The notes beneath the pieces are model-generated. The model saw only the letters and a program-made list of their open reading frames with translations, ran no database searches and had not been told where the DNA came from. A DNA stretch of 64,000 nt from NCBI GenBank assembly GCA_964429815.1, contig CAYSCM010000001.1:192001-256000 (forward strand), in the 5' to 3' direction. This DNA comes from an uncultured Candidatus Saccharibacteria bacterium. Its GTDB lineage: Bacteria > Patescibacteriota > Minisyncoccia > Phycocordibacterales > CAYSCM01. Every line of letters begins with the position of its first letter. Within the stretch, counting starts at the first letter, position 1. Position numbers and translations under genes: made by a program. Below are positions 1-64,000 of this stretch, one piece after another.

Positions 1-381
1 GTACTTGAAACCGCCAAAGGTAATCATAAGAACGGCGAGAAGCGCTGCGATGCCAAGGCCAAAATCAAAAATAGTATTGAGGACACTACTGAGACTCCCG
101 TTGTTTTTTGTGTAAAGCCCTCCAATATTTTCAAGGGGGACGAAACCTTGAGAGCCGGTTACTTGTGTTCCTAAGGGAGTAGTTTGTAAGGGGGAAGCGT
201 CACCACATCCACCGGTTCCTTGTACATCAACGCAGGGTGTGCCCGATTGCGCTGGTTGAAGTGCAGAAGAACAATTTTCCGTATAGCCTCGAGAACAGGA
301 GTCTCCAGATTCTGCCTTAGAAAAGGCAAACGGCAGCATCAAAAGACAGAGAATGGAGATTATTATTTGTGACTTTCTCAT
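1..381 (-). CDS. partial CDS (runs off the window): secreted Cys-rich protein with N-terminal signal peptide and C-terminal hydrophobic helix; member of T4SS-like operon
   Basis: Manual minus-strand translation from ATG at 379-381: MRKSQIIISILCLLMLPFAFSKAESGDSCSRGYTENCSS...GLGIAALLAVLMITFGGFKY. The ORF is open to position 1. It is adjacent to the stop of the upstream gene at 383. Confidence 0.4.
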   Translation of the reverse strand, partial: MRKSQIIISILCLLMLPFAFSKAESGDSCSRGYTENCSSALQPAQSGTPCVDVQGTGGCGDASPLQTTPLGTQVTGSQGFVPLENIGGLYTKNNGSLSSVLNTIFDFGLGIAALLAVLMITFGGFKY

Positions 382-382
382 A

Positions 383-1402
383 TCATTTACCAAAGTTTAT
401 TTGAAGGGCTATCGATGTGGCCTGAAAAATTTGCGAAACATTTTGTAGCGAGAGAGCAAGATTTGCTGTGCCCGATGATGGGGCCGTCTGGCGCAGCACT
501 ACATCGGCCGGATTTTTACTCGAGGGAGTCACGCTCTTGTCATTGAGCGTCCAGGCGTAGGTGAGCGCTCCTCCGCCGCGGGAATCCGTCGAGAAAAAGT
601 ACGGGAAGGCGGAGACCGTCGCCTCGCTTTTAGTGAGATTGACACTTTCAGGAAGTGCCCGGTCGAAACGAAATCCTAGAAGTGGGTCGTTTTCATAGAG
701 GATGACGAATGGCTCGTCTCCGTTGAACGAGAGGGAACGAGTTGCTTTGATGGAACCATCCGAACTCGCTACGTCTACCGACACATTGATCCCGCGATAG
801 ACGCGGGCGCCGGGGATGGTAACGGACTGAGCGCCGCGCCCCGAAGAATCCCCCAGCACCTGGCCATTAAGGTGCCACGTGTAGAAAAGGGCCTCAGGCC
901 TGATGCGCGCGCCGTTCTCGTCTACGAAAAACGGCATCGCAAAGAGGACCATCGTGGCGTCATAGGGAGCGAGAGCTTTACCGCGGTAAAAGGGCGGGGT
1001 GTAGACATTCGCTTGCCACAGCAGATCAAGGCCTGCCGGGCGAACGATGGCTGTTTTGGTAAGGGTCGAGCCATTGGGGAGTGTTGCGTTAACGCGAAGC
1101 ACATTGATGCTTCCAATACCGCCAACCGTGAAGTGGGCCGTGACGACACCAACCCCTGAGTCAATGATCTTCCCGTTAAGGCTCCACACCAAGGTGGCGC
1201 GGGCAAGGTTTTCTGCGTAACTGGCGACCTGGGCCGATACGGCTTGACCCGCTCCGGGTACCTCAGGCGAGAGGGAGAGCGAAAAATCTCCTGGCACGGT
1301 GGGCAAATTTAGCTGTGCAAAGAGCGTTGTAGGGAGCGAAAGGGCCGCGACGAGGAGTGTCGTCGCGCAGAGGCCGCGCATGATTCGGGGGGAAATAGTC
1401 AT
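383..1402 (-). CDS. hypothetical secreted protein (signal peptide MRGLCATTLLVAALSLPTTLFAQ)
   Basis: 339-aa ORF. N-terminal signal peptide, beta-rich composition. Stop/start junction with the neighbouring gene at 1402 suggests translational coupling. Confidence 0.5.
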   Translation of the reverse strand: MTISPRIMRGLCATTLLVAALSLPTTLFAQLNLPTVPGDFSLSLSPEVPGAGQAVSAQVASYAENLARATLVWSLNGKIIDSGVGVVTAHFTVGGIGSINVLRVNATLPNGSTLTKTAIVRPAGLDLLWQANVYTPPFYRGKALAPYDATMVLFAMPFFVDENGARIRPEALFYTWHLNGQVLGDSSGRGAQSVTIPGARVYRGINVSVDVASSDGSIKATRSLSFNGDEPFVILYENDPLLGFRFDRALPESVNLTKSEATVSAFPYFFSTDSRGGGALTYAWTLNDKSVTPSSKNPADVVLRQTAPSSGTANLALSLQNVSQIFQATSIALQINFGK

Positions 1403-2016
1403 CAGGCTGCCTTCACTTTGGCTTGAGATTTATTATATTCCCTATCCTCCTGGTGAACGAGGCGGATTTCCGACCACACGCACATCGTCCATATAGGTAT
1501 TGCATTTAACCCAGGCGCTAATTTAACCGCGATGAGAATCAAATCTCGGATCGGGCGTTTTAGTGTCAAAAAGTTATGACCAGAAGTAGCAAACCATCCA
1601 ATGAAAATAAAGAAAATCACGATCGACAAAACCGTGTTGATGATGAGTCCAATGATGAGAAAGGTGAGAACAAGTTGGATAAGATCGAAAAACATCGCCA
1701 CTCCCATCATGGCCGCATACTGAAGTCCTCCGATGCGGTGACGTTTTTTTGCGGGTACGGAAACGCGTTGGGCCGTCGCCACTTGAGCGGGCTCCCGTGG
1801 TGAAACCCGCGTATATCCCGATGGCTGCCGTTGCCAAAACGCACGCTCTTGCGGGTCGAGTTCCTTACTCCCCATGCTCACCTTCGGGTTCCCGCCTATG
1901 CGAATGCCTCGCTTTACTCCTTCGGCTCGTAAGGCTTCGTATTCCTGTCGAGTCATGGAGGGATCCGCTCCAGCCGGAGGGGTCCACTTTTTTGATTGCG
2001 GGTCACGCGGAGGCAT
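1402..2016 (-). CDS. hypothetical membrane protein of T4SS-like operon
   Basis: 204-aa ORF with a basic N-terminus and 3-4 predicted TM helices (AAMMGVAMFFDLIQLVLTFLIIGLIINTVLSIVIFFIFIGWF). Lies immediately downstream of the VirB4-like gene. Confidence 0.45.
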   Translation of the reverse strand: MPPRDPQSKKWTPPAGADPSMTRQEYEALRAEGVKRGIRIGGNPKVSMGSKELDPQERAFWQRQPSGYTRVSPREPAQVATAQRVSVPAKKRHRIGGLQYAAMMGVAMFFDLIQLVLTFLIIGLIINTVLSIVIFFIFIGWFATSGHNFLTLKRPIRDLILIAVKLAPGLNAIPIWTMCVWSEIRLVHQEDREYNKSQAKVKAA

Positions 2017-2018
2017 GA

Positions 2019-3851
2019 CTATTTATTCGCCTCGGCCTCGAGCTCCTGGCGGGCCTTTTTAATAGCGAGAATTTGGCTCGGATCGGAGGTGATGATTTGA
2101 TCTTCGGTATAAGAGGCGATGATTTTGATGGCGACGTGTTTGAGGCCGGCAAAGAATATCCCCTCTCCCACGTCCGATTCCAGGAGCAGGTACTTTTCCT
2201 CGTCGGTGAGGTTAAACGTTTTCTGCACGTTGTCGATGGAGGTTGGCGATTGCTTCAGCAGCAGCTGAATGGAGGAGTTGGTTATCATAGGGAGCCCGTA
2301 GGGAGAGTTCAAGAAATCAGAAACGTCTTGCGTGATGGTGGCAAGACCCAGGAAGTATTTGCGCCCGCGTTTGGCGACCGAAAAGAGGAAACTCGCCGTA
2401 TCCTCGCTCTGCATCATCCAGTGCGCTTCATCGACGATAAAGAGGCGTTTCTTGAGCTCCTTGCGCACTGCGGTCCAGATGAAGTGCGTGACGATGTACA
2501 TGGCGACGGGCTTGAGCTCATCCTCCATGTCGCGCACGGAGAATACGACAAAATTTTTGTTGATATCGACATTGGTCGGGCGATTGATGAAACCTGCCCA
2601 CGTACCCTTGGTGTACTTGGAGAGGCGCTGCACGAGCGACTCGGAGCCTTCCATTCCGGCGAGCACGAGCTCGAAGTCGGAGAGGAGCGGCGGCTCGATG
2701 CTGGTGAAGTCGCTCTCCCCCGTTATGTCCTTGAGCGCATAGGTTTCCGTGATAGCCCGGTCGATGATGGAGTCTTCCTCCGGCGTTAGGCCGCCGAGCA
2801 TGATGCGGAACAGGCCCACGAGATTCACGATGTTGCTTCGAAGCACGTCGCCGGGAGCTTCGTCTTCCCGCGGGGTCGGCAGGTCGAAGGGGTTGATGTG
2901 GTGCTCGGAGGTGAGGGATATGTTGAAGTAGCGCCCACCGACGGCGTCCGCCATGTACTCGTACTCACGCTCAGGGTCGATGACAATGACCTCGGTGCCG
3001 AACATAAGGGAGCGCAAAATTTCGAGCTTTACCGCGTAGGATTTGCCGGCGCCGGATTTTGCGAACGTCACCGAGTTGTAGTTTTCGAGGCTAAAGCGAT
3101 CAAAGAGGATGAGGGAGCTGTTGTGGCGGTTGATGCCGTAGAGAATTCCCTTGTCGGAAGTGAGATCGAAGGAGACAAAGGGAAAGAGCGAGGAGAGCGG
3201 CGAGGAGTTGAGCTTCGTGTGCACGGAGAGCTCATCGGAGGCTATGGGAAGTACGGAGCGGAACCCCTGCTCCTGCTGAAAGAGCGCGGGCTTCACGTAG
3301 ATGAGGCGGCTCTCGAGCATGGTCTTTATCTCGCTCTCCACCTTGTCGAGCTCTTCCTGCGAGTTGCCATAGATAGAAATGTAAAGCCCGACATCGAAGA
3401 GTTTCTCTTGCGCCTGCTGGAGCTGGTCGCGGAGCGATTCAAGGTCACGATAGGCGGTGTCGAGCATTGGATCGCGCACGAGCCCGCGCTCCTCTCGGGT
3501 CGTGATCTGACTTTGCACCTCCGCGACCTTTTTTTGGAATTTCCGAAGCACTGTAGCGGTGTCCGCCGGATGCACGAATATGGATACGTCGAAGACCCGA
3601 TCGAGATTTATGATGGGAGCAAACCAGGAATCCGCGAGGTAGCGTGGGTAGGAAATAACAAATAGCGTGCGCACCAGCTTGTCGCCGAGATTCATCTCCC
3701 GCGGGGTGATCTTGAGCGCTGAAGGGGCGATGATGTCGTGGAACTCAAGCGCTCCCGCTTCATAGATTTCCTGCGGCAAAATGGGAGTGACCGGGACTTC
3801 CCTCCTCTTTTTCCCGCCCAAGCCTCCTGTGAGAAAATCAAGTAGAGCCAT
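2019..3851 (-). CDS. VirB4/TrbE/CagE-family type IV secretion ATPase
   Basis: 610 aa. Walker A FAKSGAGKSYAVK and Walker B FIVDEAHWMM. Length and domain order are typical of Gram-positive-type VirB4 (PrgJ/TcpF-like). Confidence 0.8.
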   Translation of the reverse strand: MALLDFLTGGLGGKKRREVPVTPILPQEIYEAGALEFHDIIAPSALKITPREMNLGDKLVRTLFVISYPRYLADSWFAPIINLDRVFDVSIFVHPADTATVLRKFQKKVAEVQSQITTREERGLVRDPMLDTAYRDLESLRDQLQQAQEKLFDVGLYISIYGNSQEELDKVESEIKTMLESRLIYVKPALFQQEQGFRSVLPIASDELSVHTKLNSSPLSSLFPFVSFDLTSDKGILYGINRHNSSLILFDRFSLENYNSVTFAKSGAGKSYAVKLEILRSLMFGTEVIVIDPEREYEYMADAVGGRYFNISLTSEHHINPFDLPTPREDEAPGDVLRSNIVNLVGLFRIMLGGLTPEEDSIIDRAITETYALKDITGESDFTSIEPPLLSDFELVLAGMEGSESLVQRLSKYTKGTWAGFINRPTNVDINKNFVVFSVRDMEDELKPVAMYIVTHFIWTAVRKELKKRLFIVDEAHWMMQSEDTASFLFSVAKRGRKYFLGLATITQDVSDFLNSPYGLPMITNSSIQLLLKQSPTSIDNVQKTFNLTDEEKYLLLESDVGEGIFFAGLKHVAIKIIASYTEDQIITSDPSQILAIKKARQELEAEANK

Positions 3852-3853
3852 AG

Positions 3854-4489
3854 CTATAGGTTCGCTGCGATCGGCTTTTCGAGCTCACCGGGGTTGAAGA
3901 GTTTGTAGTAAAGCTCGATGGCTTCCTCGGTGCCTAAGGTCGCGACCCTAACTCCGGTGCGCACGAGCCCTTGCTCGACGACCGCGACGCGTTGCTCAAG
4001 TTGGGTGCGGCTCTCTTCGAACGTCGCGGCGGCCTCCTCCTTCGTTTTTTTGCCGAAGCTCGGGAGCGTTGGGAGCCCGCTTTTTCCCACGGAGAGCACC
4101 GCCGGCGAGTACGGCACAACGATAAAGAAATTTTTCGTCATAATGTTGGCCTGCTCGACGAAGCTTTTTATGAAATCAATGTACTCGCGTGTCTGGATTT
4201 TCATAAGCTCGGTGGTCTGCTCTTTGTACTTTCCCTCAAGGAGCGCCACGTAGGGGCGGATATCGAGCTGGCGTGATTCGATGAATATCTGGATGGAAAA
4301 GTCGAGCGAGTTGAGGAAGTTTTGGAACTGCGCGAGGATGGCGGTCTGTTCGTCGGCGGATTTAAGCGCAAAATTGAGCGAGGAGGCGATGAGAATGGAG
4401 CGCAACCCTCCGTCCTTGAGGACCACGATGCCATCACGCACCTCCTTGATGGGCACGAACTCCTGGCTTGCTTTTCCGGCGACGGCCAT
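3854..4489 (-). CDS. hypothetical cytoplasmic protein between the PrgI-like and VirB4-like genes
   Basis: 211-aa ORF with no TM segment. Tightly packed in the operon (3-nt gap to virB4-like). Confidence 0.45.
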   Translation of the reverse strand: MAVAGKASQEFVPIKEVRDGIVVLKDGGLRSILIASSLNFALKSADEQTAILAQFQNFLNSLDFSIQIFIESRQLDIRPYVALLEGKYKEQTTELMKIQTREYIDFIKSFVEQANIMTKNFFIVVPYSPAVLSVGKSGLPTLPSFGKKTKEEAAATFEESRTQLEQRVAVVEQGLVRTGVRVATLGTEEAIELYYKLFNPGELEKPIAANL

Positions 4490-4495
4490 GGTGAT

Positions 4496-4939
4496 TTAGC
4501 GATAGGCGCCCGTTTTCTCCTTTATATCGAGGCTCCAGGCGAGATCCTTAAGTTTGCTCTCCGAGAGCTTAGGCACGACGATAGTCGCCTCCAGTTTCGT
4601 CTCCGGAGTGGCTTTTGCGGCGGCTTTGGGAACAACCTTTTTCCAGAGGTAGAGCCGGCCGCGCATCATGTAGTAGAAGGCCGCCTCGAGAGTCTCGATG
4701 AACGGACGATTATTTATCTTATAGAACGCAAGTGCAGCGGAAAGCGCGGCGACCGGAATACCAAGGAGTATCACGAGAAAAAGTGGCAGAAAAACGTAGA
4801 GAATGGCGATCACTCCTCCACCGCCGGCGAGGTAGACAAACTGGCGGAACGTGAGGGGCCCCACTATCTTGTCTTCCACCTCAATGAACTGCGGCACCTG
4901 GAACTGCATAGAAGTAGTATACCCCGCGCAAAGCCGCAT
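4496..4939 (-). CDS. PrgI-family (VirB3-like) small membrane protein; true start may be the internal MQFQVPQF
   Basis: 147-aa ORF. Motif VPQFIEVEDKIVGPLTFRQFVYL is followed by two TM helices. Sits immediately upstream of the VirB4-like gene, as in Gram-positive conjugation-type loci. Confidence 0.55.
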   Translation of the reverse strand: MRLCAGYTTSMQFQVPQFIEVEDKIVGPLTFRQFVYLAGGGGVIAILYVFLPLFLVILLGIPVAALSAALAFYKINNRPFIETLEAAFYYMMRGRLYLWKKVVPKAAAKATPETKLEATIVVPKLSESKLKDLAWSLDIKEKTGAYR

Positions 4940-4984
4940 CGCGGCTTTGCGCTGTAGATTCGGCGCGTACTACTATGAGTGCAT

Positions 4985-5273
4985 GAAATTCTATACGCCA
5001 AACTATGGAAACGCTTCACACGACGCCCGTCCGCAGTTTGAAATGCGCGGCAACGCCATCTACATCACCGCGCACCACCCCGGCTTTACCCCCAAAGGGG
5101 CGGTGCTCCCCTGGTATGAAAATAGGGGCGGGAAAGTCTATGCGACCGAGCATCACCCCGAGGGCAAATCACTCCATCCGGTCTATGAAATCCGGGGCGA
5201 TAGGGTGCACACTACGGTCGAACATTCTCAGCACGACCCACTACGCCACAGCTTTGAACTCCGCCTGCATTAA
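4985..5273 (+). CDS. possible small repeat protein (three degenerate ~22-aa repeats YExRG..(I/V)Y.T.HHP)
   Basis: Opposite-strand ORF in the 340-bp gap between operon genes. The protein repeats are FEMRGNAIYITAHHP, YENRGGKVYATEHHP and YEIRGDRVHTTVEHS. They arise from ~66-69-bp degenerate DNA tandem repeats that preserve the reading frame. No clear RBS. Confidence 0.25.
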
Positions 5274-5281
5274 AGCGAGTT

Positions 5282-5680
5282 CTATTTTTTTCGATATACA
5301 AATACTGACTTTATGCCGATGATGATCAGACTGATCAAGAAGAAAAGTATCGAGAGGAAGAACGAAATCCGCCCCTTGTCATTCGGAAACATCCAGTCAG
5401 TGCTGGTATTTGGCGCGATAAGTATCAACGCCACGGAGATTGCAAGAAACCACTGGGCAAAGCGGATCCACATTCGGAAAATTTCATCTCGGAGTTTATA
5501 GGTGACTAAACTCAAGATGAACAAAATTGGAAAAAACCTAAGTAAATCAATCAACCACAAAGTCTGATCTCTACAGAAAAAAAATTTATCTTGACATCCA
5601 TTACGAAGCACGAGGCTGAGAAGGATAAGAAACATTCCCGCGCCTATTCCGGAAAAAATTAAAAGAGTTTTTTTGGTCAT
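5282..5680 (-). CDS. hypothetical small membrane protein (about 4 TM)
   Basis: 132-aa hydrophobic ORF. Its stop abuts the next operon gene. Confidence 0.4.
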   Translation of the reverse strand: MTKKTLLIFSGIGAGMFLILLSLVLRNGCQDKFFFCRDQTLWLIDLLRFFPILFILSLVTYKLRDEIFRMWIRFAQWFLAISVALILIAPNTSTDWMFPNDKGRISFFLSILFFLISLIIIGIKSVFVYRKK

Positions 5681-5682
5681 AA

Positions 5683-8679
5683 CTATCTCAATCCTACCGT
5701 CACCGAATAGGTCTTTCCATCATCTAGCTGTGCAGACACTTTATACCAGTACCCAGGAGTAACCCCCTTCGTGTTCCAGTTGTAAATATATTGCCCTGGT
5801 GCCGAGTCCCAACGAAACTCACCTCCAGAGGTGCTGGGGTCGGAATATGTTGACTCATCGATGGCGGCAGTTAAAGTCGAGCCTTTAATCGGGGTAAGCC
5901 AAACTGGATTTTTACCTGCTTGTGCTAGCATTCCATTCACTTTCTTAAGTTGGAATTTTACCGGTACGGTACTTCCTCCTTTAAAAACGCTTAGAGACTG
6001 AGTGGGATTAATCGACGGGTCGTTTATTGGCTGGAGAAAACCGCTCCACCGATAGGTGATAGTCAGTGTGCCGACAATAAAAGAGGTGAATTGGTAGGTG
6101 CTCGAAGTTAAGGTGCCTATGGTGCAAATAATTGGATAAATTCCAATACCAGTTGTTGCTGTTGCCGTGGTTGAACATTGTGGAACCCCGGCAATGTCGT
6201 TGTGTGCCGCATCATCGCCATTTACAAATCCGCTGAAACTTACCGTAAAGGAAGGAATAGGAGAACCGAGCACGATGGTTTTATTATCCACGGTGACCGT
6301 AAGGGGATTGAAAACTACTAGTCCGTCCAACTTCGGAGTGAGAGAATAAACTGTAGTTCCGTCTCCGTTTACATCGAGTGAGAGAGGACTCGCGCCAGCG
6401 ATCGTCCCGTCAGAGAAATTCATAGTCGCGATGGTAGTTGTTGCCGAAGGAATGTCTGCGAACGTTGTTGTTGCAAGAATAGAATTCCCTTCAACCTCTT
6501 CTATTTTGAGAGTAAATCCTCCAGCCGATTCTCCTTCCAACCGCAGAGTCGGGAGGTCTTCTGCAGGGACACTCACGTATTTAATGTCACCAAACTCAGT
6601 GTACGTTGCTCCTGGGATGGTATTTTCAAGAATCCTTGTACTCGTTGCTAGTTTCAGGTGGTTCCCATTTTTATCATTGATCTCAATGGAAAGTGGTGAG
6701 TGCAGGAAGTATCTTAGACGCTTTTGAATTAAATGAGAGGGAACTTCTTTGGAGATGTATTGCGGTAGCTGTGCTGCGCTATTTATAATGATACCGTCAA
6801 TCAAATCGTTGAGTTGCCCAACTTCAAGGATGTCTGCGTGGTCTCTGCCCAAAGGAATAGTGAGTCGGTTGTCCTTATTGAACTGGTTCAAATCAACCCA
6901 ATATCTGCTCACGTTAGGCGAGCTCGTACTCATCGTGAGCGCACTTGGAGTGACTACAGTTCCGTCCCCATCGACAACGATGCCAAGGTCTTCGTCGAGA
7001 CATGGGTTGTACCTGAGACAATGGTAAAAGCCACCATTTCGATAAGAAATATTACCCACTGTTTCGTTGCCCCACCCCGCAATTTGATACAACTGAATTC
7101 CCGACGGTGGAACCCACGTATCGAGATGGCTATGCAGGACGTCAGCATCATTCAAGAGCAATGCATTACCGACGAGAGGATAGGTCACATTGGAAAATGA
7201 AGGCCCAGTTCGCCCCTCGATCCCCGAGACAAATGAAGCGAGCTCATTGAAAGTATTTATATTCGAGCCATAGGCGTCAGTAAATATTTTTGTCGTGCTG
7301 CCGCTCCGAAATGATATGGGTGGAGTAATCACATCACTCCCAGGCCCGTCAAAGTACGCTCGGGACGGGAGGAGGTTGTACACCATTGGAGAATTTTGTG
7401 CGAATGCGCGCGCCGTCGCCTCGCTTAGAACGAACCCCAAGGCATGTGATTGATTGGTTCCATCCAGGAGAGCCCCTACGGCGATAGGGGTCCCCGTTTG
7501 AGGAACGGCGACAAAAATAATCTTGTCGATAAGGGAGCTAGCTTCCGGACCGAGTATTTCCATCAATCTTTTGGCCAAAAGGCCCCCGTTGGAATGGGCG
7601 ATGATAGTGACTTTTCCGGTATTCGAGGTTCCGGCCAAGCGTCGAAGTTCCTGGAGTATGTACGGGGTCGTAGTGGAGCGGAGGTTTCCCGAATAGTAGA
7701 TATGATCGCCGACCTGATGCCCATACTTTAGAATATCATCGAGCGACAATCGCCAGTCATAAGCAGCCGGCAGCCAATCCTTGATCGTGCCGGCGGTTTT
7801 GAGTTGATCCATTTCACCGATAAAACTTTTGTAAATATTCGCTCCGGTCGGCAATTCGTCGATAACGTCGCCGATTTTTGTATATATATCGCCACGCACG
7901 CTTGAACCATCCGGATTCATGAAAAGATCCCGCGCATCGGCATTGCTGAAGGGCTCCCACAGTCTATCTTCCCCTCCGCCGTCGGCCGGGCGATATAAGC
8001 GACTTGCCTCTATGCCAGGCAAAAAGAGCACGTTTGAGTTGCTTTGCGTATTGATATTACTCGTTCCGAGTTCGTCATACATCAGAAGATCGCCCAGGTC
8101 TGGGCGTGCACCGAATTCTGCCGACAAAGCGACGGTGTCGATGAAATCTCCCGCCGCATGAGCCACGGCGCCTACCCACGAGCAGTGTCCAACATCAACA
8201 TCATCTTGCTGAAAACATGTTTCCTTGGCACCTACATGATCTCGCCATGCAAAAAGATATTGATGCCACTGTCCATCGAGAGGAGTAAATCTATTTCTGA
8301 ATTCACAATTGGTTGAAGCCGAAACATTCGGCGCACCGGTACAAAGTAAAACGATGCTGCCGTACCCAAATTGAGCCCATCCGCTCTGGGCTTTTGCGTA
8401 GAATGTGATGTTTCCTTCGGTTAACGGAGTCCCTGTTTTGTAAATTCTAGGAATTTGGAAAAGCACGGTACTTTGAAGACATTGACCGGAGATACACCCG
8501 CTGCTCACTTGGGTAAACGGGCCTACACTTCCACCGTACACGTTCCAGCCAAAGTATCCGAAGGGTAAATCGAAGGAGTCGGAGACGGGAGCGGCCGCAA
8601 ACGCGTGACTGCCGGAGAGAAGAAGAAAAAATAGTCCGAAAACGAAAACGAAGAGTCGCCAGTAGCGGACTTTTTTCAT
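5683..8679 (-). CDS. large secreted protein with LCAT/PDAT-like alpha/beta-hydrolase (phospholipase A/acyltransferase) domain and C-terminal beta-rich (Ig-like) region
   Basis: 998 aa. Signal peptide MKKVRYWRLFVFVFGLFFLLLSGSHAFAAAP. Motif LPAAYDWRLSLDD matches the AAPYDWRL signature of lecithin:cholesterol acyltransferase-family enzymes. GXSXG-type nucleophile elbow IIAHSNGGLL lies about 55 aa downstream of that motif. The C-terminal 350 aa is Thr/Ser/Gly/Val-rich. Confidence 0.65.
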   Translation of the reverse strand: MKKVRYWRLFVFVFGLFFLLLSGSHAFAAAPVSDSFDLPFGYFGWNVYGGSVGPFTQVSSGCISGQCLQSTVLFQIPRIYKTGTPLTEGNITFYAKAQSGWAQFGYGSIVLLCTGAPNVSASTNCEFRNRFTPLDGQWHQYLFAWRDHVGAKETCFQQDDVDVGHCSWVGAVAHAAGDFIDTVALSAEFGARPDLGDLLMYDELGTSNINTQSNSNVLFLPGIEASRLYRPADGGGEDRLWEPFSNADARDLFMNPDGSSVRGDIYTKIGDVIDELPTGANIYKSFIGEMDQLKTAGTIKDWLPAAYDWRLSLDDILKYGHQVGDHIYYSGNLRSTTTPYILQELRRLAGTSNTGKVTIIAHSNGGLLAKRLMEILGPEASSLIDKIIFVAVPQTGTPIAVGALLDGTNQSHALGFVLSEATARAFAQNSPMVYNLLPSRAYFDGPGSDVITPPISFRSGSTTKIFTDAYGSNINTFNELASFVSGIEGRTGPSFSNVTYPLVGNALLLNDADVLHSHLDTWVPPSGIQLYQIAGWGNETVGNISYRNGGFYHCLRYNPCLDEDLGIVVDGDGTVVTPSALTMSTSSPNVSRYWVDLNQFNKDNRLTIPLGRDHADILEVGQLNDLIDGIIINSAAQLPQYISKEVPSHLIQKRLRYFLHSPLSIEINDKNGNHLKLATSTRILENTIPGATYTEFGDIKYVSVPAEDLPTLRLEGESAGGFTLKIEEVEGNSILATTTFADIPSATTTIATMNFSDGTIAGASPLSLDVNGDGTTVYSLTPKLDGLVVFNPLTVTVDNKTIVLGSPIPSFTVSFSGFVNGDDAAHNDIAGVPQCSTTATATTGIGIYPIICTIGTLTSSTYQFTSFIVGTLTITYRWSGFLQPINDPSINPTQSLSVFKGGSTVPVKFQLKKVNGMLAQAGKNPVWLTPIKGSTLTAAIDESTYSDPSTSGGEFRWDSAPGQYIYNWNTKGVTPGYWYKVSAQLDDGKTYSVTVGLR

Positions 8680-8709
8680 CCGGGAAGCCTACCATTGTCC
8701 CGCTTAGAG

Positions 8710-8773
8710 TCAATGCATACCGTGGCGTGCATTGAATACTCAAATTATAAGCTATAGCTTATAATTTGAGTAT
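8710..8773. promoter_or_regulatory. two adjacent palindromes in the promoter region of the LCAT-like gene: 8710..8735 (8-bp arms TCAATGCA/TGCATTGA, 10-nt spacer) and a 38-bp perfect AT-rich palindrome 8736..8773
   Basis: ATACTCAAATTATAAGCTATAGCTTATAATTTGAGTAT checked base by base as a perfect inverted repeat. It is AT-rich in a GC-rich background. It lies 57 bp upstream of the 5683..8679 start. Confidence 0.5.
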
Positions 8774-8829
8774 GGTGTTTTTCTGCTGCACACCGCTCTG
8801 AGCCTACAACGACATCTGGTCGGGTCTGA

Positions 8830-9732
8830 TTAGGAGAGGGGTTCGCGGTAGGGGTCGACTTTTGGCTTTTCAGGACCTGCGGAGGCGGAGGGGCCTATCG
8901 GTGGCACGATTTTTTTCTCCTGCATCGGGGAGCGCACCTGGCTTTGGAGCTTCGCCGCGGTGAAGTCTTGTCCAAAAGTGCGAAGTGGGGGAAGTGAGCT
9001 TTCCTGCACCGGCGCTCCCACCACCGGCCCTCTATTAATAGAGGGGGTCGGGGCAGGTTGCGGTGCGACCAGAGATGTGGCTTTTGTCGGAGCTGAGGAG
9101 ACCGAGGCCGGACGGACGGGAATTTCTGGCGTCTTTTGAAGAGCAGCTATCGCGTCGGCGAGAGCTTCTCTGCCGCCGGGCGCCGTCGAGGGGCGCGCAG
9201 GAATTGAACTCGAAAGTGGAGGTTTTGTCTGGGGAGGGGGCGGGGCTTGCCTTGGTACTTGCTCCCCAGGTGGCCTTTGTGGTTGCGGGGTTTGCGTCGC
9301 GGGTTGCGGTCGTGGTGTTTGTTGGGGTGCGGCTCCTCCTTCCCCACCGCGGGCATGTGCGAAGGGGGCGGATTGAAGGGAGGGCGTTATATCTCCTTTG
9401 AGAGGAGTTTGTTTTGAGGGTTCCTCGGTAATTTTTTTAAGAGAGTCGCGAATGGGTTTAAAAATCTGTTCATTAACATCCAGAACAACCGAGCCGACTT
9501 TTTCTACAGGAAAACCACGTTTTCGAAGTTCATCTGGTAGTACCTCAGCCTTAATTTCTCCAAGAATGACTAGCGTGATTACATCACTAAGAAGACCAAC
9601 CTTATCAATGAGTAGCGCCTGTTTCCTACCAATGGCTTGAATAGCTTCTGTTACTTTCTCAGAAAAAAGAACGTCTTGGAGTTCTGAAGGAAGTTGGAAT
9701 ATCCGTCTTATTTTTTGCTTAGTATCGATCAT
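8830..9732 (-). CDS. hypothetical protein with long Pro/Gln/Ala-rich low-complexity C-terminal half
   Basis: 300-aa ORF. N-terminal globular part (about 110 aa), then PQPATQTPQPQRPPGEQVPRQAPPPPQTKPP-type proline-rich tract. Confidence 0.45.
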   Translation of the reverse strand: MIDTKQKIRRIFQLPSELQDVLFSEKVTEAIQAIGRKQALLIDKVGLLSDVITLVILGEIKAEVLPDELRKRGFPVEKVGSVVLDVNEQIFKPIRDSLKKITEEPSKQTPLKGDITPSLQSAPFAHARGGEGGAAPQQTPRPQPATQTPQPQRPPGEQVPRQAPPPPQTKPPLSSSIPARPSTAPGGREALADAIAALQKTPEIPVRPASVSSAPTKATSLVAPQPAPTPSINRGPVVGAPVQESSLPPLRTFGQDFTAAKLQSQVRSPMQEKKIVPPIGPSASAGPEKPKVDPYREPLS

Positions 9733-9737
9733 ACTTC

Positions 9738-12182
9738 TTATGGAATCCTACCGAGAGTGTGGAAGAGACGTCCCCCTTGGCTATTTCCAAAGTTTGCTAG
9801 CGCAAGTATGGCAGGATCGGTCGCACCCGCGTTTCGGCGATTAATTACTTCTTGCATAATGGCATTACCAGCACCCACATCAGCGCCTGCTTTCATCATT
9901 TCTCGAAGCGCTTCTTGTTTTAGGTGAGGAACAAGCTCGGGAAGGAGGGTGGCTCTCGTACTTGAATCGTCATAGAGACCCAGCGCCATTTTGGCCATTG
10001 CCTTGGGATCAACCCGCAACTTCTTAATATCCGTACCAAAGGTTCCAATCGCTCCATGGCCCAGAGACTCTTTAAGGAAATCCCCTCGCTGTTTACCAAG
10101 TGCCGCTTTAATACTGGCGGCGATCTTGTCGCTTTTCATAACCTCGTCGTATTTATCCTGGGACAGTGTCCTCGCCAAGGTGTCGATTTGTCCAGCGAGG
10201 GCCTTTTCAGTAATTATGAGCTCGAGCTCTTTATTGTTTACCTTGTCGAATTTCTTTATTAACTCCTCGTCTTCCGCTGAAAGATGGCCAGGAATTGCGG
10301 CCGCTGCCGCACGTGCAGCATTTTCCAGAAGTTCTTTGTGACGAGCGGTGGTTACTTTATCGCGCATTTCGTCGGTGTACTTATCATTTTTCACATCAGA
10401 TATGGATAGATACTGTGAAGAGGTAAGATTCTTCGCTACCCAGTCTTTTGTCAAAGTCTTCACCCCCAAAGAGGCCAGCTGCGTATCACTCATCGCACCA
10501 AGAGCTCGAAGACCTTTTGCTTCAGCTTCTTGTTTTTGTGCGTCTGTGTATTTTGTTGGATTCTCACTGATCTCAATCGCGCGCTCAATGTCGTCGCGGA
10601 AGTCTGCCTCCCTGCGTACCGCAGCACGCCCGAGCTTTTCCTTCTTAACCTCTTCCTTGATCGCGACTCCTGATTTAGTCGTTCCAAACTTAGCACCTGC
10701 AATTAGGCCGGTGGTGTACTTGCGGGCAAGGGAACCCAACTGGGTCCCACCAATAAGGCGTGACTGAGCGAGCCTTTGATCAAGGTTCGCAATGGGCCTG
10801 CCAATTGCATTGCGGGCCAGGAAGCCACCGCCGTATTTGCCGATAGATTTTACAGTAAAGTTGATTGCATTCAGGCCTTCATTGCCAATTTTTTTTGCAA
10901 CCGATAGGGTTAGAAGTGATAATCCAATAACAACTGCAAAGTTTATTAGCAATTGGATTGATCCGGGGGCAGTAGCCGCCGAGCTTCCGTCCGCTAGGTC
11001 CGCAAACGTTCCATTACCAATAGCGGTTTGAAATGCTGGATTTTTCATTACACCCAACACGAACCACAATAATCCAAAGTAGGCCGGTAGCATTATCGCA
11101 TTTGACCAAAGCGCCCCCCACCACTGGTTCCATAGTCCACCGAAGAAGGGTAAAAAACGAGCAAGCACAGCTAACGGAGAGGTGACCATTAGCACAAGGA
11201 ATACAATAATTCGCCCAATTATATGTAAAGCAGCGATGAGGAATGAATAGGCAAGGATTATAAAGAGAATGCAGCCAAGCATACTCAAAAGAAAACTATT
11301 GCCATTACTGAGCAGGGCGGCCGCCCTACTGCCGGTGAAGTTTTTCAAATCATATAAAGACCCCATCCGTAAAACTTGCATAAACTGTCCCGATAGCCCG
11401 ACATCCGAGTTTAGAAATTGATCAGTCTGCCCCTTCGCAAGTAACTGAGTGTAGAACTGTGTTGAAATATAATTACTTGCATCGATTACGACCCTTGTTA
11501 GAGCGAAGCTAAAATTTATCAGTAACGCCGCTATTACCACGTTCGCCAAAAGTTTTTTTGCCCCGTATTGTTGTACCCGCAATATGGTGGAAATGCCGAT
11601 AATCAAAAGGCTGAAAATAAGAACAATATTCGCCACATCACGAATGGTCATCCAAAATCCGTCGAGAGTACCGAAGGTCTTTATTGTTGTTCCAAAGTCA
11701 AGAACACCCCACACCACCACCTTGTTCAAGAAGAACCCGGCAACTCCCAGAATCCAAGCAAACAAGGTTAGGAATGCGTACCCAATACATCCGATGGAAA
11801 TATCAGGAATAAAGCCGACGTACGGGTCACAGTTGGGTGGCTTACTTCGTATATCGTCACCCTTTTTCTTTGAGGCATCGGCTGCTTGTGTATCGGTACT
11901 TTCCCTTACGTCTGCATCACTCACAGCGTCACCCTTTACGGTAATTAAGGAACCATCGGCCGCACGATAAAAATACGGATCAGTTATGTTTTTCCCTGGG
12001 CCAAGCAATGTATAGGTCTTTCCATTCCAAGTGCAAGCTGGGGGGTAGTTGTTTGCGCCAGTGGCTGTGCAAAGAGGGTCCGCGGCGAGAGCAACTTCTG
12101 TATGTAGTGAAAAGCCATACCCAACCACAAAAGACTTTAAGATGAAAATTGTGAGTAGTAATGTTGAAACAGCTTTTCTCAT
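9738..12182 (-). CDS. VirB6/TrbL-like polytopic membrane protein with signal peptide, extracellular N-domain, about 8 TM helices and 380-aa hydrophilic C-terminal tail
   Basis: 814 aa. Topology (signal peptide, about 8 TM helices, long charged Lys/Glu-rich tail) resembles conjugation-channel VirB6/TrbL proteins. Assignment is by architecture and context, not by a signature motif. Confidence 0.45.
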   Translation of the reverse strand: MRKAVSTLLLTIFILKSFVVGYGFSLHTEVALAADPLCTATGANNYPPACTWNGKTYTLLGPGKNITDPYFYRAADGSLITVKGDAVSDADVRESTDTQAADASKKKGDDIRSKPPNCDPYVGFIPDISIGCIGYAFLTLFAWILGVAGFFLNKVVVWGVLDFGTTIKTFGTLDGFWMTIRDVANIVLIFSLLIIGISTILRVQQYGAKKLLANVVIAALLINFSFALTRVVIDASNYISTQFYTQLLAKGQTDQFLNSDVGLSGQFMQVLRMGSLYDLKNFTGSRAAALLSNGNSFLLSMLGCILFIILAYSFLIAALHIIGRIIVFLVLMVTSPLAVLARFLPFFGGLWNQWWGALWSNAIMLPAYFGLLWFVLGVMKNPAFQTAIGNGTFADLADGSSAATAPGSIQLLINFAVVIGLSLLTLSVAKKIGNEGLNAINFTVKSIGKYGGGFLARNAIGRPIANLDQRLAQSRLIGGTQLGSLARKYTTGLIAGAKFGTTKSGVAIKEEVKKEKLGRAAVRREADFRDDIERAIEISENPTKYTDAQKQEAEAKGLRALGAMSDTQLASLGVKTLTKDWVAKNLTSSQYLSISDVKNDKYTDEMRDKVTTARHKELLENAARAAAAAIPGHLSAEDEELIKKFDKVNNKELELIITEKALAGQIDTLARTLSQDKYDEVMKSDKIAASIKAALGKQRGDFLKESLGHGAIGTFGTDIKKLRVDPKAMAKMALGLYDDSSTRATLLPELVPHLKQEALREMMKAGADVGAGNAIMQEVINRRNAGATDPAILALANFGNSQGGRLFHTLGRIP

Positions 12183-13840
12183 ATCGTTTGTTGTTGCGGG
12201 AAGGCGTAGCAGGCATCGAGCCTCTGCAAGGCGTCCTGAATGAGCGGATTTATTTCGGCGAGCATGTCGGACTGCTCTTGCTGCGCTGTTGCGATATCGG
12301 CATCGGAGGGGAGCGCGCCGGAGGATGTGAGTGCAGTGAACTGGGCCGAAGCGGCATCGAGCTCGTCGGGAGAAGTTGCATTCTGTATCTGGGATTCAAG
12401 TTGATACGCCTGGTTGATAGCACCCTGTGTTTTGGCGATTTGAGCCGAGAGAGCCACCTTCTTGGTCGTGACGAGGCTCGCCTGCGTCGTCGAGGCGGCG
12501 AGAATGCTTCGCTGCGCCGTCGCTAGGTCGGTGGAGCTGAGGGAAGAGCTGGCAATTTTGTTCCGGTAACAGTCAATGAGGCTCCCGAAATCGCTGTCGG
12601 CGATGAGCACTTGGTTTAGCGTCGCCTGCTTGACGCTTATGTACTGCTGGGCTTTAGCGATCGAGACATCGACGAGCGAGAGACCCGCACTTTGACGCCC
12701 CGAAATTTCTGCTGATTGCGCGTTGGCGACGTAGACGTCAAGTGCGGTACCGCCGCCAAACTGGCCGTTTTGCGTCGAGAGACCCTTGACGCCGCCGAGC
12801 GCGAGAAGGCCTTGCTTGATGAGCTGTCCGACGAGCGCGGAGATGATGGAGTTTATGTCATTGGCGAGCTCGAGCTGGTCTATATCGGTGCCTAGGACTT
12901 TTGAGAGCTGATCTTGTATCGCCGCTCCCGGGGTGACGATGGTGCAATTTGCTTTCGGGTCCGTTTTATAAGGATCTTGTCCAGGATAGTAGGTCGTGAA
13001 GGTGCCGCCGGTGCCGCTTGTTCCGTCGCTGTAGGTGGTTATAGGTGATTGGCTGCTGCACTGTTTGAACGAGAAGAAGCCGCGGCCGAACTCAAGAAGC
13101 TTCGTGTTGGTGTACTGCGCGCTCGCGATACGCACGGAGAGCTCGCTCTGTGCCATGAGGTAGGAGCCATAGGGATTGTTTTGCGGATTGGTTGTCATCG
13201 CAAACCACGCGGGCCAACCGCCGGCAGCAAAATTCGTGAACGCACTGTTGACGTTTCCGACGACGCTTGAGAGTGTGCAGCGCGCTTTGTTTTGGTACGG
13301 TTGGAAATTAAGCGCGAGCGCGACGCGCACCTGGAGCTGAAAGGGGGAACACAGGAATGAGAGTTCGGAGCCGTAAATAAATTCTCCTATCACCTGGTCG
13401 GCGACGTTGGTGAGGAATCCTTGAAGGTCGGTGACGAAGGCGGGATTCCCCTGAAAGCCGTTGTTTATCCAATTGACGATGCTTCTGGTGAGCTGCGCAA
13501 GGAGCGTCTTGGCGATGAGGATGATGATGGGCTTAATAACACAGTCATGAATGGTCGCGCTTTCGGTCGCGCCCTGGATGCCACCGCTCGCGATATGGAG
13601 ATACTTGTCTACGGCTGGGACATCAGCAGCTTGAAGTCCTATAGAACTGACCCCCGTTGCCTTGCCCTGAATAAGGGAGCTTAGGCAGAAAGCCGTATCG
13701 GGGCCGGCGGGAGTCTGAGCACTCGCCCTCTGGGGGAAGAAAGAAATAGCGGCAGCCCATGGCGCCAGAAGCACGACGAGGAGGAGCCCGGCGATTTGCC
13801 TTTGCATTGAGCCACGGATTGTAGAAATAAGCCCCCTCAT
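12179..13840 (-). CDS. hypothetical secreted protein (553 aa, signal peptide) of T4SS-like operon
   Basis: Signal peptide IAGLLLVVLLAPWAAAISFFPQRASAQ. Gln/Ala/Ser-rich C-terminal half. Start overlaps the stop of the upstream gene by 4 nt. Confidence 0.45.
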   Translation of the reverse strand: MRGLISTIRGSMQRQIAGLLLVVLLAPWAAAISFFPQRASAQTPAGPDTAFCLSSLIQGKATGVSSIGLQAADVPAVDKYLHIASGGIQGATESATIHDCVIKPIIILIAKTLLAQLTRSIVNWINNGFQGNPAFVTDLQGFLTNVADQVIGEFIYGSELSFLCSPFQLQVRVALALNFQPYQNKARCTLSSVVGNVNSAFTNFAAGGWPAWFAMTTNPQNNPYGSYLMAQSELSVRIASAQYTNTKLLEFGRGFFSFKQCSSQSPITTYSDGTSGTGGTFTTYYPGQDPYKTDPKANCTIVTPGAAIQDQLSKVLGTDIDQLELANDINSIISALVGQLIKQGLLALGGVKGLSTQNGQFGGGTALDVYVANAQSAEISGRQSAGLSLVDVSIAKAQQYISVKQATLNQVLIADSDFGSLIDCYRNKIASSSLSSTDLATAQRSILAASTTQASLVTTKKVALSAQIAKTQGAINQAYQLESQIQNATSPDELDAASAQFTALTSSGALPSDADIATAQQEQSDMLAEINPLIQDALQRLDACYAFPQQQTI

Positions 13841-14805
13841 GAAGAAAGCGTAAGCTTGAGGTTATTCACGAGCATAAAGCTTCCTAGGGTGCGGAAGGAC
13901 TGGTTGAGCGCGGCTTCTCGCGCCTCATAGCCGCTCATGGCGACGAAGGCGACGAGAGGGTCGGTCGCGATGGTCTCGAGGTCGGCGAGCGTTGCCTTCA
14001 TGCCCGAGAGAGCGTTGAGGAGTCCCACATGTGCCGAAAGTGCGTCGCGCGGAACGTTCATCGACACGAGCGCGCGGATACTTTCCCCATAGAGCGCGAC
14101 GTCGTGCTTGTAGGTCATCATCCCGTTTGGATCTTGACCGCTGATGGCATTCTGGAGCGTGAGAAGCTCGTACTCTTTGATGGAAAGGACCGGTGCGAGC
14201 GCGGCGCTGAGGGCACGGTTGTATGCGGCAAGCGTCGACGATGAGGTGCCGGTGACGGAAACGTCGCCGGCTGCGTACACCGTTGGTTTGGTCGCGACGT
14301 TGCCGCTTGCGGCTACGGCATTGACGACCGCCTGCTCATCCTCGGGGGTGAGCGTCTGGCCGCCCTGCTTTTTGCTCAAATAATTTTTGAACAGATTGAT
14401 GGCAAGCGCGTCGGTGTTGCTGAGGCCATTGCCGGGGGCGGTACGAGCGGTAAGGTCGAGCGTCGATCCTGGAGACGTGACAGACGGACTTTTTCCCTCC
14501 CCCGGTGTGAGAGGGTCGCGGCCCTGCGCGACTTCCTGTCCGTCGGAGACCCCGTCGCCGTCGGTGTCGGGATTGTGCGGATCGGTGCCGCGGAGTTGTT
14601 CTTCCCAGTCGGGAAGGCCGTCCCCGTCACTGTCCTTACTTGCCGACGCTATAAGAGCGCTACTTATAGCATCTTCCGAGCTCGCAAGTGAGGGGGAGGA
14701 TGGGGTTTTTGGTTGTAGGAGCGTGAAAAAGGCGACTAAGGCGACGAAAAGAGCCACCACAATGAAAACAAGTACCAGCCCTCTGCTTGGTAGCCACTTG
14801 TACAC
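13837..14805 (-). CDS. membrane-anchored protein with thrombospondin-type-3-like calcium-binding repeats
   Basis: 322 aa. N-terminal TM helix LVLVFIVVALFVALVAFFTLL, then DSDGDGLPDWEE and DTDGDGVSDGQE repeats of DxDxDG type. Confidence 0.45.
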   Translation of the reverse strand: MYKWLPSRGLVLVFIVVALFVALVAFFTLLQPKTPSSPSLASSEDAISSALIASASKDSDGDGLPDWEEQLRGTDPHNPDTDGDGVSDGQEVAQGRDPLTPGEGKSPSVTSPGSTLDLTARTAPGNGLSNTDALAINLFKNYLSKKQGGQTLTPEDEQAVVNAVAASGNVATKPTVYAAGDVSVTGTSSSTLAAYNRALSAALAPVLSIKEYELLTLQNAISGQDPNGMMTYKHDVALYGESIRALVSMNVPRDALSAHVGLLNALSGMKATLADLETIATDPLVAFVAMSGYEAREAALNQSFRTLGSFMLVNNLKLTLSS

Positions 14806-14898
14806 ACCTTAAGTATAAGCGCCGACCCTGTAATCCCTCGCTATTTTGCTGTGAATACCGGCGCACGTTCCACAGGAATGAGCTATAGTTGGCTTATC

Positions 14899-15381
14899 AT
14901 GCGGAAAATCTCCCGTCTTGGAATCGTGACGCTCCTCCTCGGGGCATTTTTGCTTACGTTTTCGCCACTTTCCGGCGTTTTTGCTAAAACAGGCATGAGT
15001 ACAAACAAGGCATCGACGTTCGGCTTTATAGGGCTTGGAGCGTTAGGGCTTGGCATAGGAGCGTCTTTGTTTGGGAGCGGAGCGGGAACGGTAGCGAACG
15101 CACCAGCCGCCATCACCGCCTTCGGTGGGCTTATAACTAAAATAGTCCCTTGCACGAACGGCGGCTTCTGGATGCTTGTTGCCCAACCTCCCCCGAAACA
15201 ACCGACCATCCAAGCTCTGATCTGGACCCCCGCTACGCGGACTTATTTGTGGGGCCCTCCCCGCAAGGTGGGGCAATGGGTACTCGGCCGCTACGATATC
15301 CCCTACGCGTGCACCCAAGGACCACACATCCCAGCGCTCTATGGCTTTCGCATGACTATGGTCGGAACAAGCGCTATCTAA
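14899..15381 (+). CDS. small secreted protein with two hydrophobic segments (pilin/VirB2-like topology; speculative)
   Basis: ORF 14851..15381, probably starting at internal MRKISRLGIVTLLLGAFLL. Signal peptide followed by a second hydrophobic stretch FGFIGLGALGLGIGASLFGSGAG. Divergent from the T4SS-like operon. Confidence 0.3.
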   Translation: MRKISRLGIVTLLLGAFLLTFSPLSGVFAKTGMSTNKASTFGFIGLGALGLGIGASLFGSGAGTVANAPAAITAFGGLITKIVPCTNGGFWMLVAQPPPKQPTIQALIWTPATRTYLWGPPRKVGQWVLGRYDIPYACTQGPHIPALYGFRMTMVGTSAI

Positions 15382-15392
15382 CTGGCAATTAT

Positions 15393-16172
15393 TTAAAGCG
15401 CTTTCGCCAACGCAAGCCACGTTTCAAGTCCCACATCCTCGGCACGGGCTTTTTCGGAAAGTCTGAGGCGCGCGAAAAGCTCGAGGAGCTTTTCGCGCGG
15501 AGCAAACTTTTTCAGATTTCCAACGAGCTGTTTTCGTTTGCTCGAGAATCCCGCGCGAAGCAGTTTAAAAAATAATGCTTCGTCAGCGTCGGCGAAGTTC
15601 TTTCGTGAGATATCCTCGATATTCAAAACCGCGGAGTCGACCTTCGGAGTTGGCGCAAATGCGCCACGGGGAATTTTCGCTACGTAGCGGGGCCTTCCAA
15701 AAACTTTTACCGAAATGGAGAGAATACTTTCTTTTGTATCTTTGGCGATTCGCTTTGCCACATCGTCTTGCACGAGTAGCGTCATGCGCTCGGGAAATAT
15801 TGCGCTCGAAAGAAATGAGCGCAGAATTTCTCCCGTAATGTAGTAGGGAATGTTAGCGACCACTTTATATGCACCTGGCTTAAGGCCAAGCTTTGAAAGA
15901 GGAACATCGCGGATATCGGCGTTAATGAGCGTGAGTTTGTTACGCTCGATTTCCGTTTTAAATTTTTCTGAAAGAAGCGGAATGAGGTCGCGATCTTTTT
16001 CGATCGCGATGATATGGTGGGCCCGCAACAGTAGCTCTTGCGTAAGCACTCCCTGCCCGGGCCCGATCTCCAGAACGTTTTCTTCGGGGGTAATGTCGGC
16101 GGCGTCGACAATGCGCTTAAGCGCCGCTTGAGAGCGCAAAAAGTTTTGTCCTAAGGCCTTTTTTGCCTGCAT
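15393..16172 (-). CDS. rsmA: 16S rRNA (adenine1518/1519-N6)-dimethyltransferase RsmA/KsgA
   Basis: 259 aa. N-terminus ALGQNFL, SAM-binding motif VLEIGPGQGVLT, length typical of KsgA. Confidence 0.85.
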   Translation of the reverse strand: MQAKKALGQNFLRSQAALKRIVDAADITPEENVLEIGPGQGVLTQELLLRAHHIIAIEKDRDLIPLLSEKFKTEIERNKLTLINADIRDVPLSKLGLKPGAYKVVANIPYYITGEILRSFLSSAIFPERMTLLVQDDVAKRIAKDTKESILSISVKVFGRPRYVAKIPRGAFAPTPKVDSAVLNIEDISRKNFADADEALFFKLLRAGFSSKRKQLVGNLKKFAPREKLLELFARLRLSEKARAEDVGLETWLALAKAL

Positions 16173-16173
16173 G

Positions 16174-18108
16174 TCAGTCTAAATAGATCACCTTTCTCGG
16201 CATCTGCGGGTCGACCGTCTCGAGAAGATCCTCCGGTACGTCGGTGATGAACTCGGAGGGAACATTGACCTGACGTGCGCCGAACAGGGTGCGTACAGAT
16301 GCATACGAGAGGTAGAGTTTTTTGCGCGCGCGGGTGAGAGCCACGTAAAAGAGACGCCGCTCTTCCTCGTCGTCGCGTCTTTCATCGCCGAGCCCTTCGT
16401 GCGGGAAAAGCCCGTCTTCAAGGCCGGCAATGAACACGTAGTCGAACTCGAGGCCTTTGGCGGCGTGCACGGTCATAAGCCTGATGGCCGATTTCTTTTC
16501 ATCGAGCTCATCCTGCTCGCTTTGGAGCGCCGCATCGGAGAGCATCGTCTCGATGCCGGAGGGTATCGGCAGATGGTCATAGCGGCTCGCGAGCGTCGCA
16601 AGCTCGCGAATGTTCTCGAGTCGCTCGAGGTCTTCTTCCGTTCCTTTTTTCAAAAAATCCTCGATACCGGATGACTGCAGCGCTATTTTTACTACCTCGC
16701 TCGGAGATTTTGTTGCCACGGCCGCTTTTATTTTATCCAACGTGCTCGTGACAGCGGCGATTTTGGCGCGCATGTTTGCCGGTAACGTCTCTCTCTTACC
16801 TTCCAATAGTTTCAGGAGCGTCACCTTGCCGATACCGCGTGGCGGAAAACTGTACGCGCGCTTTACGTCCGAGATACTCTCACTGCCGAGCGCGAGCCGC
16901 AGATACGAGAGCACGTCCTTCACCTCCTTGCGCTCGAAGAAACGCACCCCGAGCACCTGGTAGGGAAGGTTTTCAGCCAGCATTGCCTCCTCTATAGCGC
17001 GCGACTGGAAGTTCGCGCGGTAGAGAACCGCGATTTCTTCCGGAGGGACGTACTGCAGAAGCTCTTTGGCGGTCGTCGCGATAAAGCGCGCTTCATCTAT
17101 CTCGTCATAGGCGCCATAGAGCGCCACCTTGTCCCCTTCAGGGTTGTCGGTGAAGAGGTTTTTTTCCTTTCGGCGAACGTTCTTTTTGATGATGTCGTTG
17201 GCGGCAGCAAGAATAGTCTTCGTCGAGCGATAGTTTTGTTCAAGCACTACGGTGCACACTCCAGAGTAATCCTTTTCAAAATTGAAAATGTGCTCGAGGT
17301 CCGCGCCGCGCCAGCTGTAGATGTTCTGGTCGATGTCGCCGACGACGCAAATATTCTTGTGTTTTCCGGCAAGGAGCTTTATGAGCTCGTACTGTACGCC
17401 GTTGGTGTCTTGGTATTCGTCGACATGGATGTACTTCCAGAGTCCCTGGTAGTAGTCGCGGATGGCGGAGTTTTCGCGCAGCAGGGTGAGGGTGCGCAGG
17501 AGAAGATCGTCGAAGTCGAGAGCCTTCTCTTCTCGCAGGGAGCGCTCGTACCGCTCCCACACCGCAAGAACGAGCCGTTTGAAAAAGTCGTTCCCCGGAT
17601 TCTCTCTAAACTGTGCGAGCGCAACCCCCTTCCCTTTCTCCCGCGAGATGGCCGAGAGAATACGGCGTGGCTCGAACTCCTTCGGATCGAACCCGGCTTC
17701 CGAGAGGGCTTCTTTCACCGCGCGAGTTGAGTCGGTGCGGTCGTAGATAGTGAAATTGCGGGGTATATTGAGGGCGCGGGAATTTTCTTTAAGGATGTGG
17801 ACGCCAAGGCTATGAAAGGTTGAAACAAAGGGGGCGCCCTCCGCGCGCATCAACGTGGAGCTTCGAAGGAGCGCGCGGACGCGCTCGCGCATCTCCTTGG
17901 CGGCTTTGTTGGTAAAGGTGACGGCGAGAATTTCATGGGGGGCGACGCCCGACTGAATGAGAACTCCGATACGATGTGTTATGACGCGGGTTTTGCCGGC
18001 CCCCGCTCCTGCGAGAATGAGGAGTGGGCCCTCGGTCTGAAGAACGGCCTTTTTTTGGACGGGATTGAGACCCTCGGTGAGCGAAGAAAAATCGCTTTTC
18101 ATCGGCAA
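16174..18108 (-). CDS. pcrA: ATP-dependent DNA helicase PcrA/UvrD family
   Basis: 644 aa. LNPVQKKAV, Walker A AGAGAGKT, helicase motif VTFTNKAAKEM, and DEYQDTN. Confidence 0.85.
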   Translation of the reverse strand: MPMKSDFSSLTEGLNPVQKKAVLQTEGPLLILAGAGAGKTRVITHRIGVLIQSGVAPHEILAVTFTNKAAKEMRERVRALLRSSTLMRAEGAPFVSTFHSLGVHILKENSRALNIPRNFTIYDRTDSTRAVKEALSEAGFDPKEFEPRRILSAISREKGKGVALAQFRENPGNDFFKRLVLAVWERYERSLREEKALDFDDLLLRTLTLLRENSAIRDYYQGLWKYIHVDEYQDTNGVQYELIKLLAGKHKNICVVGDIDQNIYSWRGADLEHIFNFEKDYSGVCTVVLEQNYRSTKTILAAANDIIKKNVRRKEKNLFTDNPEGDKVALYGAYDEIDEARFIATTAKELLQYVPPEEIAVLYRANFQSRAIEEAMLAENLPYQVLGVRFFERKEVKDVLSYLRLALGSESISDVKRAYSFPPRGIGKVTLLKLLEGKRETLPANMRAKIAAVTSTLDKIKAAVATKSPSEVVKIALQSSGIEDFLKKGTEEDLERLENIRELATLASRYDHLPIPSGIETMLSDAALQSEQDELDEKKSAIRLMTVHAAKGLEFDYVFIAGLEDGLFPHEGLGDERRDDEEERRLFYVALTRARKKLYLSYASVRTLFGARQVNVPSEFITDVPEDLLETVDPQMPRKVIYLD

Positions 18109-18147
18109 ACTATACCTCGCGCGACGCTCTTAAGAAAATGAGCAGCG

Positions 18148-18441
18148 CTATCCTTGAAGTTTTCTTGCGGCCACGAGAATTTTCGCGGCTTCTTCACTGA
18201 CGATGTGTTCGAAGTTTTTAAGGTGGGAGCACAAAAATTCATACACTTCCTCGGTCGAGGCGTTAGCGTCGATGAGGGAAGAAAGCTTAGAAACGTCCTT
18301 TTCTGAAAGTTCGCCAACGGAGCGCACCGAAACGGCCGCGAACACGGCCGTTGCTACGTCAGCGGATACTTCGGCCGCTCCCTCTGTAGTCAGTGTGTCG
18401 AGGGCGAGGAGTTCTGCGAGTGATTTTTGTTCGGAGTCCAT
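18148..18441 (-). CDS. small acidic hypothetical protein
   Basis: 97-aa ORF with plausible composition, co-directional with flanking genes. Confidence 0.3.
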   Translation of the reverse strand: MDSEQKSLAELLALDTLTTEGAAEVSADVATAVFAAVSVRSVGELSEKDVSKLSSLIDANASTEEVYEFLCSHLKNFEHIVSEEAAKILVAARKLQG

Positions 18442-18443
18442 GA

Positions 18444-21134
18444 TTATTTCAAATAGGGCAGTCGCGAAGCGATGATGTCGAGTCGAGAAATCTGTTCAGG
18501 GGAGAGATGTTGCGCCTGGGAAAGAAATTTCCCAAATAGCGAAGGGTCTTTCAAAATCCCGGCATAGTTTATGGTGCCGCCGATATTGGCACCTTGGTTG
18601 ATGCCCTTCAAAACTTCCTCTGGCTTCAATCCCCACCTTGCGAGCTGTTCGAAGTTGCCGCTATCGAGAGCTCCTTTCACCGTCTTGCTTAGACCGTCCG
18701 CGATGTACATACGCTGGCCGGGAGAGAGGTCGAGACTATCGAGATCGGGATGCCCATGCATCGTTTTTGCGAGCGTACTCCAAAGACTGTCTCCTCGCTC
18801 GATGGTAACTCCTCCATAGATCGGATTTTCTGGAGCCGCAGGAACCTCGCCAGGGTGGGCCGGTACGCTGGGCGCTTCTGGGTGGTACGGTGGCGTTGGG
18901 GGTGATGTATCTGGATTGGCTAATGAGGATTGATCGAGCTGATGCTGCGCTTCGTTGAAACCTTCGGGAGCCGATGGGGAACCTGGTGCGATCGAACCAA
19001 CTCCTAGATCGGTCAGTGCCGCCATCGCGCCGGCTCCCCCTGCAGTGGAAACGGCACGAATTATTTTTTCATTTCGCTCGACACGTGCGGTTCTTCTTTC
19101 TATTTCCTTAAGGAGATAGTCCTTCTCGGCGATCGGAGCGCCCTGGAGAGCGAACTTAAGCTTGGCGATTTCCTGTTTTTCCTTTTCGGCACGATTTTGC
19201 CAGGCGCTATAGGAGTGCGCGGCGAATTCTCCCAAAAATCTACCACCAGCAGCTCCGAGAAGAGCACGCCCGACCAATATCGCGCCTCCAGTTAGTGATG
19301 CTCCGCCGCCAGCCGCAAGTATCGTCGCACCCGCAGCAGCCTTTGCGTAGCGATTTTGCCTCCCATACCAACTCGCCATCTTTCTAAACGCACCTGCACG
19401 TCGCGAAGGTAGAGCGGCAGCGCGTTCCTCGGCAAGTTTACGTGACTCTAGAAGTACAAGTTGTTGCACGAGGCGGCCCTCGTAGCGGCGTTTAAATATT
19501 TCCTCTGCTTCGGCCGCAGTTCTCCTTCCCGGGCCCCGATTTTTCTCAATTTTTTTCCAAAATTGCCACCAGCTTTTGTTTTCCTCCTGTCCTTGTTCGA
19601 AGGCCGCCTGGTTTGCGACAGCAGCTTTACGCAGCTTGCTCTTACGAAAATGTTCGTCAGCTTCCGCTCGGAGCCGCATAAGCATTTCTTGTCGCACGGC
19701 TTCGTGTTGATGGCGCGCCGCCGCTAACGTTTCGGGCTCCCCTCGGCTTCGCAAACCCACAAATTCAAGGGTTTTGCTAAGTCTCCCACGAGAGTTATAC
19801 CGCACCTCTTCCTGGGCAAGTTTTTTGCGTGCCTGTACGAGATGCGCCGCTCTCTCCTGGCCAAGGTATCTCTCAAGCAAATCCTCTTCCTTCACGGGGG
19901 CTCTTTCTCGAAGTTTTGCACGGGGTTCATCAGGGAGACGATCGGTAAGTTCCAAAACGTCTTCCTGTTCGCGTCGCGCCTTCTCCTCCTTTTCAAAATC
20001 AGGACGAAATTGTTCTGCGAGAACGAGCGCCTCAGCTTTCGTTGCTCGAGTATCAGCGTCTTGTGCGCGAAGTTTCTCTCGGGCCGCCTCCGCCGCAGCT
20101 CCTGCCTCGGAACTTAGCGGCGAGACTTTTTCAGCTTTGAGTTTTCGCAGATAGCGCTGGGGCACGGGTACTTCATGCGGAGGTTTTTGCTCCGTGGCGG
20201 CGTTAATCCGTACCGTACGGTAAAAATCACTTCGGTTTTGAAAACGCTGCAGTTCATTTGTGTAAGCCGCGGATGGCGCTACGAATTTGTTTTCAGGGCG
20301 CAGCTCTTTTGTGGTTGAGGTCCTTGCCGTGTCTTTCTTCATAGGTACGGTATCTTCACCTCTCCACTCACCACCAACGTTTACTCGCCGGACCATCTTC
20401 GCCCCTCCATCACGTTGACGCCGGTATTCCTGACCTTCCGGCTCTTTCGCTACCATAGGCGCGTCAATCTGCGCCTCCTCGTGCGTGGTAATGGTTTCAG
20501 TACTTTCGGTTGAGACATGGCCGGGTTGGGAATCATCCACCTCTACAGCGGGAATTTCGATTTGCGGTTCCTCGTACGTGGTGATGGTGTTGCCACGCCC
20601 TATCGTTTCATTTGCTCGGACACGATCCCCAGGAGCAACCACGGTAGAGACCTTGGACGGTTTCTTCCCATCGCGTGAGCCGCGTCCGTATCTTTTTTCG
20701 AGAACTTCCTTTTGACGACGCACACTTGTTACCCATTGGTCATGGCCAATGGACTTTTGGATGTCTTTAACCTCGTCCATGTGTCGTCGGTACTTGGTGG
20801 CCACTCCTCGCGCGACTCTCCCGAGCTTCCCAAAGCGATCCCTCCCTTGAGCGGGCTTCTCTTTGGAAGTCGCTCCAACTTCAAGGTGCTCGGTTTTATC
20901 TGACCGTTTCATTTCAACAGTCGGACGAAACCGCAGTGGCGAGCGCCTAACCGTAGTTCCCTGTTCACTTTTGGGACGCCGGATACCAACGGGGATGGGA
21001 GCACCTTTTTGGTTAACCTGGGCCTCTCGATCACCCAGGGCGTTTTTGGATGGAGAGCTGGTTAGTTTGCGGGCGTTGTTGAGGGGTGACTGACCTTTTT
21101 TCCTTGAAGAAGGAAGGTTCTCAATCCTTTTCAT
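18444..21134 (-). CDS. large hypothetical protein: basic low-complexity N-terminus, long charged coiled-coil region, Gly/Ala-rich hydrophobic segment, C-terminal globular domain
   Basis: 896-aa uninterrupted ORF. EEKARREQE-type coiled-coil composition. One central hydrophobic stretch GATILAAGGGASLTGGAILVGRALLGAAGG. Confidence 0.5.
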   Translation of the reverse strand: MKRIENLPSSRKKGQSPLNNARKLTSSPSKNALGDREAQVNQKGAPIPVGIRRPKSEQGTTVRRSPLRFRPTVEMKRSDKTEHLEVGATSKEKPAQGRDRFGKLGRVARGVATKYRRHMDEVKDIQKSIGHDQWVTSVRRQKEVLEKRYGRGSRDGKKPSKVSTVVAPGDRVRANETIGRGNTITTYEEPQIEIPAVEVDDSQPGHVSTESTETITTHEEAQIDAPMVAKEPEGQEYRRQRDGGAKMVRRVNVGGEWRGEDTVPMKKDTARTSTTKELRPENKFVAPSAAYTNELQRFQNRSDFYRTVRINAATEQKPPHEVPVPQRYLRKLKAEKVSPLSSEAGAAAEAAREKLRAQDADTRATKAEALVLAEQFRPDFEKEEKARREQEDVLELTDRLPDEPRAKLRERAPVKEEDLLERYLGQERAAHLVQARKKLAQEEVRYNSRGRLSKTLEFVGLRSRGEPETLAAARHQHEAVRQEMLMRLRAEADEHFRKSKLRKAAVANQAAFEQGQEENKSWWQFWKKIEKNRGPGRRTAAEAEEIFKRRYEGRLVQQLVLLESRKLAEERAAALPSRRAGAFRKMASWYGRQNRYAKAAAGATILAAGGGASLTGGAILVGRALLGAAGGRFLGEFAAHSYSAWQNRAEKEKQEIAKLKFALQGAPIAEKDYLLKEIERRTARVERNEKIIRAVSTAGGAGAMAALTDLGVGSIAPGSPSAPEGFNEAQHQLDQSSLANPDTSPPTPPYHPEAPSVPAHPGEVPAAPENPIYGGVTIERGDSLWSTLAKTMHGHPDLDSLDLSPGQRMYIADGLSKTVKGALDSGNFEQLARWGLKPEEVLKGINQGANIGGTINYAGILKDPSLFGKFLSQAQHLSPEQISRLDIIASRLPYLK

Positions 21135-21233
21135 GTCGTCAGTGTATCAGAAGGGTAAATTTTGTCGGAAAATGAGCCTACGAAAGCCCTTTTTTGACAA
21201 AATATTGCTATCCACATGTAGTTTGCATGGCAG

Positions 21234-21261
21234 TTGACGCGCCTACCCCGGGGGCTATAGT
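21234..21261 (+). promoter_or_regulatory. sigma70-like promoter TTGACG-16-TATAGT
   Basis: -35 at 21234..21239, -10 at 21256..21261. Confidence 0.45.
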
Positions 21262-21289
21262 GGGTATATACCGAACGGAAGCTAAATCC

Positions 21290-21313
21290 ATGGCTCAACA
21301 GAGCCATTTTTTC
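21290..21313 (+). terminator. intrinsic terminator hairpin ATGGCTC-AACA-GAGCCAT followed by TTTTTTC, about 30 nt downstream of the promoter above
   Basis: 7-bp perfect stem plus U-run. Confidence 0.45.
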
Positions 21314-21507
21314 TGAAAAGGATCGAAATTCCGCATAAAAACAGGCCTATAGCTCACGAACGCTCAAAGCTCAGGTCAAAGCTGAAAATATGGCTTAACC
21401 GGGCCAAATACCGAGTACTACGCGCACTTTTCCTTTCCGGGGTTGTCGCTTCCCTTTCCTTTACCCCGATCATTGCAAGCGCCGGCCTTCTCTCAAATCT
21501 TAGCGGT

Positions 21508-22425
21508 ATGTTGGGCACATCCGTATCTGCTGCCTCGGCCACCGCACCGAAGACTTTCTGGAATCTCCAAACCATGCCGCTTCTCCAGGCGGCTCACAAT
21601 CAGGATCTGACGCTTGCGCGCGGCGGCGGGGACATCACCATCGTCGATAATACCTCGCTTCTCCCTGAATCAGGCCCCTCGGGAACACTTGCCGACATAG
21701 AGGATGCACAATCGACCGTGATCAGCGTCTACGTCGTACGACCAGGCGACACGCTCTCCTCGATAGCCAAACTCTTTGGCGTGACCGCCAACACCATCTT
21801 CTGGGCCAACGATCTCAAGAGCATCCGCGACATCCATCCTGGGGACACCCTCGTCATTCTCCCCATTTCGGGCGTTCGCTACACGGTGAAGAAAGGTGAT
21901 ACGGTCGCCTCCGTCGCTAAAAAATTCAAAGCCGACGCCGCCGACATTATTTCCTACAACAATCTCGGCGACGGCGGGCTCACGGTGGGTGCGGACATCA
22001 TCATCCCCGACGGCGAGCTCGCAACTCCGCCAACGCCGGTAAAAGGGAATCCTTACCGTGGTGGCAGTGGCCCTCTCTACGCGGGTTACTATATTGCACC
22101 ACTTGCGCACTACATAAAGACGCAGGGCCTCCATGGCTACAACGGCGTCGACCTGGCTGCGCCCTACGGCTCCCCTGTTCTTGCCGCAGCGGGTGGCACT
22201 GTAATCATCGTCAAAGACTTTGGCTGGAACGGCGGCTACGGCAACTACATCGTCATAAGCCATCCAAACGGCACCCAGACGCTCTACGCTCATACGTCCA
22301 AAAATATCGTTTCTGTGGGCGAGAGCGTCGTTCAGGGCCAAGTAATCGGCTACGAGGGAGCGACCGGCAAGGCGACCGGGCCTCATGTCCACTTCGAGAT
22401 ACGCGGTGCGAAAAATCCGTTCTAA
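21508..22425 (+). CDS. LysM-domain M23-family metallopeptidase (cell-wall hydrolase); ORF is open upstream to about 21382 with a signal-peptide-like stretch, so the start may be non-ATG
   Basis: Two LysM repeats (YVVRPGDTLSSIAKLFGV and YTVKKGDTVASVAKKF). M23 motifs HGYNGVDLAAPYGSPV and GPHVHFE. In-frame upstream VLRALFLSGVVASLSFTPIIASA looks like a signal peptide. Confidence 0.8.
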   Translation: MLGTSVSAASATAPKTFWNLQTMPLLQAAHNQDLTLARGGGDITIVDNTSLLPESGPSGTLADIEDAQSTVISVYVVRPGDTLSSIAKLFGVTANTIFWANDLKSIRDIHPGDTLVILPISGVRYTVKKGDTVASVAKKFKADAADIISYNNLGDGGLTVGADIIIPDGELATPPTPVKGNPYRGGSGPLYAGYYIAPLAHYIKTQGLHGYNGVDLAAPYGSPVLAAAGGTVIIVKDFGWNGGYGNYIVISHPNGTQTLYAHTSKNIVSVGESVVQGQVIGYEGATGKATGPHVHFEIRGAKNPF

Positions 22426-22459
22426 CGAAGCGGTTTCGCCCGAGCGCGAAGAATCCGCT

Positions 22460-22987
22460 CTAGAGCCGCTCTACGTCGCGAAACTCTTCCTTTCGAGTTT
22501 CAAGCTCTTCCGGGGTTTGTTCACCATAACCTTTGATCTCAAGAAGTCCTTCTGCCACGAGATTGATTGAGGCGGGCAATTTTGACTGAACAAATTCATA
22601 TACCTGCGGACGTAGTGTATCGATAATTTCTCGTCGCACCGAAAGGGGAATGGTCGCCAGGAGGCCTTTTTTGCTGAATGCCCGCATTGGCGGATCGCAG
22701 GCAAACACTATGTCGACGTCGCTTTCCTCACTCATTTCCTTCCCAAAAGCATTTCCGCCAACGACATAGAGAGCTGTCTCCTTGGTGGTGACGCCAGCTG
22801 CGGCCTCAGCGATGGTTTTAAAAAGTTCTACTACCTCTGTGCGCTGCTCAGTCAGTACGGTAAGTACAGCTTCGAGAGTCTTTTTTCGTTCCGAAATTTT
22901 TGTTGGATCGGAATCGGCCACAGCTTCTCGAGCTTGCATTCTTTCGATAAGCGACGGAGAGGGTTTTTGTGGAAAAGATTCTTTCAT
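22460..22987 (-). CDS. nucleotidyltransferase-domain protein (minimal NTase-like motif GGNAFGK..SDVDIVF)
   Basis: 175-aa ORF with a G[SG]-x9-13-DxD pattern. Confidence 0.35.
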   Translation of the reverse strand: MKESFPQKPSPSLIERMQAREAVADSDPTKISERKKTLEAVLTVLTEQRTEVVELFKTIAEAAAGVTTKETALYVVGGNAFGKEMSEESDVDIVFACDPPMRAFSKKGLLATIPLSVRREIIDTLRPQVYEFVQSKLPASINLVAEGLLEIKGYGEQTPEELETRKEEFRDVERL

Positions 22988-24558
22988 TGGATGTTTTGTT
23001 TAGGGCGGTACCGCAGTGCTTCAAGCACGTGCACATCGGCAACCTCATCAGCGCCCTCGACATCCGCGATCGTGCGGGCGATTTTTATGACACGGTGGTA
23101 GGCGCGAGGTGAAAGATCCAGCTTTTGTGCCGATTCATTGAGAAGTCCTCGGACATTCGGCGCAAGTTCGGCGAATTCCTCTAGATCTTTCACGCCCATG
23201 TCGCTGTTTTTCGAAATAGCCCTGCCCGCAAAACGCTCACGCTGACGCTCTCGAGCTTCCGCGACGATCCTCTGCGCTCGCGTCGTTTCGCCCTCGGAGC
23301 CGCGCTTTCCCGAAAGTTTTTCGTGGTCGATATGAGGCACCTCTATCCAGAGGTCAACGCGATCGATGATGGGGCCGGAAATTTTTCTGCGATAGCGCGA
23401 GAGCGCGACTGGCGTGCACAGGCAGGGCTTCCCTGAGCCGAAATTGCCGCACGGGCAGGGATTCATCGCGGCGATAAGAGTGAAGTTCGCCGGAAAACGG
23501 GCGGAGCCTTTCGCGCGGGAGATGGAAACGACACGGTCTTCGAGCGGCTGGCGCAGGGCGTCGATGACGCGCCGGTCGAATTCGGGAAACTCGTCCATGA
23601 AAAGCACGCCGCGATGGGCGAGCGTTATCTCGCCGGGTTTAGGGAACGCGCCGCCGCCCACAAGCGACACGTAGGAGGCGGTGTGATGGGGCGAGCGAAG
23701 CGGTGGCATCGTGAGAGGTTCTCCGGATAGCGTACCGGCAACCGAGTGAATGCCGGTCACCTCGAGCACTTCCGCCGAGGAGAGCGGCGGCAGGAGGCTG
23801 ACGAACGCTTTGGCGAGCATGGATTTGCCGGTCCCCGGCGGACCGTAGAGGACGACATTGTGCCCGCCCGCAGCTGCAATGATGAGCGCGCGCTTGCCGC
23901 TTTCCTGTCCGCGAATGTCTTCAAGGGCGACGAGCGGTTCTTCATTCTTCACGTCGATCGGAGTCAGTGGAGCTGGTTGTATGCGAAATGTGCTCACGTT
24001 CCCGGATCTTTCCCCCGTAAGATGTTCGATGAGTTTACCGAGGGTTTCAAGAGGGTATACTGAAATGCCTTCGATGAGAGCGGCTTCCTCGACGTTCTCT
24101 CGAGGAACATAGAGCTCCTTGATTCCCCCCTCGCGCGCAGCACGCGCCGCGGAGAGGATTCCAGTAATTTTACGTATCGAGCCGTCAAGACCAAGCTCAC
24201 CCAAAAACAGCTTTCCCGTCGGATCGAACGTTATCTCGTCAGCCGCGAGGAGATAAGAAAGTGCGATCGGTACGTCAAACGCGGGCCCCTCTTTTTTGAG
24301 ATCGGCCGGTGCGAGGGATATCGTTATCTTATGGTTTTTTGATTTTGGGGAGACGAACCCCGAATTTTTTATCGCCGCCGAAACGCGGTCCCGCGACTCC
24401 TCAACGGCTTTATCCGGGAGGCCGACGATAGTGAACGAGTGGAGACCGCGCGCGATGTCAGCTTCGACCGAGAGCAGACACGCGCCCAGAAGTTGTGGCT
24501 GGGCACTCCCGACTTTTGCGAACGACATGGAAATCAGGCGTTCATGTGCTTTATGCAC
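22984..24558 (-). CDS. comM: YifB/ComM-family Mg-chelatase-like AAA+ ATPase
   Basis: 524 aa. N-terminal Lon-like domain, Walker A LYGPPGTGKSM, and C-terminal MNPCPCGNFG zinc-ribbon-like motif typical of ComM/YifB. Confidence 0.85.
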   Translation of the reverse strand: MHKAHERLISMSFAKVGSAQPQLLGACLLSVEADIARGLHSFTIVGLPDKAVEESRDRVSAAIKNSGFVSPKSKNHKITISLAPADLKKEGPAFDVPIALSYLLAADEITFDPTGKLFLGELGLDGSIRKITGILSAARAAREGGIKELYVPRENVEEAALIEGISVYPLETLGKLIEHLTGERSGNVSTFRIQPAPLTPIDVKNEEPLVALEDIRGQESGKRALIIAAAGGHNVVLYGPPGTGKSMLAKAFVSLLPPLSSAEVLEVTGIHSVAGTLSGEPLTMPPLRSPHHTASYVSLVGGGAFPKPGEITLAHRGVLFMDEFPEFDRRVIDALRQPLEDRVVSISRAKGSARFPANFTLIAAMNPCPCGNFGSGKPCLCTPVALSRYRRKISGPIIDRVDLWIEVPHIDHEKLSGKRGSEGETTRAQRIVAEARERQRERFAGRAISKNSDMGVKDLEEFAELAPNVRGLLNESAQKLDLSPRAYHRVIKIARTIADVEGADEVADVHVLEALRYRPKQNIQ

Positions 24559-24905
24559 GTTTGCGCCGCCGGGTCGGCATCGAGGCGCTTCTCTTCGATG
24601 GGCTCTCCGGATATTTTGCAGATGCCGTAGGTACTCTGCTCAATGCGAGCGAGTGCGTCTTTTACCTCGTTGTAGCGCGTCTCGAGCTCCTTGAGAATGG
24701 CGGAATTTTCTTCGTAGCCCTCGATGCGGTCCGCCGCTTCGTTGGTATCGGCTTCGACGTCCTCCGCGAGCGGGGCGGTCGCCTCCCAGTCGGCCGGATT
24801 CTGAGGATTCTTTCGCCCGACGCCCCGGAGCTCCTCTTCGAGCTCAGTGAGCTCTTCCTCGAGACGGCTTTTGTATTTTTTCACGTCGATCATGTGCGCC
24901 ATCAT
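24534..24905 (-). CDS. DksA/TraR-family C4 zinc-finger protein
   Basis: 123 aa. Acidic coiled-coil N-terminus and C-terminal CKISGEPIE...C finger pattern. Confidence 0.55.
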   Translation of the reverse strand: MMAHMIDVKKYKSRLEEELTELEEELRGVGRKNPQNPADWEATAPLAEDVEADTNEAADRIEGYEENSAILKELETRYNEVKDALARIEQSTYGICKISGEPIEEKRLDADPAAQTCIKHMNA

Positions 24906-24931
24906 ACCAAGAGGGCGCGGGCACGCAAACG

Positions 24932-25987
24932 CTAAAGGCGTTTGCTTTGGAGTCGAGTGAGCACCTCGGCGAAGGTGTTTTCGTTGGTCGTGATGACAAG
25001 CGTGTTTCTGTCGACGAACGAATACACGAGACGCATCTTTCCGGTCTCGTCATAAAGCGCCCGCGCGTCGTGGTTTTTTATGATTTTATCGACGAAGGCG
25101 GGATTGAACGCCGGCGTCGTCGTGCCGCTTGCGGGGTGTGAAAGGAGTTGCGGCCCGAAAAAGCCGAAAAAGTCGTTGAGAATATTTCTCTCGAATGCGA
25201 GCATTCCTGAAAATGCCCCCTCATAGTTGTCGGTTTCAAGAATGAGGAACCCCTGATTGCCGTCGAAGACATGAACCCCGAGCATAAACGGTGCGGAAAG
25301 CGTTCGTGTAAGCTCTTGCGGCGCAGAGGTGCCGAGGAGTTTTAGAAAGCTTTGCGCGTCGATAAGTTTTTTAGTCGCATCTTCCCCCTGCGTGAAGTGG
25401 ATGTCCTCAACGCTCCCGAGCCGCAAAGTGACACTATCCCTCTCAGCAACGAGACGCTGTCCGAGATTTCTTCCGAAGAGCCCCATGACGGGGATTTCGG
25501 CTTGCTTGTCGACGAATATGAGCGGCGTATAGACGAAACCCTCTGGCGCTGAGGAAGGAAGCGACGAGAAGTAGAGCCCGATACCTATCGAAAGTCCGAC
25601 GACGACGAGCACCGTCGCCACGGTAACGGTAATGCGCCTGACACGAGTATCGTGAATTTCCCGTTTCATCTCGTCGCTCAAGACCTCGGCTTCTTTGGCG
25701 CTGTGCGTGCGTTTTTCCTGCTCTGCGGCGGCGACCTGCACGGTCGATATATGCTCGGTTTTGATGATCTCAGCGAGATCATCTTTGAAGGTGCGCAATC
25801 GCGGGATGGAACCCTCCTCGGAGGGCGTCTGCATGCGGGCCGACGTTGGTATAGATGGTCCGTTCATCGGTCCACCTGTCGGGTTTTTGAGATCGGCACT
25901 ACTAAATCGCCGCTCGAATTCGCTGCTGAGCGCTGACTTTATCTTTTCATTTTCTCCCTGGGGAGATTCTTTAATGTCGTCGGCCAT
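24932..25987 (-). CDS. hypothetical single-pass membrane protein
   Basis: 351 aa with one TM helix ITVTVATVLVVVGLSIGIGLYF and a large extracytoplasmic domain. Confidence 0.4.
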   Translation of the reverse strand: MADDIKESPQGENEKIKSALSSEFERRFSSADLKNPTGGPMNGPSIPTSARMQTPSEEGSIPRLRTFKDDLAEIIKTEHISTVQVAAAEQEKRTHSAKEAEVLSDEMKREIHDTRVRRITVTVATVLVVVGLSIGIGLYFSSLPSSAPEGFVYTPLIFVDKQAEIPVMGLFGRNLGQRLVAERDSVTLRLGSVEDIHFTQGEDATKKLIDAQSFLKLLGTSAPQELTRTLSAPFMLGVHVFDGNQGFLILETDNYEGAFSGMLAFERNILNDFFGFFGPQLLSHPASGTTTPAFNPAFVDKIIKNHDARALYDETGKMRLVYSFVDRNTLVITTNENTFAEVLTRLQSKRL

Positions 25988-28157
25988 TGCCGTGTGTGGG
26001 TGGGCGCGGTGAAGTGTCGGGCTCGACTCCTTTGCGCGAGGCGAACTCCGGGTCTACGTCTTTGATCGAAAGGTTGATGCGCCCCTCCCTGTCGATCTCT
26101 CGTATGACGACTGGCACTTTCTCGCCAAGCGAGAGCGCCTGCTCGACGCGGCCGATGCGGAAGGGCGCGATCTCCGAAATGTGGACGAGTCCCTCGGCCG
26201 AATCATTGAGCCTCACGAAGGCCCCAAATGTCGCGATGCGCGACACGGTGCCTTCGAAGCGCTCCCCGGCTACGTACTGCCGGGTCATATCGACAATGAT
26301 AGCAGCAGCCTTGTTTGCCGTCCCGTTTTTTCCGGTGATAAATACCGAGCCGTCGTCCTCGATGTCGATTTCTTCGACACCGGTCTTTTCCTTGATGGCC
26401 TTGATGACTTTTCCAGCCGGCCCGATGATGGAGCCGATTTGATCGGGGCGGATCTTGAGCGCGACTATCTTCGGCGCATTCGGCGAAATATCCGGCCGCG
26501 GCGCGGCGATGGCGCGCTCGATGACGTCAAGAATTTCCATGCGCGCGGTCCTAGCCTGCGCGAGCGCTTCAGAGAGAATCCGCACCGGTATCGCACCTAC
26601 CTTGATGTCGAGTTGGATGGCCGTGACGCCGCGGCGCGTGCCGGCCACCTTGAAGTCCATGTCTCCATACTCGTCCTCCGGACCCTGAATATCGGTGAGA
26701 ATTTTGTACGCTCCGTCCGTGTGGTGCTTCGGCGAGAGCATGAGTCCCATGGCGATGCCAGCAACGGGCGCTTTAATGGGCACTCCGCCATCCATGAGCG
26801 CGAGCGTGGAGGCGCAAACTGAACCCATGGACGTAGAGCCGTTGCTGGCAAGGCATTCGGAGACGAGGCGTATGGTGTAGGGAAACGTCTCCTTGGGCGG
26901 AATGACGGCTTCGAGCGCTTTTTCCGCGAGAGCGCCGTGTCCGACCGCGCGGCGATTCGCGCCTCCAACACGGCCTGTCTCGCCCGGCGCGAACGGAGGA
27001 AAGTTGTAATGGTGCATGAAGCGCTTCTGTGCCTCGCGCGCTTCCATGGAGTCGATTATCTGAGAGTCCTGCGGACCGCCGAGGGTGAGGGTCGAGAATA
27101 CGTGCGTGCCGCCGCGATAGAAGATTCCCGAACCATGGAGCATGGGCGAAAAGTCTCCAGCCTGCGCGAAGAGTTGGCGCAGCTGCCCCATACCCCTCCC
27201 GTCGGCACGCGCGGTGCGCTTCACCGCTCCCTCGTGGATGGCAAGGTCGACGCCATCATCGAAGAGGCTTGAAGCTTGTCTAATGTTCGCATCGGGAAGT
27301 TTCTCCGTGAGCGCCGCCTTCCACTCATCCTTAAGTGCGTAAATTTTTTCCTTACTTGCGGAGTTGGAGAAGACGGCCTTTTCCATCCTCGGCGCAATGA
27401 GCTCGTCGTAGAGCGCCCGCACGTCGACTGGAATCTCGGACTTTGCGAACGCACGCTTTTCCTGCCCAAGCTCGGTACGAAGTTTCTGTTGGAATTCCTG
27501 CAGCTTCTCGATTTCTTCCGATGCGCGAGTGAGGGCGGCGATGAGCACCTCCTCCGACACCTCTTGCGCACTGACCTCGATCATATTAATAGCGGCATCC
27601 TTGCCGCAGGCGAGGAGGTCGAGCTCATAGTCCCCGTGAGCGCGGCTCGCATACGAAGGATTCACTTCGAAGCTGTCACTGCCGTGCTTTTTCCCGATGC
27701 GTACCGCGCTCGCCGGTCCACTCCAGGGTATATCACTGGTGTGGAGCGCGACCGAGGCGGCGTTGATGGCCATGACGTCCGGATCGTCCTCGTCGATGGA
27801 GAGAACGGTAATGATGGCCTGCACCTCATTTCTGATGTGATGATCGAAGAGAGGCCTAATGGTGCGATCGACGACACGCCCGGAAAGGATCGCCTCCTCA
27901 GAAGGCTTCCCTTCGCGGCGTACGAAACGCGAGCCAAGAATTTGCCCGGCAGCATAAAAGCGCTCTTCGAAATCGACCGTGAGCGGAAAATGGTCGATAT
28001 CGTCGCGTGTCTTCTCCGACAGTACTGCCGTCGCGAGCACCACAGTGTTGCCGTAGCGTACAAGGACCGAGCCGTTGGCATTCTCGGCGAGGTCCGAGAA
28101 GGTGAAAGTCATGGGTTTCCCGCCTACGGCAAGCGAGTATTCTTTTTTCTGCATCAA
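25971..28157 (-). CDS. pnp: polyribonucleotide nucleotidyltransferase (PNPase)
   Basis: 728 aa. Two RNase PH domains, KH (IGPAGKVIKAIKEKTG) and S1 (GERFEGTVSRIATFGAFV) C-terminal domains. rpsO follows, as in the classic rpsO-pnp arrangement. Confidence 0.9.
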   Translation of the reverse strand: MMQKKEYSLAVGGKPMTFTFSDLAENANGSVLVRYGNTVVLATAVLSEKTRDDIDHFPLTVDFEERFYAAGQILGSRFVRREGKPSEEAILSGRVVDRTIRPLFDHHIRNEVQAIITVLSIDEDDPDVMAINAASVALHTSDIPWSGPASAVRIGKKHGSDSFEVNPSYASRAHGDYELDLLACGKDAAINMIEVSAQEVSEEVLIAALTRASEEIEKLQEFQQKLRTELGQEKRAFAKSEIPVDVRALYDELIAPRMEKAVFSNSASKEKIYALKDEWKAALTEKLPDANIRQASSLFDDGVDLAIHEGAVKRTARADGRGMGQLRQLFAQAGDFSPMLHGSGIFYRGGTHVFSTLTLGGPQDSQIIDSMEAREAQKRFMHHYNFPPFAPGETGRVGGANRRAVGHGALAEKALEAVIPPKETFPYTIRLVSECLASNGSTSMGSVCASTLALMDGGVPIKAPVAGIAMGLMLSPKHHTDGAYKILTDIQGPEDEYGDMDFKVAGTRRGVTAIQLDIKVGAIPVRILSEALAQARTARMEILDVIERAIAAPRPDISPNAPKIVALKIRPDQIGSIIGPAGKVIKAIKEKTGVEEIDIEDDGSVFITGKNGTANKAAAIIVDMTRQYVAGERFEGTVSRIATFGAFVRLNDSAEGLVHISEIAPFRIGRVEQALSLGEKVPVVIREIDREGRINLSIKDVDPEFASRKGVEPDTSPRPPTHGNGRRH

Positions 28158-28181
28158 AGGAGTGACCTTCGGATTCCAGAA

Positions 28182-28199
28182 TTGAACCGCGGTTCAATG
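28182..28199. promoter_or_regulatory. 18-bp perfect palindrome ATTGAACCGCGGTTCAAT in the pnp leader/promoter region
   Basis: Located 25 bp upstream of the pnp start codon (28157, minus strand). Checked base by base. Confidence 0.35.
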
Positions 28200-28345
28200 C
28201 TGTCTATCCAAAGGCCACGGTTACGAGTAATGATCCAACAATAACAAAATGGCAAAAAAAGAAAATTCTCGAAATTGAGGGAGTTGTGGCGATACGTTGT
28301 TTTTGGTAATTTCTTTGCAGTTGGTCTCAACGAAGGAGAAATGTC

Positions 28346-28846
28346 GTGCAACATGTGCACCCCAAAAGCGGCAAGATCGTCGAAGGACTTCGTCTCGTGC
28401 CAGGCGCTGTCTTCCGGGAGGAGGATCTCTACACTTCCACATCTGGGGACTGGGAGCCATGCCCTATGGACGTCAGCGAAGGGGTAGAGCTAAAACAGAC
28501 CCCAGCTATCTGGATTCGGCCGGGGAATCTGTCCGAACCCGCGCGAACCCTCCTCGCCGTTCTCAGTGACCCAAAAGCCTTTTATTCGTGCGCGATCGAA
28601 TCGACACGAGGAACTGTGGCAGCTCCTGCTCCTCACTGGAACCACGATGGACGCTGGGACTTGCCAATAATTCTTCACCCCGAGTGCCTCCAAGAGCTCG
28701 TCGACGTCGGCTACCTGAAATTCGGCGAACATCCGATCAAGAATTGGGAATCGGATTATGCCGTGTGCCGACCGGAGGGCACCAACAAGGCCTATACGGT
28801 CACAGAAATAGGTAAGCGAAAGGGCGAAGAGCTTCGCACTACGTGA
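28346..28846 (+). CDS. hypothetical protein
   Basis: 166-aa ORF followed directly by a strong bidirectional terminator. Confidence 0.35.
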   Translation: MQHVHPKSGKIVEGLRLVPGAVFREEDLYTSTSGDWEPCPMDVSEGVELKQTPAIWIRPGNLSEPARTLLAVLSDPKAFYSCAIESTRGTVAAPAPHWNHDGRWDLPIILHPECLQELVDVGYLKFGEHPIKNWESDYAVCRPEGTNKAYTVTEIGKRKGEELRTT

Positions 28847-28849
28847 ACC

Positions 28850-28884
28850 AAAAACCCGAGCAGGACTACCTGCTCGGGTTTTCT
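28850..28884. terminator. bidirectional intrinsic terminator (CCCGAGCAG-GACTAC-CTGCTCGGG flanked by A-run and T-run)
   Basis: 9-bp perfect stem between two convergent genes. Confidence 0.7.
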
Positions 28885-29417
28885 TAAAAGTGTATGAGGG
28901 GTTTGCCTTCGGCTCGGTAGCCGATGAGGAACTTGCGCGGGTCGTCGCACATGTCGATGAAATCGTCAACTTCCTCACGCAAGCGCGAGGAAGTTGATTT
29001 GCCGAACGCCATCGCTTCCACCTGGCAGGAACCCTTCAGATACTCGACGAGCGGCACGAAGTCCCCATCCCCGGAGGCGATGATGATGGCGTCGAGCTTC
29101 GGAGCCATCTTGATGGCGTCGACCGCCATGCCCACGTCCCAGTCGGCCTTCTTGGCGCCACCGTAGAAAACCTGGAGGTCCTTTGTTTTCGTCTCGATGC
29201 CGATCTTGGTGAGCGCATCGAAAAACGCCTTCTCCTCCCCGCTCTCCGTGGTGACGACGTAGGCGACGGCGCGCACCAGAATGCGTCCGGCGAGCGCTTC
29301 TTTTAATACGTTTGCGAAATTGACCTTCGCTCGGTAGAGATTCTTGGCGGAGTGATAGAGATTCTGCGTGTCGATGAAAAGGCCGACCCGCTGCGCCTTA
29401 TGTTTAATGATAGCCAT
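28884..29417 (-). CDS. NYN-domain (LabA-like) protein
   Basis: ORF 28884..29483. Probable start at MAIIKHKAQRVGLFIDTQNLY (ATG at 29415..29417). LabA/NYN pattern GLFIDTQNL...IIIASGDGDF. Confidence 0.65.
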   Translation of the reverse strand: MAIIKHKAQRVGLFIDTQNLYHSAKNLYRAKVNFANVLKEALAGRILVRAVAYVVTTESGEEKAFFDALTKIGIETKTKDLQVFYGGAKKADWDVGMAVDAIKMAPKLDAIIIASGDGDFVPLVEYLKGSCQVEAMAFGKSTSSRLREEVDDFIDMCDDPRKFLIGYRAEGKPLIHF

Positions 29418-29529
29418 ATAAATTACTGACAAAACTGCTGTTAAAAAGTGCCTGCTGGCACGACTGCTGACGTTAAAAAACAAGAAAACCTACAAAAAGT
29501 ATACGCCCGAAGCGGCGAAAGGAGAAAAA

Positions 29530-29796
29530 CTACTTCTTAAGGTCGTGTTTCTTCAAGACCGCGTTGTAGAGACGCTTGTTGGTCTTCTCGAGGTAGCGAA
29601 GGTGTGCGCGGCGATCGGCCACCATCTGCAAAAGTCCGCGGCGGGAATGCTTATCCTTCCCATGCTTCCGGAGGTGGCTTGTAAGCTCGTCGATGCGTTT
29701 GGAGAGGAGCGCGACCTGAACCTCCGGGGAGCCGGTATCCGTGTCGTGACGCTTGGTTTCCTTGATTACGTTAGCTTTTTGTCGTTTCGTGAGCAT
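29530..29796 (-). CDS. rpsO: 30S ribosomal protein S15
   Basis: 88 aa. TGSPEVQVALLSKRIDELTSHLRKHGKDKHSRRGLLQMVADRRAHLRYL is canonical S15. Confidence 0.9.
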   Translation of the reverse strand: MLTKRQKANVIKETKRHDTDTGSPEVQVALLSKRIDELTSHLRKHGKDKHSRRGLLQMVADRRAHLRYLEKTNKRLYNAVLKKHDLKK

Positions 29797-29867
29797 AAAT
29801 GCAGAATATCACGCTTTTTTCACCTTTGCAAGACCCTCGAAAGAAAAGAGGGCTCACCGAGAGCCCT

Positions 29868-30059
29868 CTAAGCGGCACGTGGAAGCGGGATAACCTTGAT
29901 GTACTCGGCGCACCCCGGGGATTCGACCACAGTGGCGAGGCGGTGATTTGCCTCGCTGCAACCACAGTGCACACAGAGGCCTTCGCGCAGTCTCCGAGCA
30001 AGTTCGTCGAGGTATTCGGGCGACAGATCATAACCGCGGAGTTTCAGCATGGCCACCTC
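29868..30059 (-). CDS. small hypothetical protein with CVHCGC motif
   Basis: 60-aa ORF MLKLRGYDLSPEYL... with strong RBS GGGAGGTG 6 nt upstream of the ATG at 30059. Confidence 0.3.
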   Translation of the reverse strand, partial: EVAMLKLRGYDLSPEYLDELARRLREGLCVHCGCSEANHRLATVVESPGCAEYIKVIPLPRAA

Positions 30060-30220
30060 CCTCAATCCTATGTATAAGTGTAGCGCTTGGATCGTGAGCG
30101 CTCTAGATATTTGTGTGTAAAAGCAAGCGGCCCCCACCGGGTTGCTTGCAATATTTTGCATCAGATAAAAGAATTGTCAAGTATATTGTGCGACGTTTGC
30201 GTTAGCTGCACAATATCCCT

Positions 30221-31132
30221 ATGGCCGACCTTGAGACGCTCAAACGCCAGTTCCTCGAACACCTTGAGATAGAAAAGGGCCGCTCGCTCAAGACGATCGA
30301 AAATTACGATCGCTACCTCTCGCGCTTCCTCGATTTCACCAAAACGAAATCCCCCAAAAGCATCTCGGACGATTCGGTGCGAGAATTCCGGCTTTGGCTC
30401 AACCGCCAGCCAGGCGGCGGCAACGAGACGCTCAAGCGCAAGACGCAAAACTACTACCTCATCGCGCTTCGCGCGTTCCTCAAGTACTTGCGCAAGCGCG
30501 GCATTGAGTCCATCTCCCCGGAGCGCATCGAGCTTGCCAAAGTATCGCAGCGGGAACTCGATCTCATTTCAGGAAGCGAACTCGAGCGTTTGATGAAAGC
30601 ACCGGAAGAGAACACTCTCTCTTCCCTTCGCGATCGCGCCATCCTTGAGCTTCTTTTTTCGACCGGATTGCGGGTGTCAGAGCTCACCTCGCTCAATGCC
30701 GACATCGACTTGGGGAGCGACGAGCTTTCCGTGCGCGGCAAGGGCGAAAAAATACGCGTGGTGTTTCTCTCCCCCTCAGCCAAAGATGCCCTGAAAAAGT
30801 ACCTCGCGAAACGAAAGGACATGGACGAAGCGCTCTTCGTGCAGATGGGAAAAAACGCTAAAGGAGTGAGTGAACTTCGCCTCACCCCGCGCTCCGTCGA
30901 GCGGCTCGTGAAACGCTACGCGATAAAGGCCGGCATCACGCGCAAGGTGACCCCGCATGTCATCCGTCACTCCTTCGCCACCGACCTTCTTCATAATGGC
31001 GCGGACCTTCGAAGTGTGCAGGCGATGCTCGGGCACGCCAACATCGCGACGACGCAGGTCTACACACATGTTACCGACAAGCACCTACGAGACATTCACA
31101 AACATTTTCACGGGCGTAAGCGTCGCTCCTAA
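30221..31132 (+). CDS. xerD: tyrosine site-specific recombinase XerC/XerD family
   Basis: 303 aa. Catalytic region HVIRHSFATDLLHNGADLRSVQAMLGHANIATTQVYTHV with the R..H..R..Y signature and an N-terminal SAM-like domain. Confidence 0.85.
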   Translation: MADLETLKRQFLEHLEIEKGRSLKTIENYDRYLSRFLDFTKTKSPKSISDDSVREFRLWLNRQPGGGNETLKRKTQNYYLIALRAFLKYLRKRGIESISPERIELAKVSQRELDLISGSELERLMKAPEENTLSSLRDRAILELLFSTGLRVSELTSLNADIDLGSDELSVRGKGEKIRVVFLSPSAKDALKKYLAKRKDMDEALFVQMGKNAKGVSELRLTPRSVERLVKRYAIKAGITRKVTPHVIRHSFATDLLHNGADLRSVQAMLGHANIATTQVYTHVTDKHLRDIHKHFHGRKRRS

Positions 31133-31209
31133 CAAAAAAACCGCGTGCCGGGGAGGGTTCCCAAAACACGCGGTGCGTCCAGTTACGGCAAGGGCGGACG
31201 CAAGTACCC

Positions 31210-31605
31210 CTACTCTATCACGCGATACGTCGGCCTCCCTTGTACGCGGGAGGGGTTGCGGACGGCTATCGTGCAGCGCGCCTTCACTGCGCCGCCTTTC
31301 TCCCAAAACGGCACGCGCTGCGATACCGCCTCGCCACGAGTGAGCGTTTGTCTAAGGAGCGGAAGTGGTCCTGTCCACATGCTGCGCGTGCCTTCCATAA
31401 CGATGCAGGTCTTGATCGATACCCTCACGGTATCGCTCGAGCCGTTTTCGAACACGAGGCGTGTCGTGCCAGAGAGCGTGCATACAAGGACGGTAATGCG
31501 GAGGTCAGTGCTCACCCCTGGTTGACAGCGCCACGAGGGCGATGCGACGGTCTGCTGCGAGAGGACGATAAGAGCGAGAATAGAGAGCGGGAACATACAG
31601 CGCAC
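31210..31605 (-). CDS. small secreted hypothetical protein (GTG start)
   Basis: 131 aa. RBS AAGGAGG 5 nt upstream of GTG. Signal peptide MRCMFPLSILALIVLSQQTVASP. Confidence 0.4.
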   Translation of the reverse strand: MRCMFPLSILALIVLSQQTVASPSWRCQPGVSTDLRITVLVCTLSGTTRLVFENGSSDTVRVSIKTCIVMEGTRSMWTGPLPLLRQTLTRGEAVSQRVPFWEKGGAVKARCTIAVRNPSRVQGRPTYRVIE

Positions 31606-31678
31606 GGGTACCTCCTTATGCGAACCGCTCCCACCTTACCATAGCGGCACCGTAAAAGAAGAAGCCCGCTTTCGCGGG

Positions 31679-32197
31679 CTACGTACAGGTCGGAAAGCGG
31701 CGCATTTTTTCAAGGATATGCTCCTCCCGCTCCCTGCTCTTGCCGAAAAGTTTGAGGTGCTTCTCGCTTGCGTGCAGCATCTGCTCACGGACGAGCGAGA
31801 GACGCACCATCTGGGCGAGGAGCTCTTCGAGCCCGAGGCCCTCGGGAAGGGGAACGGTCTTGTTGAGCTTCTCCAAATCGAGTCCGCGGTCGCGCGCAAG
31901 CATCCAAAAGAGGTGTGCCGCGGCGAGCATGCGGTCGGTCTCTCGCCGCTGCTCCTCGTAGTCTCTCGAGAGAAGAAACCACTCCTGGCGCTGGAAGCGA
32001 ATGTCCTCGGGCGTGCAACCGCGCCGGGCAAGAGCCACAGGATCTATCTGCTTTGGTTCGTCAGGCTTGGTCTCGTCGACCGTGGTCGCCAGAACGTATT
32101 TGAGACGCAACAGGTCCATAGGACCCGGCGACAAGCTCCCGTACAGAACGCCGCAGCAGGCCGCTACGGCGAGGATAGTGAACACCTTTCGCATCAT
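31679..32197 (-). CDS. secreted hypothetical protein
   Basis: ORF 31679..32221. Likely start MMRKVFTILAVAACCG with RBS GGGGAGG. Signal peptide then charged helical protein. Confidence 0.4.
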   Translation of the reverse strand: MMRKVFTILAVAACCGVLYGSLSPGPMDLLRLKYVLATTVDETKPDEPKQIDPVALARRGCTPEDIRFQRQEWFLLSRDYEEQRRETDRMLAAAHLFWMLARDRGLDLEKLNKTVPLPEGLGLEELLAQMVRLSLVREQMLHASEKHLKLFGKSREREEHILEKMRRFPTCT

Positions 32198-32301
32198 GGG
32201 GTTCCTCCCCGTTTCCTTCATATACTGAACCGCCGCGAGCCTTTTTTGTCAAAAGCATTCGGTGCGTTTGCAATCGCCCGACATACCGGTAGCATGTAGC
32301 T

Positions 32302-33099
32302 ATGAAAATTTTTTCCTGGAACGTGAACGGCCTGCGCGCAGTGCATCGAAAAAATCTTTTCATACCGTTCATCGAGAGATACGATCCCGACATTCTCTGT
32401 CTCCAAGAGACCAAAGCGCAGCAGCATGAGTCGGTTATCGATTTGCCACAGTACGAAGAGTATTGGAATTCCGCCGAGAAAAAAGGATACAGCGGCACGG
32501 CGATTTTCACGAAAGAAAAACCGAAAAAAGTTATGTTAGGGCTGCCGGAAGATTTGGAGAAGAAGTACCGTCTCCACAATGACGGCTACGGAGATCCAAA
32601 CAAAGAGGGGCGCATCGTCGTTGCTGAGTACAAAACATTTTTTGTGGTGTCGGTGTACACGCCAAACGCCAAGGATGATCTCTCGCGTCTCTCGCTGCGG
32701 CACAAACAGTGGGACCCGGCATTTCTTGCGTACATGAAACGTTTGGAGCGAGAAAAACCTGTCATTTTTTGCGGAGATCTCAACGTCGCTCATACCCCCG
32801 ATGACTTGGCGCGTCCAAAAGAAAATGAAGGCAATAAAGGTTTCACGAAAGAAGAGCGCGAAGGGATACAGGCCCTCGTCGACGCGGGCTTCGTCGACAC
32901 GTTCCGCCTCTTCACCAAAGGCAACGGGCACTACAGTTGGTGGAGCCACTTCGCGGACGCCCGCGCGCGCAATGTCGGTTGGCGCATCGATTACGTATTC
33001 GTTTCACCGGTGCTAGGCGGAAAGGTGAAGAAAACATATCTTGAGTCGAAGGTCATGGGGTCCGATCACTGCCCTGTCGGGATAGAAATCGCGGTTTAG
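32302..33099 (+). CDS. xth: exodeoxyribonuclease III (AP endonuclease)
   Basis: 265 aa. MKIFSWNVNGLRA...LCLQETK...GDLNVAH...SDHCPV are canonical Xth/APE1 motifs. Confidence 0.9.
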   Translation: MKIFSWNVNGLRAVHRKNLFIPFIERYDPDILCLQETKAQQHESVIDLPQYEEYWNSAEKKGYSGTAIFTKEKPKKVMLGLPEDLEKKYRLHNDGYGDPNKEGRIVVAEYKTFFVVSVYTPNAKDDLSRLSLRHKQWDPAFLAYMKRLEREKPVIFCGDLNVAHTPDDLARPKENEGNKGFTKEEREGIQALVDAGFVDTFRLFTKGNGHYSWWSHFADARARNVGWRIDYVFVSPVLGGKVKKTYLESKVMGSDHCPVGIEIAV

Positions 33100-33444
33100 G
33101 CCTCAATTGCGGCTTATTCTTTCGGACAATCCACACGTTGTCCTTTACGAGTGGTGATGCTTTGCATACAATGGTTAGCGGAGAACATGCGGTGTCATTA
33201 AGTTCTTTCTAGAGTTCTTTAACGTTTTTCCAGTTCTTTCCGTGCGCTCCGAGAGACAGTGCGTGAACGGCACGTTCACTACGATACATATACCTCCAAG
33301 CTTTAACACTTTTGTACTCACAGGTATGATGTACGGGCTCTGACGTCCCGCTCAAACACTCTCTTACGAAGCAACAATAAAAGCCGTTCAGGCGCAAATC
33401 TCCACCCGAAGTCGCCATGGGCGGCTTTTTTCTTTGCCTATTTT

Positions 33445-34977
33445 CTAGGAAACGTGGTAGCGTCCGCGAATTTTTTTTATCTCCTCCCCTTCCGCCTCAG
33501 CCTTTTTCTCTTTACCGCTATCACCTAACTTTTTTAGTTCTGCTTCCGAAAGCTTCACTAATTCTTTCGAACGCGATTCAAGATACTCCGCTGAATTTTT
33601 TTTCGGGTCATCGAGTACTTCTTCCAAAAGTGCGTGCAGAACGAATCCTATTTTTGGCCCGGGCTTTTCATTCGTCACCTCCATTACCTTCACCCCATCG
33701 ATTTTGAGCATGCCCACGGAGATCGGATCGCGCAACGCCTCCTCGACCATCGATTGATATTTACGAAATCGAAAGGGTTGTTCTTTCGGTCGGCCCGTGC
33801 CGATGCGATCACACACGCGCAGATTCATAAGATCCCAAATATTTTCCGGTCCGACATTTCTAATGACGCGACGCACTGCGGAAAGTGTTATTTTTTCTGG
33901 ATCGGAAAAAAACATGTGCCAACGAACAAGCTCCACAACCTTACTGATGGTGTCGCTCGGAAAGCGCAGGTCGGTGAGGATTTTTTTAGTACGCTTCGCG
34001 CCAACTACGTCGTGGCCGTAAAAAGTCCAGTCTTTTTTTTCATCCGACCAGCGTCTCGTCTCCGGTTTAGCTATGTCGTGAAAAAGCCCCGCCAGGCGAA
34101 GATCGAGCGACCACCCTTTATCTGCCGCGTGCTGAAGGGTGCGTAAGTTATGCTCAAAAACGTCGAATTTGTGGGCTTGATTTTGATCTACCCCGATACC
34201 CTGCTCGAGCTCCCCCGCGATGAAGGGCAGGACCTTGAGTTTCTCTGCCAGCCAGAGACCTTGGGCGGGACTATCCGTTTGAAGAATGCGGACAAACTCG
34301 TCTCGAATACGCTCCTTCGATATCTTGGAGAGGCTTCTGGCACTTTGTTCTATGGCTGCCGCCGTCCTCTCTTCTAGAGAGAAGGTAAGGTCGGTCGCTA
34401 TGCGAATAGCGCGAAGCATGCGAAGCGCATCCTCGGCGAAGCGGTCTGCTGGCTCTCCCACTGCACGAACGAGTTTCTTTTTAAGATCCACTTCCCCCTC
34501 AAAATGGTCGACAACCTCTCCGGTATGGGGGTTTAGCGCGAGTGCATTTATGGTGAAATCGCGGCGCTTGAGATCTTCTTCGAGTGTGGCACCAAATTCA
34601 ACCGAATCAGGGCGGCGGGCATCCGAGTACTTCCCCTCCCGTCGGTATGGGGTTACCTCGATAACCTTCAGACGAAGGTCGACGGCCTCCTCGTTCACTA
34701 CCCCCACTGTGCCGAATTCATTGGTGTAGAAGGTATTAGAAAACAACTTCTGTATTTCCTCGGGACGGGCATTCGTCGCCACGTCCCAATCTTTTGGTTC
34801 GCGTCCGAGGAGGAGGTCGCGTACGCAGCCACCGACGATGTAGGCCTCAAAACCGGCCTTTTCTAGGGCTTCAGTGACAGCGAGCACCTCATGTGGGATG
34901 GAAACGTCGTGCGATTTTGGCACCCCTGCATTATACGTGTTTTCCCATAAGCTCACTTTGTCGTAGTATGGCCTCAC
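33445..34977 (-). CDS. cca: CCA-adding tRNA nucleotidyltransferase with HD domain
   Basis: 510 aa. GGCVRDLLLGREPKDWDVAT polymerase-beta NTase motif, RDFTINALA, and HD-domain HDIAKP. Confidence 0.85.
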   Translation of the reverse strand: MRPYYDKVSLWENTYNAGVPKSHDVSIPHEVLAVTEALEKAGFEAYIVGGCVRDLLLGREPKDWDVATNARPEEIQKLFSNTFYTNEFGTVGVVNEEAVDLRLKVIEVTPYRREGKYSDARRPDSVEFGATLEEDLKRRDFTINALALNPHTGEVVDHFEGEVDLKKKLVRAVGEPADRFAEDALRMLRAIRIATDLTFSLEERTAAAIEQSARSLSKISKERIRDEFVRILQTDSPAQGLWLAEKLKVLPFIAGELEQGIGVDQNQAHKFDVFEHNLRTLQHAADKGWSLDLRLAGLFHDIAKPETRRWSDEKKDWTFYGHDVVGAKRTKKILTDLRFPSDTISKVVELVRWHMFFSDPEKITLSAVRRVIRNVGPENIWDLMNLRVCDRIGTGRPKEQPFRFRKYQSMVEEALRDPISVGMLKIDGVKVMEVTNEKPGPKIGFVLHALLEEVLDDPKKNSAEYLESRSKELVKLSEAELKKLGDSGKEKKAEAEGEEIKKIRGRYHVS

Positions 34978-34978
34978 T

Positions 34979-35050
34979 GCCCCCGTGGTGAAATGGATAT
35001 CACAACTGGCTTCGGACCAGTTATTGTGGGTTCGAGTCCTGCCGGGGGCG
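34979..35050 (+). tRNA. tRNA-Arg (anticodon UCG)
   Basis: Manual cloverleaf. Acceptor GCCCCCG/CGGGGGC, D-stem GUGA/UCAC, anticodon stem ACUGG/CCAGU with loop CUUCGGA, T-arm GUGGG-UUCGAGU-CCUGC, discriminator G, no encoded CCA. Confidence 0.85.
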
Positions 35051-35253
35051 CAAACGGCACAAAACGCGGTGCATTTTGCGCGTTTGCGCCAGGCGGAGCG
35101 ATGTTTTGCGAGTACACAAAACCGTGAGCCGAGGCCGCGAAAATTCTGAGCGACGACGAAAAACTATTTTTGTGACCGCCTCGGCGTCGGGTGACAGATT
35201 CTAGATTGAGAAAGCACTGACGCGTGCTATAGTTTCCCCGAAGTATAAAGCAG

Positions 35254-35324
35254 GCGGCCATAGTTTAGTGGTAGGACGGATCCTTGCCAAGGATCAGGTG
35301 GGAGTTCGATTCTCCCTGGCCGCA
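35254..35324 (+). tRNA. tRNA-Gly (anticodon GCC)
   Basis: Manual cloverleaf. Acceptor GCGGCCA/UGGCCGC, anticodon stem GGAUC/GAUCC with loop UUGCCAA, T-arm GGGAG-UUCGAUU-CUCCC, discriminator A. Confidence 0.85.
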
Positions 35325-35348
35325 CAAAAGGACACTTCCCTACGGGGT

Positions 35349-35363
35349 CAGGGAGAATCGAAC
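35349..35363. repeat. inverted copy (CAGGGAGAATCGAAC) of the tRNA-Gly T-arm/3' segment GTTCGATTCTCCCTG (35304..35318)
   Basis: 15-nt perfect reverse complement 30 nt downstream of the tRNA. Confidence 0.6.
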
Positions 35364-35462
35364 GGGAAGGGGTCGGGAAACGGCAGTTTCCCGCGGAGGC
35401 GGAGGAAGGCAGGCAAAGCCTCTGGAAAACCTGGGTTTCCAGAGAGTGAGATAGCGGGGCGT

Positions 35463-35479
35463 CTCCCTGGCCGCACAAT
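35463..35479 (+). repeat. 17-nt direct repeat of the tRNA-Gly(GCC) 3' end (TCTCCCTGGCCGCACAA, identical to 35311..35327)
   Basis: Exact 17-nt match 152 nt downstream of the tRNA. Resembles an att-site duplication left by tRNA-targeting integration. Confidence 0.6.
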
Positions 35480-35610
35480 ACGTAATAAACTTTTCTTACA
35501 TGGCCTGTCTCATAGAAAACTCATAATTTGAGCGTTTCTGTGGATAAATCTGTGAGTATGTGTATTAAGGACAGTCCTATAACCAAAGAATGGCTTTAAA
35601 TCCGTAAAAG

Positions 35611-35656
35611 TTTCACGTGAAAATTAGTTACACGTGAAAATGTTACATGTGAAATG
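35611..35656 (+). repeat. three direct repeats TT(T/A)CACGTGAAAAT at 16-17-bp spacing upstream of the yraN-like gene
   Basis: tttCACGTGaaaat / ttaCACGTGaaaat / ttaCATGTGaaat. Confidence 0.5.
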
Positions 35657-35666
35657 GCAATCCACA

Positions 35667-36047
35667 ATGAACGAACTGGGAAGACTCGGAGAGGACATTG
35701 TTTGCCGCTATCTTTCTGATAGGGGGTATCGGATTGTTTCAAGGAACTATCGTAAAAAGTGGGGTGAAATTGATGTAATTACGACTAAGGGCGGAATCCT
35801 CCATTTCATTGAAGTTAAAGCTGTTTCGCGTGAAAATCTTGACTCAATTTCACAAGAAACAAATTCCTATCGTCCAGAGGACAATGCTCATCCGGAAAAG
35901 CTCAGACGCCTTGCAAGAACCGTTGAAACATATTTACTGGAAAAAGGTGTAGAAGGTGGGCAGTGGAGATTTGATGTTGCGGCTGTCTATATCGATCAGA
36001 GGAAAAAGAAGGCAAAAGTTTCTCTTCTCGAGAACGTTATTTTATAG
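35667..36047 (+). CDS. yraN: YraN-family (UPF0102) putative endonuclease
   Basis: ORF 35634..36047 with likely start MNELGRLGEDIVCRYL. Motif GEIDVI...FIEVKA typical of YraN. Confidence 0.6.
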   Translation: MNELGRLGEDIVCRYLSDRGYRIVSRNYRKKWGEIDVITTKGGILHFIEVKAVSRENLDSISQETNSYRPEDNAHPEKLRRLARTVETYLLEKGVEGGQWRFDVAAVYIDQRKKKAKVSLLENVIL

Positions 36048-36104
36048 GACATTATTAAGGACATGTCTTTTGGCGCTCAACCGTGCTATGATTTTGCCAA
36101 CCAT

Positions 36105-36146
36105 GGGGCGTGGTGTAACGGCTAACATACCCGCGTGGGGAGCGGT
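36105..36146 (+). repeat. partial duplicate (5' half: acceptor, D-arm and anticodon stem) of the downstream tRNA-Pro; pseudo-tRNA fragment
   Basis: 30 nt identical (GGGGCGTGGTGTAACGGCTAACATACCCGC) to 36167..36196, then diverges. No T-arm can form. Confidence 0.6.
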
Positions 36147-36165
36147 TTTCCTTCGAGTTCTTCGT

Positions 36166-36238
36166 CGGGGCGTGGTGTAACGGCTAACATACCCGCTTTG
36201 GGAGCGGGCGACTCCCGGTTCGAATCCGGGCGCCCCGA
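36166..36238 (+). tRNA. tRNA-Pro (anticodon UGG) with C1-G72 base pair and A73 discriminator
   Basis: Manual cloverleaf. Acceptor CGGGGCG/CGCCCCG, anticodon stem CCCGC/GCGGG with loop UUUGGGA, T-arm CCCGG-UUCGAAU-CCGGG. C1:G72 is a known bacterial tRNA-Pro identity feature. Confidence 0.85.
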
Positions 36239-36275
36239 CGAAGCATTTGAATAGACGCGCTTAAGCATGTCTTTT

Positions 36276-37415
36276 CTATTGGGGGAGCTGGTCGGTGAGG
36301 AGCTTGGTAAGAGTCGGCGCTACGGTCGCCTGAAAAGTCGCCGCTTGCACCGCGATATCGGCGGAGAGCATGCCACGAAGAGAGGTGCCGCTTCCCGCGA
36401 TAAGAGAGCGATTTATGTGTGCAAGAGTGATGGCATGGAGGTCGCGAATGTCGGTCGTCGGGCCGTCCGAGCTTGTCGAAACGATACCCACGAGGTCGCC
36501 CTTTGAGGAAAAAACACCACCGCCTGAAGAGCCTTTTTGCGCCACAACAGAGCCGCCGATCGAAATGACATCGATGGTCGAGGTGTCGAAGGTGAACACC
36601 TCTTTGATGGTGGTATAGGCCGAACTTACATACAGGTCTCGCAAGATGGTCTCCGCTCCGAGAAAGCCCGCAGGGTAGGCGGCAACGAGCATCGTGGCAC
36701 CTACCGTGAAGGCGTTTTCCGAGGTATCTAGCGAAGTCGCGGGGAATTGCGCTGGGAGCTGGTCGCTTGGGTTGGTGGGGGCGGTCACATAGAGGAGCGC
36801 AAAGTCATTTTCTCCCGTGCCGACCGGCTCGGTACTCTTTATCTGTGGGGCATTGTCACGCACCCACTGCGGCGAAATGTAGAGGAGACCTAGCTTGTAA
36901 CGCGGATATGCTGGGCTTCCGGTGCGAGCAACGCACTCCACAAAGTTGGGCATCGGGTAGTCTTTGAGGAGAAGGTACTGGCCCACGTGGGCATTGGCAA
37001 GAATAACTCCGCGCGAGTCGATAAAGACGCCGCTGGCGGTTATAGGACTAATGACCCCGCCGTACCTCGTGGTGCAGAGAATATTGACGATAGAGGGACG
37101 AGCTACCGCGTTGACGTCAATGCTTGCGTTTGTTGGCGCGGGTGGGGGTGGTGGCGTGAGAACAGTAACTTTTTGGGTTGGGACAGGAGATGCAGACTGA
37201 GCTTTTTTTGCCTCGGGTTTTTGAGTGAGCGTGGCAGCTTGCGTGGTTGTTGCTTGTGTTTGCGCGGCGGTAGTCGCTATTGCCCGGCCTTTCTCAGGCG
37301 GGGGCGCTAGTCGGGGAGTTCCCGGCAGGAGAGTAGAAAGCAGAGCGAGTGTACCTAGAAAAATGCTGAGGAGTAGCTTTCCCGTTAGTGAGTAGATGGC
37401 GGTAAGAAGCGACAT
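36276..37415 (-). CDS. membrane-anchored trypsin-like (S1/chymotrypsin-family) serine protease
   Basis: 379 aa. N-terminal TM/signal anchor, Pro/Thr/Ala-rich linker, protease core with ANAHV (His) and GSSGGGVF (Ser) motifs. Confidence 0.65.
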   Translation of the reverse strand: MSLLTAIYSLTGKLLLSIFLGTLALLSTLLPGTPRLAPPPEKGRAIATTAAQTQATTTQAATLTQKPEAKKAQSASPVPTQKVTVLTPPPPPAPTNASIDVNAVARPSIVNILCTTRYGGVISPITASGVFIDSRGVILANAHVGQYLLLKDYPMPNFVECVARTGSPAYPRYKLGLLYISPQWVRDNAPQIKSTEPVGTGENDFALLYVTAPTNPSDQLPAQFPATSLDTSENAFTVGATMLVAAYPAGFLGAETILRDLYVSSAYTTIKEVFTFDTSTIDVISIGGSVVAQKGSSGGGVFSSKGDLVGIVSTSSDGPTTDIRDLHAITLAHINRSLIAGSGTSLRGMLSADIAVQAATFQATVAPTLTKLLTDQLPQ

Positions 37416-37492
37416 GCGCGGTCAGTATACCAAAGAGAGTGAAGTGTTTTTCTTTTACTTTTTGTTTGCTACAGTTGCCTTCGAGACGAAAT

Positions 37493-37563
37493 GCGGGCAT
37501 AGTTTAGTGGCAAAATGGGATCCTTCCAAGATTCGGTCGCCGGTTCGATTCCGGCTGCCCGCA
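37493..37563 (+). tRNA. tRNA-Gly (anticodon UCC)
   Basis: Manual cloverleaf. Acceptor GCGGGCA/UGCCCGC, anticodon stem GGAUC/GAUUC with loop CUUCCAA, T-arm GCCGG-UUCGAUU-CCGGC, discriminator A. Confidence 0.85.
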
Positions 37564-37604
37564 CAAAATGAAATAAGCGCCGCACAAAGGCGGCGCAGCA
37601 CAAT

Positions 37605-37928
37605 TCACATGACTTCCTTGAAGTAACCGAGACCTTTCGGGGGTCGGATGGTACCGGATGAGATGATCGACTCGATCACATCGTCGGTGTCGGTCGGATC
37701 GACGACAACGACAACGACGGCGCAATTGAACATGATGCTTTCCGATTCTTCCCGACTGTCGAGATATTTTTGCATCTCGGCATCGCCAGGGAGCGAGTGC
37801 CATTGCGCAGGCGATTCACGATCATATGCGATCGCGAAGAGGCGTCGACGCCCCTTTTGACGAGCTTCGGAAATTTTTTGCACCATCCCATTCCGGTTGA
37901 GATTCCATTTTCTGACCGATCGAGGCAT
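37605..37928 (-). CDS. hypothetical protein
   Basis: 107 aa. Strong RBS AAGGAGG 6 nt upstream of ATG. A terminator-like hairpin GCGCCGC-ACAAAG-GCGGCGC lies just downstream of the stop at about 37577..37596. Confidence 0.45.
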   Translation of the reverse strand: MPRSVRKWNLNRNGMVQKISEARQKGRRRLFAIAYDRESPAQWHSLPGDAEMQKYLDSREESESIMFNCAVVVVVVDPTDTDDVIESIISSGTIRPPKGLGYFKEVM

Positions 37929-37998
37929 GGCCGCCTCCTTTTTGCTGCTCGCCGCAGCATACTCGACAGACTGGTCGTGTCAACTTGGTCAGAAACAT

Positions 37999-38024
37999 AA
38001 AAACCCCACGCTGTGGGGTTTTTA
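37999..38024. terminator. bidirectional intrinsic terminator (AAAAA-CCCCAC-GCTG-GTGGGG-TTTTT) downstream of hup
   Basis: 6-bp GC stem flanked by A-run and T-run. Confidence 0.7.
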
Positions 38025-38057
38025 TGTGTAGTGGTGAAATTCACCGGCCGGTGAATC

Positions 38058-38330
38058 TTACTTCACGGCGTCTTTGAGGGCCTTGGCGGCGCGGAACTTG
38101 GGTACGCGCATCGCCGGAATCTGGATGGTCGCGCCCGTGCGCGGGTTGCGTCCCGTACGGGAAGGTCTCATTTTGGTCGCGAAGATGCCGAGACCCGCGA
38201 TCGAAACTTCTTTGCCGCCTTTGAGGCCAGCAACGATGCTGTCGATCATGGTGTCGACGGCGCGCTCTGCCTGGGCTTTTGTGCCCCCGAGCACTTCGTG
38301 CACCTTGTCTACAATTTCAGCTTTGTTCAT
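38058..38330 (-). CDS. hup: HU-family nucleoid DNA-binding protein
   Basis: 90 aa. MNKAEIVDKV...GLGIFATKMRPSRTGRNPRTG is the canonical HU arm. Confidence 0.9.
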   Translation of the reverse strand: MNKAEIVDKVHEVLGGTKAQAERAVDTMIDSIVAGLKGGKEVSIAGLGIFATKMRPSRTGRNPRTGATIQIPAMRVPKFRAAKALKDAVK

Positions 38331-38561
38331 TCAAGAATATTATGAGCCGATAATGTCGACCTGTGTGAAAAACGTGCGGTGTACGAATTTGAGCCGCGAA
38401 ACGACGGCTTAAAATCGTCAGTGTCTGAAAATAAGTATATAGTGCGCCGTTTTTTGGGCAACAGCTCCTGTGGAGAGAGAAAAATTGACGAAAAGGGCCA
38501 CTATTTCATAATTTCAGCTCCTCCAAACGGAAAAAAACCAAGCAATTCCTTCGTTTTTGCT

Positions 38562-40097
38562 CTATCGGGCGAATTCAATTGCTCGGGACTCCCGAATCAC
38601 GTTTACCTTGATCTCACCGGGGTACTTGAGCTCTTGTTCAATGCGGTTGGCTATTTCACGGGCCAACTTTTTAGCATCGAGGTCGCTCATTTCTTCAGGA
38701 CGAACAAAGACGCGCATCTCGCGGCCAGCTGCGATGGCGTAGCTCTTCTCGATACCGGGGAAGGAGTTGGCGATAGCTTCAAGATCGGTAAGGCGTTTAA
38801 TGTAGTTTTCGACGGAGTCGGAGCGCGCTCCGGGGCGACCGCCAGAAATAGCATCTGCGACCTGTACGATGATCGATTCGAGATTTTCATACGGGTACTC
38901 CTCGTGATGAGCCTGCATGGCCTTGATGATCTCGGGGTCGACGCCGAACTTCTGAAGGATTCGGCGACCGATTTCCACGTGCGTTCCCTGCACTTCATGA
39001 TCGACGGCCTTGCCGAGGTCGTGGAGAAGCGCTCCCGCCTTGGCGACCTGGACGTTGGCCCCCACTTCCTGCGCAATAATGCCCGCAATGTGGGCCATTT
39101 CTACCGAATGCTGCAGGACGTTTTGTCCGTAGCTGGTGCGGAAGTAGAGACGGCCAAGGATCTGAAGAATGCGCGGATCGAGATTGAGAACCCCGCACTC
39201 ATACGCAGCTTGCTCCGCTTTGTCTTTCATTATTTTTCCGATTTCCTCCCGCGCTTTATTGACCATTTCCTCGATCTTCGCGGGCTGAATGCGGCCATCA
39301 ACGATGAGGTTTTCAAGTGCGACACGCGCGATCTGGCGGCGCACGGGGTCGAATGAGGAGAGAGTAATGGTTCCCGGCGTATCGTCGACGATGACATCGA
39401 CGCCGGTTGCTCGCTCGAACGCTTTGATATTGCGACCTTCCTTGCCGATGATCTTCCCCTTCACCTCATCGGAGGGGATAGTGATGGTGGTTGCCATCAT
39501 GTCCGAAGCGACGGAGTTGCCAAAGCGGTGAATGGCGGTCGTAAGGATCTGTTTGGCCTTTTCCTCCAGCTTTTCTTTCCCGCTCATCTCGAGCTTTTGC
39601 ATGCGCACGAGGATGTCGCCCCCGTACTCTTTTTCGACTTCCTTCAGAAGCTCATCTTTTGCGGCATCGCGCGAGAGAGACGCCACGCGTTCGAGTTCGG
39701 CTACCTTGGCTTTCGCCATGTCCTCGACCTTTTCGCGCACCTGTTTCACTTCCGCTATCTTTCCCTTGAGGGCCTCCGCCTCTTTTTCAAGCTCTCCCTG
39801 GCGTTTTTCTATGGTTTCTTCTTTCTTAAAGAGGCGATCTTCGGTCTTTTTGACCTGCTCTTCCTTCTCTTTGACCTCGGCGCGGATCTTCTCGGCTTCT
39901 TCTTCTGCTTTCACCTTTCCCTCGTCGATGACTTTCTTAGCCTGCTCTTTGGCATCGAGCATCATCTTCTTTATCTCGAGCTCCATGGAGCCCTTCCGGC
40001 CGAGCGCGACGAGAAAGCGCAGAAGGTACCCGGCTCCGATGCCAACGAGACCGGCAAGGCCGGCGAGTATGAGTGCTGTGGTTACTGACATATGCAA
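38562..40097 (-). CDS. rny: ribonuclease Y
   Basis: 511 aa. N-terminal TM helix, coiled coil, KH domain (GKIIGKEGRNIKAFE) and HD domain (LLHDLGKA). Confidence 0.9.
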   Translation of the reverse strand: MHMSVTTALILAGLAGLVGIGAGYLLRFLVALGRKGSMELEIKKMMLDAKEQAKKVIDEGKVKAEEEAEKIRAEVKEKEEQVKKTEDRLFKKEETIEKRQGELEKEAEALKGKIAEVKQVREKVEDMAKAKVAELERVASLSRDAAKDELLKEVEKEYGGDILVRMQKLEMSGKEKLEEKAKQILTTAIHRFGNSVASDMMATTITIPSDEVKGKIIGKEGRNIKAFERATGVDVIVDDTPGTITLSSFDPVRRQIARVALENLIVDGRIQPAKIEEMVNKAREEIGKIMKDKAEQAAYECGVLNLDPRILQILGRLYFRTSYGQNVLQHSVEMAHIAGIIAQEVGANVQVAKAGALLHDLGKAVDHEVQGTHVEIGRRILQKFGVDPEIIKAMQAHHEEYPYENLESIIVQVADAISGGRPGARSDSVENYIKRLTDLEAIANSFPGIEKSYAIAAGREMRVFVRPEEMSDLDAKKLAREIANRIEQELKYPGEIKVNVIRESRAIEFAR

Positions 40098-40365
40098 GCA
40101 CGTGGCTTGCAGGGTCGACGTATCCTACGAAAAATTAGAGCGTCGTGCTGACGGTGCGGGAAAGTGTCGTGTGTGCTAGTCGGAGAGACATATCTCTAAC
40201 GGCTCGGGAGATTCGGTACTGCAAGAAACGTGGAATAAAGTTTCGGATAATTTTGATACAAGGTAACGACCTCAAAATACCACTCGCTCGAGGGCCTGTA
40301 AAGCAAACTTGAAATTCTTAAAGATCGTGGTAGGGTTTTGTCGAAACGCACCTTAAGGAGGAGCT

Positions 40366-40815
40366 ATGGACGGGCAGGAGATCATTCGGCGCCTCTCGCC
40401 ACTTTCGTTGCCAGCCGGACAGTATTGCTGTTTCGGCTCGTGCACCCTCGCGCTTCTCGGTATCCGGGAAGCCAAAGACATTGACGTCCTCGCCACGCCG
40501 GAAATTTGCGATGAGCTCCGAGGGCTCGGCTGGAGGGAGGAGCTTGTTCCCGCTGGCAGACCACAGAAGCAAACGCCCGTGTTGCGGCGTTTACAGTACC
40601 CCAACGTCGATATCTTCCGGACCTGGGACTACACAGGCTTTAATCGGACACCGACCGAGATAATCGCCGATGCAGACGAGTCAGACGGTATCTATTTTGC
40701 CAAGCTCGGCGACGTCATCGACTGGAAACACGCCTTTGGGCGTGAAAAGGACAAGGTCGATCTCAAACTGATCGAGCGGCATTTGAAGAACCTTCAGAAG
40801 TTTGTTAACCGATGA
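40366..40815 (+). CDS. hypothetical protein, possibly a nucleotidyltransferase fold (GSCTLALLGIREAKDIDV)
   Basis: 149-aa ORF with good RBS AAGGAGG. Has a G[S]-x-DxD-like motif. Confidence 0.4.
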   Translation: MDGQEIIRRLSPLSLPAGQYCCFGSCTLALLGIREAKDIDVLATPEICDELRGLGWREELVPAGRPQKQTPVLRRLQYPNVDIFRTWDYTGFNRTPTEIIADADESDGIYFAKLGDVIDWKHAFGREKDKVDLKLIERHLKNLQKFVNR

Positions 40816-40859
40816 ACGAAACACTCGCGAGCTTCGGCTCGCGGGTGTATTTTTTTCGT

Positions 40860-41462
40860 TTAGCGCGCTTTATACACCTCGTCGATGATGCCGTACTTGC
40901 GTGCCTCGTCTGCAGTCATCCAGTAGTCGCGCTCGGCGTCTTTCTCTACCTGTTCAGGGCTCTTCCCAGTGTTTTTCGCCAAAATCTTGTTGAGATTCTC
41001 CTTGGTGCGCAGAATGTGCTTGGCGGCGATAGCGATGTCGGTCGCCTGACCTTCGACGCCGCCCATCACTTGGTGGATCATGACCTCAGAGTTGGGAAGA
41101 GCGAAACGCTTGCCCTTGCTACCGGCGGAGAGGATGACCGCTGCCGCGGAGGCTGCTATACCGACGCACACAGTCGCGATGTCGGGCTTCACGTGGTTCA
41201 TCGTGTCGAGGATCGCTAGGCCCGCAGAGACTGAGCCGCCCGGAGAGTTTATATAGAAGGAAATGTCTTTCTTTGGGTCTTCGCTCTCTAGGAAAAGAAG
41301 TTGCGCGATGACGAGGTTTGCGGTGTGGTCATCAATAGGGCCGCCAAGGAAAATAATGCGGTCCTTGAGAAGGCGCGAGTATATGTCGAAGGCACGCTCA
41401 CCGAGGGGGGTCTTTTCGACCACCATCGGCACTAGCTGGCTGGAAAAAGAGGAGTTTTTCAT
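40860..41462 (-). CDS. clpP: ATP-dependent Clp protease proteolytic subunit
   Basis: 200 aa. [14 protein letters not shown]...GIAASAAA...MIHQ catalytic Ser/His/Asp context is canonical ClpP. Confidence 0.9.
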
Positions 41463-41557
41463 GGGGAGAGTCTAGCAGATTAAGGCCTATAAACAAGGAC
41501 TATTGGCAAAGCGGTCTCTACTTTTTAAGAGGCCGTTCTTCCTGCTAGACTTAAGGC

Positions 41558-41875
41558 ATGGCAAAGATGGAACAAGGGCCAAACGGAGGCGGGCTTAAGG
41601 GAAGCGAGCTCATGAAAGCTCATCCCGAGGTGTTTAATTATTTAAAAGAGAAAGTAGAACCGCAGCTAGCGGAACTCTTTGGGCCAGAAATAGAGGCCAA
41701 GCGTTACTCAGCTGAGGAGCTTTCCTCGCGCGTCGCCAACTTTATTGCGCTACGTGCTGAACAGCACAAACCGATAAAGACCAGGGAAGATGTCGATGAG
41801 TTAGCAGAGCAAGCATCATTTCAACAAATGCTTATCGATGCCGCCGCACGGCGTGATCAAAGTCTTCGCGAATAG
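41558..41875 (+). CDS. hypothetical protein
   Basis: 105-aa ORF followed by an intrinsic terminator. Confidence 0.35.
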   Translation: MAKMEQGPNGGGLKGSELMKAHPEVFNYLKEKVEPQLAELFGPEIEAKRYSAEELSSRVANFIALRAEQHKPIKTREDVDELAEQASFQQMLIDAAARRDQSLRE

Positions 41876-41890
41876 TGTAGAAATGGAAAA

Positions 41891-41917
41891 GGCCTCGGAC
41901 GAATCCGAGGCCTTTTA
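41891..41917. terminator. intrinsic terminator GGCCTCGGA-CGAA-TCCGAGGCC followed by TTTTA
   Basis: 9-bp perfect stem. A-run on the other side makes it bidirectional. Confidence 0.7.
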
Positions 41918-42285
41918 CTAGTGAATCGATAAGGTTTCTGGCGCGGGCTTCAAAGACCAGCGCTTGATGAACGTGAGCAATTTCACCCGTTCGCACGGGG
42001 AGTAGCCCGCGAAGAAAAGTTGCTGCTCCGGCGTGAGCGGAAAGTCTTCTTGGAGAGCCGCAAACTCCGCCAGACATTTAGTATCGGACTTGCCGAAACC
42101 GCTTCCTTTTTTAAAATCCATCTAGTCCTCCTCAGAACCTAAAGGTACTTTGTGCGTTTTCGAAAACCTTACAACGAATATACGGTTTTGCAAGTGCATT
42201 GTGCAAAATGTCCGTTCAACCCTACAATACCTTTATGGAAAAAATGCCTCTCCCGCAGGAAGGATCGAAAAAAGGAGAAGAGAAA

Positions 42286-42483
42286 ATGACCCGCCGTGGA
42301 TTTCTTAGCGGACTTGGAAAGTATGTTGCCGGAGCTGCGGCCATAGCTGGTGCCTCAGCCATTGCAGGGCCTATTTACAAGCCTACACAAGAGAAAAAGC
42401 TCCCGGATTTTGGCAAAGTTGACCTGGATATTAAAGAGAAAAAGCCAACTCCTCCCCAGGCGGAGGTGAAAGAAGAAAAATAG
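42286..42483 (+). CDS. small protein with twin-arginine-like signal (MTRRGFLSGLGKYVAGAAAIAG)
   Basis: ORF 42199..42483. Internal start at 42286 has RBS AAGGAGAAG. RRGFL motif plus hydrophobic h-region. Confidence 0.45.
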   Translation: MTRRGFLSGLGKYVAGAAAIAGASAIAGPIYKPTQEKKLPDFGKVDLDIKEKKPTPPQAEVKEEK

Positions 42484-42485
42484 TC

Positions 42486-43238
42486 ATGCTAAAGGAACTC
42501 CAGGACTTTGGACTCTCTGAAAAAGAAGCAAAAGTGTATCTCGCCTCACTTGAGGTTGGACGGGCAACCGCAGATCAGCTCGCGAAGCAAGCTAAAGTGA
42601 ATCGCTCGACCACGTACGTACAAATGGAGTCTCTTATGAAAAAGGGACTCATGAGTACCTACGTAAAGGGCAAGAAAACCTATTTTGCCCCCGAGTCGCC
42701 GGAGTATCTCGAGCAAATTCTTCAACGGAAAAGAAGTAATCTAGAATCAACGGCACTGGAGCTCAAAAAGAAACTCCCTGATCTGGTGCGTCTCTATGAC
42801 AGTGCCGGCGAGAGGCCATTTGTGCGTTTTTTTGACGGGAAAGATGGCATAACCGCCATGCGCGAGGAAACACTCCAGCTTCCGAGGGGAGAAACTTTTT
42901 ATGTAATGTATTCTTACGACGCACTGAGATCCCTTTATTCATCAGAAGAAATTCAGGATTTTTCAGAGCGACGTGAAAAGAAGGGTCTAAAAATTAAACT
43001 TCTTTACACTCGCAAAGATGGAAAATTTGATCCAAAAAACATCGCAGTCGACACGGAAAGACGTTTTTTCTCTCATGAGAAATTGGGACTCGATACCGAT
43101 TTTTTTATTTATGGAGATAAAGTTGCTCTTATGGCTCTAAAAGGGAAGGTGTTTGGTATTGTCATTGAAAGCGCAGTTATTGCGGACAGCTTCCGTACTA
43201 TATTTGAGCGACTCTGGGAAGGAGCTGAGGAAGAATAA
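42486..43238 (+). CDS. TrmB-family transcriptional regulator
   Basis: 250 aa. N-terminal winged-HTH LSEKEAKVYLASLEVGRATADQLAKQAKVNRSTTYVQMESLMKKGLM typical of TrmB, plus C-terminal effector domain. Confidence 0.7.
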   Translation: MLKELQDFGLSEKEAKVYLASLEVGRATADQLAKQAKVNRSTTYVQMESLMKKGLMSTYVKGKKTYFAPESPEYLEQILQRKRSNLESTALELKKKLPDLVRLYDSAGERPFVRFFDGKDGITAMREETLQLPRGETFYVMYSYDALRSLYSSEEIQDFSERREKKGLKIKLLYTRKDGKFDPKNIAVDTERRFFSHEKLGLDTDFFIYGDKVALMALKGKVFGIVIESAVIADSFRTIFERLWEGAEEE

Positions 43239-43248
43239 AAAAATAAAA

Positions 43249-43278
43249 GGCCGTGGAACGCAGAAGCATTCCACGGCC
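43249..43278. terminator. stem-loop GGCCGTGGAA-(10 nt)-TTCCACGGCC after trmB-like gene. A-run upstream, no U-run downstream, so it would work better as a minus-strand terminator
   Basis: 10-bp perfect stem. Confidence 0.4.
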
Positions 43279-43650
43279 GGACGTTGAGCACGAACAGATG
43301 TTGGAGGCGACTAGGCTGCCCCCACAGGTCTACCGCCAGTTTACCAGCCGGACGGATCGCCTGGATCCAGTCTCATTTTGTCTGCCGCCACCTTTGGGCG
43401 GCAAAGAACTTTTTTGCCGCTTTCGCATGGCGGCCCTTCCATCAAACCCGGGTTTGGAACTGGGCTTTCCCGGCAGTACCCAGGTCGGTCAGGCGCACGC
43501 CTTAACCGATCCGCAGAAAGTCTAGCATATCGAACAAAATTTGTAAAGGTTCTGCAAAATAAGGTCAGTTAAAATTGACATTACTATTTTAAAAAATGGC
43601 TTTAAATATAGAGATTTTTATTACTTCATGATATAATTTGTCAAAAGCAC

Positions 43651-43679
43651 TTGACAAAAATATAGGCGGCGCTATAATG
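43651..43679 (+). promoter_or_regulatory. perfect consensus sigma70 promoter TTGACA-17-TATAAT
   Basis: -35 at 43651..43656, -10 at 43674..43679, spacer exactly 17 nt. Embedded in a 140-bp AT-rich island within a GC-rich genome. Confidence 0.6.
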
Positions 43680-43685
43680 CCGTTG

Positions 43686-44850
43686 TCAGTGTGAGCTAAC
43701 AGGTTGGTAACCTGCATAAGCATCTTGTTTGTCCATCCTCTGGACCCCGCAGCCATTCGCTTTGTGCAGCTGTATCGTGGGCCGCTGGACGCGGCTTTTC
43801 TTGATGCTCGGTTTCGACCTTAGCTCACCCTGTTCGTTTCACAATAACCCTGCTCGCTGCTTTCGCAGCCAGCAGTGCCCTCGGAAGAAATTCTGTGTGC
43901 ACTGTTGGCTGTGGAGAGCCAGTAGCCCCGCAAGGGGGTATAGGTGACGAAGGCGTCCTCTTCGTTGCCGGCTACTTTCGTAGCCAAGTCTCCACGTGTA
44001 TGGAAACGGTGCCCTCGGAAGGGGGACTTCACATCGTTCCTACACGGCCGAGCCCTTGCAAGGGGCAGAGTCGTTAGAAATCGATAGCGGCTTGCAACCG
44101 CGATGCGATGGAAAGTCAGGAGGCGAAGTGTACAGATCGCAAGTCTGTGCATGGATCTCCTCACGCCTGGCAAAGGACAGTGGGATCATGAAAAGATCTT
44201 GCTGATGCCAATAGTGAGGGAATCGGATGAGCGTCGGGCCATGCCCCAATCCCTGCGCCGGTGGGACGGCGCAGGTGGAAAAGGGGAGCGGTTACGCACC
44301 GCATGGAGGAAGCCCTGGCCGGGGTGGATTCCAAGAAGCTCATTCGAGGATAAAAGGCACAGCATATGCCTTCGACCCAAGGGGCGACCCAAGGGATATG
44401 CGGTCAGAACCGGCAGCTGTCAGCAACAGCGGTCCATCTGGGCAGTACATGCGCCCAGCGATGTCGGTCGGGAACATTGGCCTTATGTTCCGTCTCCCAC
44501 ATTTTCGCTTGTTCCTTCAGGTTTGTGCCAAGGGTGTCCACGGCAAAGTTGGCGGCTCTCCAGCCGCCAACGTGTCCGGCGGCATCCGGGCAACCCAGTG
44601 CACGGAGGTGCACGAAATGGATTGGTCTCGCTGAGGACCAGTGCACGTACCATCTTTTAGGGTACGGGTGCAGAGGAGTGTTGTCGCGATGCCCGCGGCC
44701 GCGCTCCTCATCAGTTGCTTCGCGAGATGTGTGTCTCGCCTGATGAGCTTGAAAGAGCGAAAAGCACAGTTCTCTATACATGCAAATTGAGTCGTTTGAA
44801 GAGGATGCTGCCGCTTCTTCCTCAAACGACTCAATCGCCACGGAAGGAGG
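43686..44850 (+). ncRNA. candidate large structured non-coding RNA (class unknown) downstream of the consensus promoter; about 1.15 kb with no credible ORF
   Basis: All ORFs in this stretch are short, overlapping on both strands and Arg-rich (a GC-rich non-coding signature). Local hairpins are present (CAGGTT-GGTA-ACCTG). The 13-nt motif GTGCCCTCGGAAG occurs twice. There are weak resemblances to RNase P CR-I, CR-II/III and CR-V motifs, but P4 pairing does not work. Confidence 0.25.
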
Positions 44851-44856
44851 GACCCG

Positions 44857-45060
44857 ATGAGCGACATTTGCGTTGTCTCCGAGAACGGGCACGTTCTCGG
44901 CACCCACTCGTGGGTGGAGGGGTTCAAGCCCCTCAAGGTGTCCAGCCGCACAAGCGAGATAGATGTGCTCGCCCACGCGCTCTATCTGGAGCGCACGGTC
45001 TCTTCGGAGGCTGGCCTCGAGTACATCGAGGTGTGGGAGAAGCGCAAGCTTCTTCGCTAG
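44857..45060 (+). CDS. small hypothetical protein (67 aa)
   Basis: Strong RBS GGAAGGAGGG 6 nt upstream of the ATG. Confidence 0.4.
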   Translation: MSDICVVSENGHVLGTHSWVEGFKPLKVSSRTSEIDVLAHALYLERTVSSEAGLEYIEVWEKRKLLR

Positions 45061-45251
45061 CGGTTATGCCGGGAGAGGAGGGGGGATCCTCGCATACCGG
45101 CGGGGGTGAAACTTCACCTTGGCAACAGAAGATTTCTCGGACCACACCCCTACATAGTCAGAGAAATCAAGTTTTGGGCGATGATGAATCGCCCTCTCCA
45201 CTGCGCACATGAATCCTTCGTGTGCGAAGACGAGATCTTTGGGAGGAAACC

Positions 45252-45569
45252 ATGACCGAATCGAGCTCCGTGCAGAGCGCGCCCCGCACGTGCGTCTCCT
45301 GCGGGAGGCCGGGCGCCAAGTGGGATCTCAGTGTTGGCGGGAAACTGCCGGTGCCGGCCCACAAACCCTGCGCGGAGATAATCCGCGCGACCGCGCCGCA
45401 AGGTACGGTCGTGACGGTCAAACCGTCACCCGAACTCCGCGAGGAGTGGGCTCGTGAAAACGCCCGCAAGTTCTGGGAAGGCCAGAACAAACTCGGCGCG
45501 GCCTTACAAGCCGCAGGGGTCACGCTGCCGAAATCCGGAAACGGATCGCTCGGCGGGGGTGGGAGCTAA
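45252..45569 (+). CDS. small hypothetical protein with CxxC motif (MTESSSVQSAPRTCVSCGRPG...)
   Basis: RBS GGGAGGAAACC directly upstream of the ATG at 45252. 105 aa. Confidence 0.4.
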   Translation: MTESSSVQSAPRTCVSCGRPGAKWDLSVGGKLPVPAHKPCAEIIRATAPQGTVVTVKPSPELREEWARENARKFWEGQNKLGAALQAAGVTLPKSGNGSLGGGGS

Positions 45570-45678
45570 TCCATCCTGGCAACAGAAACAAAAATCCGCG
45601 TGGCGAACGTTCCTCGCCATTTCTTTTGAGTTCGCGAATCCTCGTGGGCTCATCGAAATAGCTCTTTGGGAGATACAG

Positions 45679-45996
45679 ATGCGCTACGTTGCAAATGCTT
45701 TTTCACTCAACATGCTTGCCTCGCTTTCGGCAACAATCAACTCGGTCGCGATCGGCGCGCGTGAGGCCGCCGCGTGGGCCGAGGGTGCTCAGTCGATCGT
45801 GGGTCACCCCGATACGGCCGCAGTGATGAGTGCGACGCTCGGGACCCCCGTTCAGTTCAATCGCGAGAGTGTGCAGCTCAGGCCGGGCGACGAGCTTCTT
45901 GTGGGCCAATACCGTGGCCCTCGGCTCCCGGAAGGGGCAAAAGTCCTTCCGGAAGGCGCTCGCTTCGAGTGGGCGCACGTCAAAATCATCGCGTAA
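45679..45996 (+). CDS. small hypothetical protein (105 aa)
   Basis: Internal start MRYVANAF of ORF 45454..45996 with GGGAGA RBS. Confidence 0.35.
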   Translation: MRYVANAFSLNMLASLSATINSVAIGAREAAAWAEGAQSIVGHPDTAAVMSATLGTPVQFNRESVQLRPGDELLVGQYRGPRLPEGAKVLPEGARFEWAHVKIIA

Positions 45997-46263
45997 GCGT
46001 ATTCACAAGGCGAGGTCCCAGAACGTGTCCGACTATATATCTCGGACACTACCTACGCTGTTCGTCTGGTAGCACCAGACGTTAGGGAAAATCCTCTCCC
46101 GTAAAACAATGAGGTCAGGCTGAGGGGGCCTGTGTGTTTGCTCCGCGGACCTCCCGAAAGGAGCGTCGCGTAAAGGAACACAAAACCCCGGGCGAGTGCA
46201 CGTGTTTACTCGCCCCTCTTATCAAATGCATCAATGGTGGTGCATTTGAATGGAGGTCCACAC

Positions 46264-46494
46264 ATGGACAAGTTCGTTGCGTTTGTGCTCGCGAGGCTCT
46301 GCGCGCCGCGCAGATCCGCCTCGAAGCGAAGCGCAACGTCGAGCAGCGTTTTGCGGCATAGCGACGCAACAGCTCTTTTAAGAAAGGAGGGTCGCCATGA
46401 ACAGGCGACTAAGTACAAGCTACGCGACCATCACTCACGGGGTGGTCGCTTTATTTTTGAGACTCGAGAAATTCGATCGCTTTTTGGTTGGTGA
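46264..46494 (+). CDS. possible small ORF (76 aa) overlapping the 3' end of tig
   Basis: RBS GGAGG 7 nt upstream of the ATG. Basic composition. Overlaps the convergent tig by 44 nt. Confidence 0.2.
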   Translation: MDKFVAFVLARLCAPRRSASKRSATSSSVLRHSDATALLRKEGRHEQATKYKLRDHHSRGGRFIFETREIRSLFGW

Positions 46495-47530
46495 GTGCGT
46501 TCGCGACATAGGCACGAACACGGTTTTCGTCAGCGCCCTTGTGGTGCTCAAGGAGGTGCTTTGCTTCACCGGCGATTTCCTCGGGAGAGGGAAGAAGGTT
46601 CTCGCGTATAGCGATTTCGTGGAGTATGAGCTGGAGCCTAGCTCTCTTTTCAGCGTCGGGGCGCCACTCTTTTCTCAAATCATCCTCGCTCTTTTTTATA
46701 TGCGCAAGATAGTCATCGAACTTTCCGCCGAAGCGCTCAACATCGTCGCGAAACTGCAGGAGGAGCTTTCCGAGCTCGCTTTCAACGAGAAGCTCAGGGG
46801 TATCAAAGGAGCTTCCCGCAACGATGGCTTCCATAATGGCACTTCGACGCGATTCGATGGCCCGGCGGCGTTTGTCTTTCACGAGGTCCTCGCGCAGCAT
46901 CTTCTTGAACTCGTCGACGGAGGCGAAAGGACCGAGGGCTTTTACGAACTCATCGGTTATTTCGGGAAGGATTTCCTTGTCACCCTCCCTAGATGCTGAC
47001 GCATCGGGCGAACCTCCGTCTTCGGCGGAGGTTTTAGCCTTCGTCGCTTTGCTTTTGCGCAACTGCGTGAGGGCGTCGTCGAACTCTTTGTCAGTGACCT
47101 CGAACGTCTCCGGAACTTTTTCCTGTTTCATCGCGAGCTTTTTATAGTCAGGAAGAGCGATGTCCGGCTTAACGGTAACGACGATAGAAAAACCGACTGG
47201 ATTTCCCGGTGCAAGCTTGGTGATTGCGATGCGCGGCTCTCCGAGCGGTATGAGCTTGTGCTCCTCTATGAGTTTTGGATAGAGCTCAGAGAGCGCCTCC
47301 TTAGAGGCTTCTTCGAGGAGCGCCATCTCGTCGACCCGCTGGAGGACCATTTCTTTCGGGGCCCTGCCGGGACGAAAGCCGGGAAGTTTGGCCTCTTTCA
47401 CAAAGTGTTCGAGCGCATGCTCACGCAGCCGCGCTATGGTAGCGGTCGGAATTTCGCCGGTGATGATGACGATCGAGCCCTTTTCCTTCTTTACGGAAAT
47501 GTTTTCGTACATGAAATCCGAGTCTAGCAA
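46451..47530 (-). CDS. tig: trigger factor (short form, apparently lacking the FKBP-type PPIase domain)
   Basis: 359 aa. N-terminal ribosome-binding signature GFRPGRAPK and C-terminal helical arm region. No FKBP-like segment recognised. Start may be the internal MYENIS. Confidence 0.75.
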   Translation of the reverse strand: MLDSDFMYENISVKKEKGSIVIITGEIPTATIARLREHALEHFVKEAKLPGFRPGRAPKEMVLQRVDEMALLEEASKEALSELYPKLIEEHKLIPLGEPRIAITKLAPGNPVGFSIVVTVKPDIALPDYKKLAMKQEKVPETFEVTDKEFDDALTQLRKSKATKAKTSAEDGGSPDASASREGDKEILPEITDEFVKALGPFASVDEFKKMLREDLVKDKRRRAIESRRSAIMEAIVAGSSFDTPELLVESELGKLLLQFRDDVERFGGKFDDYLAHIKKSEDDLRKEWRPDAEKRARLQLILHEIAIRENLLPSPEEIAGEAKHLLEHHKGADENRVRAYVANALTNQKAIEFLESQK

Positions 47531-47547
47531 AGGAGGGCGGACAATAC

Positions 47548-47574
47548 AAAATCCGCCCGAGGGCGGATTTTGTG
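47548..47574. terminator. stem-loop AAAATCCGCCC-GA-GGGCGGATTTT between 47588..47953 gene and tig (terminator or attenuator)
   Basis: 11-bp perfect stem flanked by A and T runs. Confidence 0.55.
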
Positions 47575-47587
47575 TCAGGGAGCGTCG

Positions 47588-47953
47588 TTAGAGGGAGTTG
47601 ATGGACGTATCCATCGTCGAAGCGCCCGAATCGAGCGTCGCCAGGTCGGTAGCGTTGAGGTCCGCTTCTATCATCGAGAGATTGTCGGAAGAGCTCAGGC
47701 TAAGGAGCGAATCGGTCGCCGTATCGCCGGTACTCTGCGGCTGCGTTTGCTGCTGCGGCTGCGTCTGCCCGCTCTGCTGCGGCTGTGCGCTTTGCTGCTT
47801 GGAGAGCTTCTCTCCCCAGAAGTAGAGGGCACCGACGATAAGAAGGAGCACGATGATGAAGATGCCGAACATGGGCCCCCACCCGCCGCGCCTCTGCGGT
47901 GCGACTGGAGGGAAGGAGTTCATGTTCATGGGATTTGGTGTCTGTGGGGGCAT
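47588..47953 (-). CDS. hypothetical membrane protein (Pro/Gln-rich, one TM)
   Basis: 121 aa. TM helix MFGIFIIVLLLIVGALYFW. Q/P-rich spacer. Confidence 0.4.
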   Translation of the reverse strand: MPPQTPNPMNMNSFPPVAPQRRGGWGPMFGIFIIVLLLIVGALYFWGEKLSKQQSAQPQQSGQTQPQQQTQPQSTGDTATDSLLSLSSSDNLSMIEADLNATDLATLDSGASTMDTSINSL

Positions 47954-47962
47954 GGGATTTAG

Positions 47963-48613
47963 TTAGTCATTTTGTTTGGTCGAACTTGCCGTTGAGGTCG
48001 CGTGGCCGGGGTTATTGCTCGAGCCAGTCGCTGCGCGGGTGGCTTTCAGCGCATCAACGAGCGCTTTGTGCGCCTCACGGATTGCTTTCACGGTCGGGGC
48101 GATGAGGTCGCGCGCCTTTTTCATGTTCTCGCGCGTCGTTGAAGCATTGAAGGCATTCGCAAAGGCATTGTTGAGGTTGTTCCAGGAGTTTTGGGCCGTG
48201 ACAATGGCGTTGGTCGCGATAGTGAGCTTTGCCTCGGCGTTGCTAGTATCAACACCAGTGGCCTTTATCTTTTGGATGCGCGAGGAAATGCGGTCGGCTA
48301 TTTTCGTGAGCCGATTGATAGCGGCCTGAAGACGAGTAACCACCCGACGAGCAACCTCGAGAATGTGCTGAAGGGCCCGAGCGCGGATGTCCGCGCGGAC
48401 CTGCTCGCGTGTTTGCGTCGAGGTCGCGGAGGCGCTATTGCTCGAAGTACCCTGTGCGAGGGCTGGAGTGGACGATGCGAGGAGCGCGGCGGCAAACGCG
48501 GTCGCTGCGGCGATCCTCATGAGCTTGTGCTTTGAAGAGAGTGACATAGACGTGATTAACGATAAGTACCCTCTAGTATACTCCGCTTCTTTTTGCTGCC
48601 AAGATTTTCCCAT
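47963..48613 (-). CDS. hypothetical secreted protein
   Basis: 216 aa. Signal peptide MRIAAATAFAAALLASSTPALAQG. Ala/Thr/Asn-rich helical protein. Confidence 0.45.
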   Translation of the reverse strand: MGKSWQQKEAEYTRGYLSLITSMSLSSKHKLMRIAAATAFAAALLASSTPALAQGTSSNSASATSTQTREQVRADIRARALQHILEVARRVVTRLQAAINRLTKIADRISSRIQKIKATGVDTSNAEAKLTIATNAIVTAQNSWNNLNNAFANAFNASTTRENMKKARDLIAPTVKAIREAHKALVDALKATRAATGSSNNPGHATSTASSTKQND

Positions 48614-48620
48614 GGGAAAG

Positions 48621-48657
48621 GGAAACCCCGGCCGCGTCCCGCGCGGCCGGGGTTTCT
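48621..48657. terminator. strong GC-rich hairpin AAACCCCGGCCGCG-TCCC-GCGCGGCCGGGGTTT downstream of ppa
   Basis: 14-bp stem with flanking A and T residues. Confidence 0.7.
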
Positions 48658-48668
48658 CAGAGCCTTAT

Positions 48669-49199
48669 CTATTTAGCAAACTTCTCTGTGTACAGTTTCC
48701 TAGCATGAGCGAAGGCCTTGTGTGCTTCCGAAACGCCGTCGAAACTGAGGACTTTTACTTCTACGGGCTTTCCTTTGAGCTGCTTGATGGTTTCAAAGAA
48801 AAGTTTTATCTCGCGGAGGGTGTGGGGGTTGAGATCTCCCACGTCCTTTACATTCTCAAAGCGACGATCTTCAGCTGGCACACCGATAATTTTGTCATCT
48901 GATTCACCCCCGTCGATCATTTTCATTATTCCTACGGGACGAATAGTGACCAAGACCCCTGGATGGAGCGGGAAAGTCGAAAAGAGAAGAACATCTACAG
49001 CATCCCCGTCGTCCCAGAGCGTTTGCGGGACGAAACCATAGTTCACGGGGTAGTGAGTGGGGCCATAGTTTACTCGGTCGAGCTTGATAAGGCCGGTGTC
49101 CTTATCCAGTTCATACTTATTTGAAGACCCTTGTGGGATCTCGACGATAACATTCATCTCCTCCGCACTACCCGCGTCGACATCATGCCAAAGATTCAT
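48669..49199 (-). CDS. ppa: inorganic pyrophosphatase (family I)
   Basis: 176 aa. IPQGSSNKYELDKDTGLIKLDR and DGDAVDVLL signatures. Confidence 0.9.
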   Translation of the reverse strand: MNLWHDVDAGSAEEMNVIVEIPQGSSNKYELDKDTGLIKLDRVNYGPTHYPVNYGFVPQTLWDDGDAVDVLLFSTFPLHPGVLVTIRPVGIMKMIDGGESDDKIIGVPAEDRRFENVKDVGDLNPHTLREIKLFFETIKQLKGKPVEVKVLSFDGVSEAHKAFAHARKLYTEKFAK

Positions 49200-49203
49200 G
49201 GAA

Positions 49204-50433
49204 TTATTCTTTAGTTTCTTTAGTAACTTTCTCGGGAGCGCCCTCTTCTGAGGCTTTTTCTACCCCTGTCGCCACCTCCTTCTCCGGGGCGCCCTCCTCA
49301 TCGAGGGTTTCTCCCTTGAGAGATTGAATATCGATGCGCCAGCCGGTCAATTTCGCGGCAAGGCGCACGTTCTGACCCCCCTTTCCGATCGCAAGGCTCT
49401 GCTGATCATTGGCCACCTCGACGGTTGCTTTGTGCTCGGCCTCGTCGATCGTGACGGAAGCGACTTTCGCGGGGGAGAGAGCGTCCTCGACGAAGGTCTT
49501 CGGGTTTTCGGACCACTCGACGATGTCTATTTTCTCGCCTCCGAGTTCGCTCATGACCGTCGACACGCGCACCCCGCGCTGTCCAACCAGGGAGCCGACC
49601 GGGTCGATGTGCAGATCGGTGCTCGCGACCGCGACCTTGCTCCTTGAGCCTGCCTCGCGCGCGATAGCTTTAATGACCACCGCGCCTGAATTAAGCTCAG
49701 GAGCTTCGAGCATAAAGAGTTTCTCGAGGAATTTTGGGTGCGAGCGACTAAGCCTCAGGTAGGTACCGCGCGGGCTTTCCTCTACCGAGTAGAGGTAGGC
49801 GCGGATGCGCTCGCCCGGGCGGTAGCGCTCGCCCGGGATCTGCTCGTCGTAGGGCAAAATGCCCGTCGCGCGGCCAAGGTCGATGAAAATATTGCCCCGC
49901 TCCATGCGCTGGACGATGCCCGAGACGATTTCTCCCTGGCGTCCGCCAAACTCCTCGAGAATGGAGACTTTTTCTGCCTCGCGAATCTTCTGGATAATGA
50001 CTTGCTTTGCGGTTTGTGCCGCAATGCGGCCGAAATCGCCCTTATCCTCAAGCGGAAAGACCAACTCTTCATCGAGCTGCGCGTCCTTTTTGATGCGGCG
50101 TGCATCTTCTATAAGAATGTGGTGCTCCGGGTTATAGCGGACGCGCTCGTCGGTTGGCTCGCCTTCTTTGGGCTCCGGGAGGGGCTCACCTTCGACGCCT
50201 TCTTCCTCCATCTTGACGCGGCTTTCGTCGACAACAATTTTTACCTGGTAGAAGCTGGTCTTCCCGGTATTGATATCGAAGTCGGCGCGGACGATTTGCC
50301 CGCGCTTTCCGTACTCGCGCTTGTAGGCGGTCGCGAGCGATGCTGCGATTGCCTCGATCATTTTTTCTCGCGGAATGCCGCGCTCCTCCTCGAGCTGATC
50401 TATGACTGAATTGATTACCTTGAGATCGAACAT
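49204..50433 (-). CDS. nusA: transcription termination/antitermination factor NusA
   Basis: 409 aa. N-terminal domain, S1 domain, two KH domains (LAIGKGGQNVRLAAKLTGWRIDI), and an acidic C-terminus. Confidence 0.9.
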   Translation of the reverse strand: MFDLKVINSVIDQLEEERGIPREKMIEAIAASLATAYKREYGKRGQIVRADFDINTGKTSFYQVKIVVDESRVKMEEEGVEGEPLPEPKEGEPTDERVRYNPEHHILIEDARRIKKDAQLDEELVFPLEDKGDFGRIAAQTAKQVIIQKIREAEKVSILEEFGGRQGEIVSGIVQRMERGNIFIDLGRATGILPYDEQIPGERYRPGERIRAYLYSVEESPRGTYLRLSRSHPKFLEKLFMLEAPELNSGAVVIKAIAREAGSRSKVAVASTDLHIDPVGSLVGQRGVRVSTVMSELGGEKIDIVEWSENPKTFVEDALSPAKVASVTIDEAEHKATVEVANDQQSLAIGKGGQNVRLAAKLTGWRIDIQSLKGETLDEEGAPEKEVATGVEKASEEGAPEKVTKETKE

Positions 50434-50539
50434 GTTTTCTGTGTTTGCTGATAAAAGAGAAACCGCCCACTCGGGGCGGTATCAGGTAGGGAGAGTGTAG
50501 CAGCTCTTTGCTGTTTGTCAATACGGCCGCAAGGGTATA

Positions 50540-50567
50540 TTGACAAAATATAAAAAAGTGATATTAT
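50540..50567 (+). promoter_or_regulatory. sigma70-like promoter TTGACA-16-TATTAT (with TG extended -10 context)
   Basis: -35 at 50540..50545, -10 at 50562..50567. An RBS AAGGAGAGG for the 50614 gene follows. Confidence 0.55.
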
Positions 50568-50613
50568 TTGCTCATCCTGTTCCTTACTAACCCTAACCAC
50601 AAGGAGAGGCCAC

Positions 50614-50997
50614 ATGGCCTACTTCACCTTATCCTTCCCGTTTACTGGAGTTTGCTTTGGTCGCATGACCGAGGAGGACTACAGTAACGAGCACTTCCTC
50701 GTTGAGGAGCGAAGCTGCGATTTGGAAGATGAGCGCGAGCTCTTCGCCCAGATCGACATTCCCAAGTGGCGTCTGCCGGGGATAGAGCCTCGCATCAAGC
50801 CGTGGAAGTTGCGGGGGTTGAGAGTGGGTCTGCATAGCGGATACGTTCTCCATCCCCGGGATGAAGAGCCCATACTCTACTCAGCGGTCGAACAGCTTCG
50901 TTTGCTGGAGAGCAGGTGCCCCAGCAACCAAGCAGACCTCGAGCAGATTGTAGGTCACCTTAAGCCCGGCCGGCTGGTGATCTTCATCCACTCATAG
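50614..50997 (+). CDS. hypothetical protein
   Basis: 127-aa ORF with own promoter and RBS. Confidence 0.4.
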   Translation: MAYFTLSFPFTGVCFGRMTEEDYSNEHFLVEERSCDLEDERELFAQIDIPKWRLPGIEPRIKPWKLRGLRVGLHSGYVLHPRDEEPILYSAVEQLRLLESRCPSNQADLEQIVGHLKPGRLVIFIHS

Positions 50998-51147
50998 GTT
51001 TTGACTCCCGGGCGCGCGCCGCGCGCCCGGAAACGGAGGACGGACAAACGTCGGATTAGGGAAACAGGAACAGAGTATCTTAGCCCTCGCGCCAAGCGCG
51101 AGGGCTTTTCTTTATGCATTTCTACTTTTCCTTGGTATTTTTATTTT

Positions 51148-51588
51148 ATGGGTGAAAGACAGTACGCCCACACTCTTTTTGAAACTCCTTTTTGGACAAT
51201 TATATTGAACAAGAATGACCAACGTTATTTAGGTCGATGTATGGTGATTTTGAAACGCCCTTGTGGCGACCTTGCAGATCTTACTGATGAAGAATTTATC
51301 GACTTTAAAAATGTTGTTCAGAGATTAGAGTCGGCTGCGCGGCAAGCATTTACAGCAACCATGTTCAATTGGAGTTGTCTTATGAATCTGGCTTACAGAA
51401 AAAAACCTTCCAACCCTCAAGTTCATTGGCATTTTCGCCCGCGTTACGATCACATCGTGACGGTCGATGGAAAGGAGTTTCAAGATCCAAATTTTGGTTC
51501 CCACTATCTTCAGGATGAAGGTGATGAAATAGCGCCTAGCGAGAAAATACTTCAAGAAATCGCTGTCATACTTAAGCGTTACGTTTAA
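51148..51588 (+). CDS. possible HIT-like (histidine triad) family protein
   Basis: ORF 51001..51588 with probable start MGERQYAHT (ATG 51148). Motif QVHWHFRPR resembles the HxHxH-type HIT signature. Confidence 0.4.
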   Translation: MGERQYAHTLFETPFWTIILNKNDQRYLGRCMVILKRPCGDLADLTDEEFIDFKNVVQRLESAARQAFTATMFNWSCLMNLAYRKKPSNPQVHWHFRPRYDHIVTVDGKEFQDPNFGSHYLQDEGDEIAPSEKILQEIAVILKRYV

Positions 51589-51611
51589 AACTGATTTGAG
51601 ATAGCGCCAAA

Positions 51612-52175
51612 CTAAAGATCTACTGTATCCAAATTTCTTATATCGAGGTTCCCCTTATAAAGGATATGAGGGACGAGGTGGAAAAGAAGCGGGCGTTCGC
51701 CGGCATCAAATTTTTCTTTGTAGTACGCGAGAGTCTCAGGAGGAACTTTTCTATATTCCTCCATTCGGCCCGGATCAAATGGCTGAAAGTCTCGCAGTCG
51801 CGGCACAATACCGGCATCGCGTCGGTACAAACAGGTTGTGGTATTTTCAGGTTCGAAAAGTGAAACGGGAATTTGAAACCACGTACGCGAGAGCTCCATC
51901 GTGGAAGTATCAAACCCCGCTCCTTCAAGGTTTTTGGACAACGTTTTCGGGTGCACTGCGGTGAAGTGGAGTACATCGTTCCACAGGCAATGAAGCGGCG
52001 GAATAGGGGATTCTAAAAGTCTTTCGCGGCCAGCGTATTTCTTTACGTGCTCCGCGTACGCATCCGGATAGATTTCTTTGAGGCGATTGAGGGGGTATAG
52101 AGTCGTCCCTCGAAAATCTTTGACGACTCGATGATAGACGAACGGTCCTTCCATACTAGTGCGGCAAGTGAGCAA
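51612..52175 (-). CDS. hypothetical protein
   Basis: 187-aa ORF with normal composition, convergent with the HIT-like gene. Confidence 0.4.
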   Translation of the reverse strand: MLTCRTSMEGPFVYHRVVKDFRGTTLYPLNRLKEIYPDAYAEHVKKYAGRERLLESPIPPLHCLWNDVLHFTAVHPKTLSKNLEGAGFDTSTMELSRTWFQIPVSLFEPENTTTCLYRRDAGIVPRLRDFQPFDPGRMEEYRKVPPETLAYYKEKFDAGERPLLFHLVPHILYKGNLDIRNLDTVDL

Positions 52176-52794
52176 AATCGTTTAGAGTACGCAGAAGCCA
52201 ACCCTTGTTACTGTTTTCCTCGTCGTATTCGACGTAGGTGATGCCCGTATTTGCTGTTTGAAACCCAAGAATAAAACCTGTCATATCACGGCTTGAAAAA
52301 CCCTCTTTAAAAAGTATGGATCCGGTAATAGCTCGTAAAAAGAAGCCGTGGGTGACCACCAATACATGCGTGTGAGGTAGGTTTTTTAAAAAAGTGAGTG
52401 CCGCTTCCGCTCTTTTCTTCAAATCCTGAAAGTTTTCTTCGTCCGAATAGCGCCAATCGGCTTCATCCCAATGCTGGACTATCTCATCCTCCATGGTGAT
52501 GAAATCTGGGTCACTCTTTTTCATCCTGAAGCTCTGCGAAGGGCGACGACGCTCCACAAAAAGATCAGAAAATTCGATCTCTTTGTTAAGAATTGTAGCG
52601 ATCTCTTCTGCGGTGTGATGAGCTCGCTTCATCGTACTTGAGACGAGGTGATCTATCTCAAGATCAGCAACTCTTTTCGCGATCGCTTTTGCCTGGAGCT
52701 CGCCTTTTTCAGTGAGGGGAGATGAGCCGTCTTGGATTCCTGACCCAATATTTCCTTCGCTCTCACCATGTCGCACAAAATAGAAGCGTCGCAT
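52156..52794 (-). CDS. histidine phosphatase superfamily (phosphoglycerate mutase-like) protein
   Basis: 212 aa. RHGES catalytic motif at the N-terminus (FVRHGESEGN) and a second His region VVTHG. Confidence 0.75.
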   Translation of the reverse strand: MRRFYFVRHGESEGNIGSGIQDGSSPLTEKGELQAKAIAKRVADLEIDHLVSSTMKRAHHTAEEIATILNKEIEFSDLFVERRRPSQSFRMKKSDPDFITMEDEIVQHWDEADWRYSDEENFQDLKKRAEAALTFLKNLPHTHVLVVTHGFFLRAITGSILFKEGFSSRDMTGFILGFQTANTGITYVEYDEENSNKGWLLRTLNDFAHLPH

Positions 52795-52880
52795 CAGGAA
52801 ACACTACCACATCCCCCTCGTACACAGGAAAATGGCGCCGCTAAAGGGCATTTCGCGCTACACTATAGATACGCCGTTCT

Positions 52881-54632
52881 ATGCACGTTGAAGAAAAACA
52901 GCTTAAGGAATTTATCCTTGACTCCGGCCTCGTTTCCCGAAGTGCTGTCGAGAGTGCTGAAAAGGAGGCAAAGGAGCAGCAATCCTCGATAGGTAAGGTT
53001 CTGGTGACCAAGGGATCGCTCTCCGAAGACGATTTGCGCCGGATGCAGGCGTACGTGCTCGGTATTCCCTACGTATCGCTGAAGCGCCAAAAAATCCCCT
53101 TCGAGATACTCTCCCTCATCCCCGAGCCCATCGCACGCAACCACAACATCGTCGCGTTTAACAAGCGCTCCGATAAAGAGCTTGAGGTCGCCATGCTCGA
53201 CACCGATGACCTCGCCGCCATCGAGTTTATCAAGAAAAAGACTGGGCTCAAGATACAGCCGCGCCTCACCGACACGGATTCCATCAAAGAGGTGCTTCTC
53301 CAGTATCAGCGCACGCTCAAGGCCGAGTTCGGCGACATAATTCGCAAAGAAACCGACGCCCTAAAGACGCTCTCAGAGAAGGAGGGTGATCTCTCCGAAG
53401 GGGACCTTAAGAAAATGGCCGAAGACCTCCCCGTCGTGCGTGTCGTCGACGCGCTCCTGCGCCACGCTATCATCCAGGACGCTTCCGACATACACATCGA
53501 GCCGCAGGAGCAGGAGGTTCTCGTCCGCTACCGCCTCGACGGCATTCTCCATGAGGCGATGACACTGCCGCGCTCTGCGGGCGCTTCCATCACGGCCCGC
53601 ATCAAGGTGCTCAGCAATCTCAAGCTCGACGAAAAACGCCTCCCCCAGGACGGCCGTTTCAAAATGGAGCTCAATGGCCAAAAGGTTTCTTTCCGCGTTT
53701 CCATTCTTCCCACCTACTTTGGCGAAAAGACCGTCATGCGTCTTTTGCGTGAGAATCGCTCGGGCTTCACGCTCGAGAGCCTCGGCTTTCACGGCAAAGG
53801 GCTCGACGACATCCACGAGGCCACGAAGCAGACGACCGGTATCATTCTGACCACGGGGCCCACCGGCTCAGGGAAGACGACAACGCTCTACACGGTCCTT
53901 GATATTCTCAACACGCCCGACGTTAATATTTCAACCATCGAAGACCCTATCGAGTACCAGATGCCGCGGGTCAATCAAACGCAGGTAAAACCCGAAATCG
54001 GCTTCACGTTTGCCAATGGATTGCGCAGCCTCCTGCGCCAGGACCCGGACATTCTCATGGTCGGCGAGATACGCGACGCCGAGACCGCGGGACTCGCCAT
54101 CAACGCCGCTCTCACGGGGCACCTCGTCCTCTCGACGCTCCACACTAACTCGGCCGCGGGCTCGATGCCGCGCCTCATCGACATGGGGGTACAGGCGTTT
54201 CTCATGGTCTCGACCATCAAGGTCATCATTGGTCAGCGCCTCGTGCGCAAACTGTGCGCGGACAGGGAAGAACACCAGCTCACCAAAGCGGAAATGGCGC
54301 AGCTCTCTCATGCCGTCGATATGGATAAAGTCCTCGTCGAGCTCAAGGCTGAAAAGATCGTGCCGCAAAACGCGACGTGGAGCACGGTGCCGTTTTACAA
54401 AGCAAAACCTTCGGCGGAGTGCGAAGACGGGTACCGTAGCCGCATCGGTATCCACGAAGTCCTCAAAGTGACACCGACCATCCGCGAACTCATCATCAAA
54501 GGTGCGACGACGGACCAGATCGAAAAGCAGGCACGCGCGGAGGGAATGCTTACCATGCTTGAGGATGGTGTCTTCAAAGCTGCGCAAGGCATTACGACCA
54601 TCGAAGAAGTATTGCGCGTCGTGTACGAATAA
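52881..54632 (+). CDS. pilB: type IV pilus assembly ATPase PilB/GspE family
   Basis: 583 aa. N-terminal GSPII domain, Walker A TGPTGSGKTTT, Asp box, Walker B DPDILMVGEIRD, His box LVLSTLHTN. Confidence 0.9.
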   Translation: MHVEEKQLKEFILDSGLVSRSAVESAEKEAKEQQSSIGKVLVTKGSLSEDDLRRMQAYVLGIPYVSLKRQKIPFEILSLIPEPIARNHNIVAFNKRSDKELEVAMLDTDDLAAIEFIKKKTGLKIQPRLTDTDSIKEVLLQYQRTLKAEFGDIIRKETDALKTLSEKEGDLSEGDLKKMAEDLPVVRVVDALLRHAIIQDASDIHIEPQEQEVLVRYRLDGILHEAMTLPRSAGASITARIKVLSNLKLDEKRLPQDGRFKMELNGQKVSFRVSILPTYFGEKTVMRLLRENRSGFTLESLGFHGKGLDDIHEATKQTTGIILTTGPTGSGKTTTLYTVLDILNTPDVNISTIEDPIEYQMPRVNQTQVKPEIGFTFANGLRSLLRQDPDILMVGEIRDAETAGLAINAALTGHLVLSTLHTNSAAGSMPRLIDMGVQAFLMVSTIKVIIGQRLVRKLCADREEHQLTKAEMAQLSHAVDMDKVLVELKAEKIVPQNATWSTVPFYKAKPSAECEDGYRSRIGIHEVLKVTPTIRELIIKGATTDQIEKQARAEGMLTMLEDGVFKAAQGITTIEEVLRVVYE

Positions 54633-54638
54633 ACGCCC

Positions 54639-55853
54639 ATGGCCCTCTATACATTTAAAGCGGTGCGGGTAACCGGTGAACCATTCGAAGGGCAGCTTGA
54701 AGCATCGGATCGATTCGCGCTTTACAGGGAAATACGCAAGCAGGGCGGTTCGGTGCTCTCCGTCCATGAAGCGAGGAAAAAGAGAGGCCTCACGTTCGAC
54801 CTCGGTGCACTTTTTGGTTCGGTAAAGACGGCCGAGAAAATCGTGCTTTTACGCAACCTCGCCGCGATGATAGACGCGGGACTCTCACTCGCTCGCGGGC
54901 TCTCGGTTATGGAGCGACAGTCGCGCAACAAAAAGCTCAAGGAAGTGCTTCAGGCGATAGAAGGGGAGATAAACCAGGGAGGAACTCTTCACGATGGCCT
55001 CGCCAAGTTCCCAAAAATTTTCCCGCCTTTTCTCATCGCCATGGTGCGTGCGGGAGAAGAGTCAGGAACGCTCGGGAAAGCTCTGCGCATCGTCGCGCTT
55101 CAAATGGACCGCTCCTACCACCTCACCAAGAAAATCCGTGGCGCCATGATATATCCCGGCATCGTACTCTCCGTCATGGTGCTCGTTGGAGCTATCATGC
55201 TCATTTTCATCGTGCCGACCCTTACCTCGACCTTCAACGACCTCCACGTGACGCTCCCCACCTCGACAAAGATAGTCATCGCAGTCTCAAACTTTCTCGC
55301 GCATAACACGCTCGTGGCGCTTGCGGGGCTTATCTTCCTTGTTGGCGCGTTTATCTACGCCATTCGTACGCCGAAGGGAAGCCGTGCGCTCGACTGGACG
55401 CTGCTGCGGGTCCCCATCATCAACGGGCTCGTAAAACAGACCAATACCGCACGCACCACACGCACGCTCTCTTCGCTCCTCTCCTCCGGCGTTTCCGTGA
55501 CGAATGCCATCACCATCACGCAGGACGTGCTCCAAAGCTCGTACTTTAAAGCGGTCATGAAAGAGGCGCGCGAGCACATCGAAAAAGGCGAACAGATCGC
55601 CGCGACCATCGAAAAGTACCCGAACCTCTATCCGGTCATGGTGGGCGAGATGATCGCCGTCGGTGAAGAAACGGGGAAGCTCTCGGAGCTCCTGCTCCAG
55701 GTCGCGGAATTTTATGAAGACGAGGTCGAACAAAAGACCAAGGATATGTCCACCATCATCGAGCCGTTCCTCATGGTCGTCATCGGCATTACGGTGGGCT
55801 TCTTCGCCTACTCGATGATAACGCCGATTTATTCGATAAGCAGCAGCTTTTGA
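54639..55853 (+). CDS. pilC: type IV pilus/type II secretion platform protein PilC/GspF family
   Basis: 404 aa. Two GspF repeats and 3 TM helices. Follows pilB with a 6-nt gap. Confidence 0.85.
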   Translation: MALYTFKAVRVTGEPFEGQLEASDRFALYREIRKQGGSVLSVHEARKKRGLTFDLGALFGSVKTAEKIVLLRNLAAMIDAGLSLARGLSVMERQSRNKKLKEVLQAIEGEINQGGTLHDGLAKFPKIFPPFLIAMVRAGEESGTLGKALRIVALQMDRSYHLTKKIRGAMIYPGIVLSVMVLVGAIMLIFIVPTLTSTFNDLHVTLPTSTKIVIAVSNFLAHNTLVALAGLIFLVGAFIYAIRTPKGSRALDWTLLRVPIINGLVKQTNTARTTRTLSSLLSSGVSVTNAITITQDVLQSSYFKAVMKEAREHIEKGEQIAATIEKYPNLYPVMVGEMIAVGEETGKLSELLLQVAEFYEDEVEQKTKDMSTIIEPFLMVVIGITVGFFAYSMITPIYSISSSF

Positions 55854-55856
55854 CGT

Positions 55857-56306
55857 ATGAACGCGCGCGGCTTCACATTGGTCGAGATACTCCTGACGAT
55901 CCTCATCATGATCCTGATCGCCGGTGTGCTCTTCTCCGCGTTCCGCTCCTTCACCTCGCGACGCATCCTCGACGGCGCATCGGCGGAGGTCGTCTCGGCG
56001 CTCTCACAAGCGCGACAGGATACCCTCGACTCGCTCGCCGACTCCTCCTATGGCGTACACTTCGGCAGCGGCAGCGTCGTCATTTTCAAAGGGGCTTCGT
56101 ACACGCCGGGGGATTCGAATAATCGGACCATTACGCTCACGTCGCTCGTGACCCTAACTCCCTCCCTCACCGGCGGCGCGATCGACATCACCTTCGCTCG
56201 TCTCACGGGGAAGGCGAGCGTATCGGGCACCGTCGTGGTCTCCCTTAAAGCCGACACGTCGCAAACACGCACGGTAACGGTGACGCTAGGCGGCATAAGC
56301 TCATGA
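55857..56306 (+). CDS. type IV pilin-like protein (class III prepilin signal)
   Basis: N-terminus MNARGFTLVEILLTILIMILIAGV: G-F-T-L-V-E prepilin cleavage/methylation motif. Confidence 0.75.
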   Translation: MNARGFTLVEILLTILIMILIAGVLFSAFRSFTSRRILDGASAEVVSALSQARQDTLDSLADSSYGVHFGSGSVVIFKGASYTPGDSNNRTITLTSLVTLTPSLTGGAIDITFARLTGKASVSGTVVVSLKADTSQTRTVTVTLGGISS

Positions 56307-56791
56307 AACAAAACCTTCAACGCGGGGTCGGGCTCATCGAGGTGGCGATAGGGATCGGCATCGTCGCCGTTTTTATCGTCGGCGTCATACTCGCCTTTCG
56401 TCAGTACTTGGCGGTGGGGCTCGGGAATACCGCAAAAATCCAGGCCGCCTATTACGCCGAAGAAGGCATAGAAGTAGCGCGCGCGCTGCGGGACTCTAGC
56501 TGGAGCACGTTTGCCGCTCTCTCGACGACAACGACGTATTATCTCGCTCAGGTGAGCGGGGTGTGGGCGACGACAACGACCGCAACGACGACCCTCCCGG
56601 GGTTCACGCGCACTCTGCAGCTTGGGAGCGTCTATCGGGACAATTCGACGAGCAATATCGTAGCGGCCACCTCCTCGAATAAGTATCTCGATCCCGATGC
56701 GCGTCAAGTGACCGTGAGCGTTTCGTGGGTCGGTCCTACGCGCTCCACTATTTCCTATACGCTCACGACCTATCTCACTAAAATTTTCTGA
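56303..56791 (+). CDS. type IV pilin-like protein
   Basis: N-terminus MKQNLQRGVGLIEVAIGIGIVAVFIVGVILA, prepilin-like (G-V-G-L-I-E). Confidence 0.7.
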   Translation: MKQNLQRGVGLIEVAIGIGIVAVFIVGVILAFRQYLAVGLGNTAKIQAAYYAEEGIEVARALRDSSWSTFAALSTTTTYYLAQVSGVWATTTTATTTLPGFTRTLQLGSVYRDNSTSNIVAATSSNKYLDPDARQVTVSVSWVGPTRSTISYTLTTYLTKIF

Positions 56792-56793
56792 CC

Positions 56794-57309
56794 ATGAACA
56801 CGCACCGACACGATCGCGGATACTCGCTCGTCGAAATGATCATCTATATCGCCATTCTCGTCCTCGTCGCGGGGCTCGTCATAGAGGGACTCCTGCCGCT
56901 GGCTCGTTCATATCGGCAAGTGGTCCTTGCGCTTGCGATCGACGGCTCGGCGTCCGCAGCGCTCGAGCGGATGGTGCGCGAAATCCGGCAAGCAAGCGCC
57001 GTCTCGGGTTCGAGCGTCCTCAACTCCTCCCCGGGGACGCTCGTTCTCACTTCGACAGATAGTTCCGGAAACGGCACGACCATTACGTTTGATACGAGTG
57101 CGGGCGCCGTGCGCATCCAGGAGGGAGGAGGGGCTCCCTACAATCTCACCGGAGGAGGGGTGAGCGTTTCAAAACTTATATTTTCGACCCAGGCGAACGG
57201 TACAACCTCCGCGCTCGTCGGTATTGACATGGTACTTTCGGCGACGTTCGGTTCGACAACGCGTGCGAGCGAATTTAAAACAAGCGCGACGCTGCGCAAC
57301 AGCTACTAA
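56794..57309 (+). CDS. type IV pilin-like protein
   Basis: N-terminus MNTHRHDRGYSLVEMIIYIAILVLVAG, prepilin-like (G-Y-S-L-V-E). Confidence 0.7.
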   Translation: MNTHRHDRGYSLVEMIIYIAILVLVAGLVIEGLLPLARSYRQVVLALAIDGSASAALERMVREIRQASAVSGSSVLNSSPGTLVLTSTDSSGNGTTITFDTSAGAVRIQEGGGAPYNLTGGGVSVSKLIFSTQANGTTSALVGIDMVLSATFGSTTRASEFKTSATLRNSY

Positions 57310-57346
57310 TATGCGATACGGCACGAGAGGTCAAGGAGGTCAGGCA

Positions 57347-58600
57347 ATGCTCGGCGGCGTACTCTTTTTTCTCTCCGGAGCACTCCTCGTCATCGGCGCC
57401 ATCGCCTCGCCGGTGCTGCGCGATACCCGTATGGCTCGAAACCTCGCGGTCTCCAAGGTTACGTATGCCGGCGCAGAAGGCGCGCTCGAGGACGCTCTCT
57501 ATCGCTATATCAAAAACAAAACGATCGCGAGCACGTATGCCATGAGCATCGGCAGCTCTTCCCTAACCATATCCGCGCAAGACGTCGTCACCGACAAGGT
57601 GATCACCGCCGTGAGCGCCGATGAGGGGAGGGTTCGCAAGGTCACCGCCACCATCGTTCAGGGCGACGGCGCATCGTTCAATGCGGGGCTTCAGGCGGGA
57701 ACCGGAGGGATTTCGATGACCAATTCGGCGTCGGTGATCGGAAACGTTTTCAGCAACGGCCCCGTGACCGGGTCGAATAGCAATATTATCTACGGCGGCG
57801 TCGTATCGGCCGGACAGGCCGGCATTATTGACGGCGCTCATGCAACCGGTACCGCCTATGCACACACCATTCAAAATGCGGTCATCGACAAAGACGCTTA
57901 TTACCAGGTGATAACGAGCTCGACCGTGGGCGGCACCAATCACCCCAACAGCACCGATGTTTCTACGACGAGCCTACCGATTTCCGATGCCCAGGTAACC
58001 ACATGGGAGAACGACGCGGCCGCCGGCGGCACGATATCCACGTGCCCCTATACCATAAGCGCCAACACGACACTGGGTCCCAAAAAAATTGCCTGCGACC
58101 TCACCCTTAAAAACGCGACCCTCAACCTCACGGGACCGCTTTGGATAACCGGCAACTTTACCGTGGGAAATGGATCGTCTATCACCATCGATCCGTCCGT
58201 CGGCAACAAAAGCGTCGCCATAGTCGTCGACAATCCGAGCGATCGCGCAACCGGCAGCACCGTCACGCTTCAAAACAACATTTCGTTTAGCGGAAACGGC
58301 AACACCGGCTCGTTCGTTCTTCTTCTTTCCCAAAACAACAGTGCGGAAAATGGAGGAAGCACCCTTGCTATCAACCTGGCCAATCAAGCGACGGGAGACC
58401 TCATGCTCTATGCCGGCCACGGCAAAGTAAGTCTTTCGAATAACACCGGCGCCGCAAGCCCAGTGCGCACCGTAACCGCGTATCGCATCGAATTATCGAA
58501 CTCGGCCCAGGTCATTTATAAGATCGGTCTCATAAGCGTCATTTTCACAGAAGGCCCTTCTGCGGGGTATAGCATTTCCAAGTGGCAGGAGACGCAGTAA
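57347..58600 (+). CDS. large pilus-associated (minor-pilin/tip-like) secreted protein
   Basis: ORF 57224..58600. Start assigned to the ATG at 57347 with RBS AAGGAGG. Hydrophobic N-terminus LGGVLFFLSGALLVIGAIASPVL. Thr/Ser/Gly/Asn-rich beta repeats. Confidence 0.5.
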   Translation: MLGGVLFFLSGALLVIGAIASPVLRDTRMARNLAVSKVTYAGAEGALEDALYRYIKNKTIASTYAMSIGSSSLTISAQDVVTDKVITAVSADEGRVRKVTATIVQGDGASFNAGLQAGTGGISMTNSASVIGNVFSNGPVTGSNSNIIYGGVVSAGQAGIIDGAHATGTAYAHTIQNAVIDKDAYYQVITSSTVGGTNHPNSTDVSTTSLPISDAQVTTWENDAAAGGTISTCPYTISANTTLGPKKIACDLTLKNATLNLTGPLWITGNFTVGNGSSITIDPSVGNKSVAIVVDNPSDRATGSTVTLQNNISFSGNGNTGSFVLLLSQNNSAENGGSTLAINLANQATGDLMLYAGHGKVSLSNNTGAASPVRTVTAYRIELSNSAQVIYKIGLISVIFTEGPSAGYSISKWQETQ

Positions 58601-58679
58601 AACCCTGGTACCAGGCGAAGAAATATGGTATAACTTCGCGCGGAACTGAACTCACAAGGGCAATCATAAGGGATTACTG

Positions 58680-59891
58680 ATGAGTGAAAATCTGACTGCA
58701 GCAGCGGAAACGCTGCTGAAGCCGCTCGCTCCCGACGGTGCATCCGCCTCGGCCGCGAACGGAACTTCCCTCATAAACGAGCAGAAGGCCTCGATCACCC
58801 GCCCGGAAGAACCTATCGTGCTTCCAGGTGCGGCAGCTGTCCCCTCCGAGACTCCGGTTGCGGCTGATGAAGCGCGACCGGAAGAACTTCGAGCTCCCCA
58901 GTCCGTACGCCCGAACAAATTCCAAGAGCTTCTCGCTCGCTCCATCGAAGCGCGATTACGGCTCCGGTGGGAAGAAGCGGCTGGAGAACTCGCGCTCCTT
59001 GGTATGACGCCGGAAGAGCGCGAGAGCGCCTTCAGGGCGTGGGAAGCTCGACATCGGCCGCTTGTTGATATGAAAGAAGAACGGCGGATGCTTCTGCGCT
59101 TGAAGCGTTCGCGGGTCAAGGAAAAGAAAAAGGAGGGCGACTACTTGCAAATCCTCAAGAGCAAGAACGTCGACCTCACGCCGTTTGAGGACTTTTTCGC
59201 ACATGAGTGTGAAAAAGACCCTCGAGTCCGTTTGCGCAAGGACCTCTGGAACAATTTCCTTCGAGCTAGCGATGTAGGCCGTGGTGCGCTTCTACCGCTC
59301 TCGCAAGCTCTTCGCTTCACGGGCCTAAGCGACAAGATCGCCTCAATATCGCTTGCGGGCGACAAGGGTCGCACAGGCGTGATAACTCTTAGCATCAGCG
59401 GAAGGGTGGTCGTCAGACACGGGACCCCGGGCGTTACGTGGATCGGCGAACACGTGATACCCGTCATCGTGTTTTCCATTCGGACCTGGTTTTCCGGCTG
59501 GCGACGATTCCACTGTCGTCCCAGGACACAGATGTTCACGTACCCCTTGGTCTCGTGGATCAAGCTCACCACGACAGCACAGTTCTGCGATACGGATAAG
59601 GTCGGCAGAGCCGTCGAACCGATGAAACTCGAGCGTGTCATCGAGGCACTCAAGGATCGGGAGTCTGAGGAGCTTTCAACCTCGTTCGAGGTCCGCCGCT
59701 CTGGGACGCACGACCACCTTCGGTTCGTTGTGCGCACCAGCATGCCCTACGTCGGCGTGAAGTACGTCGACGACTGCGACGCGAGTCCTGAGCTGTGGGG
59801 GGTTCTTGGCGAGGACGTGCACAAGCTCTTCCTTCCCTGGATCCCGCATCCCGGCTTCGCGCCGGCTCCCCGAGCGGCATCGTCTTCCTGA
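58680..59891 (+). CDS. hypothetical protein
   Basis: 403-aa ORF downstream of the pilus operon. No recognisable motifs. Confidence 0.35.
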   Translation: MSENLTAAAETLLKPLAPDGASASAANGTSLINEQKASITRPEEPIVLPGAAAVPSETPVAADEARPEELRAPQSVRPNKFQELLARSIEARLRLRWEEAAGELALLGMTPEERESAFRAWEARHRPLVDMKEERRMLLRLKRSRVKEKKKEGDYLQILKSKNVDLTPFEDFFAHECEKDPRVRLRKDLWNNFLRASDVGRGALLPLSQALRFTGLSDKIASISLAGDKGRTGVITLSISGRVVVRHGTPGVTWIGEHVIPVIVFSIRTWFSGWRRFHCRPRTQMFTYPLVSWIKLTTTAQFCDTDKVGRAVEPMKLERVIEALKDRESEELSTSFEVRRSGTHDHLRFVVRTSMPYVGVKYVDDCDASPELWGVLGEDVHKLFLPWIPHPGFAPAPRAASSS

Positions 59892-59988
59892 ATTTTCGCG
59901 CCACGGTACCAGGCGCCCGCAGTGCGGGCGCCTTTTTCTTTTTGTTCTTTTTAGAAATTGCGCGGCGCCGTCATGCTACAATTTCTCC

Positions 59989-60747
59989 ATGAAAAAAGGG
60001 CTCGTCGTCGCCAATTGGAAGATGAACCCGCAGAGTGTCGCGGAGGCCCAGAGGCTCCTGCGCGCGACCAAACTCGTAGCGTCTCGCTCCAAAATTCAGG
60101 TCGTCGTGTGCCCTCCCGCGCCATTCCTCTCGCTTCTTAGCTCCTCGATGCGCTCCGGCAAACTCGCACTTGGCGCGCAAGACCTCTCTGCGCTCGATGG
60201 GGGTTCTCACACCGGGGAAATTTCTGCCGCCATGCTCCGAAGCGTGAAAGTCTCCTATGTCATCGTAGGACACTCGGAACGCCGTGCACTCGGAGAGAAG
60301 AATGACGCGGTCGCGGCGAAACTGCGTCGAGCCCTTTCGGATGATCTTACCCCAATCCTTTGTGTCGGAGAGCATGAACGCGACAAGGAAGGCGAGTATC
60401 TCGAGGAACTACGGACCCAAATAAAAGAGTCACTCAAAGGCATACACCTCACGGACCTCAAATACCTTGCCATTGCCTATGAGCCGGTGTGGGCCATCGG
60501 CCGCACGGCAGCCTTCGCGCTTCCCCCGAACGAGCTCGTTCAGACGACGCTCTTTGTCCGCAAGGTACTTTCAGAACTCTACAATAACGCCACGGCTCTT
60601 TCCGTTCCTATTCTTTATGGTGGTTCCGTCGAGCGGGACAACGCAGCACAGCTCGCGGAAAGTGGCGCCGTCTCCGGCGCGCTCGTCGGGCATGCTTCTC
60701 TGAAACCGGAGGAATTTTCGATTATCGTCAAAGCTTTCGACCACTAG
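59989..60747 (+). CDS. tpiA: triosephosphate isomerase
   Basis: ORF 59806..60747 with start MKKGLVVANWKMN (ATG 59989). VVANWKMN, IVGHSERR and AYEPVWAIGRT active-site motifs. Confidence 0.9.
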   Translation: MKKGLVVANWKMNPQSVAEAQRLLRATKLVASRSKIQVVVCPPAPFLSLLSSSMRSGKLALGAQDLSALDGGSHTGEISAAMLRSVKVSYVIVGHSERRALGEKNDAVAAKLRRALSDDLTPILCVGEHERDKEGEYLEELRTQIKESLKGIHLTDLKYLAIAYEPVWAIGRTAAFALPPNELVQTTLFVRKVLSELYNNATALSVPILYGGSVERDNAAQLAESGAVSGALVGHASLKPEEFSIIVKAFDH

Positions 60748-60749
60748 CT

Positions 60750-61886
60750 ATGGCCCTCTCCGTCCCCACCATACGAACGCTTGGTAACTTGCGCGGTACG
60801 CGCGTACTTCTGCGCACCGGTTTTAATGTTCCGCTTACTTCGGAAGGGGAGATAGCAGATGACTTCCGCATTCGCCGGGCGCTGCCGACAATAGAGTATC
60901 TGGTCCAGCTTGGGGCCCGCACGACCATCGTGGCGCACCTCGGGGACGGCAATCGCTCACTCTCCGCCATCGCTACCATGCTCGAAAGCCAGCTGCCCCT
61001 CACGTTCGTGCCTGACCTCGTGGGGCGCGAAGCGAAAAAGGCCCGCGAGGCGCTCCAAAACGGGGAGGTACTCCTCCTCGAGAACGTCCGCAGTGACGCG
61101 CGCGAGGTGCAAAATGATGATGCTTTCGCCCGTGAACTTGCCGCAGGGGCCGATATCTATCTCAACGACGCATTCGCCGACTCCCACCGCATGCACGCTT
61201 CGATAGTCGGTATCCCCAAACACCTCCCTGGCGGGGCTGGCTTTCTCATGGAGGAAGAGACGAACAATCTCTCGCGGGCGCTCTCACCGGAACACCCGTC
61301 GCTGTTCATTCTCGGTGGTGCGAAATTCGCGACCAAGGAACCGCTCATCAAAAAGTTTCTCGACATCTATGACCATGTCTTCGTTGGGGGAGCCGTCGCC
61401 AATGATTTTTTCAAGGCGAGAGGCTACGAGGTCGGCCACTCGCTCCTCTCCTCCGGCTGGCTCAAGGCACGCGAGCTCATGAACCACCCCAAAATCCTTC
61501 TTCCCTCCGATGTGACCGTGGCCTCTCTTTCAGGGAAGGAGGCGAAACTTCTTATCGATATCGGAGAGAACGACACCATACACGACATAGGGCCGCGCTC
61601 GCTCCTCGAGCTCTCCGACGCGGTCGCCAACTCGCGCTTCGTGCTCTGGAACGGTCCCTTAGGTAACTACGAAATGGGCTACACGGAGCCCACCGAGGAG
61701 ATCGCGCGCGTCATGAGCTCCTCTTCCGCCTACTCGATTGTCGGCGGCGGTGACACCATCGCCTCCATCGGGCGCCTTAAACTCGAAAAACATTTTTCCT
61801 TTCTCTCGACAGGCGGCGGCGCGATGCTCCAGTTCCTCCAAAGCGGCACACTCCCCGGCATCGACGTACTGCGGCGAAAAACGTAG
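60750..61886 (+). CDS. pgk: phosphoglycerate kinase
   Basis: 378 aa. RTGFNVPL N-terminus, SHLGD-like IVAHLGD, and C-terminal GGGDTIAS motif. Confidence 0.9.
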   Translation: MALSVPTIRTLGNLRGTRVLLRTGFNVPLTSEGEIADDFRIRRALPTIEYLVQLGARTTIVAHLGDGNRSLSAIATMLESQLPLTFVPDLVGREAKKAREALQNGEVLLLENVRSDAREVQNDDAFARELAAGADIYLNDAFADSHRMHASIVGIPKHLPGGAGFLMEEETNNLSRALSPEHPSLFILGGAKFATKEPLIKKFLDIYDHVFVGGAVANDFFKARGYEVGHSLLSSGWLKARELMNHPKILLPSDVTVASLSGKEAKLLIDIGENDTIHDIGPRSLLELSDAVANSRFVLWNGPLGNYEMGYTEPTEEIARVMSSSSAYSIVGGGDTIASIGRLKLEKHFSFLSTGGGAMLQFLQSGTLPGIDVLRRKT

Positions 61887-61888
61887 GC

Positions 61889-62302
61889 TCACAGGCTCCG
61901 GCGTATCTTTTCCGCCACCTGCTGCGCCTCTCCCGGCTTATACGCGCGCTTCCCCCAGTGCGTATAACCGTCTTCTCTGAAGCGGGGAATGACGTGGAGG
62001 TGGGCGTGGAAGATGATCTGTCCCGCTACCTCTTCGTTGTTCATGGCGATGTTGATGCCGCCCGCGGCAACCGCCGGTTTTACTGCCTTTGCTATTTTCT
62101 GGACGGTACGCATGAGCGCCGCGAGATGATGGTCGTCTAGTGCGTAAAGGTTTTCAAAATGCTTTTTTGGAACGACGAGCGTGTGACCTGGATTGTTCGG
62201 GTGGATGTCCAAGAACGCGAGCGTATCATCGTCCTCGTATACCTTGTAGGAAGGGATTTCGCCCCGAACTATCTTACAAAAAACGCAGTCGAGAGAATTC
62301 AT
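61889..62302 (-). CDS. HIT-family (Hint-like) hydrolase
   Basis: ORF 61889..62386 with probable start MNSLDCVFCKIV. Signature HAHLHVIPR (HxHxHxx). Confidence 0.8.
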   Translation of the reverse strand: MNSLDCVFCKIVRGEIPSYKVYEDDDTLAFLDIHPNNPGHTLVVPKKHFENLYALDDHHLAALMRTVQKIAKAVKPAVAAGGINIAMNNEEVAGQIIFHAHLHVIPRFREDGYTHWGKRAYKPGEAQQVAEKIRRSL

Positions 62303-62319
62303 CGTGCTAGGATTGTACC

Positions 62320-64000
62320 ATGCGCCGTTATGCTCTCCGCGAAGCACCTCATCCGGACACCCTACAAGAACTCTCCACTCTTCCACCGCTACTTTCCGAA
62401 CTCCTCGTCGCGCGTGGCATCACTGAACCGCTCGGGGCTCAGGAATTTCTCAATCCCTCTTACGAGAAACATCTTCACGATCCCTACCTTCTCCCTGATA
62501 TGGAAAAATCAGTGGAGAGGATTCTCTCAGCGATCGCAAAGAGCGAGAAGGTCGTTATTTGGAATGATTATGACTGTGATGGCATCCCCGGCGGAGCGCT
62601 CCTCCACGATTTTTTTAAAAAAATAAACTACGCCAATTTTCGAAACTACATTCCGCACCGTCACAGGGAAGGCTACGGGCTCAATGTGGAGGGAATTGAA
62701 ACGCTCAAGGCAGAAGGAGCCGCTCTCATCATCACTGTTGATTGCGGGATCGTGGATCACGTCCCGATTGAAAAGGCAACTCAGCTGGGAATCGATGTCA
62801 TTGTCACTGACCACCACCTGCCGGGCGAGACTCTACCGCCGGCCTACGCGGTCATAAACGTAAAGCGCAGGGATTCGACCTATCCCTTCGATGGTCTTTC
62901 CGGCGCCGGAACCGCATTTAAGCTCGTTCAAGCTCTTCTTATAAAGAATCGTTTCGGGATTAAAGAGGGATGGGAGAAATGGCTTCTCGATATGGCAGGG
63001 CTTGCGACGATTGCTGACATGATGCCGCTCATAGGCGAAAACCGGGCCCTCGCTCACTATGGCCTTAAGGTACTTCGCAAATCACCGCGGCCAGGACTTA
63101 TGAAACTCTGCCGTCTTATGAAAACTGAACAATCATCCATCACCGAGGATGATGTCGGTTTTATGATCGCACCGCGCGTCAATGCCGCCTCACGCATGGA
63201 CAAACCCGAAGATGCGTTCCATCTTTTGACCACAACGGACGAAGGGCAGGCTGACGAGCTTGCAGCGAAGCTCAACCGCATCAATGACGAACGGAAAGGC
63301 GTGGTAGCCTCGACCGTAAAAGAAATAAAGAAGCGCATCGCATCCTTTACGGAAGTGAAAGAAGTGATCGTCATGGGCAATCCCGCTTGGCGCCCGGGAC
63401 TCCTCGGACTTGCCGCCAATACACTCGTTGAAGAATACAGTCGGCCGGTGTTTTTGTGGGGGCGTGAGGGAGGAGAGATCATCAAGGGCTCGTGTCGCTC
63501 CGATGGATCGGTCAATGTGGTCACTCTTATGGGTGCTGCGAAGCGGGTATTTGATGACTTTGGTGGGCACTCTCTTTCGGGAGGATTCTCAATGTCACAA
63601 GAGAAAGTACACGTGCTCGAGGAGACGCTCATTGCCGCGTATAAAGAGGTAAGACTTGAAGAGGGAATTATTGAAGAGGCAATGATAGATAAAAAACTCT
63701 CGCTTGAGGATGTAACCTTCGATACCTATCGCCTCATCGAAAAGCTCTCGCCGTTTGGGGAGGGGAATCCGAAGCCGCTCTTTATGTTCGAGGACGTCGA
63801 GGTGAAAGAAGTTCGAATGTTCGGCAAGGAGAAACAACACCTCGAGCTCCTATTTGAAAATTTCTCCGGGCGAAAAATATCCGCCATAGCCTTTTTTGCT
63901 AAACCCGAGGATTTTCAGCGTGTTCCCGTAGCTGGAAAGACGATAAATCTCGTCGCTAACATGGAAAAATCCAATTTTCGAAACTATTCCCAGCTGCGCC
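62320..64000 (+). CDS. recJ: single-stranded-DNA-specific exonuclease RecJ (3' end beyond window)
   Basis: Manual translation from ATG 62320: MRRYALREAPHP...VVIWNDYDCDGIPGGALL (DHH motif I)...VDCGIVDH...VIVTDHH (DHH). Open to the window end. Absent from the ORF track because no stop is reached. Confidence 0.8.
   Translation, partial: MRRYALREAPHPDTLQELSTLPPLLSELLVARGITEPLGAQEFLNPSYEKHLHDPYLLPDMEKSVERILSAIAKSEKVVIWNDYDCDGIPGGALLHDFFKKINYANFRNYIPHRHREGYGLNVEGIETLKAEGAALIITVDCGIVDHVPIEKATQLGIDVIVTDHHLPGETLPPAYAVINVKRRDSTYPFDGLSGAGTAFKLVQALLIKNRFGIKEGWEKWLLDMAGLATIADMMPLIGENRALAHYGLKVLRKSPRPGLMKLCRLMKTEQSSITEDDVGFMIAPRVNAASRMDKPEDAFHLLTTTDEGQADELAAKLNRINDERKGVVASTVKEIKKRIASFTEVKEVIVMGNPAWRPGLLGLAANTLVEEYSRPVFLWGREGGEIIKGSCRSDGSVNVVTLMGAAKRVFDDFGGHSLSGGFSMSQEKVHVLEETLIAAYKEVRLEEGIIEEAMIDKKLSLEDVTFDTYRLIEKLSPFGEGNPKPLFMFEDVEVKEVRMFGKEKQHLELLFENFSGRKISAIAFFAKPEDFQRVPVAGKTINLVANMEKSNFRNYSQLR

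Follow-up and report, generated by a model that had tools for sequence, protein, structure and literature searches.

Several classes of short or repeated sequence are known to resemble what is found beside tRNA genes in this study. Islands and prophages that use tRNA or tmRNA genes, together with CIMEs, leave att scars in the form of 3'-end direct repeats that begin near the T loop; they accrete in tandem and are polymorphic between filled and empty sites. REP/BIME sequences, MITEs (Correia, RUP) and the Rickettsia palindromic elements are short, non-coding, folded, multi-copy and patchily distributed in intergenic DNA. Quasipalindrome template switches and fold-back DUP-TRP/INV-DUP events (MMBIR) produce local copies in direct-inverted-direct order, with junctions at short inverted repeats. 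Guide-bearing RNAs, such as the omega RNA of TnpB/IscB, the bridge RNA of IS110 and the homing crRNAs of tRNA-targeting CRISPR-transposons, combine a scaffold with a target match of about 15-20 nt. The 3'ETS-leuZ of E. coli and the t-elements of plant mitochondria are non-coding RNAs or structures located directly 3' of a tRNA, perhaps released by processing. Patescibacteria have tiny genomes and single-copy tRNA genes.

Here we analyse a tRNA cluster in a 64-kb stretch of patescibacterial DNA (the window). Segment 35346-35478 is one copy of a family of structured elements of 100-200 nt found in Patescibacteria, and its arms almost certainly belong to such a family element. The elements sit on the tRNA strand, directly 3' of tRNA and tmRNA genes. 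In each, two arms of host-tRNA sequence clamp a conserved core without relation to tRNA; the core is of type A here, and types B, C and mosaics are found elsewhere. The family is widespread and apparently undescribed. The explanation that we favour, with a probability of roughly 0.55, is that the core propagates and that its arms are copied from the local tRNA, perhaps by template switching. The features of the locus are listed below, with reference to the closest relative, L322 (78% amino acid identity in the CCA enzyme).

34979..35050, + strand: tRNA-Arg(TCG), found by ARAGORN; Rfam tRNA model 60 bits.
35092..35177, + strand: arm-less type B core after tRNA-Arg and its hairpin (35047-35090), found with model R2; layout GGCGGAGC-hairpin-GTGAGCCGAGGCCGCG-hairpin-TTGTGACC.
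35206..35233, + strand: promoter-like site TTGAGA-16-TGcTATAGT for tRNA-Gly(GCC), 10/12 in a consensus scan, with an extended -10; a homologous block is present in L322.
35254..35324, + strand: tRNA-Gly(GCC), no CCA encoded, found by ARAGORN; Rfam 67.9 bits.
35311..35327, + strand: reference copy of the repeat ("X"), made up of the T-stem 3' strand, the acceptor 3' strand, N73 and 3 nt of trailer.
35326..35344, + strand: tRNA-Gly trailer aaaaggacacttccctac, orthologous to the empty-site trailer of L322 (16/18 identical).
35346..35363, + strand: left arm, reverse-complementary to tRNA positions ~49-66, which span the T arm and the first part of the acceptor 3' strand; its terminus is the anti-T-loop AATCGAAC.
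35358..35461, + strand: type A core (model R1); layout GGGAAGGGGTC, helix H1 (35374-35381/35386-35393), CGGAGG...GGAAGG, helix H2 (35420-35428/35436-35444, loop ACCTGGG), GTGAGATAGCGGGGCG.
35462..35478, + strand: right arm, the direct copy of the tRNA-Gly 3' end, pairing with the left arm as closing stem P1.
35479..35507, + strand: second, diverged trailer copy (aatacgtaataaACTTTTCTTACatggc), from comparison by eye; orthology with L322 resumes at cctgtctcatagaaaactc.
35539..35646, + strand: conserved region upstream of yraN, containing TGTGGATAA..TATTAAGGACA and three (T)TTCACGTGAAA-like palindromes.
35667..36047, + strand: yraN-like gene (UPF0102), Pfam PF02021, E 7.5e-21.
36084..36092, + strand: extended -10-like TGCTATGAT, resembling the tRNA-Gly promoter block; putative function.
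36105..36145, + strand: non-functional copy of tRNA-Pro positions 2-42, with anticodon GGG instead of TGG.
36146..36165, + strand: spacer, ttttcc followed by TTCGAGTTCTTCGT; its last 14 nt approximate the reverse complement of the tRNA-Pro trailer.
36166..36238, + strand: intact tRNA-Pro(TGG), found by ARAGORN; Rfam 62 bits.
36238..36251, + strand: discriminator plus trailer ACGAAGCATTTGAA, serving as template for the inverted spacer.

The repeats that drew attention to this locus are real, and all three lie far above chance expectation. The sequence TCTCCCTGGCCGCACAA occurs twice, at 35311-35327 (within and slightly beyond tRNA-Gly) and at 35462-35478, with 17/17 positions identical; the coordinates given for the repeats in the first-pass annotation are shifted by about 1 nt. 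Even with up to 2 mismatches there are just these 2 copies in the window, and shuffled sequences give a mean of 0.01. Between them lies the inverted T-arm copy, which extends further than had been noted: 35346-35363 is complementary to 35304-35321 at 17/18 positions, and 35346-35356 also pairs with 35462-35472 of the downstream copy. The duplication of the tRNA-Pro 5' end upstream of the intact gene is likewise confirmed, with 39/41 identical positions between 36105-36145 and 36167-36207 and both mismatches in the anticodon loop. Only their small size speaks for taking the repeats as inert chance matches or an assembly artefact. Against this stand a chance expectation of about 0.01 per window, an independent Logan assembly that is 100% identical over 8.4 kb, and hundreds of homologous copies; we regard this reading as already refuted. 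A search for strain-level polymorphism of the window genome returned the identical assembly only.

Evidence for a family comes from models, from a survey of relatives and from metagenomes. Model R1 matches the window once, at 35358-35445 (42.5 bits, E 3.9e-11), and the minimum free energy fold of the element has z = -2.7 on the + strand. In the survey, which covered 80 related loci, the 3'-terminal 30 nt of every tRNA was checked against the 330 nt that follow. Direct copies of the tRNA end were found downstream of 42/254 tRNAs, inverted copies downstream of 45/254 and both downstream of 26/254, with the inverted copy preceding the direct one in 25 of these 26. The upstream controls gave 3/257, 8/257 and 0/257, respectively. 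All four tRNAs of the cluster are affected and every arm pair fits its own tRNA. A metagenome scan with a type A pattern yielded at least 117 distinct copies, 105 of them with enough upstream sequence. Among the matches listed, 84/105 lie downstream of a tRNA or tmRNA on the same strand whose end is 1-124 nt away (median 54), the hosts span about 18 tRNA specificities, and 65/105 have both arms. Several apparent exceptions were a tmRNA, or tRNAs with group I intron-like upstream sequence. The search pattern already held TCGAA beside the core, which makes the anti-T-loop junction partly a product of construction; the tRNA association and the remaining arm sequence are independent of it.

The core helices are under purifying selection and covary strongly. 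H1 and H2 covary across 97 distinct homologues, in an alignment (A4) fitted to the model: pairing holds in 98.6% of cells, and double changes are present in 253 cells against 55.7 in shuffles (0/500 reach 253), while slid controls are at most 73% paired. Type B forms a three-way junction with compensatory changes in 13/21 pairs and an invariant G.U pair. G.T pairs outnumber A.C pairs by 18 to 6. Compensatory substitutions exceed controls in both types. The alternative offered in the first-pass annotation, a structure derived from tRNA sequence, comes near the mark for 35346-35478, a conserved structured element whose closing stem is tRNA-derived. An opposite-strand, tRNA-like minihelix with a T-loop insertion was rejected, as the U.G of P1 and the invariant G.U of type B would become C.A; the minus-strand fold is also weaker (-45.6 vs -58.1 kcal/mol). 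A pseudoknot between the H2 loop (ACCGNGGG) and CCCGYGG, sought by eye, gave no clear covariation.

Type B is represented in the window by the core behind tRNA-Arg, which model R2 matches with 29.1 bits (E 2.7e-5) over model positions 17-95, that is, the core without its closing stem. The same arm-less form follows tRNA-Arg in L322, L001, L007 and L074, with compensatory changes in both hairpins. It is much older than the type A copy of the window.

Searches of Rfam 15 at E <= 1 matched only the tRNAs and nothing over 35326-35480 or 35052-35205, nor did Rfam 15 match the elements in L014, L028, L035, L054 and L067. SRP or another known RNA, suggested for 35326-35480 by the motif GGAAGGCAGG, was dismissed on this result. 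A literature search of incomplete coverage returned no description of such elements. Riboswitch or T-box organization does not fit: position is set by the upstream tRNA, and the downstream genes vary and are sometimes convergent.

The arms are very probably target-derived copies. The left arm is the reverse complement of the 3' third of the tRNA (T loop, T-stem and acceptor 3' strands), sometimes including N73/N74 or an encoded CCA, and the right arm repeats that stretch directly and sometimes extends into the trailer. It is always the T loop, or its complement, that adjoins the core. Two other origins of the left arm were rejected. A copy of the tRNA 5' strand (a pseudo-tRNA) is contradicted by the tmRNA of L249, which starts GGGGATG (G3.U70) while the arm reads GTGGAGATG. 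A PBS-like origin by reverse transcription of mature tRNA is opposed by the complement of CCA, which is seen only where the gene encodes CCA (as in the arm of L075), and by the position of the core, which adjoins the T loop and not the tRNA 3' end. About 12/55 type A copies (~20%) have a second trailer behind the right arm. After copying, the arms decay while the cores survive. Of the cases in which both arms have departed from the tRNA sequence, 63 still pair and 85 do not, which is about the random rate, and arm-less cores with compensatory hairpins are retained after tRNA-Arg in five genomes.

This decay bears on the proposal that the element functions as a non-coding RNA within the tRNA transcription unit, namely as a 3' external-spacer RNA. 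Selection would keep its arms identical to the tRNA, and the left arm, able to pair either with the 3' third of the tRNA or with the downstream copy, would make a switch or chaperone that governs how the tRNA 3' end matures, how stable the tRNA is or whether transcription reads through into the following gene. The purifying selection on core structure argues for it, as do the orthologous arm-less cores after tRNA-Arg in genomes that are 62-78% identical in a flanking enzyme, and the constant placement on the tRNA strand. No terminator separates tRNA and element in the window and in L028, and a predicted alternative pairing would join the tRNA 3' third to the left arm in an 18-bp hairpin, with the 5' acceptor strand pairing with the distal copy. 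However, only about 10-25% of sampled tRNA genes carry an element, and close relatives differ in its presence at the same tRNA. The arms show no compensatory maintenance, and their loss in old copies with a surviving core is the opposite of what an arm-based switch predicts. Canonical terminators commonly precede the element; such terminator-like hairpins between tRNA and element argue against routine co-transcription. The duplication of trailers and terminators, moreover, is a DNA-level signature. We consider this proposal unlikely. A functional core RNA fits the favoured explanation, and it is a function for the arms that is disfavoured.

Gain and loss can be followed among relatives. L322 is empty at tRNA-Gly(GCC), with segment 35345-35507 absent, and it lacks the tRNA-Pro fragment; because the closest relative has neither, the type A copy and the fragment are lineage-specific events. 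The first-pass annotation, which had called for a search for an empty site, took the duplicated tRNA ends as footprints of insertion. Since L322 lacks both, they are indeed real insertion or duplication events at tRNA genes; the integrase and the yraN insert that were to go with them do not hold up. At tRNA-Gly(TCC), on the other hand, L322 does carry a type A copy, and the window shows other DNA at that site. At one and the same tRNA, L028 is filled and L024 is empty. Arrays of different element types occur in L217 and L271, near-identical cores with differing arms lie at tRNA-Gly and tRNA-Pro in L005, and in L249 the stretch from X through the terminator to inverted X forms a single long palindrome.

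The supposed cargo, yraN, is a long-standing resident. It is the sole gene between the Gly and Pro repeats, and its protein scores 74.7 bits against PF02021 (cut-off 23.6). The order tRNA-Arg, tRNA-Gly(GCC), yraN, tRNA-Pro, protease, tRNA-Gly(TCC), HU is kept in about 60 related species, and the tRNA-Gly(GCC)-yraN-tRNA-Pro order in 61/80 species-level relatives. Upstream of yraN, relatives also share the CACGTG palindromes and the TGTGGATAA...TAAAGGACA block (the region 35539..35646 in L024, L028, L029 and L322). Low G+C as a sign of foreign origin was rejected, being a family trait: yraN lies below its neighbour in 50/61 relatives. The recombinase noted 4 kb upstream is a Xer gene at 30221-31132, outside the repeats, the only tyrosine recombinase in the window, with a housekeeping neighbourhood (ExoIII, S15, NYN) that is the same in L322 and L324. 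There is no integrase between the repeats, and no ORF of note within 35328-35461. The Gly and Pro repeats go back to independent events, each at its own tRNA gene.

A version of the integrase idea without yraN can still be weighed. The elements would be miniature integrative elements, with attL and attR made by a tyrosine or serine integrase crossing over in the T loop; they would be attP-only, CIME-like derivatives mobilised in trans, with arrays built by successive integrations. A direct repeat from the T loop to the tRNA end or trailer is the classic T-loop sublocation of attB, tmRNA is also targeted, the arrays have each unit ending in the repeat, filled and empty sites both exist, and in L242 and L041 a distant element with a matching arm is separated from the tRNA by several kb of genes. 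Yet no integrase lies in or near the elements, and the only tyrosine recombinase of the window is the syntenic Xer homologue. An integrase attP fits one attB, but here a single core family is found at about 18 specificities, its arms matching perfectly. Neither an inverted copy nor covarying core helices belong to att sites, and a T-loop crossover misfits the left flank in the window, which is the host's own trailer with both arms inside the insertion. The type A pattern had 0 matches in 2.9 million viral contigs, and the 20-mer TTCGATTCTCCCTGGCCGCA from the tRNA-Gly core had 0 matches in viral contigs. We judge this version improbable. Autonomous long versions, with a recombinase between a tRNA and a matching arm far away, were sought, and L242, L041 and L227 carry cargo and no integrase. 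Small GIY-YIG-like ORFs, as judged by their sequence, are among this cargo. A viral scan with the 14-mer GAGGCGGGGTCGCG gave 120 loci; 100 of these were model-tested (L081-L180) and all except L086 failed, as chance matches.

Amid otherwise fixed synteny, 26% of tRNA genes have individually changed orientation or order. These cassette-like changes enter into a further proposal, in which the element is a folded single-stranded DNA recombination site for a host Xer-type recombinase, like the integron attC or the attP of CTX phage, and the T loop/anti-T-loop duplex GTTCGAT/ATCGAAC, which is near GTTRRRY/RYYYAAC, would be the crossover box. The strand-specific hairpin architecture, the AAC...GTT triplets flanking the core, the recurrence in cores of GCGAAGC-type mini-hairpins (very stable in DNA) and the Xer gene as the only tyrosine recombinase nearby are all consistent with it. 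In attC, however, the R boxes lie at the outer base of the folded stem, and here the T-loop box is innermost, beside the core. Recombination at the T loop would swap the tRNA 3' third. The association between flips and elements is weak (odds ratio 2.1, p = 0.046, ignoring phylogeny). The window has neither an integron integrase nor a cassette array. We hold this proposal to be very improbable.

The tRNA-Pro 5' fragment is a separate fold-back duplication, independent of the tRNA-Gly element. Its novel junction is a nearby reverse complement and re-entry is at a short inverted repeat: spacer 36152-36165 is complementary to trailer 36238-36251 at 11/14 positions, and the complementarity continues into the acceptor stem. 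The promoter-like TGCTATGAT precedes the fragment rather than the intact tRNA-Pro, and L322, without a fragment, has tgtgctacagt 11 nt before its intact tRNA-Pro. Fragments of this kind occur in L010, L045, L070, L037 and L001, and the spacer is the trailer's reverse complement in the window, L010, L045 and L037. Core-less 5' fragments were found at 10/419 tRNAs and in 0/419 controls.

The favoured explanation, spread of the core with arms taken from each local tRNA, treats the core as the propagating and selected unit, either as folded RNA or as folded sense-strand DNA. The arms would not be att sites; they would be copied from the local tRNA gene when the core is installed, and then decay. 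Template switching is our tentative candidate for the mechanism. During replication or repair, a nascent strand might fold back downstream of the tRNA, in many cases where the trailer or terminator hairpin lies, and copy the tRNA 3' third in reverse up to the T loop. The universal anti-T-loop/T-loop 8-mers could then serve as microhomology for copying a core from another element, after which the strand would return to the T loop of the tRNA and copy X and the trailer again. The tRNA-Pro fragment would be a core-less version, in which synthesis halts around position 42, continues with the complement of the trailer and re-enters at tRNA position 1 via the self-complementary acceptor stem. Signatures of this kind are seen in the L249 palindrome, in the duplicated trailers and in the trailer-complement spacers of the 5' fragments.

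Several observations weigh against template switching. It needs at least three ordered switches, thousands of times over, which is much to ask. The regularity hints at a dedicated mechanism or enzyme, and none was found. Passive copying alone does not account for the conservation of core sequence and helices. In the window, the left trailer is not mirrored, and a simple fold-back at a trailer hairpin therefore describes this copy incompletely.

It is possible, though we would not yet bet on it, that these sequences represent a new class of genetic element, in which a structured RNA or single-stranded DNA core copies itself 3' of any tRNA or tmRNA gene. Such an element would recognise the universal T loop and rebuild its closing stem from each target without an encoded protein. 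An unrecognised host activity or a ribozyme might serve, and old copies may be domesticated tRNA-linked RNAs. If mobile, the elements show how an essential, universal gene class can be targeted without damage and without an encoded protein, and nature would offer a case of target-templated retargeting. Should the cores prove to be functional RNAs, a large RNA family linked to tRNA expression has so far gone unannotated in a major and poorly understood bacterial branch. Pseudo-tRNA pieces, palindromes and rearrangements of this kind can mislead annotation, assembly and the island finders that rely on tRNA repeats. Covariance models R1 and R2 make the question directly testable in existing metatranscriptomes.

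Compared with the known systems, the elements share with island, prophage and CIME att scars the 3'-end repeats from near the T loop, the use of tmRNA, tandem accretion and filled/empty polymorphism. Unlike them, they have no integrase, are only 100-200 nt long, contain a further, inverted copy of the target as well as a conserved, structured and covarying core, serve about 18 specificities with matched arms at each, and in the window hold both arms inside the insertion, 3' of the host trailer. Like REP/BIME sequences, MITEs and Rickettsia palindromic elements, they are short, folded, non-coding, intergenic, multi-copy and patchy. Those sequences, however, have terminal inverted repeats of their own and short fixed target duplications; here, the arms vary per copy with the neighbouring tRNA, only the 7-8-nt T-loop part is common to all copies, the direct copies range from about 11 to about 40 nt, trailers included, and the target is one gene class. 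With guide-bearing RNAs they have in common a scaffold and a target match of similar length, but they lack a protein gene and an Rfam match, and their two target-derived segments pair together instead of being displayed in loops. Like 3'ETS-leuZ and the t-elements they lie directly 3' of a tRNA, but those are single-locus and have no tRNA-derived arms, family-wide core or insertion polymorphism. The direct-inverted-direct order and the junctions at short inverted repeats (T arm, acceptor stem, terminator hairpin) are those of quasipalindrome and MMBIR-type events, and the core-less tRNA-Pro duplication is a direct fit to these. As a rule such events occur sporadically and bring in no conserved foreign core, whereas here the same cores have been installed repeatedly.

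Four tRNA genes form a single cluster in the window, directly adjoined by the gene for the CCA-adding enzyme (gene and first tRNAs within 33445-35325). Most of these tRNA genes do not encode CCA; it is encoded in some relatives.

34979-35050, tRNA-Arg-TCG
35254-35324, tRNA-Gly-GCC
36166-36238, tRNA-Pro-TGG
37493-37563, tRNA-Gly-TCC

The first-pass annotation had noticed three repeats here, and all three are real. The 17-mer TCTCCCTGGCCGCACAA from the tRNA-Gly 3' end has exactly two copies in the 64 kb, at 35311-35327 and 35462-35478 (1 nt off the coordinates first noted), where shuffled sequence would give 0.01 matches with up to two mismatches permitted. Between the copies lies the inverted T-arm segment, whose 18 nt (35346-35363) are complementary at 17/18 positions to the T arm and acceptor strand of tRNA-Gly (35304-35321); this segment is also complementary to the distal 17-mer copy. 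The third repeat is a 5' duplication at tRNA-Pro. A second, independent assembly of this genome is identical across 8.4 kb.

The explanation first offered, integrase-made scars around a yraN insert with a XerD-family recombinase 4 kb upstream, does not hold. We retrieved 80 species-level loci (L001-L080) through the CCA-adding enzyme gene adjoining tRNA-Arg. They are Patescibacteria of the Paceibacteria, Adlerbacteria and Kaiserbacteria type, and the enzyme is 60-71% identical. The order throughout is tRNA-Arg, tRNA-Gly(GCC), YraN, tRNA-Pro, trypsin-like protease, tRNA-Gly(TCC), HU, RNase Y, and YraN lies between tRNA-Gly(GCC) and tRNA-Pro in 61 of the 80. Two features 5' of yraN, the TTTCACGTGAAA palindromes and a TGTGGATAA...TAAAGGACA block, are kept in L024, L028, L029 and L322, the closest relative found. 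In 50 of the 61 relatives yraN is A+T-richer than the gene beside it; the difference has a median of -5.7 points and amounts to -10 in the window. In L322 and in the related locus L324, ExoIII, S15 and NYN stand beside the 'XerD' gene, as they do in the window. Thus yraN and Xer play no part in the repeats. The following motifs flank yraN.

35539-35646, three (T)TTCACGTGAAA-like palindromes just 5' of the yraN start codon
35539-35646, TGTGGATAA..GTATGTG near yraN
35539-35646 and 36046-36063, TATTAAGGACA on both sides of yraN

The same motifs are found in L322, L024, L028 and L029 and probably act as operators or other regulatory sites of yraN. The gene itself (35667-36047) belongs to UPF0102, a predicted PD-(D/E)xK-type nuclease, and throughout the family it sits between a pair of tRNA genes that frequently bear palindromic scars. 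Despite the otherwise fixed order, single tRNA genes have been inverted or have traded places (e.g., L003, L013, L022, L035, L028): 65 of 250 lie on the opposite strand, and Rfam agrees for L035 and L028. Arm-bearing elements accompany 23% of the flipped tRNA genes versus 12% otherwise (p = 0.046, phylogeny ignored).

The tRNA-Gly repeats are parts of a recurrent element, a structured core clamped by an inverted left arm and a direct right arm. We searched the 330 nt downstream of each tRNA in the 80 loci for copies of that tRNA's last 30 nt, with the 330 nt upstream as control.

Copies of the tRNA's own 3' end beside tRNA genes of the 80 relatives
Direct copy: downstream 42/254; upstream control 3/257
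Inverted copy: downstream 45/254; upstream control 8/257
Both copies: downstream 26/254; upstream control 0/257

Where both copies occur, the order is inverted-then-direct in 25 of 26 tRNAs. Across these loci, arm pairs are found at all four cluster tRNAs, and each pair matches its own tRNA. The cores between the arms are conserved and fall into three types, with mosaics among them.

Type A (the window's): GGGAAGGGGTCGGGAAAc..gTTTCCCGYGGAGGAAGG, a hairpin with loop ACCGNGGG, GTGAGAT(AGCGAAGCG)
Type B: GGCCGGAGC-hairpin-GCGAGGCGGGGTCGCG-hairpin-TGTGACC
Type C: short; a hairpin, then GTACTG-stem-CTGTAAG-stem'

The left arm is the reverse complement of the tRNA 3' strand. A copy of the 5' strand, the other candidate, is ruled out by the metagenome locus L249, where the tmRNA starts GGGGATG (G3.U70) and the arm GTGGAGATG exactly complements CATCTCC followed by N73 and N74. 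The complement of CCA appears in the arm of L075, where the gene encodes CCA, and was seen in no arm where the gene does not; this speaks against mature tRNA as the source. The right arm starts inside the T loop or directly after it, and in about 12 of 55 copies among the matches listed it runs on into a duplicated trailer or terminator (e.g., L262, L216, L014, L271). The T loop or its complement always stands at the core junction, TCGAA being preset in the metagenome pattern. Where both arms differ from the tRNA, arm-arm pairing is kept in 63 cases and lost in 85, no better than chance, so the arms are copies of the local tRNA gene in decay, and selection does not maintain them as a stem.

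The structure suspected downstream of tRNA-Gly is a set of conserved helices. R1, a covariance model built on the 5' half of the type A core, matches the window at 35358-35445 (42.5 bits, E 4e-11), with no second match anywhere in it, and matches 104 copies in metagenome loci among the matches listed. In that alignment the type A helices pair in 98.6% of cells, versus at most 73% when partners are slid by one column. Double-sided changes number 253 cells against 55.7 in shuffles (reached by 0 of 500), on an alignment fitted to the model and so biased towards structure. Type B is a three-way junction with compensatory changes in 13 of 21 pairs and one G.U pair invariant in 12/12 sequences. Of the two strands, the plus strand gives the better fold, and G.T pairs outnumber A.C pairs in type A helices (18 vs 6). 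By these signs and the invariant G.U pair, the strand that matters is the sense strand of the tRNA. Mini-hairpins of GCGNAGC type (GCGAAGC, GCGCAGC) recur in many cores (AGCGGGGCG in the window, 35450-35461), as do GAGC...GCGA(A/G) tandem-GA modules. Because d(GCGAAGC) forms a DNA hairpin of exceptional stability, the cores may also act as folded DNA.

Elements have been gained and lost. The empty site sought in related genomes is present in L322 (CCA enzyme 78% identical), where tRNA-Gly(GCC) has an orthologous trailer, aaaaggacatttccctat (aaaaggacacttccctac in the window), without the element. What the window has in addition spans about 35345-35507 and includes both arms, which match the window's tRNA, not that of L322. 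At tRNA-Gly(TCC), L322 has a type A element of the window's subfamily. In its place the window (37600-37990) has about 390 nt of unrelated DNA with no L322 counterpart, bounded by the trailer of tRNA-Gly(TCC) and the HU-side terminator that the two genomes share; this segment holds a 107-aa ORF (37605-37928, minus strand). The 3' flanks of tRNA genes are generally variable. A type B copy is filled in L028 and empty in L024, with the ancestral terminator beyond the right arm. In L005, near-identical cores stand at tRNA-Gly and tRNA-Pro, each with arms that follow its own tRNA. L067 has a type C pair in tandem. Among 83 sources (the 80 relatives, L322, L324 and the window), R2, the type B model, finds 44 cores and R1 finds 10 at E <= 0.002. 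The core also outlives its arms, as after tRNA-Arg.

35092-35177, plus strand, arm-less type B core (R2 29.1 bits, E 2.7e-5, model positions 17-95)
L322 5732-5818, minus strand, arm-less type B core

The arm-less form is at the same site in L322, L001, L007 and L074. Its hairpin sequences differ yet stay complementary, which suggests long-term retention.

A pattern scan of metagenomes, covering at least 120 loci, gave at least 117 distinct type A copies. Among the matches listed, a same-strand tRNA or tmRNA gene ends 1-124 nt upstream (median 54) in 84 of the 105 copies that have 150 nt or more of sequence upstream, about 18 tRNA specificities plus tmRNA are represented, and 65 copies have both tRNA-matched arms. 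The anti-T-loop junction in this set is partly by construction, because the pattern included TCGAA beside the core; the tRNA association and the remaining arm sequence are independent of it. L249 (350-752, minus strand), an apparent exception, is explained by its tmRNA gene. Upstream of type A in L210, L248 and L278 are group-I-intron-like motifs (GGTTCAGAGACTA...GATATAGTCC) followed by a tRNA-like 3' end, which we read from sequence as putative intron-containing tRNAs overlooked by ARAGORN; group I introns inside tRNA genes are a known trait of Patescibacteria (PMC13011429). L229 and L242 are orphan copies. L217 and L271 are arrays of mixed types in which every unit ends in a tRNA 3'-end copy. 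In L242 and L227 an arm-matching element lies 2-6 kb from the tRNA, with unrelated cargo genes and no integrase seen in between; ORFs of about 80 aa that appear to resemble GIY-YIG nucleases lie beside the tRNA genes (L242 291-536, L227 2875-3123). Viral contigs had no copy of type A or of the tRNA-Gly 3'-end core. Among viral loci tested with R2, only L086 (2950-3319, a 34.7-kb IMG/VR contig) has a real type B element, inside a tandem array of units each ending AAATCCCTCCC...; the locus ends before any tRNA would appear, and the contig itself may be a piece of Patescibacteria DNA that was misassigned.

The tRNA-Pro repeat is of another kind. Positions 2-42 recur at 36105-36145 (39/41 identical), 20 nt 5' of the intact gene. 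In L322 a promoter-like tgtgctacagt and an 11-nt leader precede the intact tRNA-Pro, and the fragment is missing; the window's homologous TGCTATGAT (36084-36092) stands before the fragment. The 14 nt 5' of the intact gene (36152-36165) are complementary at 11/14 positions to the discriminator and trailer (36238-36251), extending the acceptor stem; by our binomial estimate the chance at fixed register is ~4e-5. The same arrangement, a 5' fragment reaching near the anticodon, a spacer that is the trailer's reverse complement and the full tRNA, is found in L010, L045 and L037, less clearly in L070; L001 has only a weaker, shorter fragment. Such fragments lie upstream of 10/419 tRNAs versus 0/419 in the control. 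This arrangement is the hallmark of a template switch by fold-back in two steps. Synthesis would quit the template near position 42 and copy the trailer complement, then re-enter the tRNA at position 1, since the acceptor 5' strand is itself complementary to the acceptor 3' strand.

From these data we infer, tentatively (about 0.35), that the elements spread by copy-and-paste template switching. Switching during replication or repair would install cores at tRNA genes, and the universal 7-8-nt T loop would be the microhomology joining any tRNA gene to any existing element. T-loop junctions, decaying arm copies and some duplicated trailers together fit this, as do near-identical cores at different tRNAs of one genome, core-less fold-backs and L249, where the repeated tRNA 3' end through the terminator to its inverted copy is a single long palindrome. 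Against it, several ordered switches are required and the strong core conservation is left unexplained. That conservation points to an activity of the core, a protein partner or a host function of the core RNA; neither a partner nor an activity was found in this analysis. Rfam 15 gave nothing at E <= 1 in the window or in five relatives' elements, and the literature searched held no comparable element. We could place these structured elements in no known class; they make up a large family that is attached to tRNA genes and has arms templated by the tRNA.

Follow-up and report, generated by a model that had tools for sequence, protein, structure and literature searches.

To our knowledge, very few bacterial non-coding RNAs combine a length above ~500 nt with the complexity of a ribozyme, and each such class that we know of (RNase P RNA, group I and group II introns, OLE, GOLLD, ROOL and HEARO) has proved to be catalytic or architecturally unprecedented. 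Palindromic GGCC loops serve intermolecular kissing in OLE and GOLLD (PMC12286853). A literature search for a large RNA described in Patescibacteria found none.

Here we analyze a locus within a 64-kb stretch of DNA (the window) for which a preliminary description had proposed a large structured non-coding RNA of unknown class behind a consensus promoter. Homologues, covariation and the lack of a coding signal bear out this proposal. The large RNA was previously uncatalogued and is not RNase P RNA. As the joint best explanation, to which we assign a probability of roughly 55%, positions 43861 to ~44510 of the plus strand encode a large ornate non-coding RNA of a new class, autonomous and GOLLD/ROOL-like.

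Conservation and distribution of the core

The core is conserved in three further lineages of Patescibacteria, is non-coding and is structured on the plus strand. Using blastn and nhmmer, full-length homologues were found in two of these lineages, at positions 2060-2760 of locus L013 and 7660-8340 of locus L122. A fourth lineage, L117, contains the 5' end of the RNA only, located at the end of its contig. Pairwise core identity among the homologues is 52-68%, and three independent full-length sequences are available (window, L013-type and L122). The RNA is known so far from four lineages of ultra-small CPR/Patescibacteria bacteria. The duplicated 13-mer reported earlier, GTGCCCTCGGAAG, is present at 43875 and 44009.

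The segments flanking the core are less widely shared (Table 1). The 5' leader domain aligns with L117 5207-5402, with 7 of 28 predicted pairs compensatory; in L013 and L122 the core is not preceded by it. On the 3' side, the alignment decays after about column 690, and the extension is not conserved in L013 or L122.

Six well-covered related lineages (L004, L118, L123, L127, L131 and L132) lack the RNA at this locus. Searches of related TrmB loci with an nhmmer profile of the three sequences and with a central-domain covariance model (R1; 229 kb) returned only the known copies, and the long leaders of these six lineages are therefore different sequences. Exact patterns of the conserved blocks gave 59 chance matches for a 16-mer and none for two composite patterns in viral contigs, 10 matches in GTDB genomes (all chance, no new copy) and 31 in JGI metagenomes, the sole real one being the already known L014 contig. 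The RNA had no match in phage and plasmid records (blastn) or in the IMG/VR collections, and viral contigs scanned with TrmB and 67-aa protein alignments as anchors yielded nothing.

Table 1 Features of the locus, in window coordinates
Feature	Position	Strand	Basis or remark
TrmB-family winged-helix regulator, 250 aa	42486-43238	+	Pfam PF01978, E 3.4e-14
Promoter/operator region	43564-43700	+	Promoter scan and palindrome pattern search
TGTCA-N8-TRAC palindromes (n=3)	43564-43580; 43639-43656; 43684-43700		Second overlaps -35; third at predicted start
5' leader domain, long, hairpin-rich	43685-43860	+	MFE z-score -3.6; common to L117 only
Conserved core of the large RNA, ~650 nt	43861 to ~44510	+	Homology, covariation, strand asymmetry
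P1	43861-43916	+	
P2, GNRA hairpin	43926-43937	+	
KL1 kissing loops, 6 bp	44056-44061 x 44092-44097	+	Covarying
P6	44119-44160	+	
P7	44159-44164 / 44214-44219	+	
PK2 pseudoknot, loop-strand	44200-44204 x 44421-44425	+	Covarying
P10, closes central domain	44226-44232 / 44338-44344	+	
GGCC loops (palindromic), two hairpins	44316-44321 and 44477-44485	+	
P18	44471-44491	+	
Lineage-specific 3' extension with hairpins	44511-44713	+	E.g. 44532-44587, inverted repeat I2
Type III hammerhead-like motif, between large RNA and first ORF	44714-44768	+	Rfam Hammerhead_3, descriptor
Long imperfect hairpin, 23-nt arms, just 5' of RBS	44786-44835	+	Inverted repeat I1, 87% complementary; z-score -3.75
RBS GGAAGGAGG	44842-44850	+	
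67-aa ORF, first cassette gene	44857-45060	+	
Hairpin + UGGCAACAGAA intergenic motif	45099-45130, 45556-45587	+	Direct repeat D1
105-aa CxxC protein	45252-45569	+	tblastn homologues in L004, L118, L123
Hairpin + UUCUUUUGAG intergenic motif	45600-45630	+	
STIV_B116-like/Csx16-like protein	45679-45996	+	Pfam PF08960, E 4e-8; PADLOC Csx16, 4.6e-10; phrog_5063
Terminator-like hairpin + T-run, right island end	46424-46449	+	Abuts convergent trigger-factor gene
Trigger-factor gene	46451-47530	-	Pfam annotation in identical contig L001

Absence of coding capacity

The core is non-coding. Each of the six frames contains 3-11 stops in every homologue, and none of the three stop codons is missing from any frame of L013 or L122. 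Core mismatches are flat across codon positions, with no 3-base periodicity, and most indels have lengths not divisible by 3. The earlier statement that every ORF is short needs qualification, as ORFs of 185 aa (44103-44660, plus strand), 135 aa, 125 aa and 190 aa (minus strand) are present, all without a Pfam match. A search of 5.8 billion protein clusters with the 185-aa ORF retrieved only the ORF itself. The frame stops, the missing periodicity and the lack of ORF relatives uphold the original view that the sequence is non-coding rather than a decayed gene.

Secondary and tertiary structure

The core folds on the plus strand into at least 25 helices. In our curated structure, 95.5% of cells are paired over 113 pairs and 43 of the 113 pairs changed on both sides, compared with 16.4 +/- 3.3 in shuffles (0/500); these statistics are optimistic because the structure was chosen on the same three-sequence alignment on which it was later scored. 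Sliding the partners by 1-3 columns left 2-12 compensatory pairs and 40-48% of cells paired. RNAalifold predicted 191 pairs, 61 of them compensatory. The orientation is indicated by G-U cells, which number 45 on the plus strand and 1 on the minus strand. The folding z-score of 43860-44530 is -6.3 on the plus strand and -3.7 on the minus strand, beyond what chance would give; that of the L122 homologue is -5.1. The comparative alignment proposed as a check yielded homologues in L013, L122 and L117 with compensatory changes in their helices.

Several features point to a tertiary architecture. The KL1 loops read UUGCAA x UUGCAA in the window, where they are palindromic, and UUGGCG x CGCCAA and UUGGUG x CACCAA across the homologues. 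The core also carries multiple GNRA tetraloops. Between the covarying helices lie invariant single-stranded blocks: GGAAAGU, AUGAGCGUCGG, AAARGGGGAGC, CCAAKAAGCUCAYUC and GCGGUCC.

Two regions can be drawn in more than one way. An invariant pairing of GUGGAGA (43911-43917) with UCUCCAC (43989-43995) competes with the base of P1, and around 44070-44109 two mutually exclusive pairings both covary.

Promoter and upstream regulator

A promoter scan found TTGACA at 43651-43656 and TATAAT at 43673-43678 on the plus strand, a 12/12 match to the sigma-70 consensus. The textbook promoter of the preliminary description was correctly placed, with a spacer of 16 rather than 17. The AT island around it is likewise real (28% GC for 43520-43680 versus 57% for 43685-44856). 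The ~1.17 kb downstream contain no credible gene. The pattern TGTCA-N8-TRAC has five matches in the window, four of which fall within the three palindromic sites of the promoter region; 0.31 would be expected for the whole window. The same two or three sites are present in more than 30 related loci.

The TrmB-like protein has 1258 homologues at E<=1e-30, the named ones being from Paceibacteria, Kaiserbacteria and Adlerbacteria. Its gene lies directly 5' of the same promoter type in all related loci fetched, forming the conserved left flank of the island. The regulator is presumed to repress the island promoter, adjacency being what points to operator binding. We infer that it would gate transcription through the three operators over the -35 element and the start site. 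In this genome, transcription from the consensus promoter would place the large RNA at the 5' end of a polycistronic transcript, and the ends of the RNA are predicted positions.

A variable island of small ORFs

The conserved TrmB and trigger-factor genes bracket a variable island whose small ORFs lie on the same strand. The 67-aa protein has only two homologue clusters (59% and 52% identical), in which the motifs GHVLGTHxWVxGFKP and VSSEAGLE are conserved. Its AlphaFold model has a pLDDT of 65, too poor for a fold search. PHROGs and PADLOC matches were confined to the B116-like (Csx16-like) protein and the TrmB HTH. The hairpin followed by UGGCAACAGAA also follows ORFs in seven island types (L004, L013, L118, L123, L125, L127 and L128). 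Some of the repeated intergenic motifs give terminator-like matches; they do not flank the large RNA.

The position of the large RNA relative to the ORFs differs between lineages. It lies 5' of the 67-aa gene here, 3' of the homologous 82-aa gene in L013 and after a different ORF in L122. In L013, a terminator-like hairpin was scored 3' of the RNA, and a similar, unscored one was read from the sequence on its 5' side. In the window and in L122, no terminator separates the RNA from the downstream ORFs, an arrangement that would also suit a role in cis. L004 retains the promoter and homologues of both small proteins and lacks the RNA. The RNA is best explained as one interchangeable module of the island. 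Its changing position, together with its absence from L004 despite both small-protein homologues, argues for autonomy, and the RNA is probably not a cis-regulator of one particular gene.

A hammerhead-like element

The motif between the RNA and the first ORF resembles a type III hammerhead ribozyme (RF00008) in having a full catalytic core, a U-C cleavage dinucleotide and three stems, a likeness confined to 44714-44768. The core comprises CUGAUGA (44741-44747), GAAA (44760-44763) and UUC with C44721. Stem I has 6-7 bp, stem II has 4 bp with a GAAA loop and G10.1-C11.1, and stem III has 5 bp and is open. The motif scores below the gathering threshold (Hammerhead_3, 31.5 bits against 48.5; E 2.7e-4 in a 1.9-kb search), is confined to a single lineage and competes with a fold of greater stability. 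The minimum free energy structure of the isolated 59 nt is the hammerhead fold (-15.7 kcal/mol); with upstream context, an alternative hairpin wins (-27.9), in which the upstream CUCAUCAG (44705-44712) is predicted to sequester the CUGAUGAG core. A hammerhead descriptor matched only here in the window and all related loci (229 kb), and the contig of the closest relative, L117, ends before the corresponding position.

If active, self-cleavage after C44721 would free the large RNA from the downstream mRNA of the 67-aa, 105-aa and B116-like ORFs. The freed RNA could then function in trans as a folded, self-contained particle, the model proposed for GOLLD and ROOL. Homo-oligomers may form through its complementary and palindromic loops, and the KL1 kissing loops may also be purely intramolecular. 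A fuller version, which we offer tentatively, would make this the first Patescibacteria-specific ornate RNA: a free-standing cassette in a regulator-gated array of very small genes resembling an integron, released by a hammerhead, that then becomes an RNA-only multimer through its covarying or palindromic kissing loops, in the manner of GOLLD and ROOL, or a new large ribozyme.

Tests against known RNA families

Rfam 15 was searched at gathering score over the whole window and at E<=10 over four sub-regions and eight related loci. Apart from tRNAs and hairpin/miRNA noise, the only result of these searches was the sub-threshold hammerhead. The Infernal comparison with all Rfam models that had been recommended matched no family to the large RNA at E<=10, even with relaxed filters on 0.7-kb segments. 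Because no model matches at this level, membership in RNase P, group I and II introns, GOLLD, ROOL, OLE and HEARO is rejected. The suggestion of a group II intron-like RNA fails on Intron_gpII and group-II-D1D4, neither of which matches at E<=10, and on gene context: there is no split gene, since the core is flanked here by a promoter and one intact ORF, and the L013 core has an intact ORF on either side.

Alternative readings

The best surviving alternative, already raised in the preliminary description, is a very long cis-acting 5' leader (riboswitch, attenuator or processive antitermination element) for the small ORFs. The RNA is co-oriented with these ORFs and lies between them and the promoter, with no terminator before 46424; the L122 RNA is also inside an operon, in all related islands the same promoter is followed by 0.6-1.4 kb without ORFs, and a terminator-like hairpin (43779-43797) is present within the 5' leader domain. 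What weighs against a leader is that the L013 RNA is downstream of the homologous ORF, with the terminator-like hairpin on its 3' side, and this placement disfavors the reading. In addition, L004 has the promoter and both small-protein homologues without the RNA, and ~650 nt with 25 or more helices and tertiary loop-loop pairs are far beyond known leaders. We consider a leader unlikely.

A new class of large ribozyme is a more doubtful reading; it might process itself or act on another RNA or DNA of the element, with the conserved junction strands as its active site. Invariant blocks combined with GNRA loops and pseudoknots are the pattern of large ribozymes such as group I and II introns and RNase P, and the core has long invariant single-stranded blocks between covarying helices, several GNRA loops and pseudoknots. 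However, it matches no catalytic RNA family, is not flanked by exon-like gene halves and suggests no chemistry from its sequence alone.

The structure could also act as single-stranded DNA, as an attC-like recombination site or a rolling-circle or priming origin of a cassette or mobile element; the same ambiguity was raised for the DUF1874 motif by Weinberg et al. 2017 (PMC5737381). Module order varies by lineage, hairpin motifs recur between ORFs, and a large serine recombinase occurs in L004-type loci and a tyrosine recombinase in L123. This reading is nevertheless improbable: the 12/12 promoter points into a core with 45 G-U pairs, no known recombination site resembles 650 nt with conserved unpaired blocks, the RNA has no neighboring recombinase in the window (none between 42.4 and 47.6 kb), and it is not flanked by the repeated motifs.

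A divergent RNase P RNA is hardly credible. The preliminary description had pointed to strings resembling CR-I, CR-II/III and CR-V while calling the identity not established, and the strings do exist (GGAAAGTC at 44110, GGTGGAAAAGGGGAGCGGTTACGCACC at 44274 and AGAACCGGC at 44406). Like RNase P RNA (RF00010/RF00011), the molecule is large and multi-helical, its GGAAAGU and GGUG-AAA-GGG-GCGGU strings recall CR-I and CR-II/III (44274-44300), and the CR-I-like GGAAAGUC is kept in the homologues. In contrast, the CR-V-like string is not conserved, reading AAAGGCAGC in L013 and AAAGGUGGC in L122, and CGCACCGC, the 3' portion of the CR-II/III-like string, forms the 3' side of an ordinary hairpin whose stem covaries (GCGG/CCGC, GCGU/GCGC, GCCG/CGGC). 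No P4 can be drawn between CR-I (GGAAAGUCC...) and CR-V (ACAGAAnCCGGCUUA), and a scan of all columns found no covarying GGAAAGU partner that fits it. No RNase P model matched 43400-45300, 43850-44540 or L013 2050-2780 at E<=10. Finally, this is the RNA of a variable island, missing at the locus in six related lineages, which an essential housekeeping RNA would not be. The absence of a covariance model match, of P4 and of a conserved CR-V and the patchy presence at the locus refute an RNase P RNA for practical purposes.

Least of all can the core be a decayed protein gene or a gene in a variant genetic code: the 185-aa ORF is annotated as a gene in public assemblies, but it is not preserved in the homologues and lacks both a protein homologue and a Pfam match, the helix changes are compensatory, and stops in all frames together with the absence of codon periodicity refute this reading.

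Significance and comparison with known systems

If the autonomous ornate RNA is confirmed as a new CPR class, it would extend the short list of such RNAs into a very large, uncultured region of the bacterial tree. At ~650 nt, the RNA is of a size amenable to cryo-EM, and loop-loop contacts have already been predicted. The RNA would be tied to an undescribed genomic device seen across Paceibacteria, in which a TrmB-gated promoter feeds tiny ORFs in a variable array. The possible hammerhead, if true, would be a ribozyme that separates a non-coding RNA from an mRNA on one transcript.

The island recalls DUF1874-motif and integron-like arrays in its DUF1874 (STIV_B116-like) gene, its short same-strand ORFs, its recurring structured intergenic motif, its single strong promoter and a module order that varies by lineage. 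It differs in that the large RNA is not itself the repeated intergenic motif; the Rfam DUF1874 motif had no match at E<=10, and no integron integrase, attI or attC was identified.

OLE RNA (RF01071) is similar in being ~600 nt long and highly structured, with a palindromic GGCC-type loop as in OLE dimerization. Unlike OLE, a core gene of extremophilic Firmicutes, the large RNA is patchily distributed and has neither an Rfam match nor oapA/ybzG-type partner genes.

The proposed GOLLD/ROOL/OLE-type identity holds as the closest in kind and not as membership, as the covariance models are unmatched at E<=10. Like the ornate RNAs, the core exceeds 500 nt and has a multi-helix covarying fold with tertiary loop-loop pairs, a resemblance in kind only. 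It differs from GOLLD (RF01998) and ROOL (RF03087) in lacking a sequence or structure match at E<=10, in its hosts (Patescibacteria, compared with Lactobacillales, rumen or marine phages) and in its setting, a chromosomal TrmB-gated island rather than a recognizable prophage. It shares with them a size of ~600-800 nt, dozens of helices, GNRA loops, pseudoknots and kissing loops, no evident partner protein and a location on variable or mobile DNA outside the core genome; a tRNA cluster lies 6-9 kb away here, a further likeness. The complementary and palindromic loops, here predicted, could bridge molecules as in the nanocages seen by cryo-EM (PMC12286853).

A conserved structured RNA and its homologues

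The 67-aa ORF at 44857–45060 is the only well-conserved neighbour of the RNA, and its homologues form no more than two clusters. In one related lineage (comparison loci L012–L016), a 0.7-kb segment resembling window positions 43905 to ~44500 lies downstream of the 82-aa counterpart of this ORF. The TrmB-like regulator gene (42486–43238) has >1200 homologues, the named ones from Paceibacteria, Kaiserbacteria and Adlerbacteria; looking up the loci of nine more TrmB variants yielded one extra full copy of the RNA (L122, 7660–8340; 544 nt align with L013 at 75% identity). Contig L117 stops shortly after the RNA begins, and the leader before it can be aligned with the window leader. Because copies are identical within each lineage, the independent set comprises only three full sequences and one fragment. 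The RNA is present in only four of the lineages compared; the ORF-free stretches of the others are unrelated sequences. Neither pattern scans (viral, genome and metagenome collections) nor BLAST against phages and plasmids gave further copies, nor did searches with a profile HMM or a covariance model; the family may extend beyond those known because the large collections were scanned by exact patterns only.

The preliminary description proposed a large structured non-coding RNA of unknown class. The comparison shows that the window holds a conserved, non-coding RNA, folded on the + strand, whose family is absent from Rfam. The minimum free energy of 43860–44530 lies 6.3 SD below that of shuffled sequences on the + strand and 3.7 SD below on the − strand; the folding z-score of L122 is −5.1. 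RNAalifold predicted 191 pairs from the three sequences, 61 of them with compensatory changes. Column pairs were scanned exhaustively for runs able to pair in each of the three sequences, and a conservative structure with 19 helices and 113 pairs was assembled from these. Its pairing figures are optimistic, the structure having been chosen on the alignment later scored, with standard pairs in 95.5% of cells, but the margin is still large: both sides change in 43 of the 113 pairs, against 16.4 ± 3.3 in shuffles (0/500 reach 43). When the 3′ partners were slid by 1–3 columns as a control, 2–12 such pairs were left, with 40–48% pairing. Seven more helices, mis-registered by MAFFT, pair fully in all three sequences on checking by hand, except for one U-U mismatch in P6a of L013 and L122, and several covary. 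Covariation is seen in P7 (CCUCAC/GUGAGG, CCUUGG/CCAAGG, CCUCGG/CCGAGG) and at the base of P5 (GUGUA/UACAC, CAUGU/GCAUG, CGGUA/UACCG). The helices contain 45 G-U cells, whereas reading the opposite strand gives 1 wobble pair and 59 mismatched cells, which identifies the folded strand as that transcribed from the promoter.

In all three homologous sequences (670–700 nt), each of the six frames is interrupted by between 3 and 11 stops; L013 and L122 contain all three stop codons. Mismatches fall about equally on the three positions modulo 3 (for example 71/73/68 for L013 versus L122), and indels are mostly of 1 or 2 nt. These features bear out the earlier view that this is not a decayed gene and exclude a gene, a pseudogene or a recoded gene. 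The stretch was also called ORF-free; it has no credible gene, but ORFs of 185 aa (+) and 190 aa (−) are present. Neither matches Pfam, and the 185-aa product has itself as sole match among 5.8 billion protein clusters.

No Rfam 15 family reached its gathering score in the region, and relaxed filters (E ≤ 10) returned only hairpin-type noise for the window and L013 copies; group I and II introns, GOLLD, ROOL, OLE, HEARO, tmRNA, 6S and SRP were not detected. The three strings previously likened to RNase P RNA were located at 44110, 44274 and 44406. No RNase P model matches, the ‘CR-V’ string (44406) is not conserved in the homologues, the end of the ‘CR-II/III’ string is an ordinary covarying hairpin, and the RNA of the window is missing from six well-covered related lineages. 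RNase P RNA is rejected on these four counts. No description of a large RNA from Patescibacteria turned up in literature searches.

Architecture of the RNA

The kissing loops of the core (43861 to ~44510) pair as UUGCAA × UUGCAA in the window, UUGGCG × CGCCAA in L013 and UUGGUG × CACCAA in L122; the pseudoknot pairs UGCUG/CAGCA in the window and UGUCG/CGACA in the other copies. Judging by sequence, the two GGCC loops could pair mutually (GGCCR × UGGCC) or with copies of themselves. Several loops are GNRA tetraloops. Invariant single-stranded blocks separate helices (GGAAAGU, AUGAGCGUCGG, AAARGGGGAGC, CCAAKAAGCUCAYUC and GCGGUCC). An invariant pairing, GUGGAGA/UCUCCAC, competes with the base of P1, and around 44070–44109 two alternative pairings each covary.

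Two duplications are confined to the window lineage: a tandem copy of CGACCCAAGGG (44373–44395) in the variable upper part of hairpin P16, and the 13-mer GTGCCCTCGGAAG, found in the P1 apical region and again in P5. The latter had been reported previously and was recovered at 43875 and 44009.

Features of the RNA, its transcript and related loci
Feature	Location	Strand	Remark
Promoter −35, TTGACA	43651–43656	+	promoter scan
Promoter −10, TATAAT	43673–43678	+	promoter scan
P1, long 5′ hairpin	43861–43916	+	
GNRA tetraloop hairpin, CCCC-GCAA-GGGG	43926–43937	+	
Kissing loops, 6 bp	44056–44061 × 44092–44097	+	exact complement in each lineage, covarying
10-bp helix, CGCAA cap (GNRA)	44128–44152	+	five compensatory pairs
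Pseudoknot across P7/P8 domain	hairpin loop 44421–44425 × 44200–44204	+	
Best-conserved domain	44226–44344	+	closed by AUGAGC/GCUCAU; four covarying hairpins inside
GGCC loops	UGGCCG 44316–44321; UUGGCCUUA 44477–44485	+	
Hairpin run after core	44511–44713	+	lineage-specific
Type III hammerhead, complete	44714–44768	+	
Imperfect 23-bp hairpin	44786–44835	+	z-score −3.75
Hairpin + (U)UGGCAACAGAA	window 45099–45130, 45556–45587; L004 3150–3185; L013 4095–4128; L118 8750–8785; L123 5970–6005, 6935–6970; L125 5255–5290; L127 8580, 10200, 10805		
Hairpin + UUCUUUUGAG	window 45600–45630; L013 2884–2915, 3335–3370		
TROVE/Ro60-vWA gene	L118 3793–5373; L119 1728–3308; L121 1267–2847		
L004-type recombinase regions	L005 10522–13011; L008 63–2639		

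Promoter and hammerhead

The two promoter boxes together scored 12/12, the spacer being 16 nt rather than the 17 first given. As described, the promoter lies within an AT island (160 bp, GC 28%); the next 1.17 kb has a GC content of 57%. A promoter of the form cTTGACAAAA...TATAAT with TGTCA-N8-TRAC palindromes opens the island in every lineage compared: one palindrome lies over the −35 box and the next 45 bp further, at the start site, while a third is often present ~75 bp upstream. Window 43564–43700 contains three such sites, against 0.31 matches expected for the whole window, and the sites recur at >30 related loci. The same layout is found downstream of the TrmB-like gene across Paceibacteria (L004, L013, L118, L122, L123, L125, L127, L132 and others), always followed by 0.6–1.4 kb without ORFs and then by small same-strand ORFs. 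From this adjacency, we infer that the TrmB-like protein binds the palindromes.

Transcription is predicted to start near 43685, with a leader domain of ~175 nt (z-score −3.6) common to L117 only. The hammerhead downstream comprises stem III (UGCUU/AAGCA), stem I (GCGAGA...UCUCGC), CUGAUGA, stem II (GCUU-GAAA-GAGC) and GAAA, with U-C (C44721) as predicted cleavage dinucleotide. It scored 31.5 bits in Rfam (E 2.7e-4, that search), below the curated 48.5. The isolated 59 nt are predicted to fold exactly as a hammerhead; with upstream sequence included, CUCAUCAG (44705–44712) pairs with the hammerhead core in a predicted hairpin that is more stable. A simple descriptor found no second hammerhead in the window or any related locus. 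The motif is probably a real hammerhead and, if active, would split a ~1.04 kb non-coding RNA from the mRNA. Ahead of the 67-aa ORF lie the imperfect 23-bp hairpin and a strong RBS.

A modular island

The island is flanked by the TrmB-like gene, with ClpP, RNase Y and HU upstream, and a convergent trigger-factor gene, both conserved; L127 and L132 have other sets of small + strand ORFs between the same flanks. Four tRNA genes (+; 34979, 35254, 36166 and 37493, within 34979–37563) lie 6–9 kb upstream of the RNA and adjoin a CCA-adding enzyme gene; L122, L123 and L125 have the same tRNA/CCA-enzyme/UPF0102 neighbourhood next to their TrmB gene.

The modules run RNA, 67-aa protein, CxxC protein, B116-like protein in the window; CxxC protein, then 72-aa protein, without the RNA, in L004; 82-aa protein, then RNA in L013; and a different small ORF, then RNA in L122. 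A short hairpin with (U)UGGCAACAGAA recurs just 3′ of ORFs, often followed by a hairpin with UUCUUUUGAG; these could be processing, termination or recombination signals at module borders.

The ORF-free leaders of L118 (6748–8141) and L123 (4939–6329) are unrelated to the window RNA. Both contain, immediately before the CxxC-protein gene, a common block of ~200 nt (84% identical), and both start with a conserved ~230 nt, found too in L125, L127 and L130; they may be other structured RNAs at the same position. A third leader type (~200 nt, 67% identical) occurs in the otherwise different islands of L004 (1760–1955) and L122 (7180–7379). L118 also has a group I intron match (2040–2326, −; 49.8 versus 50 bits gathering score, E 7e-10), flanked by a CYTH-domain gene and a serine recombinase gene. 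At Adlerbacteria-type loci, the TrmB-like gene has a divergent TROVE/Ro60-vWA gene directly upstream. In bacteria, Ro60 genes are usually accompanied by Y-like RNAs; Rfam detected none near these. Two contigs with the L004-type element differ in the side of the TrmB island on which a large serine recombinase gene and its 333-aa neighbour lie, and the orientation of the two genes is reversed between them; the element may be circular or invertible. A tRNA overlaps the end of the recombinase gene in L008. At the far island end of L123 (10227–10938), an intein carrying a LAGLIDADG domain splits a tyrosine recombinase.

Function and comparison with known systems

The main conventional rival is a cis-regulatory leader. 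Because the position of the RNA relative to genes varies, and because the same genes also occur in islands without it, we infer instead a free-standing functional RNA. The TrmB-gated promoter would transcribe it and, in the window lineage, the hammerhead would release it. Self-assembly is a reasonable hypothesis by analogy, since covarying and palindromic kissing loops bridge molecules in GOLLD, ROOL and OLE (PMC12286853); catalysis is the chief alternative among the novel readings. Although the Rfam DUF1874 motif was not detected here and the island contains no integrase, its cassette-like arrangement resembles that of the DUF1874 motif of Weinberg et al. (PMC5737381).
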